DNA of 64,000 nucleotides. Origin: Patescibacteria group bacterium. GTDB lineage: Bacteria > Patescibacteriota > Minisyncoccia > Phycocordibacterales > JAGLPS01. The position numbers and the translations under genes are program-made. The notes beneath the pieces are model-generated. The model was not told the DNA's origin. It did no database searches and saw nothing but the letters and a program-made list of their open reading frames with translations. The stretch lies in NCBI GenBank assembly GCA_038057845.1, contig JBBUCK010000041.1, positions 1,042 through 65,041 of the forward strand. Reading direction: 5' to 3'. Of the stretch, positions 1 through 64,000 are shown piece after piece (position 1 is the first letter of the stretch; each line of letters starts with the position of its first letter).

Positions 1-15
1 ATTCTTGTTGCTACT

Positions 16-333
16 ATGCCACACTTGGGTTTTCCAAGCAGTGTGGACACGTTTCTCTATGCGCTAATTGGACTTGCTATTGCTCTCATTTCTTTTTTAT
101 TTCGTGATTTCAAAAAATCAATCAAACTTCGTTCTCCTAAAAAGGAACAAGAGGGAGCGTTTGTAGAGAATTCTCTGGCAGAATTAGCAGAGAAAAAACG
201 CGCGTTTCGAAGAAAGCCAAAAATAGTTCATTCTCCCGTATCGGGAGTATCTCCTTTGATTTCTGATATTACTCCACCAAAAAATTCAGAAAATATAGAT
301 ACCACCAAGCATGAATCGTCCCAGAATTTCTAA
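16..333 (+). CDS. hypothetical membrane protein; frame is open to the window edge so may be 5'-truncated
   Basis: ORF with one hydrophobic helix (FLYALIGLAIALISFLF) then K/E-rich tail; no recognisable family. Confidence 0.3.
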   Translation: MPHLGFPSSVDTFLYALIGLAIALISFLFRDFKKSIKLRSPKKEQEGAFVENSLAELAEKKRAFRRKPKIVHSPVSGVSPLISDITPPKNSENIDTTKHESSQNF

Positions 334-1480
334 GGGGTTTTATATTATCCTAGGTTTTGTACCTATAGGGTTTCTGGTACTCCTTTATCTTGGAATGTCG
401 CAACTATTCTCTTTTTCCTATGTAGGAGAGAATACTATTTTAGATTTTTCTCTCGTGGAAAAGAAAAAAGAATTTATTGCTACTCATGTAAAAATTCCTG
501 AAGCGGTTAAGGCTGTATATATGTCGGCATGTGCCGCCAGTGCTTCCTCTTTTCGTGATTCTATTGTCCCTCTTATTGAAGACACAGAACTCAATGCTGT
601 TGTCATCGACATAAAGGACTATAGTGGCTCTATTTCCTTTGCGACGGGTGACAGTCGTTTTGATAAACTTCTTAAAAAAGGATGTTTTGTTCCCGATATG
701 CGTGAATTCATCGCTTCTCTTCATGCCAAAGGCATTTATGTTATTGGCAGAATTACAGTTTTCCAAGACCCTCAAATGGCGAATGCCCGCCCTGATTTGG
801 CAGTGCAAAAGAAAGATAAAACTGTCTGGAAAGATTTTAAGGGTTTAAGTTTCATTGATGTTGGCGCAAGTGAATTTTGGGATTACATTGTTGCACTTGG
901 CATAAGCTCTTACAAAGCGGGCTTTGACGAACTTAATTTTGACTACATTCGGTTTCCATCGGACGGAAACATGAATGATATTTATTATCCCTTAAGCGAA
1001 GAACGCTTGCTCACCGACCCTGATTTTGGAAAGGCGCATGTTCTTGAGGAATTTTTCTCGTATCTTAAAGACCATCTTGCGGGAACTGGCGTTGTCATTT
1101 CTGCCGACCTCTTTGGTATGACGACGACTAATACGGATGACCTTAATATCGGACAAGTACTCGAGCGCGCGCTTCCTTATTTTGACTATATTGCGCCGAT
1201 GGTCTATCCTTCCCATTACCCCAAAACTTTTCTTAATCTGCAAAATCCAGCGGCACACCCATACGAAGTCGTGAAGTTCTCCCTTGATTCGGCGGTAACG
1301 CGCGCAAGCACAACCTCGCAGAAAATTCGACCTTGGCTTCAGGATTTTGATTTGGGAGCGGTGTATACGAAGGAAATGGTGCGCGCGCAAATACAAGCAA
1401 CGTATGATGCAGGACTAACCAGCTGGATGCTCTGGGATGCTGCTAATACTTATACTGAAGATGCTTTACTTCCTAATTAA
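311..1480 (+). CDS. putative glycoside-hydrolase-like TIM-barrel protein (DUF4015/GHL-like), N-terminal TM anchor
   Basis: 389 aa; N-terminal TM helix, motifs DIKDYSGSISF / FDELNFDYIRFP reminiscent of GH-like (DUF4015) proteins; assignment by eye only. Confidence 0.45.
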   Translation: MNRPRISKGFYIILGFVPIGFLVLLYLGMSQLFSFSYVGENTILDFSLVEKKKEFIATHVKIPEAVKAVYMSACAASASSFRDSIVPLIEDTELNAVVIDIKDYSGSISFATGDSRFDKLLKKGCFVPDMREFIASLHAKGIYVIGRITVFQDPQMANARPDLAVQKKDKTVWKDFKGLSFIDVGASEFWDYIVALGISSYKAGFDELNFDYIRFPSDGNMNDIYYPLSEERLLTDPDFGKAHVLEEFFSYLKDHLAGTGVVISADLFGMTTTNTDDLNIGQVLERALPYFDYIAPMVYPSHYPKTFLNLQNPAAHPYEVVKFSLDSAVTRASTTSQKIRPWLQDFDLGAVYTKEMVRAQIQATYDAGLTSWMLWDAANTYTEDALLPN

Positions 1481-1672
1481 TGGATGTCTTGCCCGCCTAA
1501 GTTTTGCTTCGCAAAATTTTAGCGGGTGAAGGATGCGGCAAATACTTACACAAAAGAAGCACTTCTTCCTAATTAGGCTGGATGCCTTGCCCACCTAAGT
1601 TTTGCTTCGCAAAATTTAGGCGGGTGGAGGACATTGTGAACACATACACAAGAGAGGCACTTGAAGTGCAGT
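1444..1672. repeat. tandem imperfect repeat (~95 bp x ~2.5) that re-copies the last ~35 nt of the upstream CDS; each unit carries a hairpin (1491-1528, 1589-1627) with UUCG-type loop
   Basis: aatacttatactgaagatgctttacttcctaatta...gcccgcctaagttttgcttcgcaaaattttagcggg repeated as cggcaaatacttacacaaaagaagcacttcttcctaattag...gcccacctaagttttgcttcgcaaaatttaggcggg, then a third partial copy. Confidence 0.6.
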
Positions 1673-1738
1673 AGGACTGATTTACTTTGGGTTTTGTTTT
1701 TAAGCTTTAAAATTGTATAATTTGAGTGAATTTCCTTT

Positions 1739-3643
1739 ATGCACGATGAAAATAAAATCGTATATTTCGCCGAGACCGATTCTCGCGGAAAGAAGCAAAA
1801 ATTTGGCATAAAAACCAAAGACCGTTCCCGTCACGTCTATGTTATTGGAAAAACTGGAATGGGAAAATCAACCTTGCTTGAGAACATGGCTGTTCAAGAT
1901 ATTCAGAATGGCGAAGGTATGGCGTTTATTGACCCTCATGGCAAAACAGCTGAACTCCTCTTGGAATATGTGCCTGCATCTCGAATTCAAGATGTTATAT
2001 ATTTTGCCCCTTTTGATACTGACTTCCCTATTTCTTTTAATGTGATGGAAGATGTTGGAGCAGACAAACGCCATCTTGTTGCTAACGGTCTTATGAGCGC
2101 GTTTAAAAAAATCTGGGTGGATGCTTGGTCTGCCCGTATGGAATACATTTTGAATAATATTCTGCTCGCATTGCTCGAATATCCGGATTCAACACTTATC
2201 GGTGTCAACCGTATGCTTGCCGATAAGGATTATCGCAATAAGGTGGTTAACAATATTACCGACCCTTCCGTTAAAGCATTTTGGACTGATGAATTTGCCA
2301 AGTACGGTGACCGATACATGCAAGAAGCCGGTGCCGCCATTCAAAACAAGATTGGACAATTCATCGCGAACCCGCTTGTTCGAAATATCATCGGTCAACC
2401 GAAATCAACCTTTGATTTAAGAAAAGTTATAGACGAGCGAAAAATACTCATTATCAACCTCTCCAAAGGCCGTGTCGGGGAAGCAAATGCAAATCTTTTG
2501 GGAAGTATGTTGATTACCAAAATTTATCTCGGGGCAATGTCAAGAGCCGATACGAGCGAAAAGGAGCTGAATAAACTCCCGCCATTCTATCTTTTTGTTG
2601 ACGAGTTTCAATCTTTTGCCAATGAATCGTTTGCCGATATTCTTTCCGAGGCGCGGAAATATAAGCTCAATCTCACGATGGCGCATCAGTATATAGAGCA
2701 AATGTCCGAGGAGGTGCGCGCGGCTGTTTTTGGCAACGTTGGAACAATGATTATGTTTCGCGTTGGCGCGTATGACGCGGAAGTGCTGGAAAAGGAATTC
2801 GCTCCGGAGTTTACCGCCGAAGATCTGGTAAATTTGGGATTTACTCAAATTTATCTCAAACTTATGATTGATGGTGTCACATCTCATCCATTTTCCGCGA
2901 CATCGCTTCCTCCGATTGAAACTCCTACTATGTCTTCCAAAGATCAAATTATTGAATCTTCTCGAAAAATCTATGCTCGTTCACGCGCTGTTATTGAGGA
3001 ATATATCAGGGATTGGCATGCGCCCATCAAAAAAGAGGAGAAAAGGAGTAATGAGGAGCGGCCGTTTTCTTCACAGAAAGAGATTGTAAAAAACCATCCT
3101 AAGCCCTTTGTGCCGGCGACCCCTTTACCGACCACACAGAATCCTTTCAAGGCAATTGCTTTTGATGAAACAGGGAAGGCGGTGGTCGAAGTAGCGGTGA
3201 AAAAAGCCGCCGAAGGCCCGCATCTTGCGAGGCTCGCCTTCGGCGGCCCGCTTCGCCAGAGCGGTAGCGAGGCGAGCAAGCCTCCCGCAGAGGACGAGAC
3301 TCGCTTCAAGCAGCGCTCTTACGAGCGGGAAGAAAAACCAATTACTGCTCCTCAGGTCTCTCAAACACCAGTCTCTCTTAAAAATCTTAGAGTTGATGAT
3401 CCTAAGAAAAGGAGGGAACAAAAAGGTCCAAGTGAGAAAAATCTCTCGGAACTCAAAGCTGCTCTTGCAGATGTTTTACAATCACACGGTGGAAGTAAAA
3501 AAGAGGAGTCTCTAGAACCAAAGCAGGAAGTGAAAAAAGAAGAGCTTGTAGAAAAAAAGGAAACTTTAGTTTCAAATACTCTAAATAATCCTAAGGAAAT
3601 CTCCGAATCAACACTCAAAAAAATCTTAGAGGTTCCCAAGTAA
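1739..3643 (+). CDS. TraD/TraG/VirD4-like (TrwB/DUF87-type) coupling-protein ATPase with ~200-aa disordered K/E/P-rich C-terminal tail
   Basis: Walker A VIGKTGMGKST, FIDPHGK, Walker B LFVDEFQSF, HQY motif; C-terminal low-complexity region. Confidence 0.55.
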   Translation: MHDENKIVYFAETDSRGKKQKFGIKTKDRSRHVYVIGKTGMGKSTLLENMAVQDIQNGEGMAFIDPHGKTAELLLEYVPASRIQDVIYFAPFDTDFPISFNVMEDVGADKRHLVANGLMSAFKKIWVDAWSARMEYILNNILLALLEYPDSTLIGVNRMLADKDYRNKVVNNITDPSVKAFWTDEFAKYGDRYMQEAGAAIQNKIGQFIANPLVRNIIGQPKSTFDLRKVIDERKILIINLSKGRVGEANANLLGSMLITKIYLGAMSRADTSEKELNKLPPFYLFVDEFQSFANESFADILSEARKYKLNLTMAHQYIEQMSEEVRAAVFGNVGTMIMFRVGAYDAEVLEKEFAPEFTAEDLVNLGFTQIYLKLMIDGVTSHPFSATSLPPIETPTMSSKDQIIESSRKIYARSRAVIEEYIRDWHAPIKKEEKRSNEERPFSSQKEIVKNHPKPFVPATPLPTTQNPFKAIAFDETGKAVVEVAVKKAAEGPHLARLAFGGPLRQSGSEASKPPAEDETRFKQRSYEREEKPITAPQVSQTPVSLKNLRVDDPKKRREQKGPSEKNLSELKAALADVLQSHGGSKKEESLEPKQEVKKEELVEKKETLVSNTLNNPKEISESTLKKILEVPK

Positions 3644-3673
3644 AAATGTTACACGTAGATAAATATTTTTTAA

Positions 3674-5206
3674 ATGAGGTTTCTTAGTAAACTTTTTATT
3701 TCGACGAGCGAGTGGCGCCGTGGCCACGTTTTGATGCGGACATGGCACGCGAGTCGAAGTCTAAACAAAGGCTTAATGGCCTTTATATTTTTTGTTCCTG
3801 TAACTTTTTTCACAACCGTCTCTGCGGCGGTTGTTATCGACGAAATCATGTACGACCTTGACGGCTCGGATACAGATAGGGAATGGGTAGAAATTTTAAA
3901 TGATGGAAACGGGGCAATAGACCTTACCGGCTTCAAATTCGATGATGGAGCAACCTCAAAACATGGTCTGAATGCCCCACCAAAAAACGGCGGTCAAGGC
4001 TCTCTCGTGATTCCGGGTGGCTCATATGCCATCTTTGCGGATAATGCCGCAGTCTTTCTCTCCGAACATCCGGGCTACACGGGGACAGTCATTGATACAC
4101 TCGTTGATTTGGCCAACACAAGTGACACCGTCTCACTTATTGATAGTAATGATAACGTTCTCGAGACGGTAACTTATGACTCGACATGGGGAGCAAAAGA
4201 TGACGGCAATTCGCTCCAGAAGATTAACGGCTTATGGAAGAGCGCTCTTCCCACTCCAGGGACTGTCAGTGTCTCTCCGTTCGCACCAACCACCGACCCC
4301 TCTCCACAGGAGACTCCTCCTGCAAATACTTCAAGCACAACCAGCACCTCTTCGAGTAGCACAGGGAGCAGTTCATCATTTCCTGTAGAACCGCAGATTA
4401 TCGCTTCGGCGGGGGAGAAAAAACGAATTGCAACTGTTGGAGGAAACATTATATTTTCTGGAAAAGTATGGGGTCTTAAAAAAGAGCCGATTGAAAACGC
4501 CCGTATTTTATGGAATTTTGGCGATGGAAGCACGGCGGAAGGGAAAACAGTGTCTCATACGTACCGCTACCCTGGTATATACATCGTCACACTTAACGCT
4601 TCGTCAGGACAATATTCGGCTTCTGATCGAGTAACTGTTGAGGCCATTCCGGCGAATATAATCATTTCTTCGGTTGGAGATTCGCAGTCTTTGCTTGTTG
4701 AACTGCATAATCAATCACATTACGAACTCGACCTCTCTTTTTGGAGTATTCATGCTCCCGATGTTACATTCATTATTCCGGAGTATACATTTGTTGGAGC
4801 GGGAGCAAAAATTAAATTTGCAGGTGAAGTGACTGGTATCACTTCTAACACGTTGGCAGATGTCTTGCTTTATTATCCCAATGGCATGCCTGCATCGGCA
4901 TCTCTCGCCATTGTTTCTGTTCAAGAAGAAATAGTGCAAAAATCTTCACTCGCATCCTCTGTTAGAAAAGAGGAAACAAAGAAGGAAGAATACATTTTAC
5001 CTCCAAAATCTGCTAATATGGCGCCTAACGCTTTCGGGGTCCTTGGAACAACAAGCGAAATTTTGGCGGCAGCGGAAACAGCAAAAGGGAGCGCATTTTC
5101 ACCTTGGATTTCCGGTCTTCTGGCTCTTATCGGCATTCCTCTTATTTCACTTTTTTTCTTACCTAAAAAACAAAAAACGGAAGCGGATGAGATAGAAATT
5201 ATTTAG
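3674..5206 (+). CDS. cell-surface protein: signal peptide, lamin-tail domain (LTD), S/T-rich linker, PKD-like domain, C-terminal TM anchor (probable true start near 3776, MAFIFF...)
   Basis: EIMYDLDGSDTDREWVEILN is the LTD signature; NFGDGSTAEGKTVSHTYRYPGIYIVTLNASS is PKD-like; C-terminal PWISGLLALIGIPLISLFFLPKK. Confidence 0.6.
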   Translation: MRFLSKLFISTSEWRRGHVLMRTWHASRSLNKGLMAFIFFVPVTFFTTVSAAVVIDEIMYDLDGSDTDREWVEILNDGNGAIDLTGFKFDDGATSKHGLNAPPKNGGQGSLVIPGGSYAIFADNAAVFLSEHPGYTGTVIDTLVDLANTSDTVSLIDSNDNVLETVTYDSTWGAKDDGNSLQKINGLWKSALPTPGTVSVSPFAPTTDPSPQETPPANTSSTTSTSSSSTGSSSSFPVEPQIIASAGEKKRIATVGGNIIFSGKVWGLKKEPIENARILWNFGDGSTAEGKTVSHTYRYPGIYIVTLNASSGQYSASDRVTVEAIPANIIISSVGDSQSLLVELHNQSHYELDLSFWSIHAPDVTFIIPEYTFVGAGAKIKFAGEVTGITSNTLADVLLYYPNGMPASASLAIVSVQEEIVQKSSLASSVRKEETKKEEYILPPKSANMAPNAFGVLGTTSEILAAAETAKGSAFSPWISGLLALIGIPLISLFFLPKKQKTEADEIEII

Positions 5207-5240
5207 GAAATTAAGGAGTGAAGCGACTATAATTTACTTA

Positions 5241-5350
5241 ACCCGCCTTAATTTTTGAACATATGAATAACGTAACAGCACAAAAGTATATTAATTTTAC
5301 CACTGCCTTAATAGTGGCGTCTGTATGGTCGAAAATTATGGCGGGCAGGT
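5241..5350. repeat. inverted-repeat element ACCCGCCTTAATTTTT...AAAATTATGGCGGGCAGG enclosing ~75 nt (same family)
   Basis: seen directly; lies at the upstream boundary of the glycan locus. Confidence 0.55.
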
Positions 5351-5382
5351 CTAAAACTCGTTAAAACTCGTTAAGAAAATCC

Positions 5383-6597
5383 ATGAAAAGAATACTTATA
5401 TTTTCGCTCGTCTACTATCCCCGTTTTATCGGCGGAGCGGAAGTTGCCATCAAAGAAATAACAGATCGAATTTCTCCAAAAGAAATTGAATTTGACATGA
5501 TTACTTTGCGTCTTGATTCAAAACTTCCGGCAGTGGAAAAGATTGGCAACATCAATGTTTATCGAGTCGGCTGGTCATCACGGCAGAAACAGTCATCTGA
5601 CTCTCTTCCTTGGCATTTACATCTGAATAAGTATGCCTTGATGTTTACTGGGTTTTTCAAGGCTGTCTCTCTTTCAAGGGTGAAAAAATATGACGCAATC
5701 TGGTCAATAATGGCCACCTACAATTCATTCGCGGCTTTATTTTTCAAGCTGACTCATCTGGATATTCCATTTATTCTTACTCTTCAGGAAGGTGATCCGA
5801 TTCCATACATCAAACGTCGCGCTCTTCCACTCTATCCGCTCTTTAAAATGATCTTTACTCGCGCCGATGCCATTCAGACGATTTCAAATTATTTGGCTAA
5901 CTGGGCAAAAGATATGAATGCGAAATGTCCTATTACAGTCGTGCCAAATGCGGTTGATTGTGATTTATTTTCAACAAGGAAGTTCGCGGAGGAGGAAACA
6001 GCATTGAAGAAACAATTGAACAAGAACGAAGGAGATGTTTTTTTGATTACCACCTCTCGTCTCGTGGTTAAAAACGCGGTCGGTGATATTATTGCCGCGC
6101 TTCAATTTTTGCCTGAGAATATTAAATTACTTATTCTTGGTCAGGGGTATGAGGAAGCGGCTCTTAGGAGGAAGATTGTCGATTTGAAATTGGAGGGACG
6201 GGTGCAATTTTTGGGCTTTGTGCCTCATGCCTCAATGCCGCAGTATTTGCATGTCTCCGATATTTTTGTACGCCCGTCGCTCTCCGAAGGGATGGGTAAT
6301 TCTTTTGTGGAAGCAATGGCAGCAGGGCTTCCTGTTATCGCGACTCAAGAAGGAGGAATCGCCGACTTTCTTTTTGATCCAGAGAGGAATCCAAATAAAT
6401 TACCAACCGGTCGCGCCGTGAACCCAAAGGACCCCAAAGGGATTGCGCGTGCAGTCGAGTTGTATCTTTCTGATAAAAAAAAGACAGAAGAAATTATTAA
6501 AAACGGACAGGGACTTGTATTTGAAAAGTACGAATGGGACAAAGTTGCCCGTGATATGAAAGAAAAAGTTTTCAATACGTTATTTAACCGTATATGA
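5383..6597 (+). CDS. glycosyltransferase family 4
   Basis: C-terminal EGMGNSFVEAMAAGLPVIATQEGG motif (GT4 E-x7-E region). Confidence 0.8.
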   Translation: MKRILIFSLVYYPRFIGGAEVAIKEITDRISPKEIEFDMITLRLDSKLPAVEKIGNINVYRVGWSSRQKQSSDSLPWHLHLNKYALMFTGFFKAVSLSRVKKYDAIWSIMATYNSFAALFFKLTHLDIPFILTLQEGDPIPYIKRRALPLYPLFKMIFTRADAIQTISNYLANWAKDMNAKCPITVVPNAVDCDLFSTRKFAEEETALKKQLNKNEGDVFLITTSRLVVKNAVGDIIAALQFLPENIKLLILGQGYEEAALRRKIVDLKLEGRVQFLGFVPHASMPQYLHVSDIFVRPSLSEGMGNSFVEAMAAGLPVIATQEGGIADFLFDPERNPNKLPTGRAVNPKDPKGIARAVELYLSDKKKTEEIIKNGQGLVFEKYEWDKVARDMKEKVFNTLFNRI

Positions 6598-7748
6598 CAC
6601 CTAAAAAAATTCTCATTGCTACAGGAATATATCCACCCGATATAGGGGGACCTGCCACATATTCAAAACTACTTGCGGACGAATTGCCAAAACACGGCAT
6701 TGAAGTAATGGTACTTACATTTGGTGCAGTGCGGCATCTGCCGAAGGTAATACGACACCTTGCTTATTTTTTTAAAACGCTTTCGCAAGGCAGAGAGGTA
6801 GATATTATTTATGCCCAAGACCCGGTAAGCGTTGGTCTACCGGCTTTATGGGCCGCACGACTGCTTAGAAAACGTTTCCTTCTTCGTTTGGGAGGAGATT
6901 ATGCTTGGGAGCAGGGTGTTGCGCGATTTGGAGTTAAGGATACCCTCGACGAGTTTGTCAAAAAATATGATGCATATCCGTTGTCTGTGCGAATGTTAAA
7001 GAAGATACAAACCTATGTTGCGCAACATGCAGAAACAGTAATTGTTCCAAGTCGGTATCTTGCAAGTATTGTGCAGGTTTGGGGAAGGAAAATAAATGTA
7101 AAAGTAATACATAATGCTTTTTCTCTCAATTCAGTTTCTGACAGTAATACATACACGTCTTATACTTTGACTCTTGTTCCAGAGAGTAAAGACGAACTTC
7201 GTAAAAAACTTAATTTTCAAGGGAAAGTTATTCTTTCTGCGGGTCGATTCGTCCCTTGGAAAGGTTTTGATATGCTTATTGAGATTATGCCTGATTTACG
7301 CAGAGAGGTACCTGATGCCTTTTTATACATTGTCGGTGAGGGTCCTGAACAGCCATTTCTGAAGACTTTAGTAGAAAAACATAATGCTTCAGAATACATA
7401 CATTTTCTTGGCACTCTTCCGCGTATAACACTACTCCAATACATTAAAGCTTCTGACGTATTTGCACTTAATACTGGCTACGAAGGGCTTTCCCATCAGC
7501 TTATTGAAGCGATGTCATTACATACTCCTGTAGTTACAACCAACATCCCAGGAAATAAAGAATTGATAAGAGATGGGATATCAGGAATACTTCTTAGCTA
7601 TAATGACAAAAAAGCGTTTACTGATACTTTGATTCGTGTTCTTTCTGAATTTGATACATCCGAGATCGTTAATCAAGCATTCGAAAAATCCCAGACATTT
7701 ACTTATAGCCGTATGATAAATGAAACAATTGACGCATTAGGCATATGA
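6594..7748 (+). CDS. glycosyltransferase family 4
   Basis: GT4-like two-domain architecture, GxEG...EAM motif; ATGA start/stop overlap with upstream GT. Confidence 0.8.
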   Translation: MTPKKILIATGIYPPDIGGPATYSKLLADELPKHGIEVMVLTFGAVRHLPKVIRHLAYFFKTLSQGREVDIIYAQDPVSVGLPALWAARLLRKRFLLRLGGDYAWEQGVARFGVKDTLDEFVKKYDAYPLSVRMLKKIQTYVAQHAETVIVPSRYLASIVQVWGRKINVKVIHNAFSLNSVSDSNTYTSYTLTLVPESKDELRKKLNFQGKVILSAGRFVPWKGFDMLIEIMPDLRREVPDAFLYIVGEGPEQPFLKTLVEKHNASEYIHFLGTLPRITLLQYIKASDVFALNTGYEGLSHQLIEAMSLHTPVVTTNIPGNKELIRDGISGILLSYNDKKAFTDTLIRVLSEFDTSEIVNQAFEKSQTFTYSRMINETIDALGI

Positions 7749-8848
7749 ACATTATCTCAATAAGCACAGACAGAAATATATGGCAGGAGACAAGTGCAGT
7801 GCGCGCACGGATGATTGAATACGGACAGCTATTTGATTCATTGCATATTATTGTTTTTTCAAAAAAGGGACACGATTTGCAACTCGTTCAATTGTCCGAC
7901 AATGTGTGGGCGTACCCAACAAACTCCTTTAATCAATGGTTGTATATTTTCGATGCTATTCGTCTCGGCAAACAACTCTTTGCTACAAGCTACAAGCTAC
8001 AAGCTACAAGCTGGCTCGTAACTGCTCAAGATCCCTTTGAAACAGGTTTTTGCGCGTGGATACTATCGCGGCTAATCGGCAGTAAATTAAATATTCAGAT
8101 TCATACTGATTTTTTGAGTCCATACTTTGTTAAGGGAAATGTTTTAAACAGAATCCGAGTTTTTTTAGCAGACTTTCTTTTACCGAAAGCTGATGGAATT
8201 AGAGTGGTATCCGATCGTATAAAGTCCTCTCTGCAAGCTACAAGCTACAAGCTAAAAGCTTCCCCCATTGTTCTGCCGATTTTTGTCGATGTGTTAAGTA
8301 TTGAGAATACTCAAATCACATTAGATTTGAAGGAAAAATATTCTCAATTTTCGCACATAATTCTTATGGCGACTCGGTTTGCCAAAGAAAAAAACATTTC
8401 TCTCGCTATTGACGCCTTCATACAGGTACTAGAGAAGCTACCCCGCGCAGGTCTTATCATTGTTGGTTCTGGACCTGAATGGGATAATTTAAGGCTTAAA
8501 GTAAAAGCATATAAGTTGTCAGAGAGTATTATCTTTGAACCATGGATAGGTTTTGAAACATTGATTTCTTACTATAAAACAACCAATTTACTTTTAAATA
8601 CCTCTTTATATGAAGGATACGGCCTCATTTTTGCTGAAGCAGCCGCATGCAATACTCCAATTGTTTCAACCGATGTTGGCATTGCCTCCGAAGTGGGCGC
8701 TACTATAGCCGACCATTCTGCTTCAAGTGTTGCCCAAAAGATTCTTGATGTCTTGGGCAATCCCAATCCCAGTCGACTACTCTATATTATTTCCAAAGAA
8801 GAGTATCTTTTAGATTATAAAAGCGCTTTATTGGGATTAGCAAGATAA
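7745..8848 (+). CDS. glycosyltransferase family 4 carrying two internal heptanucleotide (GCTACAA)n microsatellites
   Basis: EGYGLIFAEAAACNTPIVSTDVG GT4 motif; repeats at 7982-8012 and 8233-8260. Confidence 0.7.
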   Translation: MNIISISTDRNIWQETSAVRARMIEYGQLFDSLHIIVFSKKGHDLQLVQLSDNVWAYPTNSFNQWLYIFDAIRLGKQLFATSYKLQATSWLVTAQDPFETGFCAWILSRLIGSKLNIQIHTDFLSPYFVKGNVLNRIRVFLADFLLPKADGIRVVSDRIKSSLQATSYKLKASPIVLPIFVDVLSIENTQITLDLKEKYSQFSHIILMATRFAKEKNISLAIDAFIQVLEKLPRAGLIIVGSGPEWDNLRLKVKAYKLSESIIFEPWIGFETLISYYKTTNLLLNTSLYEGYGLIFAEAAACNTPIVSTDVGIASEVGATIADHSASSVAQKILDVLGNPNPSRLLYIISKEEYLLDYKSALLGLAR

Positions 8849-9882
8849 TGAAAATTCTGATACTTACACAAAAAATAGACAAAAATGACCCTATCCTCGG
8901 TTTTTTCCACGGATGGCTTATTGAATTTGCGAAGCATTTCGAGCAACTAACCGTTATCTGTTTGCAAAAAGGGGAGTACACTCTTCCAGAAAACATAACA
9001 GTCTTGTCACTTGGGAAGGAAAATACTGTATCCCGTTTTACATACATCATACGTTTCTACGCATACGTATGGCAGGAGCGTAAAAACTACGATGCTGTTT
9101 TTGTGCATATGAACCAAGAGTATATCCTTTTGGGCTCGTTATTGTGGAAACTGCTTGGAAAAAAGATAACACTCTGGAGAAACCATCATGCTGGTAATAT
9201 TCTTACGAATATAGCAGTTTTTTTGTGTGACAAAGTCTTTTGTACCTCCAAGTATTCATATACAGCCAAATTTGTGAATACGATACTTATGCCAGTTGGT
9301 ATTAATACTGACATCTTTCAGAAAGACACTGGAGTAGCAAAGACGCCGAACTCGATACTTTTTCTGGCACGCATCGCTTTCGTAAAAAAACCTCACATAC
9401 TTGTTGAAGCTCTTAAGCTTTTAAAGCAAAAAAATATTCTGTTTACCGCGACCATATATGGTGACCCTCTTCCAAAAGACCATGAATATGAGGAGAGTCT
9501 CAAAAAAATTGTCGAGGAATCAGGACTTCTTAGTTCAGTATTTTTTCATAAAGGTATTCCGAATACAGAAACTGTAAGGGTATATAACAGTCATGAGATT
9601 TTTGTAAACCTCTCATCGAGTGGTATGTATGATAAAACTATATTTGAAGCTATGGCATGTGAGTCACTTACTCTTGCCTCGAACAAAAATCTGGTTGATA
9701 TTGTTGACCAGAAGTTCATTTTTGAAGAGAATGATGCAAATGGTCTTGCTCAAAAGCTTGAGCACCTACTTACTCTTTCACTAGATGAAAAAATAAAGCA
9801 GGGGAATACACTTCGTAAAGTTGTTATCGAACATCATTCCCTCAAAGGTCTTGCTATAAAGCTGGCCTCGGCCTTATCGTAA
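8848..9882 (+). CDS. glycosyltransferase (GT4/GT1-like)
   Basis: C-terminal DKTIFEAMACESLTLASN resembles GT4 catalytic region. Confidence 0.6.
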   Translation: MKILILTQKIDKNDPILGFFHGWLIEFAKHFEQLTVICLQKGEYTLPENITVLSLGKENTVSRFTYIIRFYAYVWQERKNYDAVFVHMNQEYILLGSLLWKLLGKKITLWRNHHAGNILTNIAVFLCDKVFCTSKYSYTAKFVNTILMPVGINTDIFQKDTGVAKTPNSILFLARIAFVKKPHILVEALKLLKQKNILFTATIYGDPLPKDHEYEESLKKIVEESGLLSSVFFHKGIPNTETVRVYNSHEIFVNLSSSGMYDKTIFEAMACESLTLASNKNLVDIVDQKFIFEENDANGLAQKLEHLLTLSLDEKIKQGNTLRKVVIEHHSLKGLAIKLASALS

Positions 9883-9899
9883 AGGTATGGATCCCGATA

Positions 9900-10640
9900 G
9901 TGTTAACAGTTTTATTATGTTTATGTTGTTGTTTGTACTGTGCAGGAAGTATTAAAATGAGAGATAGCCATATTACCAAATTAAACACTATCGGGATGGA
10001 CGTAAAACAATTTGAAAATAAGAGGTGGCAAAGGGAAGATCAAGCGCTTCAATTTCGGCACAGAGCCGCGCTCTCCATGATTGATTCTGGGACGGTTCTT
10101 GACCTTGGTTCAGGCGACGGTTTGCTCCTTGCCCTCCTACGTCAAAAAGGCGTCATAGGGAGAGGCCTTGATTTAGCGGAAGAGGGTGTAAGGAAAGCGA
10201 ATGCCAAGGGTCTTGATACACAAGTTTTCGACTTTGGAAACGAAAGGCTTCCATTTCCAGATAACAGTTTTGACACAGTTGTAATGCTCGATATTCTGGA
10301 ACATCTCTATGATCCGGAATTTGTACTCGGAGAGGCAACACGAGTTTCAAAAAAGAATCTTATCGTCGGTGTACCAAACTTCAGCTCTCTTCCTGCAAGA
10401 CTCCAGGTTCTTTTTGGTTCTGTGCCTGAAAACAACAGCCCTAAAAAAGGACATGTCTATTGGTTTAATTACGGCATATTGGTTTCAATGCTTTCAAAAC
10501 ACGGGCTTATTGTTGATCAACTCAAATCAAATACATTTTTTGAGCACGTTCCGGTAGTTGGATTGATTACTCGCTTTTTTGCTACTCTTTTCCCAAATCT
10601 GTTCGGTCTTTCATTTGTTATTAAAGTAACAAAAGTTTAA
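9900..10640 (+). CDS. class I SAM-dependent methyltransferase (likely true start ~9957)
   Basis: VLDLGSGDGLL motif I, DTVVMLDILEHL. Confidence 0.75.
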   Translation: MLTVLLCLCCCLYCAGSIKMRDSHITKLNTIGMDVKQFENKRWQREDQALQFRHRAALSMIDSGTVLDLGSGDGLLLALLRQKGVIGRGLDLAEEGVRKANAKGLDTQVFDFGNERLPFPDNSFDTVVMLDILEHLYDPEFVLGEATRVSKKNLIVGVPNFSSLPARLQVLFGSVPENNSPKKGHVYWFNYGILVSMLSKHGLIVDQLKSNTFFEHVPVVGLITRFFATLFPNLFGLSFVIKVTKV

Positions 10641-11791
10641 TTTTCCTTTTCAAGAATTTTTTTATAGAGTGCAAGATACTCCTCATACATTTTTTTGGAA
10701 GAGAAATTGTTCACTATTCTTTCTCTTGCTTTTTTACTCATGAGCTCATAGTCAGCTTTTGAGAGATGTAAAATATACTCGATACCTGTTTTTGCGCTTT
10801 CTATGTTTCCATACTCCGCGACATAACCAACAATTTTATGCAGTACAATCTCTGGAAGAGCATCGGTACTGTACGTAACAACAGGTGTACCGCAGGAAAG
10901 GGCCTCGGCGCTTATAAGGCCGAAGGTGTCACCCTTTGTTGGATAGAAAAAAACATCGGCTGCTGAAAGGTATTGGCGAAGAAGTTTCTTTTCTTCTGTG
11001 TAAGGAAAATTTCTAAAATTTTTGTTTTCCGTTTTAATGTGTGAATGTCCTATTTCTATAAAAAAAATATCATTATTGCCCACATAATCGTCAATAATTT
11101 TATTTGAATCTTCCGATCCCTTTATTCCGAGCGCAACAATCTTTTTATCAAGTGGTAGTCCAAGTTCTTTTCTCGCAAGGATTTTGTCATAAGGTTTGAA
11201 TATTTCTGTATCAATGCCGTTATAAATACGTGTGACGGATTGTTTGCCGAGAATACTTTTTAGAACCTCTTTTTTAAGCCACTCTGATACAGTCACAATA
11301 TAGAGTTTTGATTTTTCGTATATCTTCTTTTTTATACGGAGAAGGTGTTCGGTATTGTCCCAAAGAAAAAGCAGGAACTTTTTTTTGTTTGGGTTTTTGA
11401 GAGTAAAACTATCGCTTGCAAAGCCAGTAAATGCCCATATATCGTGAAGTGTCCATACTACAGGTTTTTCAAGCGACATCTTTTGAAGAGTCCTTAGGTC
11501 AAAAAAGTTACTATGGAGATTGTGACAATGAATAATATCCGCCTCCTTGAATTCTTTTGTTCCAAGAAGGTAGTCAGTTCCCGCAAACATGAGGTCATTT
11601 GCAAAAAGTTTAACGAGCCAGTCTTGATAGCGCTTGCGAGGAATAGCGAATACGTCAGGCTCATTTGAGTATTTATAGCGTACAAAAGTTGTTACCTCAT
11701 GCCCATCAGCCTTTAACCTCTTTCTAAGCTCCCACGACACTCCAGCAGCGCCACCCCTGTTATCTATTGTTCCTACAACAAAGATTTTCAT
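10637..11791 (-). CDS. glycosyltransferase family 4
   Basis: N-terminal GGAAGVSWEL, C-terminal DTFGLISAEALSCGTPVV. Confidence 0.75.
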   Translation of the reverse strand: MKIFVVGTIDNRGGAAGVSWELRKRLKADGHEVTTFVRYKYSNEPDVFAIPRKRYQDWLVKLFANDLMFAGTDYLLGTKEFKEADIIHCHNLHSNFFDLRTLQKMSLEKPVVWTLHDIWAFTGFASDSFTLKNPNKKKFLLFLWDNTEHLLRIKKKIYEKSKLYIVTVSEWLKKEVLKSILGKQSVTRIYNGIDTEIFKPYDKILARKELGLPLDKKIVALGIKGSEDSNKIIDDYVGNNDIFFIEIGHSHIKTENKNFRNFPYTEEKKLLRQYLSAADVFFYPTKGDTFGLISAEALSCGTPVVTYSTDALPEIVLHKIVGYVAEYGNIESAKTGIEYILHLSKADYELMSKKARERIVNNFSSKKMYEEYLALYKKILEKEN

Positions 11792-12838
11792 TTATTTATT
11801 GAAGCAATCCATAACAAATTCCTTAGCTAATTGTCTGGAAGTAAGTTTTTCTTTATAGAGCTCTCGACCCTGTAAAGCTATTTTTTCAAGTGTGTCAGGA
11901 TTGTTTTTGAGGAAGAGAATTTTTTGAGCTAAGTCATCAGCATTGCCTGGTAGAACTGCAAAGCATGTTTCATTTTCTTTTAAAAGCTCAAGTACCCCCG
12001 CATTTCTGCCGGTAAGGTAGGGAAGGCCCAGTGCCAAACTTTCAAAGAGTTTACACGGAAGAGTACGGGAAAGTCTCGGGTGGTCTGCAAGTTGACCTAA
12101 AGAAATGTGGCACTGAAGCATTTTTTCACGGAGCTTCTCAATAGGGAGTTTTTCGTTAATCATTTCAATATTTTTGGGCGCAAGTTTTTCCATTAGCGCA
12201 TTTACTTCTCTGTACATAAAGCCGTGGCCGATAATAAGAAATTGCACATCTTTATCTTCCAGTTTTTTTGCCGCTTCTATAACTGTAAGTATTCCGGATT
12301 CCGGAAGAAATCTTCCTCTAAAAAGTGCCGTAAATTTTTGGTTTTTCTCTATATTAGAATCACGAAAGAATACTTCTTCATCAACTCCCATCCATGAAAG
12401 TATAAGTTTATTTTTTGAGACAAGAAAATATTTACGAACAAAGTTAATTTGTGCATTGCTCTCAAGGAGAATCTTAGATGAAAAGTGAAATGAAATGAAA
12501 TCTACAAGCCACCACTTTAGTGCAATTAATGACCATGGACCATCGGTGCTTCGGGATATTATATTAGCTTCATACTGCGAGGAGACTGCATTGAAGATTA
12601 TTTTTTGGAGTGACATAAATCGGACAATAGGCACCAAAAAAGGCAAACCGTAGCCCACAATAATAACGTCAAAGGAGTATTTATTTTTCCAAAAACGATG
12701 CGTGAAATTAATATATTTACTTAGTCCTTGTTCGTTCTCAATTAGCTCAAAAACCTCCTGCCCGTTTTCTCTAAGGCCGTCTACAAGGTGTTTATCAGGG
12801 GGGTATTTATTCCCTGTGTTTATATACAAAAACTTCAT
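11792..12838 (-). CDS. glycosyltransferase family 4
   Basis: FESLALGLPYLTGRNAG motif. Confidence 0.7.
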   Translation of the reverse strand: MKFLYINTGNKYPPDKHLVDGLRENGQEVFELIENEQGLSKYINFTHRFWKNKYSFDVIIVGYGLPFLVPIVRFMSLQKIIFNAVSSQYEANIISRSTDGPWSLIALKWWLVDFISFHFSSKILLESNAQINFVRKYFLVSKNKLILSWMGVDEEVFFRDSNIEKNQKFTALFRGRFLPESGILTVIEAAKKLEDKDVQFLIIGHGFMYREVNALMEKLAPKNIEMINEKLPIEKLREKMLQCHISLGQLADHPRLSRTLPCKLFESLALGLPYLTGRNAGVLELLKENETCFAVLPGNADDLAQKILFLKNNPDTLEKIALQGRELYKEKLTSRQLAKEFVMDCFNK

Positions 12839-12848
12839 TATTTTGGCT

Positions 12849-12884
12849 TCAAGTATATCACTAAATTTGCTATAATCGTTATTA
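12849..12884 (+). promoter_or_regulatory. candidate sigma70-type promoter (TTCAAG-17-TGcTATAAT) for the methyltransferase/GT operon starting 12965
   Basis: extended -10 tgcTATAAT with -35-like TTCAAG at 17-nt spacing in divergent intergenic region. Confidence 0.35.
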
Positions 12885-12964
12885 CTTTATGACCAAAAAG
12901 GGCTTTACTAGACTCAATATTTATAGGAGTTTTCGGTGAAGAAACTTGATTTTGAAAGATTAGT

Positions 12965-13597
12965 TTGGGTGTTATCGCGCTATTTAGTAAAAATGAAATG
13001 GAAAGAGGTAAATATAAAAAATTTATAGATGAAAAAATTGCTGAAATCGCAAAAGAAAAAATAGTGTTAGATATTGGTGGTGGAGAGCGTTTCACTAAAT
13101 GGTTGTCAGAATACAAACACCTATTTGGTAATTGTGACTATAGAACTATGGACTATGACGGCTCTACGGGGGCTGATGTAGTGGGTGATATACACAAAAT
13201 ACCATTAGAAAATGGGTCGATTGACGCAGCTATTTGTTGCTCAGTTTTGGAACACATTGCTAATCCAACTATCGCCTTGGGAGAAATATATAGAATATTA
13301 AAAAGGGGTGGAAAAGTATTTGTATATGTACCCTCAATCTATCCTTATCATGCACGAGTAGGGCATTATCCTGATTATTGGAGGTTTTTTGATGACACAA
13401 TAGAGATATTATTTAAGGATTTTTCAAAAGTAGAATTTGTGAAAAGGGGTGGTTATTTTAAGGCTCTGTTTTTTTTCTTACCATTACAGCATCGTATACG
13501 GTTTATCATAGACCCTCTCGCGGAATTTTTAGATTGGTTACTGAAAACTGAAAATAGGAGCACGACCTCCGGCTATTATATTTATGCCGTAAAATAA
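12965..13597 (+). CDS. class I SAM-dependent methyltransferase
   Basis: VLDIGGGERF, CCSVLEHIANP. Confidence 0.7.
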   Translation: MGVIALFSKNEMERGKYKKFIDEKIAEIAKEKIVLDIGGGERFTKWLSEYKHLFGNCDYRTMDYDGSTGADVVGDIHKIPLENGSIDAAICCSVLEHIANPTIALGEIYRILKRGGKVFVYVPSIYPYHARVGHYPDYWRFFDDTIEILFKDFSKVEFVKRGGYFKALFFFLPLQHRIRFIIDPLAEFLDWLLKTENRSTTSGYYIYAVK

Positions 13598-15177
13598 TGC
13601 CAACCACTAAGAAAATAATATATTTTACCAGTACCAGATTTCCGACGGAAAAAGCTCATGGTTTGGCCACAGTCAAAATTTGCTCAGCTTTTGTTAATCA
13701 TGGCTACGAAGTCGACGTTATCGCTCCACGTCTTTGGATAAAAGATACGGACGACACTTTTAGTTATTACAATGTAAAAAATAATTTTCGAATATTTAAA
13801 ATACCATGCATAGATTTTGTTTCATTTGGAATTTTAGCTAAGCCAGCATTTATTTTACAATCATTCACCTTTTCGTTTTTAGCTACACTATTTATCATCA
13901 TCAAATATAGACGAGAATTACATAATATAATCATTTTTTCTCATGATTATATACCTCTATATTTTGTTTCTTTTTTCCCCGTTAGGGTTTTTTATGATAT
14001 TCATCATTTCCCAGGGAATAATTTTATGTACCAAAGAGTTATGAAAAAATCCTTTGGATTTGCTGTTCAAACTAAATGGAAAATAAAAGAACTCGCAGAA
14101 AAATTTGGAATTTTGTCAAAGCGCATTATTTATTGGCCAAATGGTACTGATGTAATGGAATTTCATATAGAAAAACCGAAAATAGAAGTTAGAAAAGAAC
14201 TTGGGATACCCCTAGATAAAAAAATTGTCATGTACACTGGCCAGCTTTTTGGATGGAAAGGGGTAGACTCTCTTTTACAGTCAGTTTCTATACTATCTCC
14301 CGATACTCTGGTCTATCTTGTTGGTGGAGCAAAAGAAGATGTAGACAGATGCAAAAAAGAAATACCCGAAGCTAACGATAAGAGAGTGTTTTTTGTCCCA
14401 TTTCAGCCGCATGCCAAAATACCTTTGTGGCTCAATTCCGCCGATGTTCTCGTTCTTCCCAATACAGGGAGACAAAAAGTTTCTCTTTATTACACCTCCC
14501 CCATGAAGCTTTTTGAATATATGGCCAGTGGCGTTCCAATAGTCGCTTCAAGGATTCCATCAATAGAAGAGATTGTCACAGAGGCAGAGGTTTTTTTTGT
14601 TGAAGCTGATAATGCCAAGTCTTTTGCCGAGGGAATAAAGAAAGCAGTGACAGAGTCGGAAGAAGCCCAAAAACGGGCCGAACGGGCTTATGTAAAAGTT
14701 TTGCAATTCACATGGAATCGACGAGCAGAGGAAATTGTTTCTTTTATGGAGCGGACCAGTGGCAATCCTCCCTTTTCTTATAAGGTGCGGTTATTATTCT
14801 TGGCACGTTATCTCTTTTCTGGTCTTTTAGCCTTTACGACGAGCTTAACACTTCTTTTTATATTTAAAAATTATTTTCATTTATGGTATTTAACTGCTTC
14901 AACCTTTGCTTTTATGATTTCAATTATTGTGAGTTTTCTTGCTCAAAAACTTATAACATTTCGTGACAAATCTACACATCGGGCACACTACCAGTTCGCT
15001 TTGTTTATTGTCATCACACTGTTTAATATAATTGCAAATGGAGGACTCATGTTTTCTTTTGTTGATATTTTACATATTCCATATATGTTGGCACAGGTAT
15101 TTTCTGCCGGTATTATTGCCGTATGGAATTTAGTAGTGTATCGTTATGTTGTATTCGCACATGCTAAAATTTTTTAA
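13597..15177 (+). CDS. GT4 glycosyltransferase fused to C-terminal GtrA-like 4-TM flippase domain
   Basis: GT4 core then four hydrophobic helices typical of GtrA. Confidence 0.65.
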   Translation: MPTTKKIIYFTSTRFPTEKAHGLATVKICSAFVNHGYEVDVIAPRLWIKDTDDTFSYYNVKNNFRIFKIPCIDFVSFGILAKPAFILQSFTFSFLATLFIIIKYRRELHNIIIFSHDYIPLYFVSFFPVRVFYDIHHFPGNNFMYQRVMKKSFGFAVQTKWKIKELAEKFGILSKRIIYWPNGTDVMEFHIEKPKIEVRKELGIPLDKKIVMYTGQLFGWKGVDSLLQSVSILSPDTLVYLVGGAKEDVDRCKKEIPEANDKRVFFVPFQPHAKIPLWLNSADVLVLPNTGRQKVSLYYTSPMKLFEYMASGVPIVASRIPSIEEIVTEAEVFFVEADNAKSFAEGIKKAVTESEEAQKRAERAYVKVLQFTWNRRAEEIVSFMERTSGNPPFSYKVRLLFLARYLFSGLLAFTTSLTLLFIFKNYFHLWYLTASTFAFMISIIVSFLAQKLITFRDKSTHRAHYQFALFIVITLFNIIANGGLMFSFVDILHIPYMLAQVFSAGIIAVWNLVVYRYVVFAHAKIF

Positions 15178-16543
15178 ACAGCACAAAATAGAGTTCGCTG
15201 TTTTTTTTGTTGCCGTTATCGCACGGTTGGTTTTTTTCTTTATCTGTCTCAACGCTAACGGGGGGAATTTAATAAACACAATACATGGTCAAGATGGTTA
15301 TTTTGAATTAAGTAAAAACTTACTTCTTGGTAATGGTTTTAGCATAAATCCGACCCCTCCTTTTTTTGAGTATTCTTACGGAGTGCCGATGTATCCTTTT
15401 TTTCTAGCTTTTCTTTTATGGGCAACTCAAAGCTATGCTGCGACTGCGATGATTCAGCTTCTGCTCGCTGCTCTAACTCCTCTCATAGGAATGCATCTTA
15501 CGCGTCTTGTGTTACCATCCCATCCTCTGTTTGACCATGCACCACTTGTTGTCGGTATATTACTTGCCATAGTTCCTTATCAAATGCTATTTTCTTTCTC
15601 TTTTTATACCGAGACATTATTTATACTGGTTTTTTGGATTTTTCTTATTTTATTTCTTAATTTTTTGAAAACCCCATCAACTCGACTTGCTGTTTGGTCT
15701 GGACTATTTCTTGGATTAGCTACTCTTACCAAACCAACCGTCCAATACATTGTAGTAGTGGCAATTGTTTTTGCATTATGGCACTTTAGAAATGAGTTGC
15801 GTAGAGACATTATGTTAAAACTTGCCTCTTTTTCTCTGATATTTTTTATAGTTTTAGCACCGTGGCTGTATAGAAATTACCAGACTTTCAATATGATTAA
15901 TCTGGGATCACAAGTGCCATTTAATCTCTATGAAGTTTTATTACCTTCAGTTCTTGCTATAGAGAATCAAACAAGCTTTGCCCTGGAACAACAAAAATTA
16001 CCACTTAAAGCTGCAGATATTTTCTTTGATACGCCAGAATCTCTTTTAGGAGAAGCTTTAACTGAAATATTGCGTCACCCCTTAGCTCTGATTAAACTTT
16101 CGATATTAAACTCTGTCACTTTCTTTACTCATGACGGCATGCTGACATTTTTACAAAACGCTGGGGTTAAACAAGATGCAAATCTTGGAAAACCAGCATT
16201 GCTCTTGTTCTTGAGTTCACCAGTAGAATTTGCTAAAGTAGTTTGGCCGTATATGCGTACCCCTATGGCCTTTGTGTTCTTCGCCAGATTATTTGGGATT
16301 GTTGTAACAGTATTTTTTGGCCTAGGTTTATATAAACTCTGGCACCTTAAACTTTTCTCACCGCGCTTACTGTTCGTCACCATAATTGTCCTTTATTTCA
16401 TGCTCACAACAATGATAAACGGATTGGCAGTAAATGCTAGATTTCGTATGCCCGTTGAACCAATAATTTTCGCCATAGCTTATGTCGGTTTTTCTTTTTC
16501 TTGGGAGCGTATTAAGAAAAAGCCTACTAAACAAATCTCTTAA
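15146..16543 (+). CDS. polytopic membrane glycosyltransferase, GT-C fold (GT39/ArnT/PMT-like)
   Basis: ~12 TM helices, 465 aa, adjacent to GtrA/GtrB-type genes. Confidence 0.55.
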   Translation: MLYSHMLKFFKQHKIEFAVFFVAVIARLVFFFICLNANGGNLINTIHGQDGYFELSKNLLLGNGFSINPTPPFFEYSYGVPMYPFFLAFLLWATQSYAATAMIQLLLAALTPLIGMHLTRLVLPSHPLFDHAPLVVGILLAIVPYQMLFSFSFYTETLFILVFWIFLILFLNFLKTPSTRLAVWSGLFLGLATLTKPTVQYIVVVAIVFALWHFRNELRRDIMLKLASFSLIFFIVLAPWLYRNYQTFNMINLGSQVPFNLYEVLLPSVLAIENQTSFALEQQKLPLKAADIFFDTPESLLGEALTEILRHPLALIKLSILNSVTFFTHDGMLTFLQNAGVKQDANLGKPALLLFLSSPVEFAKVVWPYMRTPMAFVFFARLFGIVVTVFFGLGLYKLWHLKLFSPRLLFVTIIVLYFMLTTMINGLAVNARFRMPVEPIIFAIAYVGFSFSWERIKKKPTKQIS

Positions 16544-16583
16544 GAAATGAGAAATAAAACGGGGGAAAAATAAATATTTAAAG

Positions 16584-17300
16584 ATGAACATTCCTAAGTT
16601 ATCAATCATTATTCCAGTATTCAATGAGGAACGGACAGTTGGAATTGTCACAGAGCGTATTCTTGCTACTAAATTTCCTGGCTGGGAGATAGAGGTTATT
16701 GCGGTTAATGACGGCTCTGCCGATAATACAGCTTCTGTGCTGAACAGTTTTTCGTCAAAAATTAAAGTAATTAATCTTCTAAAAAACGTCGGAAAGGGAA
16801 GTGCGGTTAAGGCGGGGATAGAGGCAGCAACTGGAGATTTTGCAATCATTCAAGACGCAGACCTTGAATGCAAACCTGAAGAGATCCCTCTTTTGTTAGA
16901 GGCACTTAAAAAATTTCCCAGAGATGCAAAAATAGCTGTTATGGGGTCTAGAGAATTACATGGTAGAAAGGACCACGAAAGCTTGTTTTTTCACCGGCTC
17001 GGTTCTTTATCAATAACCAAACTCATAAATGTTCTGTATGGCGCTTCTCTTACAGATACACTCATGTGTTATAAGCTTTTCCCTAGAGCTACATTTAGCT
17101 ATTTTCAAGCCGGGGGTTTTGATTCCGAAATGATTTTTTTGACTCGCTTACTTGCTGAGGGGTATCGTATTGTTGAGGTACCAGTGTCGTACACACCCCG
17201 CAGTACAAAAGAGGGGAAAAAAATAAGTTACAAACACGGTATTAAAATTATTTTTAAAATAGTAACCTTTTGGCTGAAAAGTCACTTTGTACGGAAATAA
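16584..17300 (+). CDS. GT2 polyprenyl-phosphate glycosyltransferase (GtrB/DPM1-like)
   Basis: LSIIIPVFNEE...VIAVNDGSADNT...IQDADLE. Confidence 0.8.
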   Translation: MNIPKLSIIIPVFNEERTVGIVTERILATKFPGWEIEVIAVNDGSADNTASVLNSFSSKIKVINLLKNVGKGSAVKAGIEAATGDFAIIQDADLECKPEEIPLLLEALKKFPRDAKIAVMGSRELHGRKDHESLFFHRLGSLSITKLINVLYGASLTDTLMCYKLFPRATFSYFQAGGFDSEMIFLTRLLAEGYRIVEVPVSYTPRSTKEGKKISYKHGIKIIFKIVTFWLKSHFVRK

Positions 17301-18015
17301 GATGAATAAAGATATTTTCAAATTATCAAGCATTTCCTTTTTTTGTCCGGCATATAATGATGCGCTTAATCTCCCAGAACTTATTCCTAATGTATCAAAA
17401 TTTCTTGAAAAACATACTTCTCTATATGAAATTGTCATTATAGAAGATGGTAGCCCAGATAAGACGGGGGAGGTAGCAGATACGCTCTCAAGGCAGTTCC
17501 CTCACGTGCGGGTTATTCACCATGAAAAAAATAGGGGTTATAGCGCGACCTTAAAAGAAGGCTTTGAAAAGGCTTCTTACGATTATGTAATGTATACAGA
17601 TGGGGATAACCAATACAACGTCTTTGATTTCGAACCGTATTTGCAACTTCTTGAACAGAATGATGTAATTGCTGGGTATGCCGTTACTAAAGCGGTATCC
17701 TCCTTTCGTCGATTTCAATCCTTTGTGCATAATTTTTTAATTTCAATTCTCTTTCTCACTCATTTCAAAGATATTAATTGTTCTATGAAAATCTTTAAGA
17801 AAAAGGTTTTACAAGAGATAGAAATCAAAAGTAACCCCTCCGGCGCGTTTATTGATGCAGAACTTATTCTCAAAGCGAGGCAAAAAGGATTTAAAATAAG
17901 ACAATTTCCTGTAGTTCATTATGCAAGGCGAAATGGTATTGCTTCTGGGTCAAAACCGAGCCTTATTTTAAACACTGTAAAAGATATGGTAAAGTTCAGA
18001 CTCGGTTTACTATAA
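17287..18015 (+). CDS. GT2 glycosyltransferase (DPM1/GtrB-like paralog)
   Basis: FFCPAYNDALNLPELIP...IIEDGSPDKT...YTDGDNQ. Confidence 0.75.
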   Translation: MYGNKMNKDIFKLSSISFFCPAYNDALNLPELIPNVSKFLEKHTSLYEIVIIEDGSPDKTGEVADTLSRQFPHVRVIHHEKNRGYSATLKEGFEKASYDYVMYTDGDNQYNVFDFEPYLQLLEQNDVIAGYAVTKAVSSFRRFQSFVHNFLISILFLTHFKDINCSMKIFKKKVLQEIEIKSNPSGAFIDAELILKARQKGFKIRQFPVVHYARRNGIASGSKPSLILNTVKDMVKFRLGLL

Positions 18016-18022
18016 ATCCACC

Positions 18023-18925
18023 ATGCTTCATAAAAGTGATAGAACGGTTATAACTGGTAGTGGCGGTATGCTTGGCGAAGCAGTATTTGAGGTCTTTAAA
18101 GATATCTGCCATGTCTACGCTTCAGACATTAACCTCAATACTTCATGGTTAGAGCATCTCGACGTTTCATCTGCTAAAGATGTCGCCACTTATCTTCATA
18201 ACATAAAACCCAATTACATAATTCATTTGGCAGCTTTGACTGATATGGAATATTGCGAACTCAATTCCGAAGAGGCCTATGCCACAAATATGGGAGGGGT
18301 CAAAAATGTCGCAGAGTATGCAAGAGAACATAACATTCCTCTCGTGTATATTTCAACCGCAGGTATTTTTGATGGTATAAAGGATGGATATATGGAAATT
18401 GACACACCGAATCCTTTGAGTATTTATGGAAAATCAAAGTACGGTGGTGAATTGATTGCTAAGACTCTTCCCAAAGCAATCATCATCCGGGCCGGATGGA
18501 TGATGGGAGGAGGTCCTAAGAAAGATAAGAAATTTATAAATAAAATCATAAAACAACTCCAGGCAGGAGTCACAGAGGTGGCAGTGGTCAATGATAAATT
18601 TGGCACACCATGCTATACCTACGACCTTGCTCAATCAATCAGGTACCTTCTTGACCATGAGGCGTATGGGCTTTATCATGGCGCTTGTGATGGTGGAGGA
18701 AGCAGAGCCGATATTGCACGTTTCCTACTTGAATGTTTTGGTCTAACGGACCAAATAAAGGTTCGGGAAGTTGATTCAAATTTTTTTAAGGAGAATTTCT
18801 TTGCTTTTCGTCCGCGTTCTGAAAAACTCATTAATATTGAATTAAAGAAAAAAGCATCGCACTTAACGAGAGACTGGAAAATATGTCTCAAGGAATACAC
18901 TGAGAGATTTAATTGGAATCTGTAG
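18023..18925 (+). CDS. RmlD-like NAD(P)-dependent sugar-nucleotide reductase (paralog of 37115-37957)
   Basis: ITGSGGMLG Rossmann motif, YGKSKYGGE catalytic Y-x3-K. Confidence 0.6.
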   Translation: MLHKSDRTVITGSGGMLGEAVFEVFKDICHVYASDINLNTSWLEHLDVSSAKDVATYLHNIKPNYIIHLAALTDMEYCELNSEEAYATNMGGVKNVAEYAREHNIPLVYISTAGIFDGIKDGYMEIDTPNPLSIYGKSKYGGELIAKTLPKAIIIRAGWMMGGGPKKDKKFINKIIKQLQAGVTEVAVVNDKFGTPCYTYDLAQSIRYLLDHEAYGLYHGACDGGGSRADIARFLLECFGLTDQIKVREVDSNFFKENFFAFRPRSEKLINIELKKKASHLTRDWKICLKEYTERFNWNL

Positions 18926-18956
18926 GATCTCAATACCCTGGGAATAAAAGGGACTT

Positions 18957-21242
18957 TTATCTGAAATATACCTCCTCCACAAAAGTTTTTTTTGTTTCCG
19001 GAATATATAGAGTAAGATTTGAGATTTTTTCAGAAAGGGAATAAGTATAAAGTTGTAAAAGATTTGTTTCAATATGGTATAAACGCTTACCATCTTTTAC
19101 TATATAAGGAGTGTAATCGTCTACTCTTATTTTCCCCAATTTTTCCTCTATACCAAAATCATTCTTAAAAGATAAAGAAAGTACCAAGTTGCCTTTCGTG
19201 TCATCAGTGTAGAGAGAAAATCCGAGTGTGTTCTTTTTTTCTGGATCAAACTCTTTCTTTTGTATGACAATTTCTTTATTTTCATTCAGAGTGATTGATT
19301 GTGTGGATGTGTCCTGTACAACAACAGTCTCATAGCGCATTAAACTCAATGAGTTGTAGTAGGACCTTATAACAAGAGATTTCTTTAAGGCCTCTTTAAA
19401 TTCCTTGCTTGTTGAGGCACGGAGACTTGATACTGTAGTAACAATATGGGTTTTAGAATCTTGAGCCATCTCACTATTTTGTATAAGCTGTATCGGCATT
19501 TTCTTATTGAAAAAAACTAGGTAATTAGCAAGTGAAAATCCTGGCATTGGTTCAAATATGTTTTCACCAGAGAGATTTGGTATCAACAGAGGAGCCCCTT
19601 GTTTACTTAGTATAGATAGTTCCGACAATAAATTTTTATCCAAATTTATGATAGCTTCTTTTCTTAATTTCGCCTCTTCTGTAAGGCGGACAGCGTGGAA
19701 ACTAAAAGCTTGTTGAGCAGAAAAAATCACAATAACAATTGGTATTATAATTTTGACAGCGTAATCTTTTTTTGTTTTTAGCAATAAAGAAGCAAAGAGA
19801 GTTAAACATATAGAATAAAAATAAAATGGCATCCCAGTATATCTATAGTCAAAATCAGGAATTGCTTCATGGTTTGGTCTTGCTAAGATGACCATGGAGA
19901 TAGTGATAAACATACCTACCATCAAAAAAATAATAAATTTCCTTTCCCTATTCTCTGCGTACCTAAAAGCAAGCCAGAATAGTATCGCATTCACAGCTAA
20001 GATTATTATTTCTACAATCGGCCAAAGAGATTTCGCACTATCTCTTACTACAGGATGGGTTAAAATTTTCACTATATTCGGAGCAAATAGAGGTATGGAT
20101 ATCCCAGATGTGAAAAAAGACAAGAAGTTAGCTGTTAGGGGAGCTAATTTCCAATCCGCGTCTCTGTTCTCTAGTGAAGGAAACCCTTCTGTACCGTATC
20201 CTGATGAGGAGAGAAAAGTGTTTGGCTGTATGACAGTGAATGTGTAGATAAAGAAAATTGCAAAGGCAATAGTAATTCCACTGGTAAGCAATAACGGGGT
20301 TTTATTTTCTTTTAGAAAATTTCCCACATCCGTTTTCTTTATTTTAAATGTTTCATTTTTCATCCAGTAGGTACATATCATTAAGAAAAATATTGCAGGA
20401 AGAACCCATATTCCAGGCAAATCAATTGTAACTGCACAAATAATTGAAGCAGTAAAAAAGGCCATATATTTTTTTTCTTTTGTTTGTGCCCATGCTACAT
20501 ATGCCCATAATGCTATGGAGAAAAATAATATTATTTGCGTGTATGTAGACATAATATTAAAACCAGTAAGTATGTCAGCCCAGCCAGTTGCCCCGCTAAA
20601 GATTATTAAAAAGACAGTAAAGCTCAACATGCCAAGTCTCAATCTTTTAAAAGTAAGGAATGTAAAGAAGGGGATAAGCGCGAAAAGAATAAAAACAAAT
20701 CCGTTGTATACATTTTGATTTAGGCCGAACACGGAATCAATCGCTCTCATTTCTGCCATAAAAAGCGGCATCGTGTGGTCGTTGCCGTGTGGAATAAGTA
20801 ATGATTCTCGGAATGAAGTGGTGTGATTAATTCCTATTATTTCAAAATCATCCATATTGAAATAACCATTCATTATGTTTGGAGCGTGACTTGCAAAAGT
20901 AAATGCTATGCAGATTGCCAGAATGAGAATATTTTTCTTAGTGTTGCTCAGTGAGGTGTAAAAATGTCTCAGATATGATTGGACCTTGCTAAAATATTTA
21001 CCCAAAAGTAAAGAAGATAAAAAAGACATAAGAAGTATAACCATTGCTACAATGAGGCCGTTTTTTATACCGGTAAAATAAATTTGGGCGACAGGACCAA
21101 AGGTATTGAGCCGAGTTGTATCAAATTGTGTAACAATCGTTAGGGCGCATATAGATAACATAACGGCGCTGCTCAAAATGAAGAGATGTATATTACGCAA
21201 AATGAACCCAGTTAGGTTGTTTTTATTGTCCATAGAATTCAA
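18957..21242 (-). CDS. large polytopic membrane protein, YfhO-like/GT-C-like candidate glycosyltransferase
   Basis: 761 aa, >12 TM helices N-terminal, soluble C-terminal domain. Confidence 0.4.
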   Translation of the reverse strand: MNSMDNKNNLTGFILRNIHLFILSSAVMLSICALTIVTQFDTTRLNTFGPVAQIYFTGIKNGLIVAMVILLMSFLSSLLLGKYFSKVQSYLRHFYTSLSNTKKNILILAICIAFTFASHAPNIMNGYFNMDDFEIIGINHTTSFRESLLIPHGNDHTMPLFMAEMRAIDSVFGLNQNVYNGFVFILFALIPFFTFLTFKRLRLGMLSFTVFLIIFSGATGWADILTGFNIMSTYTQIILFFSIALWAYVAWAQTKEKKYMAFFTASIICAVTIDLPGIWVLPAIFFLMICTYWMKNETFKIKKTDVGNFLKENKTPLLLTSGITIAFAIFFIYTFTVIQPNTFLSSSGYGTEGFPSLENRDADWKLAPLTANFLSFFTSGISIPLFAPNIVKILTHPVVRDSAKSLWPIVEIIILAVNAILFWLAFRYAENRERKFIIFLMVGMFITISMVILARPNHEAIPDFDYRYTGMPFYFYSICLTLFASLLLKTKKDYAVKIIIPIVIVIFSAQQAFSFHAVRLTEEAKLRKEAIINLDKNLLSELSILSKQGAPLLIPNLSGENIFEPMPGFSLANYLVFFNKKMPIQLIQNSEMAQDSKTHIVTTVSSLRASTSKEFKEALKKSLVIRSYYNSLSLMRYETVVVQDTSTQSITLNENKEIVIQKKEFDPEKKNTLGFSLYTDDTKGNLVLSLSFKNDFGIEEKLGKIRVDDYTPYIVKDGKRLYHIETNLLQLYTYSLSEKISNLTLYIPETKKTFVEEVYFR

Positions 21243-21442
21243 TTTTAATTAGTTTTTCTTAGTCGAAATGCACAGAATGGCTCTTCCATTATAAAGTAAA
21301 AGAACTGAATATCCCACTTTGAGAGTCGATAACGATCTCGGTTTGTGGGAAGTGTTTTTCGACGCTCAAGGGGGTTCATTTTCGTTTGTTTTTTGTTGTA
21401 AATATGGTATCTTAACAAAATTGCTAGTATCTTTTAATTAAT

Positions 21443-22372
21443 ATGAAAATCTTGATTACAGGAGGCGGAGGATTTCAGGGAAGTCATTTAGCGGAATTTT
21501 TCCTACAAAATGGCCACAGTGTTTCGGTGCTAAATACGTATTCTGAAATTTCCCGCGCTAATCTGTCCAATGTTTTAGATAAAGTTAATCTTATTTGGGG
21601 AAGTGTAACTGACAAAGAAATTGTTGATAAAAGTGTGCGTGGCCATGATGTCGTTTTTCACATGGCCGCTCGCATTAATGTCGACGAGTCGCTTCAAGAC
21701 CCACTAGCCTTTTTTCAGGTGAATATTTTAGGCACTTATAATGTTCTTGAAGCAATTAGAAAATACAAAAATCGACTTATTCTGATTTCCACCTGCGAGG
21801 TATATGGGGATGGCCACACAATCAAAGAAGGGGAGAGGTTGAACGAAGGAGCAGAACTAAAACCAAATAGTCCTTATGCTGCATCTAAAGCTGCAGCTGA
21901 CAGAATTAGTTATTCTTATTTTAAATCGTTTGATTTGGACATAACCATTATCAGACCGTTTAATCTTTATGGTGAAAGGCAAAAAAGTGGTTTGTTCGGA
22001 GCACTCATTCCTATCATGGTTGGGAAAGCAATGCGTGGTGAAGACCTCACTGTTTTCGGCGATGGCAGTGCTAAGAGAGACTATTGCTATATAAGCGACA
22101 TAATAGAGGCATATAATCTAGTTTTCAATAGTAACCAACTTAAAGGTAAAACAATCAACTTTGCCAGTGGTCAAGATACAGCAGTTAAGGATATTGTAGA
22201 ACACATCGCCAAGAAATTTAACGTAAAAATAGTTCATGGTGAAGCCCGTAGGGGTGAGGTTATGCGTTTTCCAGCGGACATTTCTTTGGCCAAAAGTCTT
22301 GGGTTTTCACCTAAGGTTTCAATTTGGGAGGGAATTGATCGCTATATTGAGTGGGCTAAACAAAACAAGTAA
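21443..22372 (+). CDS. NAD-dependent epimerase/dehydratase (UDP-sugar 4-epimerase/4,6-dehydratase-like)
   Basis: MKILITGGGGFQGSHL, YAASKAAAD (Y-x3-K). Confidence 0.8.
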   Translation: MKILITGGGGFQGSHLAEFFLQNGHSVSVLNTYSEISRANLSNVLDKVNLIWGSVTDKEIVDKSVRGHDVVFHMAARINVDESLQDPLAFFQVNILGTYNVLEAIRKYKNRLILISTCEVYGDGHTIKEGERLNEGAELKPNSPYAASKAAADRISYSYFKSFDLDITIIRPFNLYGERQKSGLFGALIPIMVGKAMRGEDLTVFGDGSAKRDYCYISDIIEAYNLVFNSNQLKGKTINFASGQDTAVKDIVEHIAKKFNVKIVHGEARRGEVMRFPADISLAKSLGFSPKVSIWEGIDRYIEWAKQNK

Positions 22373-22408
22373 ACTAACGGGGGGCTATGATATGTGGTTA
22401 AATTTTTG

Positions 22409-23359
22409 TTAGTAATGTACGACGCTTGAGTACTTGTTTTCAAAGAAGGCCACTTTGTCTTCGTAGTAGTCCCAGTCAATAGCCTCATTCTTGAATATTA
22501 TGTGAGGAACATCTCCATACCATGACGCGAATGCTCCAAAGCTCGAATCAGAGCCTAGGATACAGTCGGTCTTTGAGAGGATAAAAAGGTCTGTGACTGA
22601 ATTTTCCTTTGAGATATATATATTTAAATCTTTGAAAGCGCTTTCATTAATTGGTCCATCAGAGGTAATAAGAAAAGAGGTCTTGTCCGCAGTCATCTTT
22701 TTCTCAATCATGTATTCATGTACGATATCACGTATCCTTTTTTGGTCTATGAAGTATTTTCCCCCTTTAAATGTCTTATAATCTGCTTGGCGGATGTGAA
22801 TACCAATAACCTTTTCATTTTTTTGACGGAGTGAAGATATAATAGCATTTACTTTAATCTCTATTTCTTCAATTGGCGTGAAGACTTTGATGAGTTCATT
22901 CCTGAATTTTTTTAAGCCGATGGGGTTTCTCCAAAGCCAACCGAGAAAATATATCGTATCGCACAGATTTGAGGGCTCGAGAAGGTTTTGTGTCGGTGGG
23001 AGGTAAAACACTTCATTCTTCTTGTTTTCAGAAGAAAGGACACAGTGCGTATGGGTTTTTGCGATAAGTTTCGATATGAGTGAGTATTTGAGGCGAGCAA
23101 GTCTGTTTACAATATGGGCTCGTCTTCGGATTGTCCGAAAGAAGAACGAAAACCATTTCGTGAGTAAATCCTCTTGTGGAAGAAATCTGAAAAAAGAATG
23201 ATACTCGAAAAAAGAGGGGTTTTTTATTTCAACACCAATTAGAAGACTATAGGCATAGACGCTCATATAATTCCAAAGCTGATTAGCCAACTCTCCTCCG
23301 CCATGTTTGAGAATAACGATTTTTTTCATATGTTTTTTGGGCGAGCTTCTACAAAACAT
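22409..23359 (-). CDS. GT11-like alpha-1,2-fucosyltransferase (probable start 23329)
   Basis: HGGGELANQLWNYMSVYAYS (motif I-like) and C-terminal SDSSFGAFASWYG. Confidence 0.5.
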   Translation of the reverse strand: MFCRSSPKKHMKKIVILKHGGGELANQLWNYMSVYAYSLLIGVEIKNPSFFEYHSFFRFLPQEDLLTKWFSFFFRTIRRRAHIVNRLARLKYSLISKLIAKTHTHCVLSSENKKNEVFYLPPTQNLLEPSNLCDTIYFLGWLWRNPIGLKKFRNELIKVFTPIEEIEIKVNAIISSLRQKNEKVIGIHIRQADYKTFKGGKYFIDQKRIRDIVHEYMIEKKMTADKTSFLITSDGPINESAFKDLNIYISKENSVTDLFILSKTDCILGSDSSFGAFASWYGDVPHIIFKNEAIDWDYYEDKVAFFENKYSSVVHY

Positions 23360-24153
23360 CGCCCGTCCTTCTCCTCTTTGAGAATCTCTAACTCATAGGA
23401 GAGCGAAGAAAAGAACAAGACAATATTGAACATATTGAGCATTGAATGGACTTCAAGAAGTATAAGTGGCCGATGTTTTCTTATTGTTTCTTCTGCGCCT
23501 TTAAGGACGAGTGATTCTGCACCCTCAACATCTATTTTGATAAGATCGGGAATTTCTAGTATTCCCAACTCTTTCTTAAAGAGATCAAGGGGCACTGTTT
23601 TTACTTTTATATCAGTAAATTTTCTTTGTCTGAAAGTTTCTCTGTCCCATATAGTATCAGCAGTATTAATAAAACTTCCAGAGCTTCTTCCACTCTCTAT
23701 GTCCTCACTCATACTGAATTCCTCAGTGCCCAAAACATCTGACACGGCAACATCAAAGATAGAAATAGTGTCTCTCATGTTATCATTCTTATCTCGTATG
23801 AACCTGAATCGCTCAATATTTTTTGGATTAGGTTCAAAGGCATATACTTTTCCTTTAGGTCCCACAAGTCGAGCAAAATAAAGAGAATGAAATCCTATAT
23901 GCGCTCCAATATCAAAAATAACTTTTCCTTGCAGCGTCTCAGCATTTAGGCGCTCAAAAAGAAACGTATCGTAGCTATTATTAAGAATCATTTTCTGCCA
24001 CGGACCCATAGGGTCAAAAAATATCTGTATGCCATCAACTGGTGTGTAGGTGAGAGTGTTCCATATTGGGGAGAATATTCTAGGTTTAACCAGAAGCTTC
24101 TTTAAGAACTCGTATAGGATCGGCGGGGTGATTTTTTTAATTAATTGCTTCAT
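23326..24153 (-). CDS. FkbM-family methyltransferase
   Basis: IFDIGAHIGFHSLYFA...VYAFEPNPKN. Confidence 0.7.
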   Translation of the reverse strand: MKQLIKKITPPILYEFLKKLLVKPRIFSPIWNTLTYTPVDGIQIFFDPMGPWQKMILNNSYDTFLFERLNAETLQGKVIFDIGAHIGFHSLYFARLVGPKGKVYAFEPNPKNIERFRFIRDKNDNMRDTISIFDVAVSDVLGTEEFSMSEDIESGRSSGSFINTADTIWDRETFRQRKFTDIKVKTVPLDLFKKELGILEIPDLIKIDVEGAESLVLKGAEETIRKHRPLILLEVHSMLNMFNIVLFFSSLSYELEILKEEKDGRCFVEARPKNI

Positions 24154-24905
24154 ATACTTTTTCTTTCGGCCAGATAATTGGTAGTGAATAAAAGTTCAGT
24201 AATTTTTTCAGAGTTTTTAATCTCATAGAGTCCGTCTTTTAGTACACGATAGATTTTATAGTCAGAAAGAAAATTAAATATATCCCTGAAATATGTTCGC
24301 GAATCTCTACTTGAAACACTAAATTCGAACTGAATGTATTTAATGTTTAGTAACATCTGCTCTGCGCCCCTAAGGCAAGCAAGTTCATTACCCTCAACAT
24401 CAAGTTTTAGCAAAGTAATATTTTTGATGCCATTCAATGTGCAAAAGCTGTCTATTGTTTGAATTTTCACCTTTTCACTTTCATTAAATCCATCATGAGG
24501 CTTAAAGAGAGAGCTTAATCCACTCCCATTATGAGGGTAGTAAAGAGTTGTTTCACCCTCAGTGTCTCCCAAAGCACTTTTTACTATAGTTACCTTCTCA
24601 CCAAGTTCTTTTTCAAGAATTTTATAATCTCTTAAACATGGCTCAAAAGCATATATCTTTGCCTTACCTTTTGTGAAATAAAATATTTCTTTAATGTAGT
24701 CTCCTCCTTGTGCACCGACGTCAAAAATAATAGGGGTCAGTTCTTTAGACAAAGCATATTTGGCGGTAAATAATTCCCCATTTTTATGGGGGCTACTTCC
24801 GCCTGTCCCAATGTTCATACCTTCTATTGAGATATCAAATAGTCTTCTAAAGAATGCCTGAAGCATTTTTTTCCCAAAGAATATTTTTTTAATTAAGTTG
24901 TTCAC
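24150..24905 (-). CDS. FkbM-family methyltransferase
   Basis: IFDVGAQGGDY...IYAFEP. Confidence 0.7.
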   Translation of the reverse strand: MNNLIKKIFFGKKMLQAFFRRLFDISIEGMNIGTGGSSPHKNGELFTAKYALSKELTPIIFDVGAQGGDYIKEIFYFTKGKAKIYAFEPCLRDYKILEKELGEKVTIVKSALGDTEGETTLYYPHNGSGLSSLFKPHDGFNESEKVKIQTIDSFCTLNGIKNITLLKLDVEGNELACLRGAEQMLLNIKYIQFEFSVSSRDSRTYFRDIFNFLSDYKIYRVLKDGLYEIKNSEKITELLFTTNYLAERKSI

Positions 24906-24940
24906 GTTTTTGAAATTGTGACAGACTACTCAAAAAGAAC

Positions 24941-25846
24941 TCAAACAAGATAAGAAGAAGCCTGCTTTTTAAAGGGATTATTTTGTGTATCAAAGTCAAT
25001 ATACCATTCTCGTTTGTAGAAAGGGAAGAGAACAAAGAATAAAATTCGTGTAATGACACCCTTCGGGTTTAGCTTTAAGAAACGTCTCGATAAGAAGAAA
25101 AAAAGAACCCTCTTTTCGAGAATAAAATTATGGGGAGCTATTTTTTCCTGCTCGAGTTGATACGCACCAAATCTGGTGCTTAATTGTCCTTCGTGTTTAC
25201 GGAACACGCTTACACGCTTATTAAACGACCAGAGTGACGCATATTGGGCAAACGTAATCCAAAGCGCATAGTCGCCTGCAAAATGAAGGGAAGCGATATC
25301 TGGACAAGCTTTTTTCCACAAAGACCCCCTCCAGAAAACACTCTCTTGCTGAACAAAATATGCACTTCGTCCGTAGATACCTTTTTCAAGCCATGGGCGT
25401 CGGTAGAGTGAACATACTCCTTCCGATATAATATTTCCTTTTTCATCACACGTAGTATTGATACCTTTTGCCCATTCTACATCAGGGTAAGAAGTAAAAA
25501 TTGCATTGACAGTTGAAAAAGCTTTTGGGAGGTATGCATCATTTGCATTGATATAGGCGTAAATGTTCCCAGTAGCATGTGCAAATCCTTTTTCTATAGC
25601 ATCATACATACCCAAATCTTTTTCTGAAAACCACCGGAAGGTTATTTTCTTACAGCGAATAGGATATTGTCCTGCATTTATAATTTTTTCGTACGATTTT
25701 ACTATCTCAAGGGTTTTGTCGGTAGATAGGCCATCTTCAATAATATAATCAACCTCAAAATCTCCCTCTTGGGATAGTACACTCTCTATAGTTTCTTTTA
25801 TATACTCCTCTCCGTTGTATACAGGGGTGACAATACTCAATTTCAT
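24941..25846 (-). CDS. GT2 glycosyltransferase
   Basis: KLSIVTPVYNGEEYIKETIESVLSQ. Confidence 0.7.
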   Translation of the reverse strand: MKLSIVTPVYNGEEYIKETIESVLSQEGDFEVDYIIEDGLSTDKTLEIVKSYEKIINAGQYPIRCKKITFRWFSEKDLGMYDAIEKGFAHATGNIYAYINANDAYLPKAFSTVNAIFTSYPDVEWAKGINTTCDEKGNIISEGVCSLYRRPWLEKGIYGRSAYFVQQESVFWRGSLWKKACPDIASLHFAGDYALWITFAQYASLWSFNKRVSVFRKHEGQLSTRFGAYQLEQEKIAPHNFILEKRVLFFFLSRRFLKLNPKGVITRILFFVLFPFYKREWYIDFDTQNNPFKKQASSYLV

Positions 25847-25866
25847 ATTAGGTTCTTTTAGAAGAT

Positions 25867-26646
25867 TTAACGGCGAAACTTTAGGGAATCTCCGCTTTTA
25901 GGAGTAGTCCATTCTCCCGATGAAGCAACAAATTTTATTGGTGCAGTAGAACATATAAATACAGAGTGGAAAGGTGAAATGTACCGTTCTTTCACTTCAA
26001 ATCCGGCACAGTTAAGCATTGATTCAAGGGAACTAGGAGTTAAGCCCCAAAACCAATTCCCATAACCACTTTCCGGCTCATACGCCCCCGTGATGGCCTT
26101 TTGACTACCTATTCCTCTATTCCAAATTTTTCTTTGTTCTTTATTAAGAAATGGGTAAAAAATAGCTCCATTTGAAACACCGTGCATTTCGGGAATAGAT
26201 GCAGTATTAAGTATCAGCGTTTCTTTACAGATAGATCGAAGGCGTGTGAGAAGATGAACAGGGTCAGGTGTATGATACAAAACCCCAGAACACAGCACAA
26301 TATCACAGATACCTATTTTCTCTGTTGTCTCTAAGAGATTAATGTCACCTTGTACGAATGTTACTTTAGAATTTCTTTTTTCTTTATCCTCTAGAAATTC
26401 TTTGCTCTCAGGGTATACATCAACAGCCATAACTCTTGTTGCCCCTACTTCCTCTGCGATAAAAGAATTAAGTCCATTTACTCCCCATAAGCAACCAATG
26501 TCAGCAAATGATTTTTCAGGCGCGTACGTTCTTACAAGCGAAACATTATCGGGGAGATCTCTATGTGGAATTAACGCATTGATTTTGCGCAGCACTCTTT
26601 TGATAAGTGGGTTGTTGAGAGCGAGTACTTTCCATGTATAAAACAT
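25867..26646 (-). CDS. class I SAM-dependent methyltransferase
   Basis: FADIGCLWGVNG motif I. Confidence 0.6.
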   Translation of the reverse strand: MFYTWKVLALNNPLIKRVLRKINALIPHRDLPDNVSLVRTYAPEKSFADIGCLWGVNGLNSFIAEEVGATRVMAVDVYPESKEFLEDKEKRNSKVTFVQGDINLLETTEKIGICDIVLCSGVLYHTPDPVHLLTRLRSICKETLILNTASIPEMHGVSNGAIFYPFLNKEQRKIWNRGIGSQKAITGAYEPESGYGNWFWGLTPSSLESMLNCAGFEVKERYISPFHSVFICSTAPIKFVASSGEWTTPKSGDSLKFRR

Positions 26647-26739
26647 TTTGTAGAATTTCTAATTACTTTTTACTAAAATTTTTATCTGTTTCAACATTGT
26701 ACAACTTCCCTAAAAATTGTAAAACTTCAGTATTGTTGC

Positions 26740-27624
26740 TCAGGAAGGATGTTTTACTTCGCTTTTCGCGTGTGCTTCTACATACTCATCGATGCTATTG
26801 GTGTATCTCGGATTTTGTACTTTTACCTGCCACATATAGAGCGGAATAAAGAATACAAAACTATTTTTGAATGTTTCCGCAACTTGAAAATTGAAATCTT
26901 TGTCAGCACCTCGGCCCATAAATGATGGCCATACACGCTCCGAAAGTTTTCTAAATTTTACTTTTTCAATCACTTCTCGTTTGAAGAGGGGAGAGTTACC
27001 CGCACCTGGGTAATTTTCAAGTGACCCAAAAAAAAGTTTATTGATTATTTTCTTTCTTTTTATATAAAATGGCACTACTCCATTAAATGTTTTAGAAATT
27101 TTTGCAATAAATCCCTTTGACCTTTGAGACATTTGATACAATTCTTCAGGTAGTAGTGTTTTAATGTTTTCGAGATACGAGGATACTTCAAGATTTTTGC
27201 CAATATATTTTTCATCAAATTGAATCCAGTCAAGCGTGACGTGGTGTGCTCGGTACTTTTTTAGAAGTTCATATTGCACCTCAATTCGATTAAGAAAAGA
27301 AGCGTCATCTGCATCTTGAAAGGTAATTAATTCTCCCTGTGCTTCTCTAAAGCCTGCATTTCTTGCAGAAAACCCTGCATTAACGTTTCGGTTAAGTTTT
27401 GTGTCAAAACGATAGGGGTCATCTTCTCCTTCCACTAATTTTATTCTATTATCCTTGCTGGCAATGGCTTTGACAATATTTTTTGTATTATCAGTACTTG
27501 TATCATCAATGACAATAATTTCAAGATTTTTGTATGTCTGATTGGCGATTGAGTTAATTGCAATAGCAACAGTTTTTTCACAGTTGTAGACGGGGATAAT
27601 GACACTAATAAGAGGCTCACTCAT
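26740..27624 (-). CDS. GT2 glycosyltransferase
   Basis: LISVIIPVYNCEKTVAIAINSIANQTYKNLEIIVIDDTSTDNT. Confidence 0.8.
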   Translation of the reverse strand: MSEPLISVIIPVYNCEKTVAIAINSIANQTYKNLEIIVIDDTSTDNTKNIVKAIASKDNRIKLVEGEDDPYRFDTKLNRNVNAGFSARNAGFREAQGELITFQDADDASFLNRIEVQYELLKKYRAHHVTLDWIQFDEKYIGKNLEVSSYLENIKTLLPEELYQMSQRSKGFIAKISKTFNGVVPFYIKRKKIINKLFFGSLENYPGAGNSPLFKREVIEKVKFRKLSERVWPSFMGRGADKDFNFQVAETFKNSFVFFIPLYMWQVKVQNPRYTNSIDEYVEAHAKSEVKHPS

Positions 27625-28772
27625 AATTTTAATATTTCTTCAATAAAATGCTTATAGGCCGTGCTGAATGATTCTCTTGTGTAGTGCTCTCGTGCGTACT
27701 TCCAGATTTTTTTTGAAAACTCCCGCACTTTTTCTTCTGGCATATTGGAAAATTCTTGTACCTTTTGCATGATAGATTCGGGAGTTGGATTTTCAAGTGG
27801 AATGTAGCCGGCAGTTTCTTGTATACCAGTCTCATGAGTGATGATAGGGATAAGTCCCGCATGCATTGCTTGAACTACTGCGCCGGATGATCCTTCACCG
27901 AAAGATGGGTACACAACGGCGGCACAAGTGTTAAGTATTGAAGCAAACTGTTCGCCCCCTACGTCTATTCTTCCGTATACGTGAATATTCGCTGTCTCCT
28001 CGAGTTCTTTTTTATATTCCTCAACAAAATCCTTTTCAGCATATATTGGTCCACATACATGAAGATGAAGATCAGGCGTTAGACTGAAAGCCTCAAGAGC
28101 AATGTCCAATCCCTTAAGTACTGCCCCACCCCCTCCTACCCATAAAAAATGTTTTCGTGCTTTTTCAAAATCCTTATCTTTGGGAAAATCAAATTGAACA
28201 ACAACTGAAATTGGGATAAAAAATATTGGTTTATTAAATTGTTTGAATGTATTAAATATAGTTTTATTACCAAATCCTTCTAGATAATCTGTAAGTTCAG
28301 CGTTTCGCGACGGGAGCATTTTTCGTCTAGGCAATAAACGGACACCACGTCTTTGTTCAAGCGCATCTAGCCTTGATTCCTCCGCATCGTTATACGCTTT
28401 CCAATGAGAAATAAGTATTGGAAACACCGTCTTACATTCTTTTGGTAAATGCGGCAAGAATCTCTCTAGGTTATTATCTGAATCAAAACATACAACGTAA
28501 GGTTTTTTTGGTATGAACGTGTGATTGCTCGCATTTATAATATCTACTGAATATCCCTTTTCGCTAAAAAGTCGTGCAATTTCATAACATTCCCATGTAT
28601 TAGTATGGAAATTTGAAAAAGATTCCCAAGGGGCTAATGTAAATGGTTCGGTGATGTAAGAGATGAGAATATCACCCTTTTTCCTCCCTTCTGCCTTCAT
28701 GTGAACAATCCCCCAAAGTTTGTTGGTAATTTTATTTTTATACGCCGAATAGATGTCTCTTAGTTTATTCAT
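27621..28772 (-). CDS. glycosyltransferase (GT4/GT1-like)
   Basis: FGEGSSGAVVQAMHAGLIPIITHETG. Confidence 0.6.
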   Translation of the reverse strand: MNKLRDIYSAYKNKITNKLWGIVHMKAEGRKKGDILISYITEPFTLAPWESFSNFHTNTWECYEIARLFSEKGYSVDIINASNHTFIPKKPYVVCFDSDNNLERFLPHLPKECKTVFPILISHWKAYNDAEESRLDALEQRRGVRLLPRRKMLPSRNAELTDYLEGFGNKTIFNTFKQFNKPIFFIPISVVVQFDFPKDKDFEKARKHFLWVGGGGAVLKGLDIALEAFSLTPDLHLHVCGPIYAEKDFVEEYKKELEETANIHVYGRIDVGGEQFASILNTCAAVVYPSFGEGSSGAVVQAMHAGLIPIITHETGIQETAGYIPLENPTPESIMQKVQEFSNMPEEKVREFSKKIWKYAREHYTRESFSTAYKHFIEEILKL

Positions 28773-30534
28773 GGTATTTTTGGTGAAATTTAAACCATAA
28801 TGCTAGGCAAAGGAGGGACCAAATTTTATATTGAGCAGCATCGTTATGTTTTTGATAGAAATTATTAACTATATCCAGTATCTTTTCCTTTTTAAAGATT
28901 CTATATAATTCCGAATTTTCACTTAATGTTTTTTCTACAAATTTTTTTACTGTTTCTATTCGCAGCCATTCCTTAACAGGAGCACCGAATCCTTGTTTTT
29001 TCCTATATACAAAATCTTTTGGCATAATTTCACAGAGTATTTCTTTGAGAATTATTTTTCCGTTTTTCCTATCCATTTTGTATTTTTCAGGTAGATTATA
29101 GACAAATTCTGCAAGTGCATGGTCAAGGAAAGGTGATCGAATCTCAAGAGAATGCATCATGCTTGTCCGGTCTATTTTTGTGAGGAGTTGCCCAGGTAAA
29201 TATGTAGTAAGGTCGAAGAAGTTTATTTGTTGGGTACCATTTCCTTTAATTTTCCCAACATATTTTTTTTCAATACTGTCACTCAAAAATGAGATGTCTT
29301 TCCATAAGTCAAAACGATCTTTTTTTGAAAATATTGCTACATATTTTAAATGTTCTTTAAATTGATTTGAAACAAATATATTTTTTAGACGAACTATTTT
29401 GCGAGTATGCCAATATTTCCAATACCAGCCATAACCCATAAATAATTCATCAGCTCCGTCACCAGACATTGCTACTTTTACCTTCGACGATGCAAGTTCT
29501 GATATTAAGTGTTGAGAAAGATTGGATGAATCGGCATGTGGCTCATCCATGTATTCTATGACTTTTTCGAGCTCATGAGTTAATTCGCCCTTTACTTCTA
29601 AGGTGTAGTGGTCAGTTCCAATTTTTTTTGAAGCAAGTGAAGCATAGGGAAGTTCGTTTATATAATTTTCATATCCGACAGAAAATGTTTTAAGGGGATG
29701 CGTAGCATATTTCTGTGCATATGCAGTCACTAAAGTTGAGTCAACGCCTCCAGAAAGTAGACTTCCTATTTCAACATCAGCTACCATTCTTTTTTTTACC
29801 GCTTCATCAAAAAGTCTTTTTATTTCTTTTTTCGCATTATCATACGATATATTGATTGACTTGTTTTCAAGTTGCCAGTACTCCCAGGTTTCTAATTTTC
29901 CATTTTTTACGATACCTGCATGTGCTGGTAGAAGGGTATGAATATTTGAATATACAGTTTTCCATGGTGGTATATACATAAGTTGTAGGTAATTATCAAT
30001 TGCTATGAAATCAATCTTACCCTTAACTTCACCACTAGCAAAAAGCGCTTTAATTTCTGAAGCTCCCCAAAACATATCACCAACCCATGTGTAGTAGAAT
30101 GGTTTTTTACCAAATCTGTCACGTGCTATAAAAAGTTCCTGCTTAGACTCATTCCAAATAGCAAATGCGAACATTCCATCCAAATACTCTGGACACTTTC
30201 TTCCATATTCTGTATATGCTTTTAATATAACTTCAGTATCGGAATTAGTACTAAATATATGTCCTAATTCTTCAAGTTTTTTCCGAGTATCTTTATAACC
30301 ATAAATTTCTCCGTTGAAGACTATAGTGTACGGATGAGCGGTATCTTTCATTGGCTGATGTCCGCCTGAAATATCAAGAATAGAAAGACGAGTTTGAGCA
30401 AGGGTGCAGTTATCATATGTACACACACCTGTATCATCTGGGCCGCGTTTTGAAAGGGAAGAGAGCATGGAATCAATTTTTTCTTTTTCCAAATTTCCCG
30501 CAGTTTTCCCTACAATTGCAATTATTCCGCACAT
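28765..30534 (-). CDS. asnB: asparagine synthase (glutamine-hydrolysing)-type amidotransferase, likely sugar-amidating (WbpS-like) given context
   Basis: MCGIIAIVG N-terminal nucleophile Cys, SGGVDS PP-loop. Confidence 0.85.
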   Translation of the reverse strand: MCGIIAIVGKTAGNLEKEKIDSMLSSLSKRGPDDTGVCTYDNCTLAQTRLSILDISGGHQPMKDTAHPYTIVFNGEIYGYKDTRKKLEELGHIFSTNSDTEVILKAYTEYGRKCPEYLDGMFAFAIWNESKQELFIARDRFGKKPFYYTWVGDMFWGASEIKALFASGEVKGKIDFIAIDNYLQLMYIPPWKTVYSNIHTLLPAHAGIVKNGKLETWEYWQLENKSINISYDNAKKEIKRLFDEAVKKRMVADVEIGSLLSGGVDSTLVTAYAQKYATHPLKTFSVGYENYINELPYASLASKKIGTDHYTLEVKGELTHELEKVIEYMDEPHADSSNLSQHLISELASSKVKVAMSGDGADELFMGYGWYWKYWHTRKIVRLKNIFVSNQFKEHLKYVAIFSKKDRFDLWKDISFLSDSIEKKYVGKIKGNGTQQINFFDLTTYLPGQLLTKIDRTSMMHSLEIRSPFLDHALAEFVYNLPEKYKMDRKNGKIILKEILCEIMPKDFVYRKKQGFGAPVKEWLRIETVKKFVEKTLSENSELYRIFKKEKILDIVNNFYQKHNDAAQYKIWSLLCLALWFKFHQKYHE

Positions 30535-30540
30535 ATATTA

Positions 30541-30650
30541 AAAGTCTATAAAGTTCATAAAGTTTGTAAAGTCTATAAAGTCCATGAGAGTCTTAAAGTT
30601 CATAAAGTCGAAAGTCTATAAAGTCTTTATAAAACCGGAAAGCAATCTAG
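30541..30650. repeat. array of ~9 (C/T)ATAAAGTC-type short repeats
   Basis: aaagtctataaagttcataaagtttgtaaagtctataaagtcc...cataaagtcgaaagtctataaagtct. Confidence 0.7.
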
Positions 30651-30960
30651 AAATTTCAATGCATAAATTATAATATTTTTCGTATTGTTCTTTACTTATG
30701 TATTTAAGGTCTAAAGCTAGATATAACATTGACCTAATTTCTCCGCACGAACCTTTGGCAACAAATAAAAAATGTTTTAATTCCTTATCACCCCTTCTTT
30801 CAAAGCCCTCGGCAATATTATTCATTATCGATACGGATGCTCTTTGTATTTGATCCCTAAAACCAAAATCTTCACTGCCCTTAAATGTTTTATAAATAGA
30901 TAATGTTAATTCCATTGCTTTCTGCCAAGCTATAATATCTTCAAATTTTTCTATTTTCAT
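30616..30960 (-). CDS. four-helix-bundle protein (PF05635; '23S rRNA intervening-sequence protein'/Avd-like), copy A
   Basis: MKIEKFEDIIAW...IMNNIAEGFERRGDKE...KGSCGEIRSMLYLA; 86% identical to copy at 35728-36072. Confidence 0.8.
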   Translation of the reverse strand: MKIEKFEDIIAWQKAMELTLSIYKTFKGSEDFGFRDQIQRASVSIMNNIAEGFERRGDKELKHFLFVAKGSCGEIRSMLYLALDLKYISKEQYEKYYNLCIEISRLLSGFIKTL

Positions 30961-31003
30961 AAGACTTTTGACTTTAAAGACTTTACGGACATTTGACTTA
31001 TAG
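30961..31003. repeat. inverted-orientation GACTTT(A/T) repeat array upstream of 4HB copy A
   Basis: aagacttttgactttaaagactttacggacatttgactta. Confidence 0.65.
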
Positions 31004-31891
31004 TTTTATCCACTCTTTTGGCATAAGGTCCCTAATATCGTTTTTTGGAGCACCCTCAAACCATTTTTGTGGAGCGACCACAATCTTATCTTTTCGCGGA
31101 TTAAGCCACGCGCCCCACCAACTGAAGCTTGAATTGGCGATGATATGGTTTTTACATTGAGACATTAATATCATATCCTCATGATTTTTTTCCTTTCCGT
31201 TTCCTACCAGAGTGAAGGGATATTTAAGAGTTTTGAATGTTTCCGCAGCCCATTCATAATTGTCTGAGAAAATAAAAAAATGAGGAGATTTCACATGCTT
31301 GACTATGTGCTCTATAGCACGTTCGTAGTACTCGGGTGAGCATAAACTATGCCATGGTTTATGTTTTGACTCTGTATCGAAACGTGTATCGAAACGTCTT
31401 ACATGAATTGATACGGATTGCGTTTTTTGTATCTCCTCCTGTATTTTTTGGCTCTGCGGAGAGAGAGCAGCTTTCAGGGTTATTTCTTTACGCACATCAT
31501 CCTCTATGTTTTTAAAATACTTTTCTGTCTGCCAGAAACCGTCGAAATACGTTGTCCCTTTGCGTGAAAAAACATTTTGGTCGTACATAAAAGTTTTTTC
31601 CATGTAATACCAAAGACGCAGGATTTTATTAAACTTTAGGCGATGGTAAATAAAATTAAAGAATGTATTATGTTTGCGTAACCACACGAAACCAAACATG
31701 TCAGTTTCTTTTGCAATGTGCTCCTGTATATTGAATTTCGATAATTCGTAGGAGTCGGATTTGTAGTATGTATGGAAAGGAGTTACATCAAGTCGGAAGT
31801 TAGTTTTCGTGCTTACAGAGACTCCTCGCGCAAAAGCGTATTGGAATAGTTGATTGCCAAGACCGCCATTGAGTTTGACAATGATTGTCAT
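30998..31891 (-). CDS. GT11 alpha-1,2-fucosyltransferase
   Basis: KLNGGLGNQLFQYAF motif I; C-terminal IIANSSFSWWGAWLN. Confidence 0.8.
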   Translation of the reverse strand: MTIIVKLNGGLGNQLFQYAFARGVSVSTKTNFRLDVTPFHTYYKSDSYELSKFNIQEHIAKETDMFGFVWLRKHNTFFNFIYHRLKFNKILRLWYYMEKTFMYDQNVFSRKGTTYFDGFWQTEKYFKNIEDDVRKEITLKAALSPQSQKIQEEIQKTQSVSIHVRRFDTRFDTESKHKPWHSLCSPEYYERAIEHIVKHVKSPHFFIFSDNYEWAAETFKTLKYPFTLVGNGKEKNHEDMILMSQCKNHIIANSSFSWWGAWLNPRKDKIVVAPQKWFEGAPKNDIRDLMPKEWIKL

Positions 31892-32802
31892 GATGCCTTT
31901 TTAGTAAATATACGCTTAATGAAGCTTTTTAAGCTTCTCTCTTTAACGTGAATGATAAATGCACGGGGGAGTCGTATAAGAAGTAGCAAAGCGGTGAGAG
32001 GACGATAAGGAGTTCCCCGTAAAGCCTCCATGTGCCCCCCGAAGTAACTTTTAAATCGTCCAAATGGGAACATTTGGTTCTTTTCAGGATTTACAAATCC
32101 CATCTCTGTAACCTGATTTTGCCGGTTGGTAAGACTCAATTGCGGACTTGAATATCCTCCAAGGCGTTTTTTAAAGAGCATTTTCGGATCAACCATAACT
32201 CCAAAACGGCTTATGGCGGCAAGACCAATATGGTAATCTTGTCCCCACACACGTCGCTGTGGGTATGCCTGCCATATAGCCTTCGCAGCTTCAGTTCTGT
32301 AGAGCACGTATAGAAGGTTATTTTTGCCGAACCCTTCTGGTTCTAGCACATAACGTGCTACCTGCATATAACTTGGTTTGCCAGAGAGGTTCACCATCCA
32401 CGGTGACTCTAGTACTGTTCTCCCAAATGAATCTATCGTTTTGTTGCATGTAGTCGCTACTCCAATACCCTTATCTTTTTCCAAGTACTCAACACAGGTT
32501 TGCAAGTAGTCTTTTTCCCACATGTCATCTTGAGCTGCCCACATGAAATATTCGCTGTCCCCACGGTCGAGTGTAAATTTGAAATTGGCAAATAGACCAA
32601 GATTTTTCTCTTGTTTAATATACTTGATTCGAGCATCTTTTCTTGCGTATTCCTCACAGATTGCCTGCGTCCTATCTTTTGATGTGTCATCAGAAATAAG
32701 CATGACCCAATCGGTGTAAGTTTGTCCTATTAACGATTCAATCGCTTGACTGATGAACCGCTCCCCATTGTATGCAGGCATTCCTATAAATATTTTTGTC
32801 AT
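31888..32802 (-). CDS. GT2 glycosyltransferase
   Basis: IFIGMPAYNGERFISQAIESLIGQTYTDWVMLISDDTSKDRT. Confidence 0.7.
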   Translation of the reverse strand: MTKIFIGMPAYNGERFISQAIESLIGQTYTDWVMLISDDTSKDRTQAICEEYARKDARIKYIKQEKNLGLFANFKFTLDRGDSEYFMWAAQDDMWEKDYLQTCVEYLEKDKGIGVATTCNKTIDSFGRTVLESPWMVNLSGKPSYMQVARYVLEPEGFGKNNLLYVLYRTEAAKAIWQAYPQRRVWGQDYHIGLAAISRFGVMVDPKMLFKKRLGGYSSPQLSLTNRQNQVTEMGFVNPEKNQMFPFGRFKSYFGGHMEALRGTPYRPLTALLLLIRLPRAFIIHVKERSLKSFIKRIFTKKAS

Positions 32803-32803
32803 A

Positions 32804-33673
32804 TTAAATGAGTGATTTTTTAAAGCTAATCATTATTTCCTCCAATCTCTCATTATCTATAGCAGGGAGGTGCAACCCCAATGATGTAGCTTTGGCATTG
32901 GATAACACACAGTTAGTTCGTTTTGCTTTCGTGATCCCTCCCTCACCCTCCAGTTCTTCAAGTGAAATAATGGTATATGTGTGGTGGGGGTTGACTATTT
33001 TTTTGTAGGATTCCAAAATTTGCTGATGATCTATGTAGCCACTGTTAGTTATATTCAAAATTCCATGTGGTTGTAAAAAGGCCAGTTTTTCCAGAGCGGC
33101 CCACAAATCTTCAACCAGGGTTACCGAATTAGGCATGGAAATCACCTTAGGATAAGAAACAATTTTGTTTATTAAGTTTCGCGGATGGGAAAATGTGGCT
33201 ATCGGCAGTCTGATTCTTACTTGCAAAACAGGTAGTTTTTCCAATGCCTTTTGCATGACAATGCGCATTTGTGAATAAAAACTGCCAAAAAAATTAGGCT
33301 CATCCTCTTCGGTAAAAGCGGTTTCCTTACTACCGGTATATAGACATCCTGTGGAGATTTGGATGGGGTAAACACCAGTTTCTAGGGCCGCCAGTGTGAC
33401 ATTTAATACTCCGCCAACATTGATTTTTACAGTTTCTGCTTTGTTGTCTTCACACCAATCAATAGTTGGATAAGCTTTTGCTCCGGAAAGATTAATAACT
33501 ACTTCAGGCCTTACTTTTTTAAATGTAGCTATCAAAGTAGGAAAATCGGTAACATCAATTCTAGAAGTGAAAACTTGATGCCCACGTTTTTTTAAATAGT
33601 TGGCCATTCCTTCACCCAAAAAACCACTTGCTCCAAGAATATAAAATTTTATTGGTTTAATATTTTCTAGCAT
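32804..33673 (-). CDS. NAD(P)-dependent sugar-nucleotide epimerase/reductase (SDR family)
   Basis: ILGASGFLGEGMANYL Rossmann motif. Confidence 0.6.
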   Translation of the reverse strand: MLENIKPIKFYILGASGFLGEGMANYLKKRGHQVFTSRIDVTDFPTLIATFKKVRPEVVINLSGAKAYPTIDWCEDNKAETVKINVGGVLNVTLAALETGVYPIQISTGCLYTGSKETAFTEEDEPNFFGSFYSQMRIVMQKALEKLPVLQVRIRLPIATFSHPRNLINKIVSYPKVISMPNSVTLVEDLWAALEKLAFLQPHGILNITNSGYIDHQQILESYKKIVNPHHTYTIISLEELEGEGGITKAKRTNCVLSNAKATSLGLHLPAIDNERLEEIMISFKKSLI

Positions 33674-33748
33674 AAAATTTTTTTAAAAAATGAAGCCAAG
33701 GTAACCAGAAATCGGTATTTTCCGTTTAGTTTTCATAATAAATTATAA

Positions 33749-34432
33749 TCAACCAACTCTTTTTAAATAACCGTTTACATTAAAAGTAGCGTTTTTCCCG
33801 AACATATCGCAGTATTTTCTGTCGGAAGTAAAGTTTTCATTTGATTCAAGAAACTCACGTATCGCTTTAAGTGGTCCACCATGAAAACCCTCCTCACGTC
33901 TCAATGTGCTCACTATTCCATCCTCTACAATATAGTACGACCCTATACTCACAAGAGGAGAGAACGTATATAGTGCTTCAAGGCTGTCTTCGTACATATG
34001 AGAAGCATCCTCAATCACAAGTATTTTTTTGAAAACTTTTGCTTCATTAATATCATAATTTTTGAAACCTCCAGTGAATAATTTTATACGAGGATGCATT
34101 GCAACTATATCGGAGGTTTTCTTTTCAATATCTATACTATGTATTGTCCCGTGACCGAGAATATTCATCATGTCAGCGATATATAATGTAGTTCCGCCAA
34201 GATTAGTTCCTATTTCAATGACAAGATCTGGTTTTATTTCAGAAATAATCATTTGGTACATGACATAATCAAATGGACAGCGAAGAGCGGGAATACCCCG
34301 ATATAGCACATTAAAAGTTCCCGAGTAGATCGTTCTGGCATTAAAAAGAACTTTTTCCTCGTCTGGAACGTGTAGAAGTCTTCTTCTTATCAGTTTGATG
34401 GCTGTTTTAGCTTTTTTGAAAGGGTTAAACAT
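33749..34432 (-). CDS. CmcI/cephalosporin-hydroxylase-family class I methyltransferase (sugar O-methyltransferase-like)
   Basis: LVIEIGTNLGGTTLYIADMM and overall CmcI-like layout. Confidence 0.6.
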   Translation of the reverse strand: MFNPFKKAKTAIKLIRRRLLHVPDEEKVLFNARTIYSGTFNVLYRGIPALRCPFDYVMYQMIISEIKPDLVIEIGTNLGGTTLYIADMMNILGHGTIHSIDIEKKTSDIVAMHPRIKLFTGGFKNYDINEAKVFKKILVIEDASHMYEDSLEALYTFSPLVSIGSYYIVEDGIVSTLRREEGFHGGPLKAIREFLESNENFTSDRKYCDMFGKNATFNVNGYLKRVG

Positions 34433-34438
34433 CGTATT

Positions 34439-35704
34439 TTATTCTATATCCCACTTAAGGCGCGGCCTTACTACACCTGGAATGCGTTGATTGAAATCCA
34501 TTTTCTTTGTGTGCTCTATATCCTCAACCACTTGAAAGGTGATGGCCTCGCGTTCATAAAGGTGTATTTTAAGAGGCATCATAGTTGAGATAGCGACGCC
34601 GACTATATACGTACCATCATTAAGAAGGTCTTTCGGTATCCATGCTGTTGTTTTATGTATTCCCACATTATCAAGCTTCTCATGAAAATCAGCGTGACTT
34701 ATGAAAGCGTACTCTTCTCTATTTGTGAAGACATGAATATTGGGAGTGGGGGAGAAGCTTTTTTGTAGAACTTCATACACAATTTCAACCCCAACTTCTT
34801 GATTTGAGTAGGCGTAGGGGGCAGACTTACCCTCTGTGTTAATGAGTCTCACTGAATTGAGGTGAACAATTTCGTTTCCAGGACGTTCCCGCTCTTTCCA
34901 AATCGTTTCTGTGTCGTTTGAATTTGTGCTATTGAGGTAGTAATTGACGACTTCCTCCGTCTTTCCAAACATTTCTACTTGCCCTTTTTTGAGCAAAATG
35001 GTTTTCGAACAAAGTCGCTGAATTGCTGCCATATTATGGCTCACGAAGAGAATTGTGCGTCCTTTCTTACTTGTGACCTCTTCCATTTTGCCGAGACATT
35101 TTTTTTGAAATTCTGCATCACCGACAGCGAGGACTTCATCAACAAGGAGAATGTCTGGTTCCATATGAGCAGCCACAGAGAAAGCAAGGCGGACATACAT
35201 ACCACTCGAGTAATATTTCACAGGGGTGTCAAGGAATTTTTCAATACCAGAAAAGGCGACAATTTCGTCAAATTTCTTCACAATTTCTTTTTTGGTCATA
35301 CCGAGAATAGCACCGTTAAGAAAGATATTTTCTCGTCCGGTAAGCTCAGGGTGAAAGCCGGTGCCGATTTCAAGAAGCGAGGCGACTTTTCCGTGCATAA
35401 CGATTTCACCCTCGGTCGGTGGAGTGATGCCTGTGAGAATTTTCAAAAGTGTGGATTTTCCGGCCCCATTTCTCCCAATAATACCGATTATTTCGCCCTG
35501 TTTAATTTGAAGGTTAATGTTCTTGAGTGCCCAAAATTCTTCTTTTTTTTCAAGTCCTACCACCTGTTTCACTTTATTTTTTGCAAACCGAAAAGGATTT
35601 TTAAAAACATTTGTAAGCACATCACGCAACGCAATATATCCACCTCGTCCCCGTGTGATATTATATTTTTTCCCTACGTTTTTTATTTCAATGATAGAGT
35701 CCAT
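34439..35704 (-). CDS. wzt: ABC transporter ATP-binding protein, Wzt/TagH/KpsT-type with C-terminal extension (putative glycan-binding domain)
   Basis: GIIGRNGAGKST Walker A, LSGGQ-like YSSGM, ILLVDEVLAVGD; 421 aa (~170-aa C-terminal extra domain). Confidence 0.8.
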   Translation of the reverse strand: MDSIIEIKNVGKKYNITRGRGGYIALRDVLTNVFKNPFRFAKNKVKQVVGLEKKEEFWALKNINLQIKQGEIIGIIGRNGAGKSTLLKILTGITPPTEGEIVMHGKVASLLEIGTGFHPELTGRENIFLNGAILGMTKKEIVKKFDEIVAFSGIEKFLDTPVKYYSSGMYVRLAFSVAAHMEPDILLVDEVLAVGDAEFQKKCLGKMEEVTSKKGRTILFVSHNMAAIQRLCSKTILLKKGQVEMFGKTEEVVNYYLNSTNSNDTETIWKERERPGNEIVHLNSVRLINTEGKSAPYAYSNQEVGVEIVYEVLQKSFSPTPNIHVFTNREEYAFISHADFHEKLDNVGIHKTTAWIPKDLLNDGTYIVGVAISTMMPLKIHLYEREAITFQVVEDIEHTKKMDFNQRIPGVVRPRLKWDIE

Positions 35705-35742
35705 AAAGTTTGTAAAGTCATTAAAGTCTATAAAGTCTTGAT
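35701..35742. repeat. ATAAAGTC-type repeat array downstream of 4HB copy B
   Basis: ccataaagtttgtaaagtcattaaagtctataaagtcttg. Confidence 0.65.
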
Positions 35743-36072
35743 AAATCCCGAAAGCAACCTTGAGATTTCAACAGATAAATTATAATACTTTTCGTATTCT
35801 TCTTTATTTATATATTCAAGACTTAGAGCCAAATATAACATTGACCTAACTTCTCCACATGACCCCTTCGCAATAAATAAGAAATGTTTGAATTCTTTAT
35901 CACCTCTCCTTTCAAACCCCTCGGCAATATTATTCATTATTGACACAGACGCTCTTTGTATTTGGTCTCTAAATCCAAAATCTTTACTACTTATGAACGC
36001 TTTATAAATAAGTAGCGTTAATTCTTTTGCCTTTTCCCATGCTATGATATCTTCAAATTTTTCTATTTTCAT
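35728..36072 (-). CDS. four-helix-bundle protein (PF05635/Avd-like), copy B, located between wzm and wzt
   Basis: 98/114 aa identical to copy A; ~60 bp of 3' flank and 5' flank also conserved between copies. Confidence 0.8.
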   Translation of the reverse strand: MKIEKFEDIIAWEKAKELTLLIYKAFISSKDFGFRDQIQRASVSIMNNIAEGFERRGDKEFKHFLFIAKGSCGEVRSMLYLALSLEYINKEEYEKYYNLSVEISRLLSGFIKTL

Positions 36073-36117
36073 ATAACTTTTGACTTTACGGACTTTATAG
36101 ACCTTTGACTTTTTACT
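36073..36117. repeat. inverted-orientation GACTTT(A/T) repeat array upstream of 4HB copy B
   Basis: ataacttttgactttacggactttatagacctttgacttttt. Confidence 0.65.
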
Positions 36118-36939
36118 CTATATGATATCAGCGAAATATCGTTCAACTTTTTTGAAATAAATTATGCCAATAGTGAAAAGCACAGCACATGCGGCAAAAG
36201 AAATTGAAACAAGTGCAAAATTAATAGGCGCTGTGCCGAGGAGCCCTGCGCGTGCAGTTTGAATGACGCCCATCATTGGATTGAATGCGAGGATCCATGA
36301 ATATTTTCCTGCGATACTCGCTGGATAAATAACAGGGGTAATAAAGAGAAGAATTTGGATGAAAAAGGGAAGTATGTAACGAACATCGCGATATTTTACA
36401 TTGACTGCGGCGAGGAAAAGCCCACCCCCGACTGCTGCCATGAAAGTAATCATAAGAAGGATGGGGAGAATGAGAACCCCTGCTAGGTGTGGTGCATAGC
36501 CATAATAGACCATCATCCCTACGAGGATGACCGAGGAAATAGCGAAATCAACAAACTTTGTCGCCACTGCTGAAAGAGGGAGAATAAGGCGAGGGAAATA
36601 GACTTTGGTGATAATTGATTGGTTGCTAATGAGAACATTGCTTGTTTCTGAAAGAGCACTTGAAAAAAATTGCCAAAAGAGGAGGCCTGTGTAGACAAAA
36701 ATTGGGTAAGGAATCCCATCGGAGGGAATCTTAAGAAGTGTGCCAAAAAAGAAACTAAAAACAACCATTGTCATAAACGGTTGAAAAACTGCCCATAGAA
36801 CGCCGATGACAGTTTGTTTGTAGCGTACCTTAAAATCACGCCAGGTAAAAAAATAGAGAAGCTCTTTGTAACGCCAAACCTCTTTCAGGTCCTCAAAGCT
36901 GAATACTTTTTTCGGTTTTATAACGGTAACTTTACTCAT
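36118..36939 (-). CDS. wzm: ABC-2 type transporter permease (Wzm/TagG-like)
   Basis: 6 TM helices, 273 aa, adjacent to wzt-type ATPase. Confidence 0.75.
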   Translation of the reverse strand: MSKVTVIKPKKVFSFEDLKEVWRYKELLYFFTWRDFKVRYKQTVIGVLWAVFQPFMTMVVFSFFFGTLLKIPSDGIPYPIFVYTGLLFWQFFSSALSETSNVLISNQSIITKVYFPRLILPLSAVATKFVDFAISSVILVGMMVYYGYAPHLAGVLILPILLMITFMAAVGGGLFLAAVNVKYRDVRYILPFFIQILLFITPVIYPASIAGKYSWILAFNPMMGVIQTARAGLLGTAPINFALVSISFAACAVLFTIGIIYFKKVERYFADII

Positions 36940-36984
36940 AATTTAAAATTCTCTTTGGACCATTTGTACGTTCATGATATCAGA

Positions 36985-37090
36985 ACTATTATAATGCTCT
37001 ATAGATTTCGTACGGGATTCTATGTTTGTTATCATAATAAAACAAAATAGCAAGAAGTGTCAATAGGTATCAAAAGGTATCACCAGATTA
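36985..37090. repeat. ~100-bp intergenic repeat shared with 43550-43660 (the right flank of the 43.4-kb structured element), lacking the GC-rich core
   Basis: tttcgtacgggattctatgtttgttatcataataaaacaaaatagcaagaagtgtcaatagg vs tttcgtaaacttctaacgggattccatatgtagtatcataataaggcaagatagcaagaagtgtcaacagg. Confidence 0.55.
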
Positions 37091-37114
37091 AGAATCTTTT
37101 TGGAGCGCTCCTAC

Positions 37115-37957
37115 CTATTTTGTAGGCTTCCATTCAGTAGTAAGGTATTCAGTCAGAGCTTCTTTCCAAGGACGCATAAGGTTGACTTTTGATTTTGCCG
37201 ATTCATTTCCTACACGGCGTGCAGGCAGATTAAAATAGCTTGAATCAACGGCAACGACCTTAGTTTCCGGCTTCATAAACTCAACAATATGTTTCGCAAT
37301 GTCATAGCGGCTACAGATACCTTTATTAGTGAGATGGAAAATTCCTTTCGCATTTTTCAAAATAAGTTTTTTAAGTGTCGCTATTAAGTCTTTGGCAAAT
37401 GTAGGCGAACCTATGACATCATCAAGAGCCTTTATTTCGAGGATATCTTTGTTTCCAAGTTGCGTAATAATTTTAGCCACGAACTTTTTATCTCGACTCG
37501 GTCCACCGCCAAACATCCATCCCGACCTCGCGATAATATAATCTTTAAGCAAGGCCTGCACAATGAGTTCCCCAGCATATTTTGAGTGGCCATAATAATT
37601 TTGAGGGTTCGGGGTGTCGCTTTCTGTGTACGGTCCTTTTTTTGTACCGTCAAATACGCCTATTGAAGATACGTATACAAATTTAGCTTCGACTGCTTGA
37701 GCGGCTAACGCCATATTATATGTGCCAATAGTATTTACCTCATAGGCATACGATGGGTTTTTTTCTTGAGCATCGAGATCAGTCAATGCTGCAAGATGAA
37801 TAATAACTTTAGGTTTGTGCCTTTTAACAACAGCAAAAACTTCATTCAGGTTCGTTACGTCAAGCGACTCTCTATCTGTTTTTATTCCAAAGTCGACATA
37901 GGACCCAACCATGCCGTCTGCCCCTGTGATAAGGGTTTTTGGGATTTTATTTTTCAT
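37115..37957 (-). CDS. rmlD: dTDP-4-dehydrorhamnose reductase-like (ORF track extends to 38053; start at MKNKIPKT more likely)
   Basis: ITGADGMVGS, YGHSKYAGE (Y-x3-K). Confidence 0.65.
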   Translation of the reverse strand: MKNKIPKTLITGADGMVGSYVDFGIKTDRESLDVTNLNEVFAVVKRHKPKVIIHLAALTDLDAQEKNPSYAYEVNTIGTYNMALAAQAVEAKFVYVSSIGVFDGTKKGPYTESDTPNPQNYYGHSKYAGELIVQALLKDYIIARSGWMFGGGPSRDKKFVAKIITQLGNKDILEIKALDDVIGSPTFAKDLIATLKKLILKNAKGIFHLTNKGICSRYDIAKHIVEFMKPETKVVAVDSSYFNLPARRVGNESAKSKVNLMRPWKEALTEYLTTEWKPTK

Positions 37958-38684
37958 TTTTCCGCTGCTTTTTTGCCAAGAAAATGCCTGCTTCAAGGAG
38001 TGAGTCGATGGTACCCGCGTCAAGCCAAAATCCGGAGACAAAAGAAAAATCAAGTCTATTGTGCTTTAAATACATATTATTTAAATCGGTAACTTCAAGT
38101 TCTCCACGAGAAGAGGGTTTAAGTTTTTTTATATACGAGAAAATACTGGAATCATAGAGATAAAATCCTGTCTGAGCATAGGGCGATTTCGGTTTCTTTG
38201 GTTTTTCTTCTATTGCAATAATTTTTTTACCGGTTTTATCAAATACAGGAACTCCATATCGTTTTGCATCTGGTACTTTTTTTAGAAAAATTGTTGCGCC
38301 CGTTTCAAACTTTTTAATTGCTTTCAAAAAGTCATTTTCGAAAATATTGTCTCCCAATATAACAGCAATGTTACCGTTTTCTGCAAAATCCTGAGCGTAG
38401 GAAAGAGCATCTGAAATACCACCATTGTCCTTGTCTTGTAATGCGTAGGAAAACTCTACACCGTATTCCTTTCCGGAACCTAAAAAATTCATAAAATGAC
38501 CGGCATGCTCGCGACCACACACTATCATAATTTCTTTCAATCCTGACCGCCGCAATGTTTCAATGCTATAGAGAATCATCGGTTTGTTGTAGACCGGAAG
38601 AAGGTGTTTATTCGTGATCTTTGTGAGGGGGGAAAGTCGTGTTCCCAAACCCCCCGCCAAAATTACTCCTTTGATTTTTTCCAT
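37947..38684 (-). CDS. rmlA: sugar-1-phosphate nucleotidylyltransferase, RmlA-like (short form)
   Basis: GVILAGGLGTRLSPLTKITNKHLLPV. Confidence 0.65.
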   Translation of the reverse strand: MEKIKGVILAGGLGTRLSPLTKITNKHLLPVYNKPMILYSIETLRRSGLKEIMIVCGREHAGHFMNFLGSGKEYGVEFSYALQDKDNGGISDALSYAQDFAENGNIAVILGDNIFENDFLKAIKKFETGATIFLKKVPDAKRYGVPVFDKTGKKIIAIEEKPKKPKSPYAQTGFYLYDSSIFSYIKKLKPSSRGELEVTDLNNMYLKHNRLDFSFVSGFWLDAGTIDSLLEAGIFLAKKQRKNEK

Positions 38685-38715
38685 TTTGATTTTTTAATTG
38701 GCAGCTTCACAGAGT

Positions 38716-39873
38716 TTAACTTCGAATTCTTCGTCCTTGAGAGCGAGGAGTAAGAGATGAGGGATGTTTTTTTAATCGGCCTCCACCCGAATGTAGTGTT
38801 TCAGTATGGGCGGGGACTTTATTGTTTAATTTATATGCTCTCCACAAGTCAATGTGGGGATTAAAGACGCCTGTTTTCTTTCTTATACGATCAATCCATT
38901 TTGGATTATCAATATACCATTGCAGGGTTTTAGCGAAAGCTTTTTCAAAAGAATACATCGGTCTCCATCCAAGTTCGGAAGTTATTTTTGTCGAGTCTAT
39001 GGAATATCGACGGTCATGTCCCGGCCGATCACCCACATATTCTATCCATGATTCGTCACGGTTAAAGTATTTCAAAATACGTTTCGCGATGTCGGTGTTA
39101 TCAAGTTCATTATCCGCACCAATGTGATATACACCACCCGGGGTTCCTTTGAGAAGACAGAGCTCTAAGGCATGGCAATGGTCAAGTACATACACCCAAT
39201 CTCTTACATGCCTACCATCACCATAGAGGGGCAATTTTTTATCCTCAAGCATACGCAACACAAAAAAAGGAATGATTTTTTCTGGATACTGATAGGGGCC
39301 ATAGTTGTTCGAACAATGTGTCACAACTATCGGCACCTTCCATGTTGAAAAATAGGACCGACACAAAAGGTCTCCCCCCGCTTTAGTTGCAGCATAAGGA
39401 ACATTGGGCGCGAAAAGTGTGTATTCATGAAAACGTTCTTTGGAATCGAGCGGCAGACTACCGTGGACTTCATCTGTTGAGACCTGAACATATTTTATAA
39501 CTGATACATTAGCCTTCACCGCTTCAGCTATATTAAAAACCCCCTCAATGTTGGTTTTTATAAATTCAAGCGATGCGCCATGAATACTCCGGTCGACATG
39601 CGTTTCAGCAGCAAAGTTTATAACATAATCAGGTTTGTGCTTTTTGAAAACTGCATCAACCGCTTTTTTATTGACGATATCACCTTTCACAAAGCGATAA
39701 TCAAGAGTGGGATTTTTGGAGATATCTTTATTGTTGTCGAGGTTTCCCGAATAGGTTAACTTATCGAAGTTAATAATTTTGACCGTAGGATATTTAGAAA
39801 AAATATACCGTATGAAATTCGAGCCTATAAAACCCGCTCCTCCACAAACTAAAATTGTCTTTTTATTGAAATT
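38716..39873 (-). CDS. rmlB: dTDP-glucose 4,6-dehydratase (ORF track start 39948; MNFNKK start more likely); unusual ~40-aa C-terminal tail
   Basis: ILVCGGAGFIGSNF, YAATKAGGD (Y-x3-K), HGASLEFIKTNIEG. Confidence 0.8.
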   Translation of the reverse strand, partial: NFNKKTILVCGGAGFIGSNFIRYIFSKYPTVKIINFDKLTYSGNLDNNKDISKNPTLDYRFVKGDIVNKKAVDAVFKKHKPDYVINFAAETHVDRSIHGASLEFIKTNIEGVFNIAEAVKANVSVIKYVQVSTDEVHGSLPLDSKERFHEYTLFAPNVPYAATKAGGDLLCRSYFSTWKVPIVVTHCSNNYGPYQYPEKIIPFFVLRMLEDKKLPLYGDGRHVRDWVYVLDHCHALELCLLKGTPGGVYHIGADNELDNTDIAKRILKYFNRDESWIEYVGDRPGHDRRYSIDSTKITSELGWRPMYSFEKAFAKTLQWYIDNPKWIDRIRKKTGVFNPHIDLWRAYKLNNKVPAHTETLHSGGGRLKKHPSSLTPRSQGRRIRS

Positions 39874-39895
39874 CATAGTTGTAATTATACTTGCA

Positions 39896-40837
39896 CTATT
39901 CTTTATTTTCTTGATTTTTATACCACTCATATGTGGATGTGATGCCATCTTTGAGGTCTATAGTGTGTTTCCAGCCAAGTTCGTGCAGCTTTGAAACATC
40001 AAGCAATTTTCTAGGTGTACCATCAGGTTTGGTTTGATCCCAGATGATTTTTCCCTCGAAGCCTACAATTTCTTTAATCAATTCTGCCAACGATTTTATG
40101 CTGATATCTTCACCAGTTCCGATATTGACGATTGAAGAATCATTGTAATTATTCATAAGAAAAAAACAAGCACTGGCTAAATCGTCTACATGTAGAAATT
40201 CTCGCAGAGCACGTCCTGTCCCCCAGACAACAACTTCACTATGACTATTTATTTTTGCTTCATGAAATTTACGTATAAGCGCGGGTAAGACATGTGAGTT
40301 TTTTAAGTCGAAATTGTCATGCGGACCATATAAATTAGTTGGCATAACTGAAATAAAATTTGTTCCGTATTGTTTGTTATATGACTGGCACATGATAATC
40401 CCAGCAATTTTAGCGATAGCATAGGCTGTATTGGTTGGTTCAAGTGAGCCTGTTAAAAGATATTCTTCTTTAATTGGCTGCTCTGCAAGTCGTGGGTAAA
40501 TGCATGAACTTCCTAGGAAAATAAGTTTCTTTACTTTATTAACATACGCGGCATTAATAATATTTGCCTCAATAAGTATATTTTCGTAGATGAAAGATGC
40601 TGGGTAGGTACTGTTTGCATGAATACCACCCACCTTCGCTGCGGCAATAAAAACATATTCTGGTTTCTCTTCTTCAAAAAAAGCACTTACTGCTTTCTGG
40701 TCAAGTAAATCAAGTTCCTTGCGAGTTCTTAATAGGAGATTGCCATATCCATCTTTCTCCAGCCTACGGACAATCGAAGAACCCACAAGCCCTCGATGGC
40801 CCGCCACATAAATTTTAGACTTCTTGTCCATTGCCAT
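39896..40837 (-). CDS. fcl: GDP-L-fucose synthase (GDP-4-keto-6-deoxymannose 3,5-epimerase/4-reductase)
   Basis: [28 protein letters not shown]. Confidence 0.85.
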
Positions 40838-40845
40838 ATATATTT

Positions 40846-43062
40846 TTATTCGCTATTTTTACTCTCGTGTTCCAAATCTGCCATTACCATAAGCTTTGCC
40901 AATTCCTTAAATGTGACGTTTGGCTTCCAGCCGAGTTTATTTTTTGCTTTTGAGTAGTCTCCTAAAAGTATATCAACTTCTGCTGGTCTAAAATATTTCA
41001 GGTCAACTTCAATAATAGTTTTACCTGTCTTTCTATCAATACCTTTTTCATTGAGACCTTTGCCTTTCCAGACAATGTCCATATCAAGATATTTTGCCGT
41101 TTCCTCAATAAATTCCCGAACAGTGTGCGTTTCGTTTGTCGCGAGAATGAAATCATCGGGGTTTTTGTGCTGGAGAATAAGCCACATACCATAGACAAAA
41201 TCTTTCGCGTAACCCCAGTCTCGCTTCGCGTCCAAATTACCCAAGTAGAGTTTCTTCTCCTTGCCTAATTGTATACGTGAAAGCCCTCGAGTTATTTTTC
41301 GTGTAACGAATGTTTCGCCGCGGCGGGGGGAATTATGCACGCGTGCTTTTCCAATTCCACAATGGAATTCTCCCGAAGAAGTTTCTAAATCGTAAAACCA
41401 ACCATCGTACTTCTGGATTTCCAAAATTTTTTTCACTTCAGAAGGCTCTTTCTTGAGATGGTGCGTGTCGCATGCAAAACCACCATGTTGGATTTTTCTT
41501 ATAAATGTACGCGAGATCCCCGTTATGTGCGCCATTTCTCTTTGTGATACTCCAGTGCCCACGAGTTGTCTTATAGATTGTTCCTTGAATACATTATTTG
41601 TGGTGGTGAGAATATTCAGTGAATAAAATATTCTGCCATCGTCTTTTGTCTCTACAGTGAGGTTAATATTTTGTTGTGTGGTTTTGTCGATAAGATACCA
41701 CAATCCCATGGCTAATGTGGGGGAATTCGTCTTGAAGTTCTTGAATTCATAAGTGCAGGGGTTTGCTTTCAAGCCGTCACATACATTATAGCCGCGCAAG
41801 AACGCAAGCATGACATGCGAAGGGGCGTTCAAAATAACTTTTGGCACGCGCTTAGTCTTATCTTTGTTATAGATATCGATACTGCGTAGCCAATTATTGC
41901 CACCAGCTAGTTGTAGCTGTCCTACGATATTTTTCTGATTAAAACCTGAACGGGAAGGATAGTATAGTGTGTGACCGCCAGTAACCTTTTTCCATAACAT
42001 ATCGAAATGTTGTCGTAATAGTGGATCCGAGTTTGTGAACTTAGCATGGACACCGATGCCTTTGGTGGCGTATGTGGCGGAACCGTCACCTACCATCATA
42101 CCCATAAGCTCCGCCTCTTCTTCGGAATTGGGTAATTGGCGACTTTGCGTATCTGGTTTAGGAAGATCAATGGAGTCAATACAGTCTCCGATTGCAATGT
42201 TCCCAGTTTCTTTTTCTTCTCCCCCTTTCATAAATACAACATGACTGGAAGTTGCCATGAATGCACCAGATCGTGCATTGATAAAGCGCGGATGTTTATT
42301 CTCCCTTTCAGTATCGTGCGGATAGGCGGAAGCAAATGTCACATCAACCCATCCCTGTTTGCTCCATACTTGCACCCCCGAAACTTCTTTTGATTGATAA
42401 TGCTTAAGAGATTCGTTGAATGTTACTATTTCTCGAATTGGTTTTATGTTAAATTCATTCGAACCGGTTTCTTTGCAAAACATAGGCATAAAAGATGACA
42501 CTGTCTCGTGATTGAATAAAATTCCGTTTGAAGCAAACATCCCATACGCTTCTCGATAGTTTTTTGTTATCCAATAGGCGTAAAGTTTAGCCACGCCGTA
42601 CGGTGAGCGAGGGTGGAAAGGAGTTTTTTCTGTTAACGGTAATTCAACCGTCTTACCGAACATCTCAGAGGATGAGGCTTGGTAAAACTTAGTTTTAGTT
42701 AGTCCGGTTTCGCGCATTGCGTCCAGAAGGCGAAGTGTACCAAGTCCTGTGACATCCCCAGTGTATTCCGGCATATCAAAGCTAACACGTACATGGCTCT
42801 GCGCACCTAAATGATAGATTTCATTAGGTTTAATTTCACTTAAAATACGGTTAAGATTACTCCCATCAGACAGATCTCCATAATGGAGAAATAATTTGAT
42901 GTTGTTTATATGGGGATCTTTATAGAGATGGTCAATCCTATCAGTATTAAACGTACTTGCTCGTCTGATAATGCCATGAACTTCATATCCTTTTTCAAGA
43001 AGGAGTTCAGCCAAATAAGACCCGTCCTGTCCGGTGATGCCTGTAATAAGAGCTTTTTTCAT
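40846..43062 (-). CDS. gmd: GDP-mannose 4,6-dehydratase interrupted by a ~391-aa intein (precursor 738 aa)
   Basis: N-extein [22 protein letters not shown]...ILFNHE and C-extein [16 protein letters not shown] match the conserved Gmd NHESPRRG region split by an insertion. Confidence 0.85.
41332..42504 (-). mobile_element. intein with LAGLIDADG homing-endonuclease domain inserted in gmd
   Basis: block B ATSSHVV (TxxH); two LAGLIDADG motifs [10 protein letters not shown] and [12 protein letters not shown]; block [25 protein letters not shown] ending HN + Ser(+1); N-terminal boundary uncertain (residue after NHE is Thr; a Cys lies 9 aa downstream). Confidence 0.7.
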
Positions 43063-43170
43063 AAAGTTTATAAAGTCGAAAGTCTATAAAGTCCTTAAAG
43101 CCATAAAGTTCCTGAAGCTCAAAAGCGGTAGTGGTGTACTTTACGAACTTTTAACTTTCAGACTTTTGAC
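43063..43170. repeat. bipartite inverted array: ATAAAGT(C/T) repeats (43063-43115) then GACTTT-type repeats (43135-43170) around a short central spacer, immediately upstream of gmd
   Basis: cataaagtttataaagtcgaaagtctataaagtccttaaagccataaagttcc...ctttacgaacttttaactttcagacttttgacta. Confidence 0.65.
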
Positions 43171-43178
43171 TATTTTTC

Positions 43179-43427
43179 CTACCATTTATTAATTTTAGTA
43201 ACAACTTTTTTCTTAATCGTCAAGTAGGAGTTTGTTGCCGCTTTTTCCATGTTAGGCGAAATAAGACGAAGAATTTCTTTTCCCAAAATTCGGTATTGAC
43301 CGCCAACTTTGTTTGCTCTAATAAGCCCCTTTTTAAGAAAGCGTTTTATAGTGCTCTCGCTTACCTTCAGAAATTGTTGTGTTTCCAAGGAGGTATATAC
43401 AGCATTTGGTTTTATCTCTTGTTCCAT
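43179..43427 (-). CDS. small helix-turn-helix DNA-binding protein, excisionase/MerR-like (HTH_17-type)
   Basis: VYTSLETQQFLKVSESTIKRFLKKGLIRANKVGGQYRI resembles excisionase-family HTH. Confidence 0.5.
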   Translation of the reverse strand: MEQEIKPNAVYTSLETQQFLKVSESTIKRFLKKGLIRANKVGGQYRILGKEILRLISPNMEKAATNSYLTIKKKVVTKINKW

Positions 43428-43578
43428 CCCGTTAGAAGTTTATGTTTATAATAATTTTGCGCAGTGCGTCTGCCGAATAGGCAGTTCCCGTTATGGGCGA
43501 AGCGCTGCGCCCCGAAAGGGATGGAGCTATTCGCTCCTCGCGCTTCGCGTAGTTACTGTTTCGTAAACTTCTAACGGG
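43428..43578. ncRNA. GC-rich, multi-hairpin structured element closed by 15-bp perfect terminal inverted repeats (candidate ncRNA / 5' leader / MITE-like element)
   Basis: cccgttagaagtttA...TAAACTTCTAACGGG outer stem; inner hairpins GUCUGCC-GAAUA-GGCAG, GCGAAGCGC...GCGCUUCGC (9 bp) enclosing CCC-GAAA-GGG and GGAGC-UAUU-CGCUCC; abuts the start codon of the HTH gene. Confidence 0.4.
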
Positions 43579-43770
43579 ATTCCATATGTAGTATCATAAT
43601 AAGGCAAGATAGCAAGAAGTGTCAACAGGCTTCAACACACACCATCTATTTCTGTCAGATTCTATTCGACCAAATGATACTATGTTCAATTTTTCATATT
43701 GCTTGACTAGAGTTGCTACTTTTTTCCAAAATTAATGGGTATCTTTTAATTCGTCTGCTATAATTGCCCA

Positions 43771-45936
43771 ATGACTAATATGTATGCAATTTTAAAATAT
43801 ATTATTTACACGGGTCTTTTTGCCGCTCTTTTTCTACCGTTTTATATTGATGGAACAATGTTCTTTCCTTTTATAACAGGAAAAGGCTTTGCTTTTAGAA
43901 TTATTGTTGAAATTATTACTTTCGCATGGATTATCCTCTTTCTACAAGACAAAACATATCGACCAAAATTCTCATGGATAGTTGTCACGTTTGCCGCATT
44001 CGCTCTTTCCTTAGGTGTTTCCACTATTCTTTCTGAAAATCCTTACAAAAGTTTTTGGAGCAATTTCGAAAGAATGGAAGGGTTTATAACCGTTCTTCAT
44101 CTTTTCGCGTATTTTCTTGTAGCAGGTGTGATGTTGTCGACTCAAAAACTTTGGACGCGGTTTTTCAATACGTCTCTCATTGCAAGTTTTGGTATTGCTC
44201 TATACAGCTTCGCTCAACTTGCTGGAAAAATTCCCATTAATCAGGGGGGGGTGCGTGTGGATGCGACATTCGGTAATGCAACATATCTGGCGATTTATCT
44301 TGTTTTTCATATTTTTCTCGCACTCTTCCTCCTTCTTCGTAGAGATAATAAGCTCTATCGATTAGCCTATGGTTCGTTAGCTTTTGTCCATATGTTTCTT
44401 CTCTATGAGACACAAACTCGAGGTGCGATACTGGGTTTTTTGGGAGGATTTTTTATTACCGCAATACTCATTGCTCTGACGGAAAAAGAAAATACACATC
44501 TTCGTAAGATATCCTGGGGAATTATCGGCGGTATCATTCTTCTTATCATCGGATTTATTTCGGTCAAAGAAACTTCATTTGTTCGAAATAATTCCACACT
44601 TGTGCGTTTTGCGGAAATTTCATTAACAAAAGACCAAGCGAGGACCTATGTATGGCCAATGGCCATTAAAGGGTTTGTGGAACGGCCGGTCTTCGGATGG
44701 GGACAGGAAAGTTTTAATTACGTCTTCAATAAATACTACGACCCGCGTATGTACAATCATGAGCAATGGTTTGACCGTACGCACAATGTTATTCTCGACT
44801 GGCTTGTCGCGGGCGGAATATTGGGTCTCTCGCTCTATCTTCTCCTATTTATTTTCGGTTTAAGATATCTATGGAAAACGGACAATCTCTCTTCCGTGGA
44901 AAAAAGTGTTCTCACCGGTCTTTTTGCTGCCTATTTTTTCCACAATCTTTTCGTGTTTGATAATCTGATAAGTTATCTTCTCTTCTTTTCTCTCCTTGCC
45001 TATATCCATTCATCTTCCGGAAAAGAGTGGAAAATTTCCACGTTTGACATAAGTTTACGCGTTCAACAAATTGTTTCCGCCTTGGTTATTGCCGCGTTTC
45101 TGTTTATTTTATACACAGCGAACATTATTCCGATAAAGGCGAACAAAAAACTTATTGAAGCGATTTCTCCCCGGCAAGACGGAAATATTTCCCTTAATCT
45201 CGAAGCCTTTAAGAAGGCGCTCTCTTATCATTCTTTTGGCGATGCCGAAACGCGAGAACAACTTGCTCAGATAACAAATAATATGGTAAAAGCTCCTTCT
45301 GTTTCAAATGAATTGAAAATTCAGTTTGCTGAACTTTCCATGTCGGAATTGCAAAAACAACTTACGTTAACGCCCGAAGATACTAGATATCAAATATTCG
45401 CCGCTGTTTCCGCAAATGGGTTCGGTAATTACGAGCAAGGTCTCATCTACGCCCTTCAAACGGTAAAAAGCTCTCCGAGAAAACAGACGGCTTACTTTGA
45501 GTTGGGAACCTCATATATAGGAAAAAGGGATTATGAAAACGCGCTTGAGACGTTTAAAAAAGCATACGAATTAGAACCAAGCTTTCAAGACGCGAAAATC
45601 GCCTATACCGTAGGGGCGATATATGCTGGTAAAAAAGATCTCGAGAGGGAGCTCCTCTCTACGCTTCCGGAACAGATTGTATACTTTGACGACCGTCTTT
45701 TTCGGGCCTATGTAGCGAGAGGAGAATACTCGCGTGTTCTTGAAATTCTTGCCAAAAGAATCGAAATCGAACCGGGAAATTCAAGTCATCGCCTTTCCCT
45801 CGCGGCAGTATATCTTGAACTTGGAAAGCGCTCGCAGGCAGTAAAAGAGATTGAGGAAATTATTAAAATCAATCCGGAATTCAAAGAACAAGGGGAGTTC
45901 TATATAAAGGAAATACGGGCGGGGAGAAATCCTTAG
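43771..45936 (+). CDS. O-antigen ligase/polymerase (Wzy_C/RfaL-like, ~10 TM) fused to C-terminal TPR repeats
   Basis: polytopic N-terminal ~400 aa with large periplasmic loop; C-terminal TPR-like repeats (…YENALETFKKAYELEP…). Confidence 0.7.
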   Translation: MTNMYAILKYIIYTGLFAALFLPFYIDGTMFFPFITGKGFAFRIIVEIITFAWIILFLQDKTYRPKFSWIVVTFAAFALSLGVSTILSENPYKSFWSNFERMEGFITVLHLFAYFLVAGVMLSTQKLWTRFFNTSLIASFGIALYSFAQLAGKIPINQGGVRVDATFGNATYLAIYLVFHIFLALFLLLRRDNKLYRLAYGSLAFVHMFLLYETQTRGAILGFLGGFFITAILIALTEKENTHLRKISWGIIGGIILLIIGFISVKETSFVRNNSTLVRFAEISLTKDQARTYVWPMAIKGFVERPVFGWGQESFNYVFNKYYDPRMYNHEQWFDRTHNVILDWLVAGGILGLSLYLLLFIFGLRYLWKTDNLSSVEKSVLTGLFAAYFFHNLFVFDNLISYLLFFSLLAYIHSSSGKEWKISTFDISLRVQQIVSALVIAAFLFILYTANIIPIKANKKLIEAISPRQDGNISLNLEAFKKALSYHSFGDAETREQLAQITNNMVKAPSVSNELKIQFAELSMSELQKQLTLTPEDTRYQIFAAVSANGFGNYEQGLIYALQTVKSSPRKQTAYFELGTSYIGKRDYENALETFKKAYELEPSFQDAKIAYTVGAIYAGKKDLERELLSTLPEQIVYFDDRLFRAYVARGEYSRVLEILAKRIEIEPGNSSHRLSLAAVYLELGKRSQAVKEIEEIIKINPEFKEQGEFYIKEIRAGRNP

Positions 45937-45945
45937 AGAAGTTTT

Positions 45946-46105
45946 TAGCTTTTAGGGATTAGCTTATAGGGGAAGGTTGTAGTTTTTAGCTTATAGCTTG
46001 TAGAAAGATAGAAAGATAGAAAGAGAAGATTCTCCCGTCCCGAATTCAATGATTCCTAGAATTTTTCCTCCTAAAAGCTAACAGCTATAGGCTATAAGCT
46101 ACGCA
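45946..46105. repeat. inverted arrays of TAGCTT(A/T)TAGG motifs flanking an (AGAAAGAT)n-containing spacer
   Basis: gtttttagcttttagggattagcttataggg...gtttttagcttatagcttgtag | agaaagatagaaagatagaaagag... | cctaaaagctaacagctataggctataagctac. Confidence 0.55.
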
Positions 46106-46108
46106 GAG

Positions 46109-46137
46109 TTGCATTTTTTAGTGATTCATGCTATATT
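46109..46137 (+). promoter_or_regulatory. near-consensus sigma70-type promoter TTGCAT-17-TATATT
   Basis: ttgcat (46109-46114), 17-nt spacer, tatatt (46132-46137). Confidence 0.45.
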
Positions 46138-46144
46138 ATCCACG

Positions 46145-46219
46145 TGTGAGTGCATTAAGCACTAGCGACCAAATAAGAATGTCTGCGTAAGCCCCCTCCA
46201 AAAGAGGGGGTTTGCGTTT
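46145..46219 (+). ncRNA. candidate ~75-nt small RNA: 5' hairpin (AGUGC-AUUAA-GCACU), single-stranded middle, intrinsic terminator
   Basis: promoter immediately upstream; terminator CCCCCTC-caaaa-GAGGGGG + TTTGCGTTTG at 46191-46219. Confidence 0.35.
46191..46219 (+). terminator. rho-independent terminator hairpin
   Basis: 7-bp GC stem, 5-nt loop, U-rich tail. Confidence 0.6.
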
Positions 46220-46327
46220 GTAGAGACTATTTTGTTAAAATCTCTCTATATATAGAGTCGTGTTTAGTCACGACGGGCGGCCGCACTCACATTAAGACAT
46301 TTTTGGAGCTAGCACCGCCCGTCATGA

Positions 46328-47377
46328 GTGGATGTGACCCCTATAGAGATTTCCGAAAACACGCCCCTTAAACTTCTTAATACATTTAAGACGGGTGGCA
46401 ACGCTTGTTATTTTGTTGATGTTTCAACAATTAAACAGTTAATACAGGCAGTTTCTTTTGCACAAAAAAGAAGTTTGCCAATTTTTATCCTAGGTGAAGG
46501 TTCTAATATTCTTATTTCAGATGAAGGTTTTGATGGTCTTGTTATACGTATGAAGATTTCCGGTATTACATTCCAAAATGAAACAGAAGAAAAAATCGAG
46601 GTGAGGGTTGGGGCAGGAGAGCATTGGGATTTTTTTGTGGAGCACATGGTTTCAAAAGGTTTGTATGGAATCGAAAATCTTTCTGGTATTCCTGGAAGTG
46701 TTGGTGCAGCACCAGTTCAGAACATTGGTGCCTATGGTGTTGAAGCAAAAGATTCTATTCTCTTTGTTGATGTGTTTGATATAGAAGATACAAAAATAAA
46801 AAAGATTTCTTCTCCTGATTGTAATTTTTCTTATCGTGATAGTATTTTTAAAACCGAAAAAGGTAAAAAATATATTATTGTATCTGTTACGTTCCTCCTA
46901 AAAAAACACAAAAACCTTTCTACGGATTATCGAGACCTTGCCCTTTATCTTAAAGAAAGAGATATAACACATCCTTCCTTGCAGGACATACGGAATGCAA
47001 TTCTTGAAATCCGTAAGCAAAAACTTCCTTCTCTTGCCGATTACGGCACAGCTGGGTCATTTTTTAAAAATATTATTATTCAAGATAGAGAATTTAAGTT
47101 ACTGAAAGAAAGATTTCCCAAAATACCTTCGTTTCTCGCAGAAGTAGGAAAAGTAAAGATTCCTACTGCATGGGTATTTGATAATATTTGTAATTTAAAA
47201 GGCTTACGAGAAGGCAATGTGGGTGTATATGAAAGACAAGCACTTGTTCTTGTGACGTTTGGGAATGCTACTTCTCTTGAAGTAAAAAACTTATCTGATT
47301 TTATTATTGAAGAAGTAAAAAAGAAAACGGGTTTACTTCTCGAGCGCGAGGTGCAACTCGTTGGAATGTTTGATTAA
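46328..47377 (+). CDS. murB: UDP-N-acetylenolpyruvoylglucosamine reductase
   Basis: LKLLNTFKTGGNACYFVDV...IFILGEGSNILISDEGFDGLVI FAD-binding domain; C-terminal MurB domain. Confidence 0.8.
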   Translation: MDVTPIEISENTPLKLLNTFKTGGNACYFVDVSTIKQLIQAVSFAQKRSLPIFILGEGSNILISDEGFDGLVIRMKISGITFQNETEEKIEVRVGAGEHWDFFVEHMVSKGLYGIENLSGIPGSVGAAPVQNIGAYGVEAKDSILFVDVFDIEDTKIKKISSPDCNFSYRDSIFKTEKGKKYIIVSVTFLLKKHKNLSTDYRDLALYLKERDITHPSLQDIRNAILEIRKQKLPSLADYGTAGSFFKNIIIQDREFKLLKERFPKIPSFLAEVGKVKIPTAWVFDNICNLKGLREGNVGVYERQALVLVTFGNATSLEVKNLSDFIIEEVKKKTGLLLEREVQLVGMFD

Positions 47378-47565
47378 ATATTTTTTTGGAAAATAAAGTT
47401 ATCAACATATTTGTGATATAAAACATTGTGTTGCGCATCTTCCTATTTCATAATTAAGACAAGGTCGTAGGAAATTCTATCCTGAATACAACTGAAGGAT
47501 AAAATTTCAAGATCACGCTCTCCAAGCGTTTAGAAGTAATTTTTATCAATCGTACGATTGATTAC

Positions 47566-47646
47566 AAAATAAAAATGGCAAAGAAAAGAAAAGTTGCTAA
47601 AAAGCGAAAGCCAGCAGCAAAGAGAAAGAAAGCAACTAAGAAGAAG
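47566..47646 (+). CDS. 26-aa highly basic micro-protein MAKKRKVAKKRKPAAKRKKATKKKRR (below ORF-track size cutoff)
   Basis: clean ATG..TAG ORF followed 25 nt later by a perfect intrinsic terminator; in an otherwise 525-nt non-coding gap. Confidence 0.35.
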
Positions 47647-47670
47647 CGAAGATAGTTTTCTCTCCTTGGT

Positions 47671-47703
47671 CTAACGCTTAAACAATCCGCCTTCTCGGCG
47701 GAT
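47671..47703 (+). terminator. rho-independent terminator (12-bp perfect stem AAACAATCCGCC/GGCGGATTGTTT, loop TTCTC, T-tract)
   Basis: seen directly. Confidence 0.7.
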
Positions 47704-47736
47704 TGTTTTTTGCTGTTCCTTTTTCTTTTCTTCCAG

Positions 47737-47863
47737 TTAGAGTGAAAATTTGCTTTTCAAAAATCTTGCGGAACCTGATGAAGGCGACCTGCCCGACTTG
47801 CTTCGCAACTCGAAGCGGGCGGGGCAGAGAATCAGCCTGAGGCTGATATCGTGTTTTTGAAAA
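47737..47863. ncRNA. GC-rich hairpin-rich element closed by ~19-bp terminal inverted repeats (AAAATTTGCTTTTCAAAAA / TTTTTGAAAAGCAAAgTTT), 40 nt upstream of secA
   Basis: internal hairpins GCTTCG-caact-CGAAGC, CAGCC-tga-GGCTG, CTGCCCG...CGGGGCAG. Confidence 0.35.
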
Positions 47864-47902
47864 GCAAAGTTTGAGTGGTTAATTAGTCTTAGGGTTTTTT
47901 TT

Positions 47903-50431
47903 GTGGTACAGTTGTCTATCATGTTTTCTTTTCAGAGCCTTTTTGGCACAAAAGAAGCTCGTGAGCTTAAAGCCCTATATCCCATTGTTGCAAAGGTCAA
48001 CGGTCTTGAACCACAAATGGCAGCTTTTTCTGATGATGGTTTAAAAGCTAAAACCCAAGAATTTAAAAATCGTTTAAACCAAGGCGAAATACTCGACAGT
48101 ATTTTGCCAGAAGCATTTGCTGTAGTCCGCGAGGCTTCTAAACGCACACTTGGCGAACGTCACTTTGATGTCCAACTTCTTGGAGGAATGGTTCTTCATC
48201 AAGGAGGTATTGCTGAAATGAAAACGGGAGAAGGGAAGACTCTTGTGGCAACGTTGCCTACGTATCTTAATGCTTTAACAGGGAAAGGAGTTCATGTTGT
48301 TACTGTTAACGATTATCTTTCTCGTCGTGACGCAGTATGGATGGGACAAATTTACTCTTCCCTGGGGCTTTCTGTTGGAGTAATTAATCACGAAACATCT
48401 TATCTCTACGACAAAACTCATACAGAAAAAGATAAGGAGCGTGACCAAGTTGGGTCATTTAAGGTTGTGTATGATTTTTTGAGAGAATGCAATCGTCAGG
48501 AAGCGTATGCTGCGGATATTACGTATGGAACAAATAATGAATTCGGCTTTGATTATCTTCGCGACAATCTTGAAGTTGACGCAAAACGTTTGCGACAAAG
48601 GGAATATCGCTATGCGATAGTTGACGAAATAGACTCTATTCTGATTGATGAAGCGCGTACTCCTTTGATTATCTCTGCGCCAACCGTTGATTCAGAGAAT
48701 TTGTATCATACGTTCGCAAAAATTGGCCGTGAACTGAAAGAAGGAGAAGATTATGAGGTTGACGAAAAACTTAAGGCGATTACATTAACTGATGCTGGTA
48801 TTTCACATGCAGAAAAGATACTTGGCATAGAAAACATTTATACAGAAAAAGGGGTCAAATATGTTCATCACCTCGAGCTTTCTGTGAGAGCAAAAGCACT
48901 TTTTCATAATAATAAAGAATATGTCATTCGAGATGGAGAGGTTGTCATTGTTGATGAATTTACTGGGCGCTTACAGCCTGGAAGACGTTGGTCTGAAGGC
49001 TTGCATCAAGCGATTGAGGCCAAAGAGGGTGTAGAAATACAGAAAGAATCACGTACCTTTGCTTCTATTACCTTTCAAAATTATTTCCGAATGTACAAAA
49101 AACTTTCGGGAATGACTGGTACCGCGCTCACGTCAGCTGAAGAGTTTTATAAAGTTTATGGTCTACCTGTAGTGTCCATTCCGACAAATAAACCTATCGC
49201 TCGAAAAGACCACGATGATTTTATTTTCCAAACTGAAAAGGGAAAGTTTAAGGCGGTAGCGCGTAAAATAAAAGAACTCAACGCTAAAAATCAACCGGTT
49301 CTTATTGGCACAGTTTCAATTGAAAAAAATGAATTACTTTCTGAATATCTGAAACGTGAAGGCGTTTCTCATGAGGTTCTTAATGCCAAAAATAATGAAC
49401 GTGAAGGTGAAATCATTGCCCAAGCGGGCCGCAGGGGCGCGGTAACAATTGCCACGAACATGGCTGGTCGTGGCGTTGACATCAAGCTTGGAGGAAATCC
49501 GGCAACGGAAGAAGAGCGCGCCGAAGTAAGAACCGTCGGTGGACTTTTTGTCATTGGCACTGAACGACATGAAGCTCGTCGTATCGATAACCAGCTTCGC
49601 GGGCGGTCCGGACGACAGGGAGATTCCGGCGAAACGCAGTTTTTTGTTTCTTTAGAAGACTCGCTTATGCGTGTTTTTGCTTCTGACAACATCAAACAAA
49701 TGATGGGGAAATTTGGTATTCCGGAAGATGAGCCAATCCAAAACGGGCTTATTACCCGTTCGCTTGAAGCCGCGCAGAGAAAAATCGAAGGGTTTAATTT
49801 TGATGCCCGAAAGCACATTCTTGAATTTGATGACGTGTTGAATTATCAACGCACTATCATTTACGGTCGCCGTCGGGGAATTCTCGCAGGGGGTGTTTCG
49901 TCAATCGATGACTATCTGCAATCACTCAATGTTGTTGCCACTGACGAACAAAAGGCGGTTATTGAAGAGAAAAGAAAAGAGCTTTCCGATGAACACTTTA
50001 CCTACATGCTTCGCGCGCTTATCTTGCAAGCCATTGATACATTCTGGGTTGACCACCTTGAAATGATGGATTATCTGCGTGGAAGCGTTAATCTTCGCGC
50101 GTACGGCCAAAGAGATCCTTTGGTTGAGTACAAAAGGGAAGGTCTTCAACTTTTTAAGCAGATGGAAGCTTCAGTGAAAGAGCAAGTGCTTCATTTACTT
50201 CCTAATCTTAAAAAAGAAGCAATGACTAATGCTTTACCACAGGAAATGGAGCAAGTTTCTCGTCAGGCCAATTTAATTCTTGGTTCTGAAAGCACAAAGG
50301 CTGTTCCTGCACAGTTCAAAGACACAGGAAGAAATGACCCATGTCCGTGCGGAGCGATTAATCCAGAAACTGGTCAAGTGTATAAATATAAGAAATGTGG
50401 CCTAATCAATGCCCCACATCACAGGAAGTAA
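47903..50431 (+). CDS. secA: preprotein translocase ATPase SecA (with C-terminal Zn-finger CPCG...KCG)
   Basis: MAGRGVDIKLGG, DEIDSILIDEARTPLIIS, full-length collinear SecA. Confidence 0.95.
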   Translation: MVQLSIMFSFQSLFGTKEARELKALYPIVAKVNGLEPQMAAFSDDGLKAKTQEFKNRLNQGEILDSILPEAFAVVREASKRTLGERHFDVQLLGGMVLHQGGIAEMKTGEGKTLVATLPTYLNALTGKGVHVVTVNDYLSRRDAVWMGQIYSSLGLSVGVINHETSYLYDKTHTEKDKERDQVGSFKVVYDFLRECNRQEAYAADITYGTNNEFGFDYLRDNLEVDAKRLRQREYRYAIVDEIDSILIDEARTPLIISAPTVDSENLYHTFAKIGRELKEGEDYEVDEKLKAITLTDAGISHAEKILGIENIYTEKGVKYVHHLELSVRAKALFHNNKEYVIRDGEVVIVDEFTGRLQPGRRWSEGLHQAIEAKEGVEIQKESRTFASITFQNYFRMYKKLSGMTGTALTSAEEFYKVYGLPVVSIPTNKPIARKDHDDFIFQTEKGKFKAVARKIKELNAKNQPVLIGTVSIEKNELLSEYLKREGVSHEVLNAKNNEREGEIIAQAGRRGAVTIATNMAGRGVDIKLGGNPATEEERAEVRTVGGLFVIGTERHEARRIDNQLRGRSGRQGDSGETQFFVSLEDSLMRVFASDNIKQMMGKFGIPEDEPIQNGLITRSLEAAQRKIEGFNFDARKHILEFDDVLNYQRTIIYGRRRGILAGGVSSIDDYLQSLNVVATDEQKAVIEEKRKELSDEHFTYMLRALILQAIDTFWVDHLEMMDYLRGSVNLRAYGQRDPLVEYKREGLQLFKQMEASVKEQVLHLLPNLKKEAMTNALPQEMEQVSRQANLILGSESTKAVPAQFKDTGRNDPCPCGAINPETGQVYKYKKCGLINAPHHRK

Positions 50432-50514
50432 GAGCGACGTCCCGAGCAAAGTCGAGGGACGGAAGTGGAAAGAAGTATAAAAAATGCCATGGTGCATAAG
50501 ACACACACAATTTC

Positions 50515-50817
50515 GTGAAATACAATAAGTTAGTAAGAGACAATATTCCTGATAGTATCCGTAAAAAGGGAGAAAATGTAATTACTCATATTGCGGATGA
50601 AAAAGAGTATTGGCAGAAATTGAAAGAAAAATTAAAAGAAGAAGTTGGAGAGTTTGAGGAAAGTGAAAATATTGAGGAAATTGCCGATATTTTAGAAGTT
50701 CTTGATGCAGTTATAGACTACAAAGGTTTTAATAAAGACGAAATAGAAAAAATAAAAGCAAAGAAGGCAGAGGAGAAAGGAAAATTCAGGAACAGAATTA
50801 TATTGGACGAGTCTTAG
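50515..50817 (+). CDS. MazG-like nucleoside triphosphate pyrophosphohydrolase (small all-alpha NTP-PPase)
   Basis: KLVRDNIPD...EEVGEFEE...EEIADILEVLDAV. Confidence 0.65.
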   Translation: MKYNKLVRDNIPDSIRKKGENVITHIADEKEYWQKLKEKLKEEVGEFEESENIEEIADILEVLDAVIDYKGFNKDEIEKIKAKKAEEKGKFRNRIILDES

Positions 50818-50888
50818 TGTAAATATGAAGATGTGACAGGAGTTAAAGTATATTGACAATCTAACATAAATATGCTTGTATATTGTAG

Positions 50889-50915
50889 GTAATGAAAAGC
50901 AACATAAGGTTGCTT
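50889..50915 (+). terminator. intrinsic terminator AGCAAC-ataag-GTTGCT + T7
   Basis: seen directly. Confidence 0.55.
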
Positions 50916-50956
50916 TTTTTGTTCCTTAACAACTTTTTATTTCAAAAAGGAGGGTA

Positions 50957-52795
50957 GTGCATATGTTTTTGATTCTGCTCGTAATCGCAAGTGTTATCGG
51001 CGGGATAGTGGGTGCCCAATTCCTTCCCAAAAGCCTTAACTGGCTTCGTCCATATGTACGTGGAAGTGGTTTTGCGCTCGCATTAGTATGCGCATTTTCC
51101 ACATCTTTTGTCTACGTTGGGCAGGATGAAGCGGGGCATCGCCACAAGATTTACTTTGGTCAAAGTCTCAAAGACGGCAAAATTATTGCCTATAGTGGTG
51201 AGAATGGTCCTCAAGCGGATATTCTTTCTCCGGGATTTTATTTCGAAACCCTTCTTAATGTCATTTATGATGTTAAGAAGGAAAAAGTTGTAACGGTTCC
51301 GGAAAACCATTATGGATATGTTGTTGCTCGTGACGGAATTCCGTTACGCTCTGATCAAACGTATGCTGATGCGTTTGACCCAAATGATGCAGCCAAGATG
51401 ATGAATGACGCGCAATACTTTCTTACCCATGGAGGTCAGAAAGGTCCGCAGACTTCAGTTCTTACTCCCGGTACGCATCGTCTCAACAAGTTTCTTTGGG
51501 ATGTTGTCTCAAAGCCAGCAACAGCAATTCCAACTGGGTTTGTTGGTGTAATCAAATCGAATGTTCACTCACGAGTGGACTTCGGTAATCTTAAAACCGA
51601 CAAGCCTGAAGATTGTACCCCAACGCACAAGCAAACTATTGGAGGAGGAGAACTTGAAGTTCCCCTTGTTCCTGTAGGATGTATTGGTGTTTGGGATAAA
51701 GCACTCAATCCAGGCAATTACTATATTAACCGGGAGGCTTATGATGTTATTCCGGTTGATACTCGTGTTCAAACATGGGAGTACAAGGGGGGATACACCA
51801 AACGCAGTATTGATTTGAGCGTTAGCCAAAAAGGCGAAATTACGCAAACAGAAAAATCAATTGAGGTGTCAGAACCCGACTATGCCGCAGATCGAGCGAT
51901 TTTGGTAAAAGTTGAAGGATGGGATGTTCCGCAGGAATTACGTGTTCTTGTTCAAGTCACTCCTTCATACGCGCCGTTCGTTGTCGCTTCTGTAGGCGGA
52001 TTGCAGGAAGTAGAAGACCGCATTCTCACTCCCGCAATACGTTCAATTGTTCGTAATGTTGCTGGCGAAACAATTAATATCAAGGTTCCTGTGTCTGACG
52101 CTGATGGAAATGTTGTCCTTGACGAAAAAACAGGACAGCAAAAATTCTCTATCAAGAATCGGACCACGCGGGTACTTGATTTAATTGAAAATCGTTCAGC
52201 ACTCGAAGACGAAGTTGAGAAAATGATTCGTCCGGAAGGCCTCAAAGCTGGTGTCGAAATAAAAGAAGTTCGCTTCGGTGATCCTGTTATTCCACCCGAA
52301 CTTCTTGTTGCTCGCCAACGCGAACAACTTGCACAACAGCTTAAGAAAGCCTACTTCGAGGAGCAAATCGCCCAAACTGAACGGACCAAAACCGAACAGG
52401 CAAAAGCGACCGCTGACCAGCAGGGTCGTCTTGTTGAAGCAGAAATTGACCTGAGACGGTCTGAACAATCTGCCCAAGCTCGCAAAAATGAAGGACTTGG
52501 GGAACGTGACAAGTTGAATCTGATTGCGGAAGGTCAGAAAACACAAGCTGAAGTTCTTGGAGCAGATAAGGTGCTAGAACTTCGAAAGTTCGAACTTGTT
52601 ACGGGTCAACTCTTTGCGTTTCTCGACAAACATCCCGAGGTGCTCACTGAAGGTATAAAGAATGCACATAAGTTTGTTTCCGAGACCAGTATCAGTCTTG
52701 GCCAAGACAGTTCAGGACTTTCCGGGCCTGCAGCAATTTTAGGACAATTGCTTGGAGGAAATATAAAAAGTTCGAGTGCTCCTAAAAAGGAATAA
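50957..52795 (+). CDS. SPFH/band-7 (flotillin-like) membrane protein with C-terminal coiled coil; preceded by strong SD aaggaggg
   Basis: N-terminal TM, SPFH core, Q/E/A-rich coiled-coil region ARQREQLAQQLKKAYFEEQIAQTERTKTEQAK. Confidence 0.65.
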   Translation: MHMFLILLVIASVIGGIVGAQFLPKSLNWLRPYVRGSGFALALVCAFSTSFVYVGQDEAGHRHKIYFGQSLKDGKIIAYSGENGPQADILSPGFYFETLLNVIYDVKKEKVVTVPENHYGYVVARDGIPLRSDQTYADAFDPNDAAKMMNDAQYFLTHGGQKGPQTSVLTPGTHRLNKFLWDVVSKPATAIPTGFVGVIKSNVHSRVDFGNLKTDKPEDCTPTHKQTIGGGELEVPLVPVGCIGVWDKALNPGNYYINREAYDVIPVDTRVQTWEYKGGYTKRSIDLSVSQKGEITQTEKSIEVSEPDYAADRAILVKVEGWDVPQELRVLVQVTPSYAPFVVASVGGLQEVEDRILTPAIRSIVRNVAGETINIKVPVSDADGNVVLDEKTGQQKFSIKNRTTRVLDLIENRSALEDEVEKMIRPEGLKAGVEIKEVRFGDPVIPPELLVARQREQLAQQLKKAYFEEQIAQTERTKTEQAKATADQQGRLVEAEIDLRRSEQSAQARKNEGLGERDKLNLIAEGQKTQAEVLGADKVLELRKFELVTGQLFAFLDKHPEVLTEGIKNAHKFVSETSISLGQDSSGLSGPAAILGQLLGGNIKSSSAPKKE

Positions 52796-52810
52796 AAAGT
52801 TAATTAGTAA

Positions 52811-52850
52811 GGGCGCGTATGATTTTTATACGCGCCCTTTTCTTTTTGAT
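52811..52850 (+). terminator. strong intrinsic terminator GGGCGCGTA-tgattttta-TACGCGCCC + TTTTCTTTTT
   Basis: seen directly. Confidence 0.75.
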
Positions 52851-52863
52851 ATGATAAGTAAAC

Positions 52864-53511
52864 ATGATTGCAAGCGTTATTACTTTTATGCAGACATATC
52901 TTCTTCCGCTTGGCGGGGGGGGAGTTTTTTTGGCTACGATTATTGAGGAAGTTATTGCGCCAATTCCTTCAGCTCTTGTTGTTTTAACGGCTGCATTTTT
53001 TCTTCCCATACATGGCGGATGGTCTCCCGAGTTTTTCTCCAGCCTATTTTTCATTGTTGTAATTCCTTCCGCCCTTGGCGTAGCAATTGGCTCTCTTGCG
53101 GTATATGGACTTGCGTATGTAAGTGGTAAACCTGCGATTGAAAAATGGGGAAAGTGGCTTGGGGTGAGCTGGCAGGATATTGAAAAAGCGCAAGAAAAGT
53201 TAAAAACTACAAAAAAAGATGAAATTACAATTCTCATTCTTCGCGCAATTCCACTCGTACCTTCAGTAGTTATTTCAGCTTTTTGCGGTGTTACTCGTAT
53301 GGCTCTATGGTCTTACCTCATCGTTTCCTTTATCGGTGCCGCTATTCGCGCTTTTATTCTTGGACTTATTGGGTCAAAAGTGGGGGAGCTTTATTTTCTA
53401 TATGCACAGTATTTCGAACGTTTTGAAAAAATAGTTCTTACGATTGTTGTTTTAGTGGTTGTAACTTTTGTACTTTTCCGAATTAAGAAACAAAAAAAGG
53501 TTTCCATCTAG
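52864..53511 (+). CDS. DedA/TVP38 (VTT-domain) membrane protein; contains G8-T7 homopolymer pair at 52915-52931
   Basis: ...RAIPLVPSVVISAFCGVTRM...AAIRAFILGLIGSKVG. Confidence 0.7.
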   Translation: MIASVITFMQTYLLPLGGGGVFLATIIEEVIAPIPSALVVLTAAFFLPIHGGWSPEFFSSLFFIVVIPSALGVAIGSLAVYGLAYVSGKPAIEKWGKWLGVSWQDIEKAQEKLKTTKKDEITILILRAIPLVPSVVISAFCGVTRMALWSYLIVSFIGAAIRAFILGLIGSKVGELYFLYAQYFERFEKIVLTIVVLVVVTFVLFRIKKQKKVSI

Positions 53512-53624
53512 CCTGCCCGCCAAACTTTATTACAGAAATGCAGGTAATAGAGAGTGAAGTATACTTTTAAGATAAACTTTCTTTAATTGCTTGTATCCAA
53601 TTCGACGATAAAGTTAGGCGGGTC
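53512..53624. repeat. inverted-repeat element CCTGCCCGCCAAACTTTAT...ATAAAGTTAGGCGGGTC enclosing ~75 nt; same terminus family as 5241-5350 and the 1491-1627 hairpins
   Basis: terminal ~17-bp imperfect IRs sharing the CCCGCC-(t/a)AA(g/c)TTT motif. Confidence 0.55.
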
Positions 53625-53783
53625 TTGTACTGTTGTTAAAAGCTCTATAATATAGGCGTATATGTATCCCGTTCCCGTCCGTAGTTACGTAATACGTTAA
53701 GTCATATGTATGAATACAAGTCGAGTAAATTTTTACAAGAATAAACACACGGGACAGGAAGAGCGCGTCCTGTCTCTAATGGA

Positions 53784-54158
53784 ATGAAAAAATACATTGT
53801 TCCCATTATCGTTATTCTTGTTGCTATTTCAGTTACGGTTGTTCTTATGGTAGCTCCGGAGAAAACAGGAAAACTTGACCAATTCGCAACATGTCTTAAA
53901 GAAAAGGGCGCACAATTTTACGGAGCGTTTTGGTGTCCTCACTGTCAAAATCAAAAGGCCCTTTTTGGACGTTCCGCAAAGAAACTTCCCTATATTGAGT
54001 GTTCAATGCCAGATACCAAAAGTCAGCTTCAGATTTGTAAAGACAAAGGCATTGCCACATATCCGACATGGGATTTCGCGAATGGCGAACGGATAACGGG
54101 TGTCATTAATCTCGAGTCTTTGTCGCAGAAAACAGGCTGTGAACTTCCTCAAGAATAA
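53784..54158 (+). CDS. thioredoxin-fold thiol-disulfide oxidoreductase (DsbA/BdbD-like), N-terminal TM anchor
   Basis: FWCPHCQNQ CxxC motif. Confidence 0.6.
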   Translation: MKKYIVPIIVILVAISVTVVLMVAPEKTGKLDQFATCLKEKGAQFYGAFWCPHCQNQKALFGRSAKKLPYIECSMPDTKSQLQICKDKGIATYPTWDFANGERITGVINLESLSQKTGCELPQE

Positions 54159-54703
54159 TGTTTACTTCTCCTTTTCTTAGCGTTCAAATTCTTTCTTCAC
54201 TCATTCTATTGGGCGATATTCTTTTTTTTGTTCTTCTCCTTTTGTTTTTCTTCGGTAAGGGTGAAATATATAAAAAAGTTTTCAGTTTTTTGGGGCATTA
54301 CGCTCTCCATGCGGGCACTTTGATTTCTTTCGGGGCTTTGGCGGGCTCTCTCTTGTTTTCAAATGCAATTGGTTTTGTCCCGTGCGAGCTTTGTTGGGTT
54401 CAGCGTATTTTCATTTATCCTCAAGCACTCCTTTTTGCCATCGCTCTGTATAAAAAAGATGAAGCGGTAGTTGATTACAGTTTAGCTCTTTCTTCTCTCG
54501 GTTTGATTGTTGCGCTCTATCATTCATACATTCAGTGGGGAGGGGGCTCTCTTATTCCATGCACAGCCGAAGGTGCCGAATGCTCAAAAATTTTCTTTAT
54601 GGAATTTGGATATATTACTATTCCCGTAATGTCCTTAACGGCATTTGCCTACCTACTTCTTCTTATGTTTATTCGTAAGCGTTTTTCTGCGGGAAAGATC
54701 TGA
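54158..54703 (+). CDS. disulfide bond formation protein B-like (DsbB/BdbC family)
   Basis: 4 TM, PCELCWVQRIFIY and second Cys pair CTAEGAEC. Confidence 0.6.
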   Translation: MFTSPFLSVQILSSLILLGDILFFVLLLLFFFGKGEIYKKVFSFLGHYALHAGTLISFGALAGSLLFSNAIGFVPCELCWVQRIFIYPQALLFAIALYKKDEAVVDYSLALSSLGLIVALYHSYIQWGGGSLIPCTAEGAECSKIFFMEFGYITIPVMSLTAFAYLLLLMFIRKRFSAGKI

Positions 54704-54731
54704 TTTCTTGTGATATTATTTAGAGATTCTT

Positions 54732-55787
54732 ATGCCGACCGAAAATAATATCCATCGGCTTCAGTTATATTTTTTCTTTAGCCTTATTTTAGGAGCATCT
54801 CTCCTAACGTTTTTTATTTTTAAACCATATTTGCCAATTCTATTTCTCGCCCTTGTTTTTGCGGTTGTGTTTGAACCAATCCATAAATATATCGTTCGTC
54901 TAACAGGTAAAAGAGAGGGAATTGCTGCGTTTATTTCTGTCGTTCTTATTTTTCTTCTCATTCTTATTCCTCTTATTTTCTTTGGTATTCTTCTTTTCCA
55001 GGAGGCGAGCAATGTCTATGTAGAACTTGAAACAAGTACGGGTGTAAGTACTCTTGATGTCGCGCTCAACAAAGTGGAGGTGTTTGTCGAAGACCTTATT
55101 CCAAATTTATCGTGGAATGTTAAAGAACACATAGATTTTCGTAATTATGCAGAACAGGGACTATTGTGGGTGTTGGATAATTTTGGCCCATTCTTTTCCG
55201 GAGTGCTCCGTGGTCTCATCGGACTTTTTTTTCTAATGATTGCTCTTTTCTATTTTTTGAAGGATGGAAGATGGTTTCTTGATAGTCTCATATCCATAAG
55301 TCCACTGCCGAACGGTAGTGACAGAGAGATTCTGCAAAAGTTAAAACGGGCAGTGCGTTCGGTTGTGAACGGTTACCTTCTTATTGCTGTACTCCAAGGA
55401 CTTCTTACTGGTATTGGCTTTGCAATATTTTCTGTACCAAATCCTGTGTTGTGGTCTTTCGTTACCATGATCGTGTCTTTTCTTCCTCTTATTGGTATTA
55501 GCCTTGTTTTTGCGCCTGCAATTGTTATTCTTCTCCTTGCGGGGAATATTTTCGCAGCATTCGGCCTTTTTCTTTGGTCTGTATGTATTGTTGGTATTGT
55601 TGATAATATTCTTGGCCCAATATTTATTGAGCGGGGTGTTAATATTCATCCTTTCCTTATTCTTGTTTCAATCGTTGGTGGACTTGAAGTCTTTGGTCCG
55701 GTCGGATTTATCGCTGGACCAGTAGTATTGAGCCTATTGTTCGCATTACTTGAAATGCATGTTTTAATGTTTAAAAAGAGAATATAA
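54732..55787 (+). CDS. AI-2E family transporter (PerM/YhhT, UPF0118)
   Basis: 8 TM topology, FFLMIALFYFLKDG. Confidence 0.7.
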   Translation: MPTENNIHRLQLYFFFSLILGASLLTFFIFKPYLPILFLALVFAVVFEPIHKYIVRLTGKREGIAAFISVVLIFLLILIPLIFFGILLFQEASNVYVELETSTGVSTLDVALNKVEVFVEDLIPNLSWNVKEHIDFRNYAEQGLLWVLDNFGPFFSGVLRGLIGLFFLMIALFYFLKDGRWFLDSLISISPLPNGSDREILQKLKRAVRSVVNGYLLIAVLQGLLTGIGFAIFSVPNPVLWSFVTMIVSFLPLIGISLVFAPAIVILLLAGNIFAAFGLFLWSVCIVGIVDNILGPIFIERGVNIHPFLILVSIVGGLEVFGPVGFIAGPVVLSLLFALLEMHVLMFKKRI

Positions 55788-55795
55788 CAATTGTT

Positions 55796-58528
55796 ATGGA
55801 AGATAAATCCCTATTAAAGACTACGTGGCACAGTAAGGGCGTTAAGGAGGTTATTGAATTACTATCTTCTTCAGAAGAGGGCATAAAAGAAGAAGAAGCC
55901 ATTAAGCGACTTAAAAGTGAAGGGGAAAATAAACTTCCAGAATCAAAAAGTGAGAGCATTGTCACTATCTTTTTTCGTCAGTTTCAAAGTCCACTTATTT
56001 ATATTCTCCTTATTTCTTCTCTTATAGTTTTCTTTATTGGTGAAAAAAGCGATAGCGTTATTATTCTTTTTGTCCTTATTGCTAATGCAATTATTGGTGC
56101 TGTCCAAGAGGGTAAGGCACAAAATACGTTGCGGGCATTGCAACATTTTACAAAAACAAACACCCAAGTTCTTCGTGCAGGTAGGGAATATGTTGTTGAG
56201 GATACTCACGTTGTTCCCGGGGACGTAATTCTTTTGAGAGAAGGAGACAAAGTGCCTGCGGATGCGCGCATTATAGAAATTTATAACTTCAAAGTTAATG
56301 AATCTGCGTTGACCGGTGAGTCAGAACCCATTCTTAAGAACTCTGACACATTGCACAATGAAAAGCTCCCTACTGCTGACCAGAAAAACATGGTATTCAA
56401 GGGTACGTTTGTAGTTCTTGGTACTGCGAAGGCTATAGTTATCGGCACCGGATTAAATACTGTGATAGGTACAATTGCCAAAGAACTTGCCTCCATTAAT
56501 TCTGATGTTCCTCTCAAGGATGATATTAAAAACCTTTCCAAAATTTTAAGTCTTACTATTCTTGCGACAAGCTTCTTTATTTTTATTATAGGTGTGCTTG
56601 GAGGAGTGAGTCTTAAAGAAATGTTCTTGACCGCGGTTGCAATTGCTGTGTCCGTGATTCCTGAAGGACTTCCGATTGTTATCACACTTATTCTTGCAAC
56701 CGGAGTGTATCGAATGGGCAAACAAAATGCGCTTGTCAAAAAACTTCAGGCAGTTGATGCGCTCGGGTATGCGAGTATTATTGCCGTCGATAAGACAGGT
56801 ACTGTAACCAAAAACGAGCTTATGGTCGAATCTGTGTATGTTTCTGATAAAGAATTTGAAGTAAGGGGAAACGGCTATGAGCCTCTCGGTAGTATCGCCT
56901 TCGCAGGGCAAGTGATAGACCCTCTCAATCATCCGGAACTTCTTTTTGCTGGGAAAGTAGCTTCACTAGGTTCTTCGGCGCACGTTTTTCTTTCTGAAGA
57001 AGAGAATCAATGGAAAATTACTGGAGAGCCAACAGAGGCAGCGATTCTTGTTTTCGGACAAAAAATTGGTTTTCATAAAGGTGAGCTTGAAAAAGAGACC
57101 CCTCTTATCCTTGATATTCCAGTAAGTGCGGGAATAAATTATCACAGCACACTCCATGATATGAACGGAGATGCTTTTCTTACTGTGCTCGGTGCTCCAG
57201 AGAAAATTTTTGAATTTTGTGATCACGTATGGGTTAATGGCAAGATAGAAAAATTGAGTGAAAAGGAAAAGGGAGCCTTTGAAAATATGGTTGAAAAAAT
57301 GTCAGCAAAAGGTCTACGAGTTATTGCTGGTGGAGTTTTGGAGCATGCTCCAAAGGAAATGGGAGGCAATTTCATGCCACGCCTCACACTTCTTTCACTT
57401 TATGGAATGAGTGATGTCTTACGTGAAGGAGTCAAAGAATCCATTGCAGAAGCAAAAGAAGGGGGTGTTAAGGTCGTGATGATTACGGGGGACCATAAAG
57501 TGACTGCTCGGGCAATTGCTAAAGAAGCAGGAATATGGAAAGAGGGAGATGAGATTGTGACCGGAAAAGATTTACTTGAAATGAATGAAAAAGAGCTTCT
57601 TTTAAAGATAAAAAAGACAACAGTATTTGCTCGAGTTACTCCAGAGCATAAACTGGCCATTATTGAAGGCTATCGTAAAAATGGCGAAATAATCGCTATG
57701 ACAGGTGATGGGGTCAATGACGCTCTCTCGCTTGTTGCGGCTGATTTGGGTGTTGCCATGGGCAAAATAGGAACTGAAGTGACTAAAGAAGCTGCTGACA
57801 TTGTTCTACTTGACGATAATTTCCGAAGTATTGTTTTGGCAATGGAAGAGGGGAGAAATATTTATCGAACAATTAAAAAAGTACTTCTTTACCTTTTTTC
57901 AACAGGTGTTGGAGAATTGTTTACTATTGTGTTTGCACTTTTTCTTGCCTTACCTCTTCCACTTTTACCGACGCAAATTCTTTGGCTTAATCTTATTACT
58001 GACGGCTTTCTTGTTGTCGCTATGGCTATGGAACCGAAGGAAAAACTTACTCGTTTAAAAGCGCAAAAACGAAACCGATTTCTTGTCGATTCATTAATGA
58101 TTCATCGAATTGTCCTTTTAGGTTTTACCATGACCCTTGGAACTCTCTTTCTCTTTAGCAATTTTTACGAAGCTGATTTTGTTAAGGGCTCAACTATTGC
58201 CCTCACAGCACTCGCAGTATTTCAATGGTTGAACATTTGGAATTGTCGTTCTGAAGAATCTTCAATATTTTCTACAAATCTTTTCTCCAATCCTTACCTT
58301 ATTTTGTCGACAATCGCTGTAATTGCATTGCAGCTTGTCGCAATTTATCATCCTGTCGCTCAAACCCTTCTTCATACTACGGCACTATCACTTTCTGAGT
58401 GGGCACTTATTATTATCGTTGCTTCCTCTGTTATTTTTGTTGAGGAAATAAGAAAATTTATATATCGCAATTTCAATCGTGTGCCCGGGGAGCAACATAT
58501 GCAAAAGCAAACTATCGCATCAAGATAA
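55796..58528 (+). CDS. cation-transporting P-type ATPase (P2-type, Ca2+/Mg2+-like)
   Basis: DKTGTVT, TGES, MITGDHKVTA, MTGDGVNDALSL. Confidence 0.9.
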   Translation: MEDKSLLKTTWHSKGVKEVIELLSSSEEGIKEEEAIKRLKSEGENKLPESKSESIVTIFFRQFQSPLIYILLISSLIVFFIGEKSDSVIILFVLIANAIIGAVQEGKAQNTLRALQHFTKTNTQVLRAGREYVVEDTHVVPGDVILLREGDKVPADARIIEIYNFKVNESALTGESEPILKNSDTLHNEKLPTADQKNMVFKGTFVVLGTAKAIVIGTGLNTVIGTIAKELASINSDVPLKDDIKNLSKILSLTILATSFFIFIIGVLGGVSLKEMFLTAVAIAVSVIPEGLPIVITLILATGVYRMGKQNALVKKLQAVDALGYASIIAVDKTGTVTKNELMVESVYVSDKEFEVRGNGYEPLGSIAFAGQVIDPLNHPELLFAGKVASLGSSAHVFLSEEENQWKITGEPTEAAILVFGQKIGFHKGELEKETPLILDIPVSAGINYHSTLHDMNGDAFLTVLGAPEKIFEFCDHVWVNGKIEKLSEKEKGAFENMVEKMSAKGLRVIAGGVLEHAPKEMGGNFMPRLTLLSLYGMSDVLREGVKESIAEAKEGGVKVVMITGDHKVTARAIAKEAGIWKEGDEIVTGKDLLEMNEKELLLKIKKTTVFARVTPEHKLAIIEGYRKNGEIIAMTGDGVNDALSLVAADLGVAMGKIGTEVTKEAADIVLLDDNFRSIVLAMEEGRNIYRTIKKVLLYLFSTGVGELFTIVFALFLALPLPLLPTQILWLNLITDGFLVVAMAMEPKEKLTRLKAQKRNRFLVDSLMIHRIVLLGFTMTLGTLFLFSNFYEADFVKGSTIALTALAVFQWLNIWNCRSEESSIFSTNLFSNPYLILSTIAVIALQLVAIYHPVAQTLLHTTALSLSEWALIIIVASSVIFVEEIRKFIYRNFNRVPGEQHMQKQTIASR

Positions 58529-58629
58529 AGTAATGAAGTTTCTCACAATAAGCTTTCGGGGAATTTCGCGTTTAAATTAAAATACCTTGCACCTTAATGC
58601 GAGACAGTTTATAATTATCCTCTCTAAAC

Positions 58630-58974
58630 ATGAATATTATTTTTACATGGATTCTTACCGCACTCACTCTGCTTTTAGCGCCGTACCTTCTTACAGGAAT
58701 TAAAGTAGGAAATTTTTATACAGCTCTCATTGTTTCCTTCTTTTGGGGTCTTATGAACGTTTTGGTTAAGCCAGTTATTATTCTTTTAACACTCCCTATA
58801 AACATTCTCACACTCGGGCTCTTTACTTTTGTTATAAATGGTTTTCTATTTTGGCTCATCTCAACATTTGTCCCAGGCTTTGGTGTAGCAAGTTTCTTAG
58901 ACGCAGTATTAGCAACACTTCTTATTTCTGCTGTAAGTTTTTTTGCGCAGAGAATTATTAAGAAGGAGGAATAA
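58630..58974 (+). CDS. small 4-TM membrane protein (phage-holin-4 / YvlD-like family)
   Basis: 114 aa, four hydrophobic helices, K/E tail. Confidence 0.45.
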   Translation: MNIIFTWILTALTLLLAPYLLTGIKVGNFYTALIVSFFWGLMNVLVKPVIILLTLPINILTLGLFTFVINGFLFWLISTFVPGFGVASFLDAVLATLLISAVSFFAQRIIKKEE

Positions 58975-58989
58975 TTTAGAACGTAAATA

Positions 58990-59871
58990 ATGGTTACCGT
59001 TGTTACACATAGCGGACGTTTTCATGCTGATGAAGTTTTAGCCCTTGCGGTGCTTCGCCTCGTTCTTAAAGAGCTAAATGTTCTTCGTACACGGGACACA
59101 AACACGATTGAAAAAGCTGATTATGTTGTTGATGTGGGACGAATATATAATCCAGAAAAAAACCGTTTTGACCATCATCAAGAGGGTGGCGCGGGAGCAC
59201 GCCTCGATGGCATACCATATGCTTCTTTCGGTCTTGTGTGGAAAAAATTTGGTGCTACCCTTTGCGGTAGTAAAGAAGCTGCGGCTATTATTGAAAAGAA
59301 AATTGTTGAACCGGTTGATGCTAATGATAATGGAGTTTCTCTATGTGACTGCCCTAAAGACATTATTCCGTACAGATTTCAGGAGGTAATATTTTCATTG
59401 AGTCCGACATGGAAAGAATCTGAACATGATATTGACGTAGCTTTCCTTGATGCGGTCTCTATTTCTGAACGTGTTCTTTTACGTGAAATTAAAAAAGCGC
59501 AGGATAGTGTCGAGGGGTCAAAAATTGTTGAACGAATGCACGAGGATGCTTCCGATAAGAGAATTCTTGTAATGGATACGCATTATCCATATGAAGAAAT
59601 TACGCAAAAACTTCCTGAACTGCTCTACGTTGTGTACCCTGATTCTCAAGGGAATGGTTGGAAAGTTCAGGCAGTGCCAGATGATATAAAAGCATATACT
59701 TCCCGTAAACAATTTCCTTTAACTTGGGCTGGAAAAGAAGGAGAGGAACTTGCTGCTATTTCTGGAGTTTCCGATGCTTCTTTCTGTCATAACGCGAGAT
59801 TTCTTGCGGTAGCAAAATCAAAAGAAGGTGCACTTAAACTTGCAGAACTTGCCCTCGCGTCAGAAGATTAA
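58990..59871 (+). CDS. MYG1-family metal-dependent phosphohydrolase (UPF0160)
   Basis: THSGRFHADEVLA N-terminal signature. Confidence 0.8.
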   Translation: MVTVVTHSGRFHADEVLALAVLRLVLKELNVLRTRDTNTIEKADYVVDVGRIYNPEKNRFDHHQEGGAGARLDGIPYASFGLVWKKFGATLCGSKEAAAIIEKKIVEPVDANDNGVSLCDCPKDIIPYRFQEVIFSLSPTWKESEHDIDVAFLDAVSISERVLLREIKKAQDSVEGSKIVERMHEDASDKRILVMDTHYPYEEITQKLPELLYVVYPDSQGNGWKVQAVPDDIKAYTSRKQFPLTWAGKEGEELAAISGVSDASFCHNARFLAVAKSKEGALKLAELALASED

Positions 59872-59909
59872 GTAGACTTTCCCTCCCTAAATCTATAGAC
59901 TATTTTTAT

Positions 59910-60887
59910 ATGGCATTTATTGACGAAATTCGTCTTTTCCTTAAAGCGGGAAATGGTGGCGACGGTGTTGTTCGTTGGCTCCACGAAAGAGGAAAAGAAT
60001 TTGGCGGTCCTTCCGGTGGTGATGGTGGAAAGGGAGGTAATGTCTACGCGCACGCACTGCGCGATTTAAGTGTGCTCTCACGTTATCGTTTTATACGAGA
60101 CCTTAAAGCCGAAAATGGTGGTGCGGGGGCAAAAGTAAAAAGGCACGGCGCTAACGGCAAAGACCTTATTGTCGAAGTACCTATTGGAACAGTGATTACT
60201 AATTTGAATACCGGTAGCGTTCGCTCACTTATGAAAGAAGGTGACTCCGTTCTTTTACTCGAAGGAGGAAAGGGTGGGTGGGGGAATGATCGTTTCAAAT
60301 CATCCACGAATGTTGCTCCGATGGAGGCAACCCCCGGCCTTGTTGGAGAAGAAGCGGAATTTCTTATTGAACTTGAACTTATTGCAGACGCGGGATTTAT
60401 TGGTCTTCCTAATGCAGGTAAATCAAGTCTTCTTAATACATTGACCCGTGCTCATGCAAAAGTAGGTAATTATAATTTCACCACTCTCGAACCCAACCTC
60501 GGAGATCTTTTTGGGTTCATTCTTGCCGATATCCCAGGTTTAATTGAGGGAGCGTCAGAGGGTAAAGGTTTGGGTTTTGCATTTTTACGCCATATTAAAC
60601 GAACTCGCATGCTATTCCATTGTATTTCTGTGGAAAATGAAGATCCTAAAAAGTCCTATAATACAATTAGGAAAGAACTTAAAGACTATGGGCACGACCT
60701 TTCTAGTAAACAAGAGGTGATTATTCTCACAAAAACCGACCTTGTGCCAGAAGAAACTCTCAAAAAAATGATAAAAGTAATGAAAAAACTTTCTCCTCAC
60801 ATTCTTACCGTTTCTATTCACGACCCTAATCTGGTTAAAAGTCTTAAGGATGAAATCATTAAGTTATTAAGATCGTTAGGAAACTAA
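59910..60887 (+). CDS. obg: GTPase Obg (short form lacking C-terminal TGS/OCT domain)
   Basis: GNGGDGVVRW...GGDGGKGGNVY glycine-rich Obg fold; GLPNAGKSSL G1; DIPGLIEGA. Confidence 0.9.
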   Translation: MAFIDEIRLFLKAGNGGDGVVRWLHERGKEFGGPSGGDGGKGGNVYAHALRDLSVLSRYRFIRDLKAENGGAGAKVKRHGANGKDLIVEVPIGTVITNLNTGSVRSLMKEGDSVLLLEGGKGGWGNDRFKSSTNVAPMEATPGLVGEEAEFLIELELIADAGFIGLPNAGKSSLLNTLTRAHAKVGNYNFTTLEPNLGDLFGFILADIPGLIEGASEGKGLGFAFLRHIKRTRMLFHCISVENEDPKKSYNTIRKELKDYGHDLSSKQEVIILTKTDLVPEETLKKMIKVMKKLSPHILTVSIHDPNLVKSLKDEIIKLLRSLGN

Positions 60888-60895
60888 AATATGTA

Positions 60896-60912
60896 CAAAG
60901 GGCGGTCCTTCG
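60896..60912. repeat. REP-like palindromic hairpin (loop GCGGT) upstream of Y1 transposase gene
   Basis: aaagggcggtccttcgt. Confidence 0.55.
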
Positions 60913-60930
60913 TCTATATTAAATAATGTA

Positions 60931-61656
60931 ATGGAGAGAAAGTTCAAATTTTCACTGGGAGAATATTATCACATTTACAACAGGGGAAATGATAAGAGGT
61001 TAATTTTTCTGGATGATCACGACAGTAGACGATTCGTCCTGTTGCTGTATCTTTGTAATAGTATGGAGCCATTAGACATGCGTACTTATTTCAACGAAGG
61101 GCGGTCCTTCGTTGATCTGTTTAGTATTGCTAGAAAGAGAACATTTGTTGATATTGGTGCCTATTGCTTAATGCCAAACCATTTTCATATTCTTGTTAAA
61201 GAAAAGATTGAAAACGGTATAACAAAATTTATCGGTAAATTATTGACTGCATATTCAATGTACTTCAATAAAAGACAACAAAGAACTGGTTCTTTGTTTG
61301 AAGGAAGATTTAAAGCCAGACATGTTGATAGTGATGAATATCTTAAATATCTATTTTCTTATATACACTTAAATCCGATTAAACTTATTGATAAAGAGTG
61401 GAGGGAGAACAATATTCCAGATAGAATCAAGGCGCATAAATATCTTCAAGAATATCCTTATTCAAGCCATCTTGACTACCACCAAATCATCGTAAGGAAA
61501 GAAACAGTGATCTTAAACAAAAGCGCTTTTCCGGAGTATTTTTTACAACCAAAAGAATTCGATGCTTTTATTAGTGACTGGCTTTCTATAAAAGAATCGT
61601 TTTTACAAACAGATCTAACAAGTAAAAAAACGAAGGACCGCCCTTCGTTTGTGTGA
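60931..61656 (+). CDS. HUH Y1 tyrosine transposase, RayT/IS200-like (PF01797)
   Basis: HIYNRGNDK, YCLMPNHFHILVKE (HuH), YLFSYIHLNPIK (catalytic Tyr region). Confidence 0.75.
   Translation: MERKFKFSLGEYYHIYNRGNDKRLIFLDDHDSRRFVLLLYLCNSMEPLDMRTYFNEGRSFVDLFSIARKRTFVDIGAYCLMPNHFHILVKEKIENGITKFIGKLLTAYSMYFNKRQQRTGSLFEGRFKARHVDSDEYLKYLFSYIHLNPIKLIDKEWRENNIPDRIKAHKYLQEYPYSSHLDYHQIIVRKETVILNKSAFPEYFLQPKEFDAFISDWLSIKESFLQTDLTSKKTKDRPSFV
61093..61114. repeat. internal copy of REP-like hairpin (same orientation as 5' copy) inside the transposase CDS
   Basis: caacgaagggcggtccttcgttg. Confidence 0.5.
61630..61649. repeat. REP-like hairpin in inverted orientation (loop ACCGC) overlapping transposase stop
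   Basis: acgaaggaccgcccttcgtt = reverse complement of the 5' copy. Confidence 0.55.
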
Positions 61657-63067
61657 ACCAATGAAATATATACCAACAATAGGTCTAGAAATACACGCCG
61701 AGCTTAAAACGCAGACAAAAATGTTCTGTAATTCAAAGAATGACAGCGAGGAAAAGAGGCCCAACGTCAATATATGCCCTATTTGCACGGGCCATCCCGG
61801 CACCCTTCCAGTCATTAATAAAGAGGCGGTTAAACACGTCTTAAAACTAGGACTTGCTGTGAATGGCGCACTCGCCAACTTCACGGAATTTGACCGTAAA
61901 AATTACTTTTATCCAGACATTCCTAAGGGATATCAGATTAGCCAGTATAAGCACCCCCTTGTTCTTGGTGGAGAAATTAGAGGTATTGCACTTACTCGTA
62001 TTCACCTCGAAGAAGATACTGCACGTTCTACCCATCATGGCGATTACAGCCTAGTGGATTTTAACCGTGCCGGTGTGCCTTTAATGGAACTTGTTACAGA
62101 ACCCGTTATCCACAGCGGTGGAGAGGCAGTCCTTTTCGCGCGTGAACTTCAGCTTCTCTTGCAATATCTCCACGCAGGAAATGCCAATATGGAAAAAGGT
62201 GAAATGCGTGTTGAAGCAAATATTTCGGTAAGTACTAATAAAACACTTGGGACAAAGGTGGAAGTTAAAAATCTCAACTCATTTCGTGCAGTGGAACGAG
62301 CGATTGAATATGAAATTAACCGTCAGAGCAAACTCCTTGAACAAAAGGAGAAGATTATTCAAGAGACTCGCGGTTGGGATGAAGGGAAGGGGATAACATT
62401 TTCACAACGCGCAAAAGAAGACTCTCACGACTACCGATATTTTCCTGACCCCGACATCCCTAAATTATTTATTTCTGAAGTCCCTGAATTTAATAAAGAA
62501 AAACTCTCAAAGGAACTTTCAGAGTTGCCATGGCAGAAGCGAAAACGATACTTGGAAGTTTTTGGTTTGAAAGAAACTGACGTAGAAATATTCATTCACC
62601 AAAAAGAATGGTGTGAGTTGTTTGAACAAACAATAGTAAATTTCAAAGACGACAAAAAATTAATTCAGCTTACTTCAAACTATATTGTAAGTGATTTGGC
62701 GGGACTTTCTAAAACGGGGAATACTCTTGGAAACATCACCTCCGATTCTTTGGCTTCTTTAATTCACATGATTGGAAAAGGAGAAGTGTCTTCCCGAGGC
62801 GGAAAAGATATTCTCAAAGTTCTCTATGAGAAAGGGGGGGACCCGAGAGAGCTTGCAAAAGAGATGGATTTAATCCAAAAAAGTGATGAGAACACGCTTA
62901 CTCTAATAGTCAAAAAAGTCCTAAAAAGTCATCCAAACGTTGTTGCCGAGTATAGGTCAGGAAAGGAAAATGCCCTGCAGTTTCTTATCGGTCAAGGTAT
63001 GAAGGAAAGTCAGGGAGGGGCAAATCCAGAAATTCTTTCAGAGCTTTTCAGAAAGATATTAAGTTAG
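61649..63067 (+). CDS. gatB: Asp-tRNA(Asn)/Glu-tRNA(Gln) amidotransferase subunit B
   Basis: IGLEIHAELKT...NRAGVPLMELVTEP...C-terminal YqeY-like domain. Confidence 0.9.
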   Translation: MCEPMKYIPTIGLEIHAELKTQTKMFCNSKNDSEEKRPNVNICPICTGHPGTLPVINKEAVKHVLKLGLAVNGALANFTEFDRKNYFYPDIPKGYQISQYKHPLVLGGEIRGIALTRIHLEEDTARSTHHGDYSLVDFNRAGVPLMELVTEPVIHSGGEAVLFARELQLLLQYLHAGNANMEKGEMRVEANISVSTNKTLGTKVEVKNLNSFRAVERAIEYEINRQSKLLEQKEKIIQETRGWDEGKGITFSQRAKEDSHDYRYFPDPDIPKLFISEVPEFNKEKLSKELSELPWQKRKRYLEVFGLKETDVEIFIHQKEWCELFEQTIVNFKDDKKLIQLTSNYIVSDLAGLSKTGNTLGNITSDSLASLIHMIGKGEVSSRGGKDILKVLYEKGGDPRELAKEMDLIQKSDENTLTLIVKKVLKSHPNVVAEYRSGKENALQFLIGQGMKESQGGANPEILSELFRKILS

Positions 63068-63102
63068 TCAAAAGTCTTAAAACAGAGACTTTATGAGTCT
63101 AT

Positions 63103-63141
63103 AGGTTTGGAAAAGTCATCTCGGGTACCCGAGATGACTTT
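63103..63141 (+). terminator. strong intrinsic terminator (14-bp stem AAAGTCATCTCGGG-ta-CCCGAGATGACTTT + GTTTT)
   Basis: seen directly after gatB. Confidence 0.75.
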
Positions 63142-63463
63142 GTTTTAAGACATATTTTACTCTTAATCTTCTATACTTAATAAAAGGCAGCCTGTTTGTC
63201 GACAGGTAGGCTTGCTACAGGGATTAAGGTGTAATGAAAACTTTTCCTAAACCCTGCACTCTTCAGAAAGAGCTAAGGGGGTATTTGGCTACCGAAAAAA
63301 GGAAATTAAGACACTCTACAGCAAACCATGCCGAGTACAAAAGGGTTTCATTAACCTTAACACTTTTGATCTTTTACTCACCCGAGATGACCTTTATTAT
63401 CAACACTTTTATTTGTATATCTGTTTCATCTCTTTTTCTAAAGAGATATACTTTAAGTAATGT

Positions 63464-64000
63464 CAGATAATCTCATTATAAGAGGAGAAAAGTATATCTC
63501 GGCTAGACGAGCCGGTGAAATTGTAAAATATCAGAGGGACTATATCGGCCAACTTTGTCGTGCTGGTAAAGTCGAATGTTCATTTATTGGGCGTGGATGG
63601 TTTGTAAGCGAACGTTCCATCGTTAATCATAAAAATTATTATGCCCCTGAAAATGCTCCTTCTCGCATACCAATAAATAAAATCGTTCCAGTTCAAGTTC
63701 AAACCAACTCTTTTAACGAAGAAGAACAGATTCCTGTTAAAACAACTATCCCAGAAATTACATCACAAGAAGATGTCTCTCAAAATGAAGAAAGAACCCA
63801 ACCTGCAGAGGGTCTTTCTATTCCTGTTTCAGAACAAATTCCAGAACAAAATTTAGCGCTGCAAGAAACCCCCGATATCCTTTCCCAAGTTTCTCAAGCT
63901 TTATCTGGGATTATCCAAGATGTTGAAATATCTGCGCCCAAACATCATCAATCCTTTTTTCCGACTGTTTCTTTTTCTAATGCTCTTGCAACTTTTATCA
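63464..64000 (+). CDS. hypothetical protein, 3'-truncated by window end (MSDNLIIRGEKYISARRAGEIVKYQRDYIGQLCRAGKVECSFIGRGWFVSERSI...)
   Basis: open frame from ATG at 63464 to window end (>178 aa); not in ORF track because no stop; N-terminal ~50 aa looks like a small DNA-binding-type domain, rest low complexity Q/E/P-rich. Confidence 0.4.

What the first reader, a model, noticed from the sequence alone, without database searches (positions are those of the whole stretch)
43428..43578. GC-rich multi-hairpin element with perfect 15-bp terminal inverted repeats, abutting an excisionase-like HTH gene
In an AT-rich intergenic region there is a ~150-nt block with an outer 15-bp stem (CCCGTTAGAAGTTTA/TAAACTTCTAACGGG). 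Inside are a GAAUA-loop hairpin, a 9-bp GCGAAGCGC/GCGCUUCGC helix, and two apical hairpins (GAAA and UAUU loops). A second locus (36985-37090) repeats the right terminus plus ~70 bp of flank but lacks the GC-rich core. This looks like the 'before insertion' state, so the core may be a small mobile insertion (MITE-like) or a structured RNA acquired at one copy. It starts 1 nt from the ATG of the HTH gene, so it could also be a cis-regulatory leader.
Basis: seen in the sequence. Interest (0 to 1): 0.65.

Follow-up and report, generated by a model that had tools for sequence, protein, structure and literature searches.

The report
Small mobile DNA hairpin element (MITE)
The GC-rich hairpin block is a 153-bp non-coding transposon that landed exactly on the start codon of a conserved regulator gene in a Patescibacteria (candidate phyla radiation, CPR) genome, and it belongs to a large, apparently undescribed family of such elements that sit at gene boundaries in groundwater ultra-small bacteria.

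Summary
There is a perfect 17-bp inverted repeat (43426-43442 / 43564-43580) around a GC-rich core, and the fold z-score is about -8 on both strands.

It is not a conserved leader RNA. 80 orthologous HTH loci and three close relatives (85-90% nt identity in the flanking genes) lack it precisely. No Rfam family matches.

It is a miniature inverted-repeat transposable element (MITE), 43427-43579, flanked by a 5-bp target-site duplication (TTCCA). Its terminal base supplies the A of the HTH gene's ATG.

A metagenome scan for the termini found at least 120 contigs, giving 188 unique elements. The shared architecture is YNNR | Y-CCCGTTAGAAG(T)...CTTCTAACGGG-R | YNNR. An exact 4-bp duplication flanks 102/188 elements. 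Inner sequences are mostly unrelated, and nested and tandem copies occur.

Insertions sit at stop and start codons of housekeeping genes. A second filled/empty pair and a second related element in the window (9892-9996) confirm mobility. The GC-rich core recurs in two unrelated loci with compensatory hairpin changes.

The "second locus" is a paralogous promoter copy, not an empty site. The transposase is unknown; CCC ends plus a 4-5-bp duplication point to an IS1380/piggyBac-like enzyme. This is a new MITE family, of moderate interest.

The parts
43427..43579 (.). The element itself: a 153-bp non-autonomous transposon (MITE) with T...A termini
   Evidence: It is bounded by the terminal inverted repeats and a 5-bp direct repeat. 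It is precisely absent in the orthologous loci L083-L085.
43427..43439 (+). Left terminal inverted repeat, TCCCGTTAGAAGT (family consensus YCCCGTTAGAAGT)
   Evidence: Consensus derived from 189 unique elements. In this copy the perfect complementarity runs 43426-43442.
43567..43579 (-). Right terminal inverted repeat, TCCCGTTAGAAGT read on the - strand
43422..43426 (.). Target-site duplication, copy 1 (TTCCA on +, TGGAA on -). It supplies the TG of the HTH start codon.
   Evidence: flagged TSD5.
43580..43584 (.). Target-site duplication, copy 2 (TTCCA on +). Together with A43585 it forms the original promoter-proximal ATG.
43459..43549 (.). GC-rich core. It contains two 5-bp hairpins with complementary loops (GAATA / TATTC), a central CCC...GGG / GGGCG...CGCCC stem, and GCGMAGYGCG repeats.
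   Evidence: It is about 90% conserved in L106 (3684-3834) and L183 (6478-6627), while the AT-rich linkers diverge. There are two compensatory pairs in each 5-bp hairpin.
43571..43585 (-). Mini-ORF left at the old start: ATG GAA TCC CGT TAG. It ends at the TAG inside the terminal repeat.
   Evidence: Read directly from the sequence. Translation of it is inferred, not shown.
43596..43625 (-). Sigma-70-type promoter (TTGACA-18-TATTAT, 11/12) with degenerate TTGACAC operator repeats. It is the native near-leaderless promoter of the HTH gene, now about 158 bp from the ORF.
   Evidence: Orthologous promoters show TTGACAC(C)NNN repeats, then TATAAT, then 6-8 nt, then ATG in most of the 80 loci.
43179..43427 (-). 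82-aa HTH_17 (excisionase/MerR-like) gene whose start codon was hit; the ORF is intact
   Evidence: Pfam PF12728, E = 5.6e-9. 70-80% identical proteins occur across Patescibacteria.
37010..37090 (-). Paralogous copy of the same promoter/operator, plus TAGAA and TCCCGTACGAAA (9/12 of the terminal repeat), upstream of wzm. It is not an empty site.
9892..9996 (.). Second, related element in the window. Its terminal repeat is TCCCGATAGTGTT / AACACTATCGGGA and its 4-bp duplication TGGA lies at 9888-9891 and 9997-10000. It also sits exactly on a start codon (ATG 9996-9998).
   Evidence: (ATCCCGNTAG: 4 hits against 0.24 expected).

Best explanation
The feature is a non-autonomous DNA transposon (MITE) of a previously unreported family, carried here by a Patescibacteria (CPR) genome.

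SHOWN:
- It is a discrete 153-bp insertion (43427-43579).
- It has 13-bp family-type terminal inverted repeats (YCCCGTTAGAAGT; 17 bp perfect in this copy).
- It is flanked by a 5-bp target-site duplication (TGGAA on the gene strand).
- It landed on the start codon of a normally leaderless or near-leaderless HTH_17 gene. The duplicated TG plus the element's terminal A rebuild an ATG, so the ORF is intact.
- The native promoter now lies about 158 bp upstream. It is followed by a leftover ATG-GAA-TCC-CGT-TAG mini-ORF and a very stable hairpin.

INFERRED:
- The element was inserted by a DDE-type transposase supplied in trans that makes 4-5-nt staggered cuts at YNNR targets (preferred TGAA/TTCA and TTGA/TCAA).
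- The CCC...GGG ends and the 4-5-bp duplication suggest an IS1380/piggyBac-like enzyme.
- Copies survive mainly where the duplication preserves function, that is at stop codons, start codons and -35 boxes. This is why they sit exactly at gene boundaries in these compact genomes that lack Shine-Dalgarno (ribosome-binding) sequences.
- In this locus the insertion most likely changes HTH expression rather than abolishing it.
- The GC-rich core is cargo of one subfamily whose hairpins are under structural selection as ssDNA or RNA. Its role is unknown.
For: Empty sites:
- Three relatives share collinear Wzy_C and HTH genes at 85-90% nt identity. They lack the block precisely and read ...ATATGGA-TA-TGGAGCAAGAG.
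- None of 80 orthologous HTH loci has it.

Family:
- Of 188 unique paired elements, 182 have complementary terminal Y..R bases.
- 102 are flanked by an exact 4-nt direct repeat, against 15 or fewer in out-of-register controls.
- All 102 duplications are YNNR, which makes up 23.5% of background 4-mers.
- There are nested and tandem copies and several subfamilies.

Second filled/empty pair:
- L206/L163 read ATGAA-T[CCCG..CGGG]A-TGAA. The orthologues L208, L209 and L210 have no element.

Same genome and same core:
- A second related element in the same window has a TGGA duplication on another ATG.
- The same core occurs in two unrelated contexts, murA-like (L106) and yraN/nusA (L183).

Gene-boundary placement:
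- 38 of 255 element ends carry the ATG/GTG of an ORF of 100 codons or more exactly at the boundary. Frame 0 has 51 such ORFs, against 13 and 21 in the other frames.
- Inbound genes stop in the duplication or at the TAG inside the terminal repeat in 35 cases.

Other:
- There is no orientation bias relative to genes.
- No Rfam match.
- The features fit the published MITE definition (PMC11602168).
Against: - No autonomous element or transposase with these termini was found in 1.2 Mb of fetched DNA, so the enzyme is unknown.
- Only two elements occur in the 64-kb window, and none in 386 kb from 80 other CPR genomes. High copy number in this particular genome is therefore not shown.
- The inner sequences of most family members are unrelated, which is unusual for a classical MITE family.
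- TTAA, the canonical piggyBac target, is absent among 102 duplications.
- T..A termini are over-represented at ATG sites, and termini differ within the core subfamily. A simple 'termini belong to the element' model does not explain this.
- Nothing here measures expression of the HTH gene.
Confidence: 0.85

Rival explanations
1. It is a dedicated structured RNA: a cis-regulatory 5' leader or riboswitch of the HTH gene, or a small RNA gene. It would be transcribed from the upstream promoter and act through its multi-hairpin fold.
For: - The fold is very stable.
- It lies between a strong promoter and the ATG.
- Both 5-bp hairpins have compensatory changes in L183.
- Two loop substitutions in L106 (GAAUA to GAGUA, UAUUC to UGUUC) keep loop-loop pairing, as G.U, only on the strand co-directional with the downstream gene.
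- All three core copies have the same orientation relative to the downstream gene.
Against: - It is absent from 80 orthologous loci and from three close relatives.
- The other two copies sit next to unrelated genes.
- It has target-site duplications and transposon-type termini.
- No Rfam hit appears even at E <= 10.
- Both strands fold about equally well.
- Only three sequences are available, so the covariation evidence is thin.
- A six-frame peptide search found no further copies.
Confidence: 0.1
2. It is an invertible promoter segment (inverton). A site-specific recombinase would flip the repeat-flanked 120-bp segment to switch expression between the divergent polysaccharide genes (HTH-gmd-fcl... 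versus Wzy_C).
For: - A repeat-flanked ~150-bp segment lies between divergent surface-polysaccharide genes.
- A weak promoter-like site lies inside it (TCGGCA-17-TATTAT).
- Conserved repeats around unrelated inner sequences would fit one invertase acting on many sites.
Against: - Flanking direct repeats in 102/188 elements are not produced by inversion.
- Most family members sit inside housekeeping operons at stop/start codons.
- There are nested and tandem copies.
- Three independent assemblies show the same orientation.
- The element is wholly absent in relatives.
Confidence: 0.03
3. It is a REPIN-like doublet (two inverted REP units forming a hairpin) mobilised by the IS200-like Y1 (RAYT-type) transposase encoded at 60931-61656.
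For: - A Y1_Tnp gene lies in the same window.
- CPR relatives of it are flanked by their own REP hairpins (L120).
- REPINs are also two inverted conserved ends around a variable spacer.
Against: - Y1/HUH transposition does not make target-site duplications, and these elements have them.
- The terminal arm is not itself a palindrome.
- The window's Y1 gene is not flanked by the motif.
- The L120 homologues are flanked by different hairpin sequences.
- Only one of 120 carrier loci encodes a homologue.
Confidence: 0.02

Closest known systems
Bacterial MITEs of the Correia/CREE (Neisseria), ERIC, RUP and MITEAba12 type
   Same: - Length of about 100-160 bp, no coding capacity, terminal inverted repeats and target-site duplication.
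- Located in intergenic regions next to genes.
- Co-transcribed as long hairpins that can alter expression of the neighbouring gene (PMC2649163, PMC10969869, PMC11602168).
   Different: - Different terminal sequence (YCCCGTTAGAAGT) and a 4-5-bp YNNR duplication instead of TA.
- Found in Patescibacteria.
- One terminal repeat is shared by many subfamilies with unrelated inner sequences, down to ~27-bp minimal forms.
- A large fraction sit exactly on stop or start codons, with the terminal purine rebuilding ATG/GTG.
IS1380 family / piggyBac superfamily DDE(D) transposons
   Same: - 4-bp (IS1380: 4-5-bp, from my own knowledge) duplications.
- Terminal repeats that begin with CCC and end with GGG.
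- T-rich/A-rich tetranucleotide targets. Variant piggyBac duplications TAAA, TCAA and TATG are also seen here (PMC10813416).
- piggyBac is paired with IS1380-like elements in prokaryotes (PMC5718144).
   Different: - No transposase of this type was found or tested.
- TTAA itself is never the duplication here (0/102).
- One extra Y/R base lies between the duplication and CCCG.
- The relatives carry a footprint-like TGGA-TA-TGGA rather than a seamless site.
REP/REPIN elements with RAYT transposases
   Same: Short hairpin-forming intergenic repeats with conserved inverted ends and a variable spacer. A RAYT-like gene is present in the window.
   Different: These elements have target-site duplications and non-palindromic terminal arms, and they are not associated with the RAYT gene.
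Rickettsia palindromic elements (RPEs)
   Same: Small palindromic mobile elements in reduced genomes whose surviving insertions are those compatible with gene function (PMC10969869).
   Different: RPEs insert in frame inside ORFs and are translated. These elements sit at ORF boundaries and conserve stop and start codons.

Membership tests
MITE (non-autonomous class II element) | Terminal inverted repeats of at least 10-15 bp | tested here: met
   17-bp perfect repeat in the window. The 13-nt family consensus YCCCGTTAGAAGT comes from 189 elements.
MITE (non-autonomous class II element) | Target-site duplication of 2-10 bp flanking the element | tested here: met
   5-bp TTCCA in the window. An exact 4-bp repeat flanks 102/188 family members, against 15 or fewer out of register.
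MITE (non-autonomous class II element) | Small (about 50-800 bp) and without a transposase gene | tested here: met
   153 bp. Only spurious overlapping ORFs are present. Family sizes range from 20 to 360 bp.
MITE (non-autonomous class II element) | Multiple dispersed copies and presence/absence polymorphism at orthologous sites | tested here: met
   At least 120 contigs. The core recurs in three unrelated loci. There are two filled/empty pairs. Within the window's own genome only two related elements are seen in 64 kb.
MITE (non-autonomous class II element) | A cognate autonomous IS with the same terminal repeats | tested here: inconclusive
   None was found among terminal-repeat pairs 0.4-5 kb apart in 1.2 Mb of fetched loci.
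IS1380 / piggyBac-type element | 4-bp (4-5-bp) duplication and terminal repeats starting with CCC | tested here: met
   Family features are taken from PMC10813416 and from my own knowledge of IS1380.
IS1380 / piggyBac-type element | TTAA as the preferred target (piggyBac) | tested here: not met
   0 of 102 duplications are TTAA. The preferred targets are TGAA/TTCA and TTGA/TCAA.
IS1380 / piggyBac-type element | Mobilised by a DDE(D) transposase of that family | not testable with these tools
   No candidate transposase was recovered.
REP/REPIN-RAYT | No target duplication; each unit is itself a short palindrome; the units flank the RAYT gene | tested here: not met
   Duplications are present. 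The terminal arm is not self-complementary. The Y1_Tnp gene at 60931-61656 is not flanked by the motif, and the L120 homologues are flanked by other hairpins.
Cis-regulatory leader / riboswitch / Rfam RNA family | Conserved upstream of orthologous genes, with a match to a curated model | tested here: not met
   Absent in 83 orthologous loci. No Rfam hit at gathering score or at E <= 10.
Invertible promoter (inverton) | Both orientations present in a population, and a cognate invertase | tested here: inconclusive
   Three assemblies show the same orientation. No reads are available and no invertase was looked for. The direct repeats argue against this reading.
Correia element (CREE) | 26-bp Correia terminal repeat, TA duplication, Neisseria host | tested here: not met
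   The terminal sequence, the duplication and the host all differ.

The most novel reading that the evidence does not exclude
The family may be more than a tolerated parasite. It may be adapted to, or co-opted by, compact genomes that lack Shine-Dalgarno sequences and use many leaderless mRNAs.

- Its termini are built so that an insertion keeps a stop codon (TGA/TAA in the duplication, or the TAG in the terminal repeat) at the 5' foot of the stem.
- The same insertion creates an ATG/GTG (terminal purine plus duplicated TG) at the 3' foot.
- The hairpin then places stop and start side by side. This would allow termination-reinitiation or ribosome shunting across the element. Alternatively, the stem foot could be cleaved to release a leaderless mRNA beginning at AUG.
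- In this window that would make the 4-codon mini-ORF plus hairpin a new translational control module for the HTH regulator.
Probability: 0.15. Interest if true: 0.8.

Novelty: new member of a known kind. Interest (0 to 1): 0.5.

Why it matters
- CPR/Patescibacteria genomes are usually described as small, streamlined and poor in mobile DNA. Here a single terminal repeat marks hundreds of small elements across CPR contigs of 29-55% GC, some at about one per 3-5 kb.
- I found no description of this family in the searchable literature.
- The family gives a marker for recent genome dynamics in uncultured lineages and a handle for finding the transposase.
- It is also a natural experiment on how genes are translated when a 12-17-bp stem abuts the start codon in organisms without Shine-Dalgarno sequences.
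- For this locus, it shows that a near-universal CPR regulator gene has been uncoupled from its autoregulated leaderless promoter.
- For annotation, such GC-rich hairpins should not be mistaken for ncRNA genes.

Tried and rejected
- Rfam at gathering threshold on the whole window, and at E <= 10 on 43100-43900: only chance hits.
- tRNA/tmRNA scan: none.
- BLAST of the element against 80 orthologous CPR loci: no copies.
- Viral contigs: no match to the termini pattern.
- Phage and plasmid collections: no match.
- Literature search for the terminal sequence, CPR MITEs and leaderless Patescibacteria: nothing relevant.
- Search for an autonomous copy, using terminal-repeat pairs 0.4-5 kb apart with matching duplication. 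It gave three chance-level pairs enclosing FabF, a Bro-N-like protein or other elements, and no transposase.
- RAYT/REP link: rejected.
- DNA-uptake-sequence idea (inverted pairs as in Neisseria): rejected. The 8-mer is at chance density in 386 kb of CPR DNA and the window holds only the element's own copies.
- 5-bp or 6-bp duplication models that would make the terminal Y/R part of the target: rejected. Only 24/102 elements satisfy both extra positions.
- Six-frame chimeric peptide query to find more core copies among called ORFs: no hit.
- Covariance model of the core over 706 kb: only the three known copies, plus weak stem-only matches.
- Orientation bias of subfamilies relative to genes: none.
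- Idea that the GC core is a nested second MITE: no terminal repeat or duplication of its own.

Full report
**1. The observation**

The block is there as described.
- The perfect inverted repeat is 17 bp: ATCCCGTTAGAAGTTTA at 43426-43442 and TAAACTTCTAACGGGAT at 43564-43580. It is the only perfect repeat of 15 bp or more with separated arms in the window.
- The 171-nt region folds to -78.1 kcal/mol on the + strand (z = -7.9) and -67.5 on the - strand (z = -7.1). No shuffle did as well.
- The region is GC-rich (about 0.5) against 0.31-0.37 in the flanks.
- Rfam gives nothing at gathering score for the whole window and only chance hits at E <= 10.

**2. Context**

The window comes from a Patescibacteria (CPR) MAG (names).
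- The element lies between divergent genes. On the + strand is a Wzy_C/TPR protein (43771-45936).
- On the - strand is an 82-aa HTH_17 gene (43179-43427), followed by gmd, fcl, rfbB/A/D, wzm and wzt.
- The two best sigma-70-type promoter matches in 7 kb are both on the - strand (TTGACA-18-TATTAT, 11/12), at 43625-43596 and 37063-37034.

**3. Orthologous loci**

The HTH protein is 70-80% identical across many CPR lineages. I fetched 80 orthologous loci.
- In nearly all of them the gene is preceded by two or three direct repeats TTGACAC(C)NNN at 11-nt spacing. A TATAAT-like box follows, and only 6-8 nt separate it from the ATG. This is a leaderless or near-leaderless, probably autoregulated, promoter.
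- None of the 80 loci has the GC-rich block.
- Three closer relatives (HTH 95-96% identical) are collinear with the window and have 85-90% nt identity in the flanking genes.
- They read ...TATTATAGTAATAAATATGGATATGGAGCAAGAG, with no element.
- The window reads ...TATTATGATACTACATA-TGGAA-[T CCCGTTAG...CTAACGGG A]-TGGAA-CAAGAG.
- So the block is a precise insertion of 153 bp (43427-43579) with a 5-bp target-site duplication. The A of the HTH ATG is the last base of the element.
- The relatives' A-TGGA-TA-TGGA-G equals 'duplication + T + A + duplication'. This looks like an excision footprint of a T...A-type element at the same site. That is an inference; an independent hexamer duplication cannot be excluded.

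**4. The family**

The same scan of viral contigs returned none.
- Most inner sequences are unrelated to the window's. What is shared is the termini.
- I paired the termini and obtained 188 unique elements, which show the architecture 5'-YNNR | Y-CCCGTTAGAAG(T) ... (A)CTTCTAACGGG-R | YNNR-3'.
- The terminal Y..R bases are complementary in 182/188 elements (C..G 132, T..A 50).
- An exact 4-nt direct repeat flanks 102/188, against 15 or fewer for out-of-register controls. A 5-nt version, as in the window, occurs in 11.
- All 102 duplications are YNNR, which is 23.5% of background 4-mers. TGAA/TTCA (29) and TTGA/TCAA (22) are about five-fold enriched. TTAA is never seen.
- Sizes run from about 20 to 360 bp. 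There are nested copies, tandem arrays sharing the 4-nt spacer (L193), and several subfamilies with multiple members.
- Subfamilies show no orientation bias relative to neighbouring genes.
- Carriers have 29-55% GC.
- The flanking gene of one 55%-GC carrier is most similar (65%) to a Candidatus Liptonbacteria protein.
- The 8-mer core is at chance density in 386 kb from 80 other CPR genomes, so the family is patchy.

**5. Independent confirmations of mobility**

- (a) L163/L206 carries an element as ATGAA-T[CCCG...CGGG]A-TGAA between a methyltransferase gene and a GT4 gene. The orthologous junctions in L208 and L209 are a 4-nt ATGA stop/start overlap, and L210 reads ...GATATGAAAATAGGG. None has an element.
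- (b) The window itself holds a second, related element at 9892-9996. Its terminal repeat is TCCCGATAGTGTT and its duplication is TGGA. It again sits exactly on a start codon.
- (c) The window's GC-rich core recurs, with the same termini, next to a murA-like gene (L106) and between yraN and nusA (L183).

**6. Position relative to genes**

Elements fill short intergenic gaps of housekeeping genes, including pyrH/rpsB/tsf, tpiA, murJ, nusA and fabF.
- Of 255 element ends, 85 are followed by an open frame of 100 codons or more. Of these, 51 are in the frame that starts at the first base after CGGG, against 13 and 21 in the other frames. 38 of the 51 begin ATG or GTG right there.
- Genes reading into an element end with their stop codon inside the duplication (23 cases) or at the TAG of the terminal repeat (12 cases).
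- The simplest reading combines target preference for TGAA/TTGA-type sites with purifying selection. In genomes this compact, the insertions that survive are those where the duplication and the terminal purine regenerate the stop codon, the start codon or the TTGAC -35 box.
- The window genome has almost no Shine-Dalgarno motifs (2 of 43 genes), so an insertion between 'ribosome-binding site' and ATG costs less than it would elsewhere.

**7. The core**

Window, L106 and L183 share about 90% identity over the core, while the AT-rich linkers between core and termini have diverged.
- RNAalifold gives the same four-hairpin architecture on either strand.
- There are two compensatory pairs in each of the two 5-bp hairpins and one in the extension of the outer stem.
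- The two hairpin loops are mutually complementary (GAAUA / UAUUC).
- In L106 they are GAGUA / UGUUC. These still pair, as G.U, only on the strand co-directional with the downstream gene.
- This is a weak hint of an RNA-level kissing interaction, resting on one sequence.
- No further copies were found. Strand and function remain open.

**8. The second locus**

The stretch 37010-37090 is a paralogous copy of the promoter/operator that now drives wzm.
- It is more similar to the window's HTH promoter than that promoter is to its own orthologues in the relatives.
- The similarity runs through TAGAA and TCCCGTACGAAA (9/12 of the terminal repeat) and then fades.
- It is best explained as duplication or gene conversion of promoter plus junction after the insertion, or as a decayed copy. 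It is not an empty site.

**9. Mechanism and consequences here**

Shown: the insertion, the duplication, the intact ORF and the displaced promoter.

Inferred:
- Transposition was carried out by a DDE enzyme acting in trans. CCC...GGG ends with a 4-5-bp duplication resemble IS1380/piggyBac (PMC10813416, PMC5718144, and my own knowledge for IS1380). No transposase was found, and TTAA is not used.
- Transcripts from the native promoter should begin at or near the old AUG. They would encode AUG-GAA-UCC-CGU-UAG and then form a 17-bp-closed hairpin whose 3' foot is the HTH AUG.
- Expression could continue from a weak internal promoter (TCGGCA-17-TATTAT), by reinitiation across the stem, or after processing. 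Alternatively it could be reduced, which would derepress promoters carrying the TTGACAC operators. None of this was testable.

**10. Comparison and novelty**

The element meets the published MITE criteria (PMC11602168) except for an identified autonomous partner.
- Architecturally it is closest to Correia, ERIC and RUP-type elements.
- It is not a member of any of these families, because the termini, the duplication and the host differ.
- The REPIN/RAYT, inverton, uptake-sequence and riboswitch readings were tested and not supported.
- I found no description of this terminal repeat or of CPR MITEs in the searchable literature.
- Verdict: a real feature and a new family of a known kind. The gene-boundary placement is interesting, and the open question is how the abutting genes are translated.

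Noticed in passing
window 9888-10000: A second element related to the one in the finding. Its terminal repeat is TCCCGATAGTGTT, its duplication is TGGA and its interior is AT-rich. It is inserted exactly on the ATG of a MetW-like methyltransferase gene inside a glycosyltransferase operon.
   Followed up: yes
window 1492-1624: Two tandem ~75-nt units, each with a hairpin CCCGCCTAAGTTTTGC-TTC-GCAAAATTT(T)AGCGGG, lie downstream of the gene ending at 1480. The covariance model matched them weakly (32.9 bits). They may be a distant relative of the family or an unrelated terminator-like repeat.
   Followed up: partly
window 63111-63395 and 60931-61656: A perfect 30-bp palindrome AAAGTCATCTCGGGT|ACCCGAGATGACTTT, plus a third arm 250 nt away, lies in the gap after gatB. 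It is 1.5 kb from a 241-aa IS200-like Y1_Tnp (RAYT-like) gene wedged between obg and gatB. This may be a REP/RAYT pair. In L120 two homologues are each flanked by their own REP-like hairpins.
   Followed up: partly
L003-L082 (about 90 nt upstream of position 2501) and window 43596-43650, 37034-37090: The 82-aa HTH_17 gene is among the most conserved small genes across Patescibacteria. It is almost always preceded by 2-3 direct repeats TTGACAC(C)NNN at 11-nt period overlapping the -35 box, with the ATG 6-8 nt after the -10 box. This suggests a leaderless, probably autoregulated gene. The same repeats precede wzm in the window.
   Followed up: partly
window, all gene starts: Only 2 of 43 genes have a Shine-Dalgarno-like motif. 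Several have TATAAT 6-8 nt before the ATG. Translation initiation in this genome therefore appears to be independent of Shine-Dalgarno sequences, or leaderless.
   Followed up: partly
window 43060-43125, 36073-36117, 35705-35727, 30961-30997, 30535-30560: Short tandem repeats of a ~9-10-nt unit (ATAAAGTC / GACTTTAT) fill the 30-70 nt just upstream of several genes of the polysaccharide cluster (gmd, both 23S_rRNA_IVP genes, wzt, asnB-like). Inverted copies flank the two IVP genes (I3 and I16). Their role is unknown.
   Followed up: no
window 40846-43062: The GDP-mannose 4,6-dehydratase ORF is 738 aa long. The Pfam GDP_Man_Dehyd match is split in two by a ~400-aa insert with a weak LAGLIDADG match, so it probably contains an intein.
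   Followed up: no
window 35728-36072 and 30616-30960: Two paralogous 114-aa '23S rRNA-intervening sequence protein' (four-helix bundle) genes are embedded in the polysaccharide/ABC-transporter cluster.
   Followed up: no
L083 3001 / L084 1219 / L085 2481 (start of the HTH gene): The close relatives carry ATGGATATGGAG, which is TGGA-TA-TGGA. This is exactly 'duplication + the two terminal bases of a T...A element + duplication', at the very site occupied in the window. It may be an excision footprint.
   Followed up: partly
L086-L205 (family census): T..A-type termini make up 27% of elements but account for 27 of the 38 start-codon-abutting ends. Termini also differ within the core subfamily (window and L106 are T..A at ATG sites; L183 is C..G at a TTGA site). 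In addition, TTAA is never the duplication. Neither point is explained.
   Followed up: partly
window 1739-5206: A VirD4/TraG-like coupling ATPase gene (634 aa) is followed by a lamin-tail/PKD-domain surface protein gene. This may be a remnant of a conjugative or type-IV-like DNA transfer module in a CPR genome.
   Followed up: no

What the first reader, a model, noticed from the sequence alone, without database searches (positions are those of the whole stretch)
46109..46219. Candidate ~75-nt sRNA with near-consensus promoter and intrinsic terminator upstream of murB
TTGCAT-17-TATATT lies at 46109-46137. A transcript starting ~46145 would fold a 5' hairpin (AGUGC-AUUAA-GCACU) and end at a textbook terminator (CCCCCUC-CAAAA-GAGGGGG-UUUGCGUUUG, 46191-46219), with no ORF. 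It could be a trans-acting sRNA or an attenuator-type leader for murB, which starts 110 nt downstream and has its own stem GACGGGCGG...CCGCCCGTC over the start region.
Basis: seen in the sequence. Interest (0 to 1): 0.55.

Follow-up and report, generated by a model that had tools for sequence, protein, structure and literature searches.

The report
Conserved small RNA pairing with murB leader
The flagged stretch is a real, widely conserved small-RNA gene in an uncultured Patescibacteria (CPR) bacterium, and its sequence has co-evolved to base-pair with the loop of a long hairpin that covers the start codon of the cell-wall gene murB, so it is probably a previously undescribed RNA regulator in a group with no characterised small RNAs.

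Summary
A promoter (TTGCAT-17-TGcTATATT), a 5' hairpin and an intrinsic terminator sit at 46109-46222 with no conserved ORF.

The window comes from a Patescibacteria/Paceibacteria MAG. The ~75-nt unit ("Module 1") recurs in more than 40 distinct metagenomic relatives. Its promoter keeps the same position and its terminator shows compensatory changes.

It is a 22-24 bp stem, with compensatory changes at 21 of 22 pairs, closing a ~34-nt loop.

The sRNA is antisense to that loop in two blocks:
- its 5' end GUGAGUGC pairs with GCACUCAC;
- its single-stranded tract CCAAA..AAUGUCU pairs with AGACAUU..UUUGG.

The second block covaries (6 of 9 pairs), and both partners have lost the same segment in L063 and L083. 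In two lineages the two genes are divergent, and they can lie up to 3 kb apart, so they are separate transcripts.

In the window, and in about ten other lineages, the murB start codon lies in or just after the 3' arm of the stem.

There is no Rfam match and no literature hit. The most likely reading is a chaperone-independent antisense-type sRNA controlling the murB leader. The direction of control is unknown. The pair also persists where murB is absent, and I cannot explain that.

The parts
46109..46114 (+). -35 element of the sRNA promoter (TTGCAT)
   Evidence: Read. TTGAC(T/A) or TTGCA(T/A) sits at the same position in 41 distinct related loci. The consensus scan did not list it because it matches TTGACA at only 3 of 6 positions.
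46129..46137 (+). Extended -10 of the sRNA promoter (TGcTATATT)
   Evidence: Read. A TGnTAnnnT box lies 16-17 nt after the -35 and 6-8 nt before GTGAGTGC in related loci. The TG is present in 37 of 41.
46144..46222 (+). Predicted sRNA transcript (Module 1), about 75-79 nt
   Evidence: Covariance model R2 scores 62.4 bits (E = 5e-13) at 46142-46226 on the + strand and only 15.5 bits on the - strand. Fold z-score is -5.5. It is the only copy in the window.
46145..46153 (+). Block a: sRNA 5'-end seed UGUGAGUGC, complementary to 46283-46291
   Evidence: A 9-nt perfect inverted repeat, I16. The duplex energy is -17.0 kcal/mol against -5.4 +/- 2.7 for shuffles. 99.4% of cells are paired across 39 sRNA/loop pairs. 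Changes are wobble-compatible only, plus one compensatory A:U.
46149..46163 (+). 5' hairpin HP1 (AGUGC-AUUAA-GCACU), partly masking block a
   Evidence: A hairpin at this position, with unrelated sequences, is predicted in 39 of 39 homologues.
46162..46184 (+). Single-stranded antisense tract (d CUAGC, c CCAAA, b AAGAAUGUCU), complementary to loop positions 46295-46313
   Evidence: Inverted repeat I17. The duplex energy is -19.1 kcal/mol against -7.5 +/- 2.4 for shuffles, 0 of 1000. In the b:b' helix, 6 of 9 pairs carry compensatory changes. The tract is predicted unpaired in nearly all homologues.
46186..46222 (+). Intrinsic terminator: stem 46186-46198 / 46204-46216, loop CAAAA, then a U-rich tail
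   Evidence: 6 of 10 consensus pairs carry compensatory changes across 38 homologues. In many relatives the tail TTGCGT (46212-46217) doubles as the -35 of the next promoter.
46247..46252 (+). Possible weak -10 (TATATA) for the murB leader. This is doubtful in the window.
   Evidence: Most relatives have TATAAT, TACAAT or TATACT 7-11 nt before the stem. L002 has TTGTTA-16-TATAAT. The window lacks a good match.
46257..46338 (+). Module 2: long leader hairpin (stem S 46257-46280 / 46315-46338) closing a 34-nt loop
   Evidence: Covariance model R1 scores 72.2 bits (E about 1e-15). Fold energy is -37.5 kcal/mol, z = -5.1. Across 49 homologues, 93.8% of cells are paired and 21 of 22 pairs are compensatory.
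46283..46313 (+). Loop target sites: a' GCACUCACA (46283-91), b' AGACAUUUUU (46295-304), c' UUUGG (46302-06), d' GGAGCUAGC (46305-13)
   Evidence: This is the only bipartite a'+b' site in the 64-kb window.
46334..47377 (+). murB coding sequence. The start GTG at 46334 (alternative 46328) lies inside the 3' arm of stem S.
   Evidence: Pfam FAD_binding_4 plus MurB_C. The 347-aa public protein P0001 is 100% identical.

Best explanation
46109-46222 is an independent gene for a ~75-nt non-coding RNA. It has an extended -10 promoter. Transcription starts at or just before GUGAGUGC. The RNA carries a variable 5' hairpin and a single-stranded tract, and ends in an intrinsic terminator.

The RNA acts as an antisense-type regulator of the hairpin that forms the 5' leader of murB (46257-46338). 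Its single-stranded tract (..CCAAA..AAUGUCU) pairs with the apical part of the 34-nt leader loop (AGACAUU..UUUGG). Its 5' end (GUGAGUGC) pairs with the 5' side of the same loop (GCACUCAC). In effect the sRNA is a circularly permuted antisense copy of the upper part of the leader hairpin.

The base of the leader stem contains the murB start codon in the window. In relatives the base contains a Shine-Dalgarno sequence or start codon, or the stem is followed by a U-run. Pairing is therefore inferred to change translation initiation, transcription read-through and/or RNase processing of the murB message.

Shown here: both elements are conserved and structured; they are separate transcription units in relatives; the intermolecular complementarity is conserved and covaries.

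Inferred: that both are transcribed as drawn, and that pairing regulates murB.

Unknown: the sign of regulation. I lean slightly towards activation by interference with the stem.
For: Conservation of the sRNA:
- A sequence profile (nhmmer) finds it in 43 of 56 distinct loci that carry the leader hairpin.
- Covariance-model hits of 40-72 bits occur in MurB-anchored loci that were not chosen by any RNA pattern.
- The promoter is in register in 41 of 41 distinct loci.
- The terminator shows compensatory changes.
- HP1 is present in 39 of 39 homologues with different sequences, while block b stays unpaired.

Conservation of the leader hairpin:
- 54 covariance-model hits score 62-96 bits on the motif strand against 25-41 bits on the reverse strand.
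- 21 of 22 stem pairs are compensatory; the covariation score is 0.726 against 0.257 for shuffles, and the slid controls are 39-48% paired.

Pairing between the two RNAs:
- 96.2% of cells are paired against 22-54% when slid, and 6 of 9 b:b' pairs carry double changes.
- Cognate duplexes are more stable than non-cognate ones (-17.3 against -15.4 kcal/mol, permutation p < 1e-4).
- Matched variants occur: AAUGUCU:AGACAUU, AAUAUCU:AGAUAUU, AAUGUAA:UUACAUU.
- The same segment is deleted from both partners in L063 and shortened in both in L083.

Separate transcripts: the genes are divergent in L111 and L063, and the spacing ranges from 42 nt to about 3 kb.

Link to murB: the start codon lies within, or no more than 5 nt after, the stem's 3' arm in about 11-13 loci including the window. 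Good SD sequences sit inside the arm in L009, L051 and L035. A stem plus U-run is followed by murB at +13 to +60 in L131, L031, L111 and L067.

The leader site is the only such site in the window.
Against: - There are no expression data, so neither transcript has been observed.
- Most loci were collected with a DNA pattern that fixed GCACTCA and TTGGAGCTAGC. The a' and d' blocks are therefore invariant by ascertainment, and a:a' rests on conservation and wobble-only variation rather than double compensatory changes.
- d:d' pairing is weak or absent in some lineages (L131, L013 type).
- In roughly half of the loci murB is absent. There the hairpin is followed by a U-run or a separate small terminator (L013 type, L083, L133), then a tiny basic ORF and a secA gene that has its own near-leaderless promoter. 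Regulating murB therefore cannot be the pair's only role.
- The sRNA pairs only with the loop, not with the stem arms, so how pairing would open or stabilise a 22-bp stem is not evident.
- In the window the leader's own promoter is poor.
Confidence: 0.7

Rival explanations
1. The two elements form a stand-alone two-RNA system. Examples would be an sRNA with its sponge or decoy, or a bimolecular RNA complex that binds a protein. Its function would not be murB control, and the overlap with the murB start in some lineages would be secondary genome compaction.
For: - The pair is equally well conserved where murB is absent (L013, L021, L036, L064, L066, L070, L083 and others).
- In those loci the hairpin has its own -10 box and ends in a U-run or a separate hairpin terminator.
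- The downstream secA has its own extended -10 about 9 nt before the ATG.
- The loop stretch GGAGCUAGC stays conserved in loci not chosen by pattern, without a consistently complementary sRNA segment.
Against: - In more than 10 independent lineages the murB start codon or SD is built into the stem base, or murB follows a stem plus U-run with no room for a promoter. That arrangement is hard to keep unless expression through the hairpin is tolerated or used.
- No protein partner or known RNP family is indicated.
Confidence: 0.2
2. This is a cis-acting attenuator. Promoter, 'sRNA' and terminator would be the first part of one long murB leader. The terminator would be the regulated step, and the a:a' and b:b' complementarities would be intramolecular long-range contacts.
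For: - In the window the second promoter is unconvincing (TATATA, no -35).
- The two elements are in tandem and only 35 nt apart.
- The terminator tail is interrupted (UUUGCGUUUG), so read-through is plausible.
Against: - The sRNA unit is on the opposite strand in L111 and L063, and 0.2-3 kb away in L028, L057, L077, L120 and L060.
- Most relatives have a good -10 immediately before the hairpin.
- The order a, b, a', b' is not nested, so it cannot form a simple alternative hairpin to the terminator.
- Nothing upstream competes with the terminator stem.
Confidence: 0.07
3. The conserved blocks are DNA-level protein-binding sites or promoter elements, or chance similarity, rather than RNA features.
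For: - Blocks a and a' form a DNA inverted repeat.
- A DnaA-box-like TTATCCACG overlaps the -10/+1 region.
- Similar boxes are enriched upstream of the promoter in relatives (7 of 41 against 3% expected).
Against: - Variation follows RNA rules: G:U intermediates and strand-specific covariance-model scores of 62-96 against 25-41 bits.
- Stems covary heavily while keeping no sequence.
- The terminator and promoter have a defined orientation.
- The chance expectation for the bipartite site is 0.15 per window.
Confidence: 0.03

Closest known systems
Antisense RNA / leader pairs of plasmids, such as CopA-CopT of R1 and RNA-OUT/RNA-IN of IS10 (recalled from general knowledge, not tested here)
   Same: - A short, highly structured RNA with extended (more than 20 nt) complementarity to the loop region of a leader hairpin.
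- Pairing is likely to start at an exposed single-stranded region and spread by strand exchange, since the a:d helix in the sRNA and the a':d' helix in the target can swap partners.
- No chaperone-type short seed is needed.
   Different: - It is not encoded on the opposite strand of its target. It is a separate gene, usually in tandem upstream, sometimes divergent or kilobases away.
- The complementarity is split and circularly permuted (a | d c b against a' b' c' d').
- It is chromosomal and controls a housekeeping gene.
sRNAs acting on 5'-UTR hairpins that mask the ribosome-binding site, such as DsrA/RprA-rpoS, GlmZ-glmS and VR-RNA-colA (recalled, not tested)
   Same: - The target is a long 5'-leader stem whose 3' arm holds the SD or start codon.
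- The sRNA is trans-encoded.
- GlmZ-glmS also concerns amino-sugar and cell-wall precursor supply.
   Different: - Those sRNAs pair with the inhibitory arm of the stem itself. Here pairing is confined to the loop.
- Those systems depend on Hfq, RapZ or specific RNases, none of which has been examined in CPR bacteria.
- There is no sequence or Rfam relationship.
Antisense-RNA-mediated transcription attenuation (pT181, pIP501/pAMbeta1) and RNA-sensing leaders such as T-box (recalled)
   Same: - A leader whose fate depends on binding another RNA.
- Across relatives the 'expression platform' varies: stem plus U-run, a separate terminator hairpin, or start-codon sequestration. The RNA-binding loop stays constant.
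   Different: - No terminator/antiterminator alternative could be identified.
- The ligand RNA is a dedicated sRNA, not a tRNA or a cis-antisense RNA.
- No T-box or other Rfam model matches.

Membership tests
Any Rfam 15 family | A covariance-model score at or above the family's gathering threshold | tested here: not met
   There were no hits at gathering in the whole window or in 16 related loci. Permissive searches gave only sub-threshold terminator or generic-hairpin (miRNA-precursor) matches, with no family recurring.
Independently transcribed bacterial sRNA gene | Its own promoter in a conserved position | tested here: met
   TTGAC/TTGCA, 16-17 nt, TGnTAnnnT, ending 6-8 nt before GTGAGTGC, in 41 of 41 distinct loci.
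Independently transcribed bacterial sRNA gene | An intrinsic terminator at the 3' end | tested here: met
   A G+C stem plus U tail. 6 of 10 consensus pairs are compensatory across 38 homologues.
Independently transcribed bacterial sRNA gene | No conserved reading frame | tested here: met
   No ORF of 30 aa or more overlaps it. The only AUG (AUG UCU GCG UAA) becomes AUA or AUG UAA in homologues.
Independently transcribed bacterial sRNA gene | A discrete transcript observed | not testable with these tools
   No transcriptome data are available here.
Trans-acting base-pairing sRNA with an mRNA-leader target | Complementarity to the target beyond chance and kept by covariation | tested here: met
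   Window duplexes are -19.1 and -17.0 kcal/mol against -7.5 and -5.4 for shuffles. 96.2% of cells are paired and 7 pairs carry double changes across 39 pairs. The cognate-versus-non-cognate permutation gives p < 1e-4. The same segment is deleted from both partners in L063 and L083.
Trans-acting base-pairing sRNA with an mRNA-leader target | Pairing changes expression of the target | not testable with these tools
   This needs reporter or in vitro assays. Only the positional link of the stem to the murB start is shown.
Cis-encoded antisense RNA | Transcribed from the strand opposite its target, overlapping it | tested here: not met
   The sRNA and target occupy different DNA, on the same strand in most loci, 42 nt to about 3 kb apart.
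Cis-acting attenuator / riboswitch-type leader | Sensor and regulated gene on one transcript | tested here: not met
   Divergent orientation in L111 and L063, and a separate -10 before the hairpin in most loci. This remains inconclusive for the window itself, where the second promoter is weak.
Type I toxin-antitoxin | A small toxin ORF in the target RNA | tested here: not met
   No conserved ORF lies in or next to the hairpin. The downstream gene is murB.
Hfq-dependent sRNA | Hfq present, with an A/U-rich Hfq site next to the terminator | not tested
   The genome is not available beyond this window. The long complementarity suggests that no chaperone is needed (inference).

The most novel reading that the evidence does not exclude
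The sRNA and the hairpin RNA would be a dedicated two-RNA device of Paceibacteria. One RNA is a circularly permuted antisense of the other, and the two refold by partner swap into a four-way-junction complex. The device is kept even where no gene is attached to the hairpin. If so, it would be either a new kind of RNA-sensing leader whose ligand is a dedicated sRNA (with interchangeable terminator or start-codon platforms), or a bimolecular RNA with a cellular role of its own. A possible tie to DnaA and the cell cycle comes from the DnaA-box-like sites at its promoter.
Probability: 0.2. Interest if true: 0.8.

Novelty: new member of a known kind. Interest (0 to 1): 0.6.

Why it matters
CPR/Patescibacteria are a large part of bacterial diversity and have very small genomes. 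In the literature I could search, they have no characterised regulatory small RNAs.

A two-part RNA module that is conserved and co-evolving across many Paceibacteria, and that sits on the start of a peptidoglycan-precursor gene, would be a first handle on post-transcriptional control in these organisms.

It is also directly testable without culturing the organism. Both RNAs total under 170 nt. The pairing model makes explicit predictions for compensatory mutations. The natural variants already supply matched and mismatched pairs.

The permuted-antisense layout, in which the seed is exposed as a tail rather than a loop, is also an unusual natural design for RNA-RNA recognition.

Tried and rejected
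- Rfam scans, strict and permissive, on the window and 24 related loci gave nothing meaningful.
- tRNA/tmRNA search found none. I considered split or permuted tmRNA, SRP RNA, 6S, RNase P, C/D-box-like and ribozyme readings by inspection. I dropped them because no diagnostic motifs and no Rfam support were found.
- A whole-window RNAduplex target scan was uninformative: long internal loops inflate every score, and the background mean was -17 kcal/mol.
- Single-seed searches are non-specific. Only the bipartite site is unique.
- RNAcofold cannot represent loop-to-tail pairing and returned the two separate folds.
- The repeat-rich spacer upstream (45937-46108) looked like a large hairpin or MITE, but it folds no better than shuffles (z = -0.09).
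- The idea that the locus is a replication origin was not supported. DnaA-box-like sites are only mildly enriched in the window (28 against 16.8 expected), with no cluster in the 43.1-43.8 kb spacer.
- The genome-contig scan with MurB returned only one distant locus, L001, which lacks the element.
- Viral contigs gave one probable chance hit for the loop pattern and none for the sRNA.
- A conserved mini-ORF (MSA*) in the sRNA was rejected because the AUG is not conserved.

Full report
**What is in the window**

- TTGCAT (46109-46114) is followed by 17 nt and then TATATT (46132-46137). A TG at 46129-46130 makes this an extended -10.
- A 5' hairpin AGUGC-AUUAA-GCACU follows at 46149-46163.
- A G+C hairpin follows that extends to CGUAAGCCCCCUC/GAGGGGGUUUGCG (46186-46216), then UUUGUA.

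The 79-nt RNA folds at -33.3 kcal/mol, with z = -5.5 against shuffles. The consensus scan listed the terminator but not the promoter, because the -35 matches TTGACA at only 3 of 6 positions. No ORF of 30 aa or more overlaps the unit.

Downstream lies murB (Pfam FAD_binding_4 plus MurB_C). Upstream lies a Wzy_C-TPR membrane protein, and further downstream lies secA. The MurB protein is 100% identical to a public protein from a 'Patescibacteria group bacterium' MAG. The window is therefore from a CPR bacterium.

**Conservation**

Loci encoding MurB relatives at 78%, 56% and 53% identity keep the order wzy - long spacer - murB - secA (L002, L004, L006-8). Inside the spacer they show two conserved blocks.
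- Module 1 is the flagged unit.
It has a conserved loop, GCACUCAC..AGACAUU..UUGGAGCUAGC.

About 54 of these are genuine by covariance model, scoring 62-96 bits on the motif strand against 25-41 bits on the reverse strand. Pattern-only chance matches score nothing.

A profile of Module 1 finds it in 43 of 56 distinct Module 2 loci.

In MurB-anchored loci, which no RNA pattern selected, Module 2 is present in nine lineages: window, L002, L004, L006, L131, L133, L136, L138 and L139. Seven of these (all except the window and L136) also gave a Module 1 hit, and the window carries the flagged unit itself. Neither module is present in L001, L129, L134 or L135, where wzy abuts murB or the spacer is short.

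The window has exactly one copy of each.

**Module 1 is its own gene**

In 41 of 41 distinct loci a -35 (TTGACT/A or TTGCAT/A) sits 16-17 nt before a TAnnnT box. That box ends 6-8 nt before GTGAGTGC, and 37 of the 41 carry the TG extension.

The terminator stem shows compensatory changes at 6 of 10 consensus pairs.

A 5' hairpin is predicted in 39 of 39 homologues with unrelated sequences, while the AAUGUCU tract stays unpaired.

In L111 and L063 the unit is on the opposite strand from Module 2. In L047, L028, L057, L077, L120 and L060 it lies 0.2-3 kb away. It therefore cannot generally be part of the murB leader transcript.

**Module 2 is a structured RNA**

Across 49 homologues the 22-pair stem is 93.8% paired, against 70% for shuffled partners and 39-48% when slid. 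21 of 22 pairs carry changes on both sides, and the covariation score is 0.726 against 0.257.

Most loci have a TATAAT-like box 7-11 nt before the first stem base. Its -35 is often the TTGCGT of the Module 1 terminator tail. The stem is therefore at the 5' end of its transcript.

In the window this second promoter is poor: TATATA at 46247-46252, with no -35. The closest relative, L002, has TTGTTA-16-TATAAT. Read-through from the sRNA promoter into murB therefore remains possible for this particular genome.

**The two modules pair**

In the window:
- UGUGAGUGC (46145-46153) is perfectly complementary to GCACUCACA (46283-46291).
- AAGAAUGUCU (46175-46184) is complementary to AGACAUUUUU (46295-46304).
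- With CCAAA:UUUGG and CUAGC:GCUAG added, the 3' tract duplex is -19.1 kcal/mol, against -7.5 +/- 2.4 for shuffles. The 5' block is -17.0 against -5.4 +/- 2.7.

Across 39 distinct sRNA/loop pairs, 96.2% of the 17 core pairs are standard, against 22-54% in slid controls. The b:b' helix has 6 of 9 pairs with compensatory changes, for example G:C to A:U through G:U, and CU:AG to AA:UU. Block a:a' is 99.4% paired, varying only by wobble-compatible changes plus one A:U.

Cognate duplexes beat non-cognate ones (permutation p < 1e-4).

L063 has lost AAUGUCU from the sRNA and AGACAUU from the loop together. L083 has shortened both.

One caveat: my search pattern fixed a' and d'. Their invariance is therefore partly ascertainment, and a:a' lacks strong double-change support. 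The pattern-free loci do still keep GCACUCAC and GGAGCU.

RNAalifold also pairs a' with d' inside the loop. L138 supplies one compensatory change there (A:U to U:A). In the sRNA, block a is partly paired with the 3' arm of HP1.

The sRNA order is a, hairpin loop, d, c, b. The loop order is a', b', c', d'. The sRNA is therefore a circularly permuted antisense of the upper leader hairpin. My inferred pathway is contact of the free b/c tail with the apical loop, followed by a partner swap from a:d and a':d' to a:a' and d:d'.

**Link to murB and likely mechanism**

In the window the predicted stem runs 46257-46338 (-37.5 kcal/mol, z = -5.1). Both candidate GTG starts (46328 and 46334) lie inside its 3' arm.

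In about 11-13 loci the murB start lies within, or no more than 5 nt after, the arm. L009, L051 and L035 have GGGGG/GGGGA Shine-Dalgarno sequences inside the arm. In L131, L031, L111 and L067 the stem is followed by a U-run, and murB starts 13-60 nt later, which leaves no room for a promoter in the tightest cases.

The constant sRNA-binding loop joined to a variable output (start-codon occlusion, stem plus U-run, or a separate small terminator in L133 and L083) resembles the modularity of RNA-sensing leaders.

I therefore infer that the sRNA controls expression through the hairpin. The sign is unknown, because pairing is confined to the loop. It could hinder stem closure, which would activate murB. 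It could equally create an RNase III substrate or stabilise the closed form.

**What does not fit**

Roughly half of the loci lack murB at this position. There the hairpin is followed by a U-run, a tiny Lys/Arg-rich ORF, and a secA with its own extended -10 about 9 nt before the ATG. The window has the same small ORF (47575-47655) and the same secA promoter arrangement after murB.

The RNA pair is as well conserved in those loci. It may therefore have a role beyond murB, which I treat as a rival explanation at about 0.2.

**Comparison with known systems and novelty**

No Rfam 15 family matches at gathering in the window or in 16 further loci. Permissive searches give only terminator or generic-hairpin noise.

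Five full-text literature searches found no description of such an element or of sRNAs in Patescibacteria.

It works like the plasmid antisense/leader pairs (CopA-CopT type) and like sRNAs that act on RBS-masking leader hairpins (DsrA-rpoS, GlmZ-glmS, VR-RNA-colA). It is not a member of any of these families. It is trans-encoded, bipartite and permuted, and it pairs only with the loop.

I classify it as a new member (a new family) of the known kind 'base-pairing regulatory sRNA plus mRNA leader', with unusual architecture.

**Verdict**

Confidence that this is a real conserved sRNA gene pairing with the leader hairpin is about 0.85. Confidence that it regulates murB through that hairpin is about 0.55-0.6. 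The combined statement stands at 0.7.

Noticed in passing
window 46136-46144; L034, L009, L051, L105, L081, L039 upstream of the sRNA -35: DnaA-box-like TTATCCAC(A/G) sites occur at the sRNA promoter. In relatives they lie about -44 to -62 from the RNA start, always on the + strand. In the window one lies between the -10 and +1. The count is 7 of 41 distinct promoters against about 3% expected (binomial p about 2e-4, lineages not fully independent).
   Followed up: partly
window 47575-47655 (+); L021, L066, L064, L018 downstream of Module 2: A tiny, extremely basic ORF (MAKKRKVAKKRKPAAKRKKATKKKRR) is followed by a strong terminator (47680-47708). It is conserved between Module 2/murB and secA in relatives. 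A TTATCCACA-like box lies upstream of it (window TTATCAACA at 47399-47407).
   Followed up: partly
window 47904-47923; L013, L021, L066, L064: secA appears to have its own extended -10 (TGgTACAGT; TGTGCTAAAAT in relatives) only 8-9 nt before the probable ATG (47921). This implies a leaderless or nearly leaderless secA mRNA. The listed GTG start at 47903 is probably too far upstream.
   Followed up: partly
window 46212-46217 and the equivalent in L009, L051, L056, L105, L106, L110: The conserved terminator tail TTGCGT of the sRNA doubles as the -35 of the next promoter (TTGCGT-16/17-TACAAT/TATAAT) in many relatives. Termination of one RNA and initiation of the other therefore share the same DNA.
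   Followed up: partly
L133 2957-2985; L083, L086, L099 immediately after Module 2: A separate small G+C hairpin plus U-run follows the leader hairpin. In L133 it lies only about 15 nt before the murB ATG, which suggests an attenuator-type platform in some lineages.
   Followed up: no
window 45937-46108; 7982-8006 and 8237-8254: TAG-rich short repeats (TAGCTTATAGC and variants) and imperfect inverted repeats fill the spacer after the wzy stop codon. The same 11-mer family occurs as tandem 7-mers inside an ORF near 8 kb (9 matches against 0.9 expected). The spacer folds no better than shuffles. L001 has a similar TAG-rich stretch after its wzy gene.
   Followed up: partly
L002 421-877: The closest relative has an insertion of about 450 bp between an upstream small ORF and the sRNA promoter. 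It is bounded by inverted repeats (ctgaattcgcactctaattgcaac ... gttgcaattag..gagtgcgaattcag) and has internal direct repeats, so it is probably a MITE or IS remnant.
   Followed up: no
window 43063-43770 and the surrounding 22-64 kb: Gene orientation switches here (minus-strand genes from 22.4 to 43.1 kb, plus-strand genes from 43.8 kb on) across a 709-nt spacer. This coincides with the minimum of cumulative GC skew. No cluster of DnaA boxes was found in the spacer.
   Followed up: partly
window 40846-43062 (-): A 738-aa ORF matches GDP-mannose 4,6-dehydratase in two separated stretches. That is about twice the usual length, which suggests a large insertion (perhaps an intein) or a fusion.
   Followed up: no

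What the first reader, a model, noticed from the sequence alone, without database searches (positions are those of the whole stretch)
60896..61656. Single RayT/IS200-like Y1 transposase gene bracketed by palindromic REP-like hairpins between obg and gatB
The protein has the HUH motif (HFH) and the catalytic-Tyr region YIHLNPIK. Palindromic hairpins CGAAGG-GCGGT-CCTTCG lie just upstream and, in inverted orientation, over the stop codon. A third copy lies inside the CDS. This matches the REP/RayT (REPIN) arrangement, or a domesticated IS200/IS605 TnpA, inserted between two core housekeeping genes.
Basis: partly seen in the sequence, partly recalled or inferred. Interest (0 to 1): 0.65.

Follow-up and report, generated by a model that had tools for sequence, protein, structure and literature searches.

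The report
RAYT-like gene carrying its own hairpin
A single, conserved transposase-derived gene of a tiny-genome (Patescibacteria) bacterium is bracketed by copies of a short DNA hairpin. It also carries a third, in-frame copy inside its own coding sequence, which changes together with the flanking copies across dozens of related genomes.

Summary
ORF 60931..61656 (241 aa) passes the Pfam Y1_Tnp cut-off, keeps the HUH motif and the catalytic Tyr, and its model is closest to the E. coli REP-associated transposase bound to a REP (4er8). A 16-nt palindrome occurs three times in 64 kb, all at this gene (0.2 expected by chance).

The upstream copy has a stem mismatch and folds weakly. The internal and downstream copies are strong hairpins.

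In 64 homologous Patescibacteria loci the gene is nearly always flanked by a genome-specific AAGG-loop-CCTT hairpin, usually in inverted orientation. In about half of them a matching copy lies inside the CDS, at the same codon position and in the same frame.

In an orthologous obg-Y1-gatB locus all three copies have changed together. In a related genome the same hairpin is dispersed: 12 copies lie away from the gene, one pair in frame inside an ArgRS gene.

Best reading: a vertically inherited REP/RAYT-type ("REPtron") system of Patescibacteria. The self-embedded, co-evolving REP copy is an unreported twist.

Not shown: dispersal in this genome (none in the other 63 kb), and any biochemical activity. 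This is a new variant of a known kind, of moderate to high interest.

The parts
59910..60887 (+). obg (GTPase), the upstream neighbour
   Evidence: The ORF is. Pfam GTP1_OBG and MMR_HSR1 hit the identical gene in L001. The same neighbour is present in the ortholog locus L128.
60892..60920 (+). Promoter-like site TGTACA-17 nt-TATATT, whose spacer is the upstream hairpin copy. It predicts a transcript with almost no leader.
   Evidence: Consensus scan: 9 of 12 matches, but the region has no more such sites than shuffles. A TATAAT-like box starts at -12 from the ATG in 27 of 64 homolog loci. Function is inferred.
60895..60913 (+). Upstream (UP) hairpin copy ACAAAGGGCGGTCCTTCGT. It is degenerate, with an A:C mismatch in the stem, and has the same loop orientation as the internal copy.
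   Evidence: It folds at only -1.9 kcal/mol.
60931..61656 (+). Y1 HUH (RAYT-like) gene, 241 aa including a C-terminal tail. The last ~19 residues read through the downstream hairpin and are modelled as disordered.
   Evidence: AlphaFold2 model with mean pLDDT 80.2, below 50 for residues 223-241. Best structural match 4er8_A. Homologs are typically about 223 aa.
61091..61115 (+). Internal (IN) hairpin TCAACGAAGG-GCGGT-CCTTCGTTGA with a 10-bp stem. It is in frame and encodes (F)NEGRSFVD, residues about 54-62.
   Evidence: -10.5 kcal/mol, z -7.2. The peptide is a loop between helices 50-55 and 61-65. The equivalent copy is present in 33 of 64 homolog loci, always in the same frame.
61180..61188 (+). 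HUH motif codons H84-F85-H86
   Evidence: H84 and H86 are invariant in alignment A1.
61360..61362 (+). Codon of the putative catalytic Tyr144 (YIHLNP)
   Evidence: Y144, H146, N148 and P149 are invariant in A1. It lies in helix 135-147 of the model.
61628..61650 (-). Downstream (DN) hairpin AAACGAAGG-ACCGC-CCTTCGTTT with a 9-bp stem. Its loop is inverted relative to UP and IN. It is 10 nt upstream of the gatB ATG.
   Evidence: 21-nt perfect inverted repeat with IN; -8.8 kcal/mol.
61661..63067 (+). gatB, the downstream neighbour
   Evidence: Called gene with GatB_N and GatB_Yqey in L001.

Best explanation
The locus is a REPtron-like unit of a Patescibacteria (CPR) bacterium. It consists of a vertically inherited, single-copy, RAYT-class Y1 HUH single-strand DNA endonuclease/transposase gene together with its cognate REP-like hairpin.

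Shown here:
- The protein has the Y1 fold, with HUH and the Tyr intact.
- The hairpin (core AAGG-loop-CCTT) brackets the gene in nearly all homologous loci, mostly as inverted copies and often as REPIN-like doublets.
- The hairpin sequence is genome-specific.
- A copy matching the flanks sits in frame inside the CDS, in a surface loop, in about half of the family, including this window.
- The three copies change together between orthologous loci.
- In a related genome the same hairpin is scattered between genes, and once in frame inside argS.

Inferred by analogy with E. coli TnpA(REP) and IS608 TnpA:
- The protein, as a dimer, binds the hairpin when the DNA is single-stranded, for example on the lagging-strand template.
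- It cuts and rejoins next to the hairpin through metal bound by HUH and a Tyr144 phosphotyrosine intermediate.
- This activity spreads and renews the hairpin population. It also keeps the copies at its own gene, including the internal one, matched to its specificity.
- The upstream copy fills the spacer of the gene's own promoter-like site, so binding there could also autoregulate expression.
For: Protein:
- Pfam Y1_Tnp scores 38.2 bits against a cut-off of 23.
- H84, H86 and Y144 are invariant.
- The AlphaFold2 model has mean pLDDT 80. Its best PDB match is 4er8_A, RAYT bound to a REP, ahead of the IS200 and IS608 TnpA structures.

Hairpins in the window:
- Three copies, all at the locus, against 0.2 expected by chance.
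- IN and DN are strong hairpins.

Family level:
- More than 7,600 homologs at 55-73% identity; the 120 best-scoring listed carry Patescibacteria-group names wherever a source names them.
- In nearly every one of the distinct loci (64 besides the window's own), the same locus-specific hairpin lies both upstream and downstream.
- Where orientation can be decided, 15 loci are inverted and 4 direct.
- The internal copy matches the locus's own flanks at 15 of 17 positions or better in 31 of 57 loci. The cross-locus control gives 1.6%.
- All 33 internal hairpins are in one reading frame.
- In the 10-bp stem, 85.8% of cells pair and 66 cells changed on both sides. None of 500 shuffles reaches either value.

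Ortholog and synteny:
- The ortholog locus L128 (obg-Y1-gatB) has all three copies switched to ACGAAGGT-CGG-ACCTTCGT.
- Synteny is conserved within clades.

Dispersal:
- 26 copies lie more than 150 nt from the gene in 830 kb of homolog flanks.
- The exact 19-mer occurs on 35 metagenome contigs. I detected a Y1 gene on only 2 of them, and most copies are intergenic.
- In genome H41-bin067_1, 17 core copies lie on 7 contigs and 12 of them are away from the Y1 locus.
Against: - The NCBIfam RAYT equivalog model is not reached (46.8 bits against 80).
- No profile match to any solved RAYT or TnpA by sequence.
- No conserved GTAG or CGTC tag next to the hairpin.
- In this window there are no hairpin copies outside the locus in about 63 kb.
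- The upstream copy here is a poor hairpin.
- Copy numbers in relatives are low, about 30 per Mb of flanking DNA. E. coli K-12 has 584 REPs (PMC3333891).
- A few genomes hold two gene copies.
- Binding, cleavage and regulation are entirely inferred.
Confidence: 0.7

Rival explanations
1. It is an autonomous IS200/IS605-type insertion sequence, tnpA only. The flanking hairpins are its left and right ends, and it recently inserted between obg and gatB.
For: - Y1_Tnp domain.
- Hairpins at both ends.
- The gene sits in different neighbourhoods in different clades.
- Three genomes in the sample carry two copies.
- A relative has obg and gatB with different content between them.
Against: - The same obg-Y1-gatB order holds in a species whose protein is only 71% identical. 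Synteny is conserved in other clades.
- There is one copy in the window.
- The ends are mostly inverted, not direct as in IS200/IS605.
- The hairpin alone is dispersed without the gene.
- The upstream copy here is degenerate.
- The structure is closer to RAYT than to IS608 or IS200 TnpA.
- The protein is 55-73% identical across a very broad clade. That pattern is typical of a host gene.
Confidence: 0.1
2. The hairpins are ordinary transcription terminators, attenuators or mRNA-stabilising stem-loops, and have nothing to do with the protein's DNA specificity. The internal copy is an intragenic attenuator.
For: - The scan calls IN terminator-like on the + strand. It calls DN and UP terminator-like on the - strand.
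- UP follows the obg stop codon.
- REPs in other bacteria are known to affect termination and mRNA stability (PMC3733652 abstract).
Against: - The same 16-21 nt sequence is used three times here and nowhere else in 64 kb, although the window has dozens of genes.
- DN has no T-run on the sense strand and lies 10 nt before the gatB ATG.
- In relatives the dispersed unit is TTTAC...GTAAA, with no T-tail on either strand.
- The sequence-specific association with this one gene family across 64 genomes, with co-variation, is not expected of generic terminators.
Confidence: 0.1
3. The REP/RAYT reading is right, but the internal copy has no function. It would be an old in-frame REP insertion in a tolerant loop, kept similar to its neighbours by template switching or gene conversion between palindromes a few hundred bases apart.
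For: - In-frame REPIN insertion in a coding region happens in this group: ArgRS in L104.
- The peptide lies in a loop between two short helices.
- About half of the family has lost the internal hairpin.
- The loop orientation flips between orthologs, as template switching would produce.
Against: - The copy is retained at one codon position and frame, with perfect stems of up to 14 bp, in 33 of 64 loci spread over many candidate phyla.
- Its core is identical to distant dispersed copies, not only to the neighbouring ones.
- In this window it is the best-formed hairpin of the three.
Confidence: 0.3

Closest known systems
REPtron / REP-RAYT systems (E. coli TnpA(REP)/YafM with REP-BIME; Pseudomonas RAYT-REPIN; PMC3333891, PMC3116915, PMC5581495)
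   Same: - A single-copy Y1 HUH gene.
- It is flanked by short palindromes that are also dispersed between genes.
- The palindromes are often inverted doublets.
- Inheritance is mostly vertical.
- The palindrome is specific to the genome.
- It gives the best structural match (4er8).
   Different: - The host is Patescibacteria, with tiny genomes.
- The protein is about 223-241 aa, with a C-terminal helical extension and an insert between helix 1 and strand 2.
- It falls below the NCBIfam RAYT cut-off.
- There is no GTAG or CGTC tag.
- Stems are perfect with an invariant AAGG/CCTT apex.
- Copy number is low.
- A cognate copy lies inside the gene's own coding sequence.
IS200/IS605 insertion sequences (IS608, ISDra2, IS200 TnpA)
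   Same: The Y1 HUH fold, subterminal hairpins recognised in single-stranded DNA, and no terminal inverted repeats of the classical kind.
   Different: - The hairpins here are mostly in inverted rather than direct orientation.
- The gene is syntenic across species and single-copy.
- The hairpins occur without the gene.
- There is no tnpB.
Rickettsia palindromic elements (RPE) inserted in frame in protein-coding genes (my own knowledge: Ogata et al. 2000; term seen in PMC1779305)
   Same: Palindromic repeats that sit in frame inside coding sequences and add a peptide segment. Here that applies to the Y1 gene itself and to ArgRS in a relative.
   Different: RPEs are 100-150 bp and have no identified cognate enzyme. 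Here the unit is about 20-60 bp, and one host gene is the presumed enzyme itself.
Rolling-circle HUH Rep proteins whose nick site lies within their own gene (pT181 repC origin, phiX174 gene A origin; my own knowledge, not tested here)
   Same: An HUH enzyme gene that contains, in its coding sequence, a hairpin of the kind the enzyme is expected to recognise.
   Different: Those are replication origins of plasmids and phages. Nothing here indicates rolling-circle replication, and the site is repeated outside the gene.

Membership tests
Y1 HUH transposase superfamily (Pfam PF01797 Y1_Tnp) | Profile match above Pfam's gathering score | tested here: met
   38.2 bits against a cut-off of 23, residues 66-146.
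Y1 HUH transposase superfamily (Pfam PF01797 Y1_Tnp) | HUH metal-binding motif and a single catalytic Tyr on a following helix | tested here: met
   H84-F-H86 and Y144 are invariant in 24 homologs. Y144 lies in helix 135-147.
REP-associated tyrosine transposase (RAYT / TnpA-REP) | Sequence membership by the curated model (NCBIfam NF047646, equivalog) | tested here: not met
   46.8 bits against a cut-off of 80. No sequence-profile hit to PDB chains.
REP-associated tyrosine transposase (RAYT / TnpA-REP) | Fold closer to RAYT than to IS200/IS605 TnpA | tested here: met
   4er8_A ranks first (E 1.3e-6, TM 0.63 on the target). The first IS200/IS608 chains come at E 4e-4 or weaker.
REP-associated tyrosine transposase (RAYT / TnpA-REP) | Gene flanked on both sides by REP palindromes, typically inverted | tested here: met
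   In the window, UP (+) and DN (-). In the family, with 15 inverted against 4 direct.
REP-associated tyrosine transposase (RAYT / TnpA-REP) | The flanking palindrome is repeated and mostly extragenic elsewhere in the same genome | tested here: inconclusive
   The window has 0 further copies in about 63 kb, and the rest of this genome could not be read. Relative H41-bin067_1 has 12 copies away from the gene on 6 further contigs. The pooled homolog flanks hold 26 copies in 830 kb.
REP-associated tyrosine transposase (RAYT / TnpA-REP) | Single copy per genome and vertical inheritance | tested here: inconclusive
   One copy in the window. Synteny is shared with a 71%-identical ortholog. Three of the sampled genomes have two copies. 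Whole-genome counts are not available.
REP-associated tyrosine transposase (RAYT / TnpA-REP) | Conserved GTAG (or CGTC) tetranucleotide at the foot of the REP | tested here: not met
   The consensus of 49 copies is tttACGAAGGGCGGTCCTTCGTaaaa, with no such tag.
REP-associated tyrosine transposase (RAYT / TnpA-REP) | Binding and cleavage of single-stranded REP DNA by the protein | not testable with these tools
   Needs biochemistry.
IS200/IS605 insertion sequence | Multiple near-identical copies of the whole element, variable insertion sites within a species, and left and right hairpins on the same strand | tested here: not met
   Single copy in the window. The position is conserved between species. 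The ends are mostly inverted.

The most novel reading that the evidence does not exclude
The in-frame internal hairpin is a functional 'master' or cis-acting copy of the enzyme's own recognition site. Purifying selection on the gene protects it from deletion, so the REP sequence and the enzyme specificity are inherited as one unit. This copy could reseed or retune the dispersed hairpin population in genomes under strong deletion pressure, and could act as an autoregulatory site. That would parallel HUH Rep genes that contain their own origin, and it would make these loci a natural record of RAYT-REP co-evolution written into the protein's own loop.
Probability: 0.25. Interest if true: 0.8.

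Novelty: new variant of a known kind. Interest (0 to 1): 0.6.

Why it matters
How REP/REPIN populations and their domesticated transposases persist and co-evolve is an open question, studied almost only in Proteobacteria.

This family would extend REP-RAYT systems to the Candidate Phyla Radiation, whose genomes are among the smallest and most streamlined.

It also offers a built-in readout. Each gene carries a copy of its presumed recognition hairpin in a fixed codon position, so enzyme-site co-variation can be read from thousands of metagenomic sequences and tested with short oligonucleotides.

The locus also shows palindromic repeats being tolerated in frame inside essential genes outside Rickettsia.

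Tried and rejected
1. Known RNA family. An Rfam scan of 60500-62000 at E up to 1 gave only a 20-bit chance hit. Rejected.

2. The internal copy reflects protein-level conservation of 'EGRSF' only. The peptide varies (EGRSF, QGLPL, IGLPY, QGSTL, KGLSF and others) exactly as the locus-specific hairpin varies. The DNA stem covaries. Rejected.

3. A second Y1 gene or other REP families in the window. tblastn found no paralog. Only three other G+C-containing hairpins with stems of 8 bp or more exist, at 47680, 52809 and 63112, and none is related.

4. Sequence-profile search of the PDB found nothing. Only the fold search was informative.

5. Counting the hairpin in this organism's whole genome was not possible. 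The metagenome scan returned relatives' contigs, and none could be assigned to this genome.

6. A DnaA-box motif near the hairpins looked like a possible replication-origin link. It turned out to be a general, gene-oriented intergenic motif in these loci. It is absent next to the window's hairpins, so it is not part of the system.

7. Literature searches for RAYT/REPIN with Patescibacteria or CPR, and for an internal REP in a RAYT gene, found nothing. This is absence in the held library only.

Full report
**What is in the window**

Region 60500-62000 holds three co-directional genes.
- obg lies at 59910-60887.
- A 241-aa ORF lies at 60931-61656.
- gatB starts at 61661.

The window is 38.7% G+C. 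It comes from a Patescibacteria MAG, GCA_964365255.1, contig CAYIPD010000001.1.

The ORF matches Pfam Y1_Tnp above the curated cut-off (38.2 bits against 23). It hits the NCBIfam 'REP-associated tyrosine transposase' equivalog model only below its cut-off (46.8 bits against 80). The HUH motif (H84, H86) and the Tyr of YIHLNP (Y144) are invariant among 24 aligned homologs.

An AlphaFold2 model built from that alignment has mean pLDDT 80. Its best solved-structure match is 4er8_A, the E. coli REP-associated tyrosine transposase bound to a REP hairpin (E 1.3e-6). IS200, IS608 and ISDra2 TnpA structures follow at E 4e-4 or weaker. A sequence-profile search of the PDB found nothing.

**The hairpin copies**

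The 16-mer GAAGGGCGGTCCTTCG, allowing up to 3 mismatches, occurs three times in 64 kb, all at this gene. Shuffles give 0.2 matches.

- The internal copy (61091-61115, 10-bp stem, -10.5 kcal/mol as ssDNA) and the downstream copy (61628-61650, 9-bp stem, -8.8 kcal/mol) are strong hairpins.
- These two are 21-nt perfect inverted repeats of each other.
- The upstream copy (60895-60913) has an A:C mismatch in the stem. It folds no better than shuffled sequence.
- The upstream and internal copies share loop orientation (GCGGT). The downstream copy is inverted (ACCGC).

The downstream hairpin is translated as the last residues (KDRPSFV) of a C-terminal tail. Homologs lack this tail (typical length about 223 aa), and the model shows it as disordered. 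The downstream hairpin is therefore extragenic in origin.

The upstream copy fills the 17-nt spacer of a promoter-like site, TGTACA-N17-TATATT. That scan found no more such sites than in shuffles, so on its own it is weak evidence.

**The arrangement is a property of the whole family**

The protein has more than 7,600 homologs at 55-73% identity; the 120 best-scoring listed carry Patescibacteria-group names wherever a source names them. I fetched 80 genomic loci and a few more through exact-protein look-ups. This gave 64 distinct genes besides the window's own.

- In nearly every locus the same G+C-rich hairpin lies both 20-60 nt upstream of the ATG and around or just after the stop codon.
- The hairpin's outer stem and loop differ from genome to genome. 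Its apex AAGG...CCTT is constant.
- Where the loop allows orientation to be decided, the two flanking copies are inverted in 15 loci and direct in 4.
- Many flanking elements are inverted doublets that form a larger hairpin, as REPINs do.
- The 3' end of the upstream hairpin lies a median 27 nt before the ATG.
- A TATAAT-like box starts at -12 in 27 of 64 loci. The gene therefore appears to have its own promoter and an almost leaderless mRNA. The hairpin sits over the -35/spacer region. The regulatory reading of this is inferred.

**The internal copy**

- In 33 of 64 loci a hairpin with the AAGG...CCTT apex lies inside the CDS, with its centre 163-190 nt from the start. It is always in the same reading frame.
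- In 31 of 57 loci its central 17 nt match the locus's own flanking hairpin at 15 positions or more. When internal and flanking sequences from different loci are paired, the rate is 1.6%.
- The encoded peptide changes with the hairpin: EGRSF, EGRAF, IQGLPLD, QGATLD, LQGSTLE, VQGQPLY, KGLSF and others.
- In the model, this peptide is the loop (residues 56-60) between two short helices. These helices are inserted between helix 1 and the strand that precedes the HUH strand.
- On the 33 internal hairpins, a 10-bp stem is paired in 85.8% of cells, with 66 cells changed on both sides. None of 500 shuffles reaches either value, and slid controls pair in only 33-53% of cells.
- Caveat on that count: the sequences were selected for at least 5 contiguous pairs, so only the four outer pairs are free of selection. 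Those four are still paired in 19-30 of the 33 sequences.

The clearest single comparison is the orthologous locus L128.
- Its protein is 71% identical, and the gene order is the same: obg, Y1, gatB.
- All three copies have become ACGAAGGT-CGG/CCG-ACCTTCGT.
- The orientation pattern differs: upstream inverted, internal and downstream alike.

The three copies therefore evolve in concert, and their loops can flip.

**Is the hairpin dispersed, as a REP should be?**

In this window it is not. No further copy lies in the remaining 63 kb, and I could not read the rest of this genome.

In relatives it is dispersed.
- Locus-specific hairpin signatures occur 26 times more than 150 nt from the gene in 830 kb of flanking DNA, where about 0.01 would be expected by my estimate.
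- The exact 19-mer ACGAAGGGCGGTCCTTCGT occurs on 35 metagenome contigs. I detected a Y1 gene on only 2 of them, and most copies are intergenic.
- Seven of those contigs have coverage 42-46 in one Hainich groundwater sample. One of them is 100% identical to the genome H41-bin067_1. Together they hold 17 core copies, 12 of them away from the Y1 locus.
- The consensus of the dispersed unit is TTTACGAAGGGCGGTCCTTCGTAAA. It has no T-tail on either strand and no GTAG or CGTC tag.
- Arrangements include singlets, tandem pairs and inverted doublets.
- One inverted doublet lies in frame in an arginyl-tRNA synthetase gene, between its N-terminal and catalytic domains.

**Mobility of the gene**

The gene's position is conserved within clades.
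- obg-Y1-gatB holds here and in L128.
- In other clades the neighbourhood combines a PG_binding_1 protein, the Y1 gene, and (in some loci) rplJ-rplL a short distance downstream.

One related species (Obg 58% and GatB 71% identical) has, between obg and gatB, hairpin remnants flanking an unrelated 170-aa orphan ORF and no Y1 gene. The spacer is therefore a variable spot over longer times. Three sampled genomes carry two copies of the gene. Overall the gene behaves like a vertically inherited host gene with occasional relocation, which is how RAYTs are described (PMC5581495).

**Interpretation**

The best-supported reading is a REPtron-like system: a domesticated RAYT-class Y1 enzyme with cognate REP-like hairpins. 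By analogy with TnpA(REP) and IS608 TnpA (PMC3333891, PMC5027513), the protein would bind the hairpin in single-stranded DNA. It would cut and rejoin beside it through the HUH-bound metal and Tyr144. Nothing about binding, cleavage or regulation was or could be tested here.

As for membership:
- The locus meets the Y1 superfamily tests and the architectural RAYT tests: flanking inverted palindromes, and a RAYT-like fold.
- It fails the curated RAYT sequence model and lacks the GTAG/CGTC tag.
- Dispersal and copy number in this genome remain open.

So it works like a REP/RAYT system and is best filed as a distinct, Patescibacteria-wide branch of that kind.

**What is new**

Full-text searches found no paper linking RAYT or REPIN with Patescibacteria or CPR. 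The RAYT papers I checked contain no mention of a REP inside a RAYT gene. That is absence in the held library only.

The unexpected part is the self-embedded, in-frame copy that co-varies with the flanks.
- It may be a tolerated old insertion homogenised by template switching.
- Or it may be a functional cis site or protected master copy, comparable to HUH Rep genes that contain their own origin. That comparison rests on my own knowledge and was not tested.

I give the functional reading about 25%.

**Verdict**

- This is a new variant of a known kind.
- Interest is about 0.6.

Noticed in passing
L104 7265-7325 (also L097 and L127): An inverted doublet of the same hairpin lies in frame inside an arginyl-tRNA synthetase gene. 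It sits between the Arg_tRNA_synt_N domain and the catalytic domain, and adds about 20 residues (LRRTALRKNEENEGRSFVKT). This resembles Rickettsia palindromic elements in coding sequences.
   Followed up: partly
L122 1195-2203: In a related species, the obg-gatB spacer holds degenerate and intact hairpin copies on both sides of a 170-aa orphan ORF with no Pfam match. The Y1 gene is absent. The spacer looks like a recurrent landing or exchange site.
   Followed up: partly
homolog loci L010-L091; window 62106: The perfect DnaA-box 9-mer TTATCCACA is about 10-fold enriched in the homolog loci (70 found, about 7 expected). It is nearly always on the gene strand, in intergenic and promoter-like positions. 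It often lies 25-110 nt after the Y1 gene and about 4-5 kb upstream. In the window there is one copy, inside gatB. It may be a promoter-associated or regulator site in Paceibacteria.
   Followed up: partly
L010 5863-5943 and 6677-6764: In the P0008 locus a 64-nt direct repeat (98% identical) brackets the Y1 gene. It includes large palindromes with 19-22-bp stems that contain TTATCCACA. A separate small hairpin, ACGAATGGGATGTCCTTCGT, lies 16 nt before the ATG. The internal hairpin has decayed in this locus (QRNRTF).
   Followed up: no
window 60931-61062: The NCBI annotation of this very gene (P0001, 197 aa, 100% identical, 82% coverage) appears to start at Met45. That would omit the conserved first strand (YHIYNRG). 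The longer ORF is the one that aligns with all homologs.
   Followed up: no
window 63112-63141, 47680-47708 and 52809-52839: These are the only other G+C-containing perfect hairpins in the window with stems of 8 bp or more (12-13-bp stems). They are unrelated in sequence to the Y1 hairpin. The first follows gatB and contains a GGTACC centre. They are probably terminators.
   Followed up: no
window 61628-61650, minus strand: Read on the minus strand, the downstream hairpin is followed by TTTTTTT and scores as an intrinsic terminator. It could block antisense transcription entering from the gatB side.
   Followed up: no
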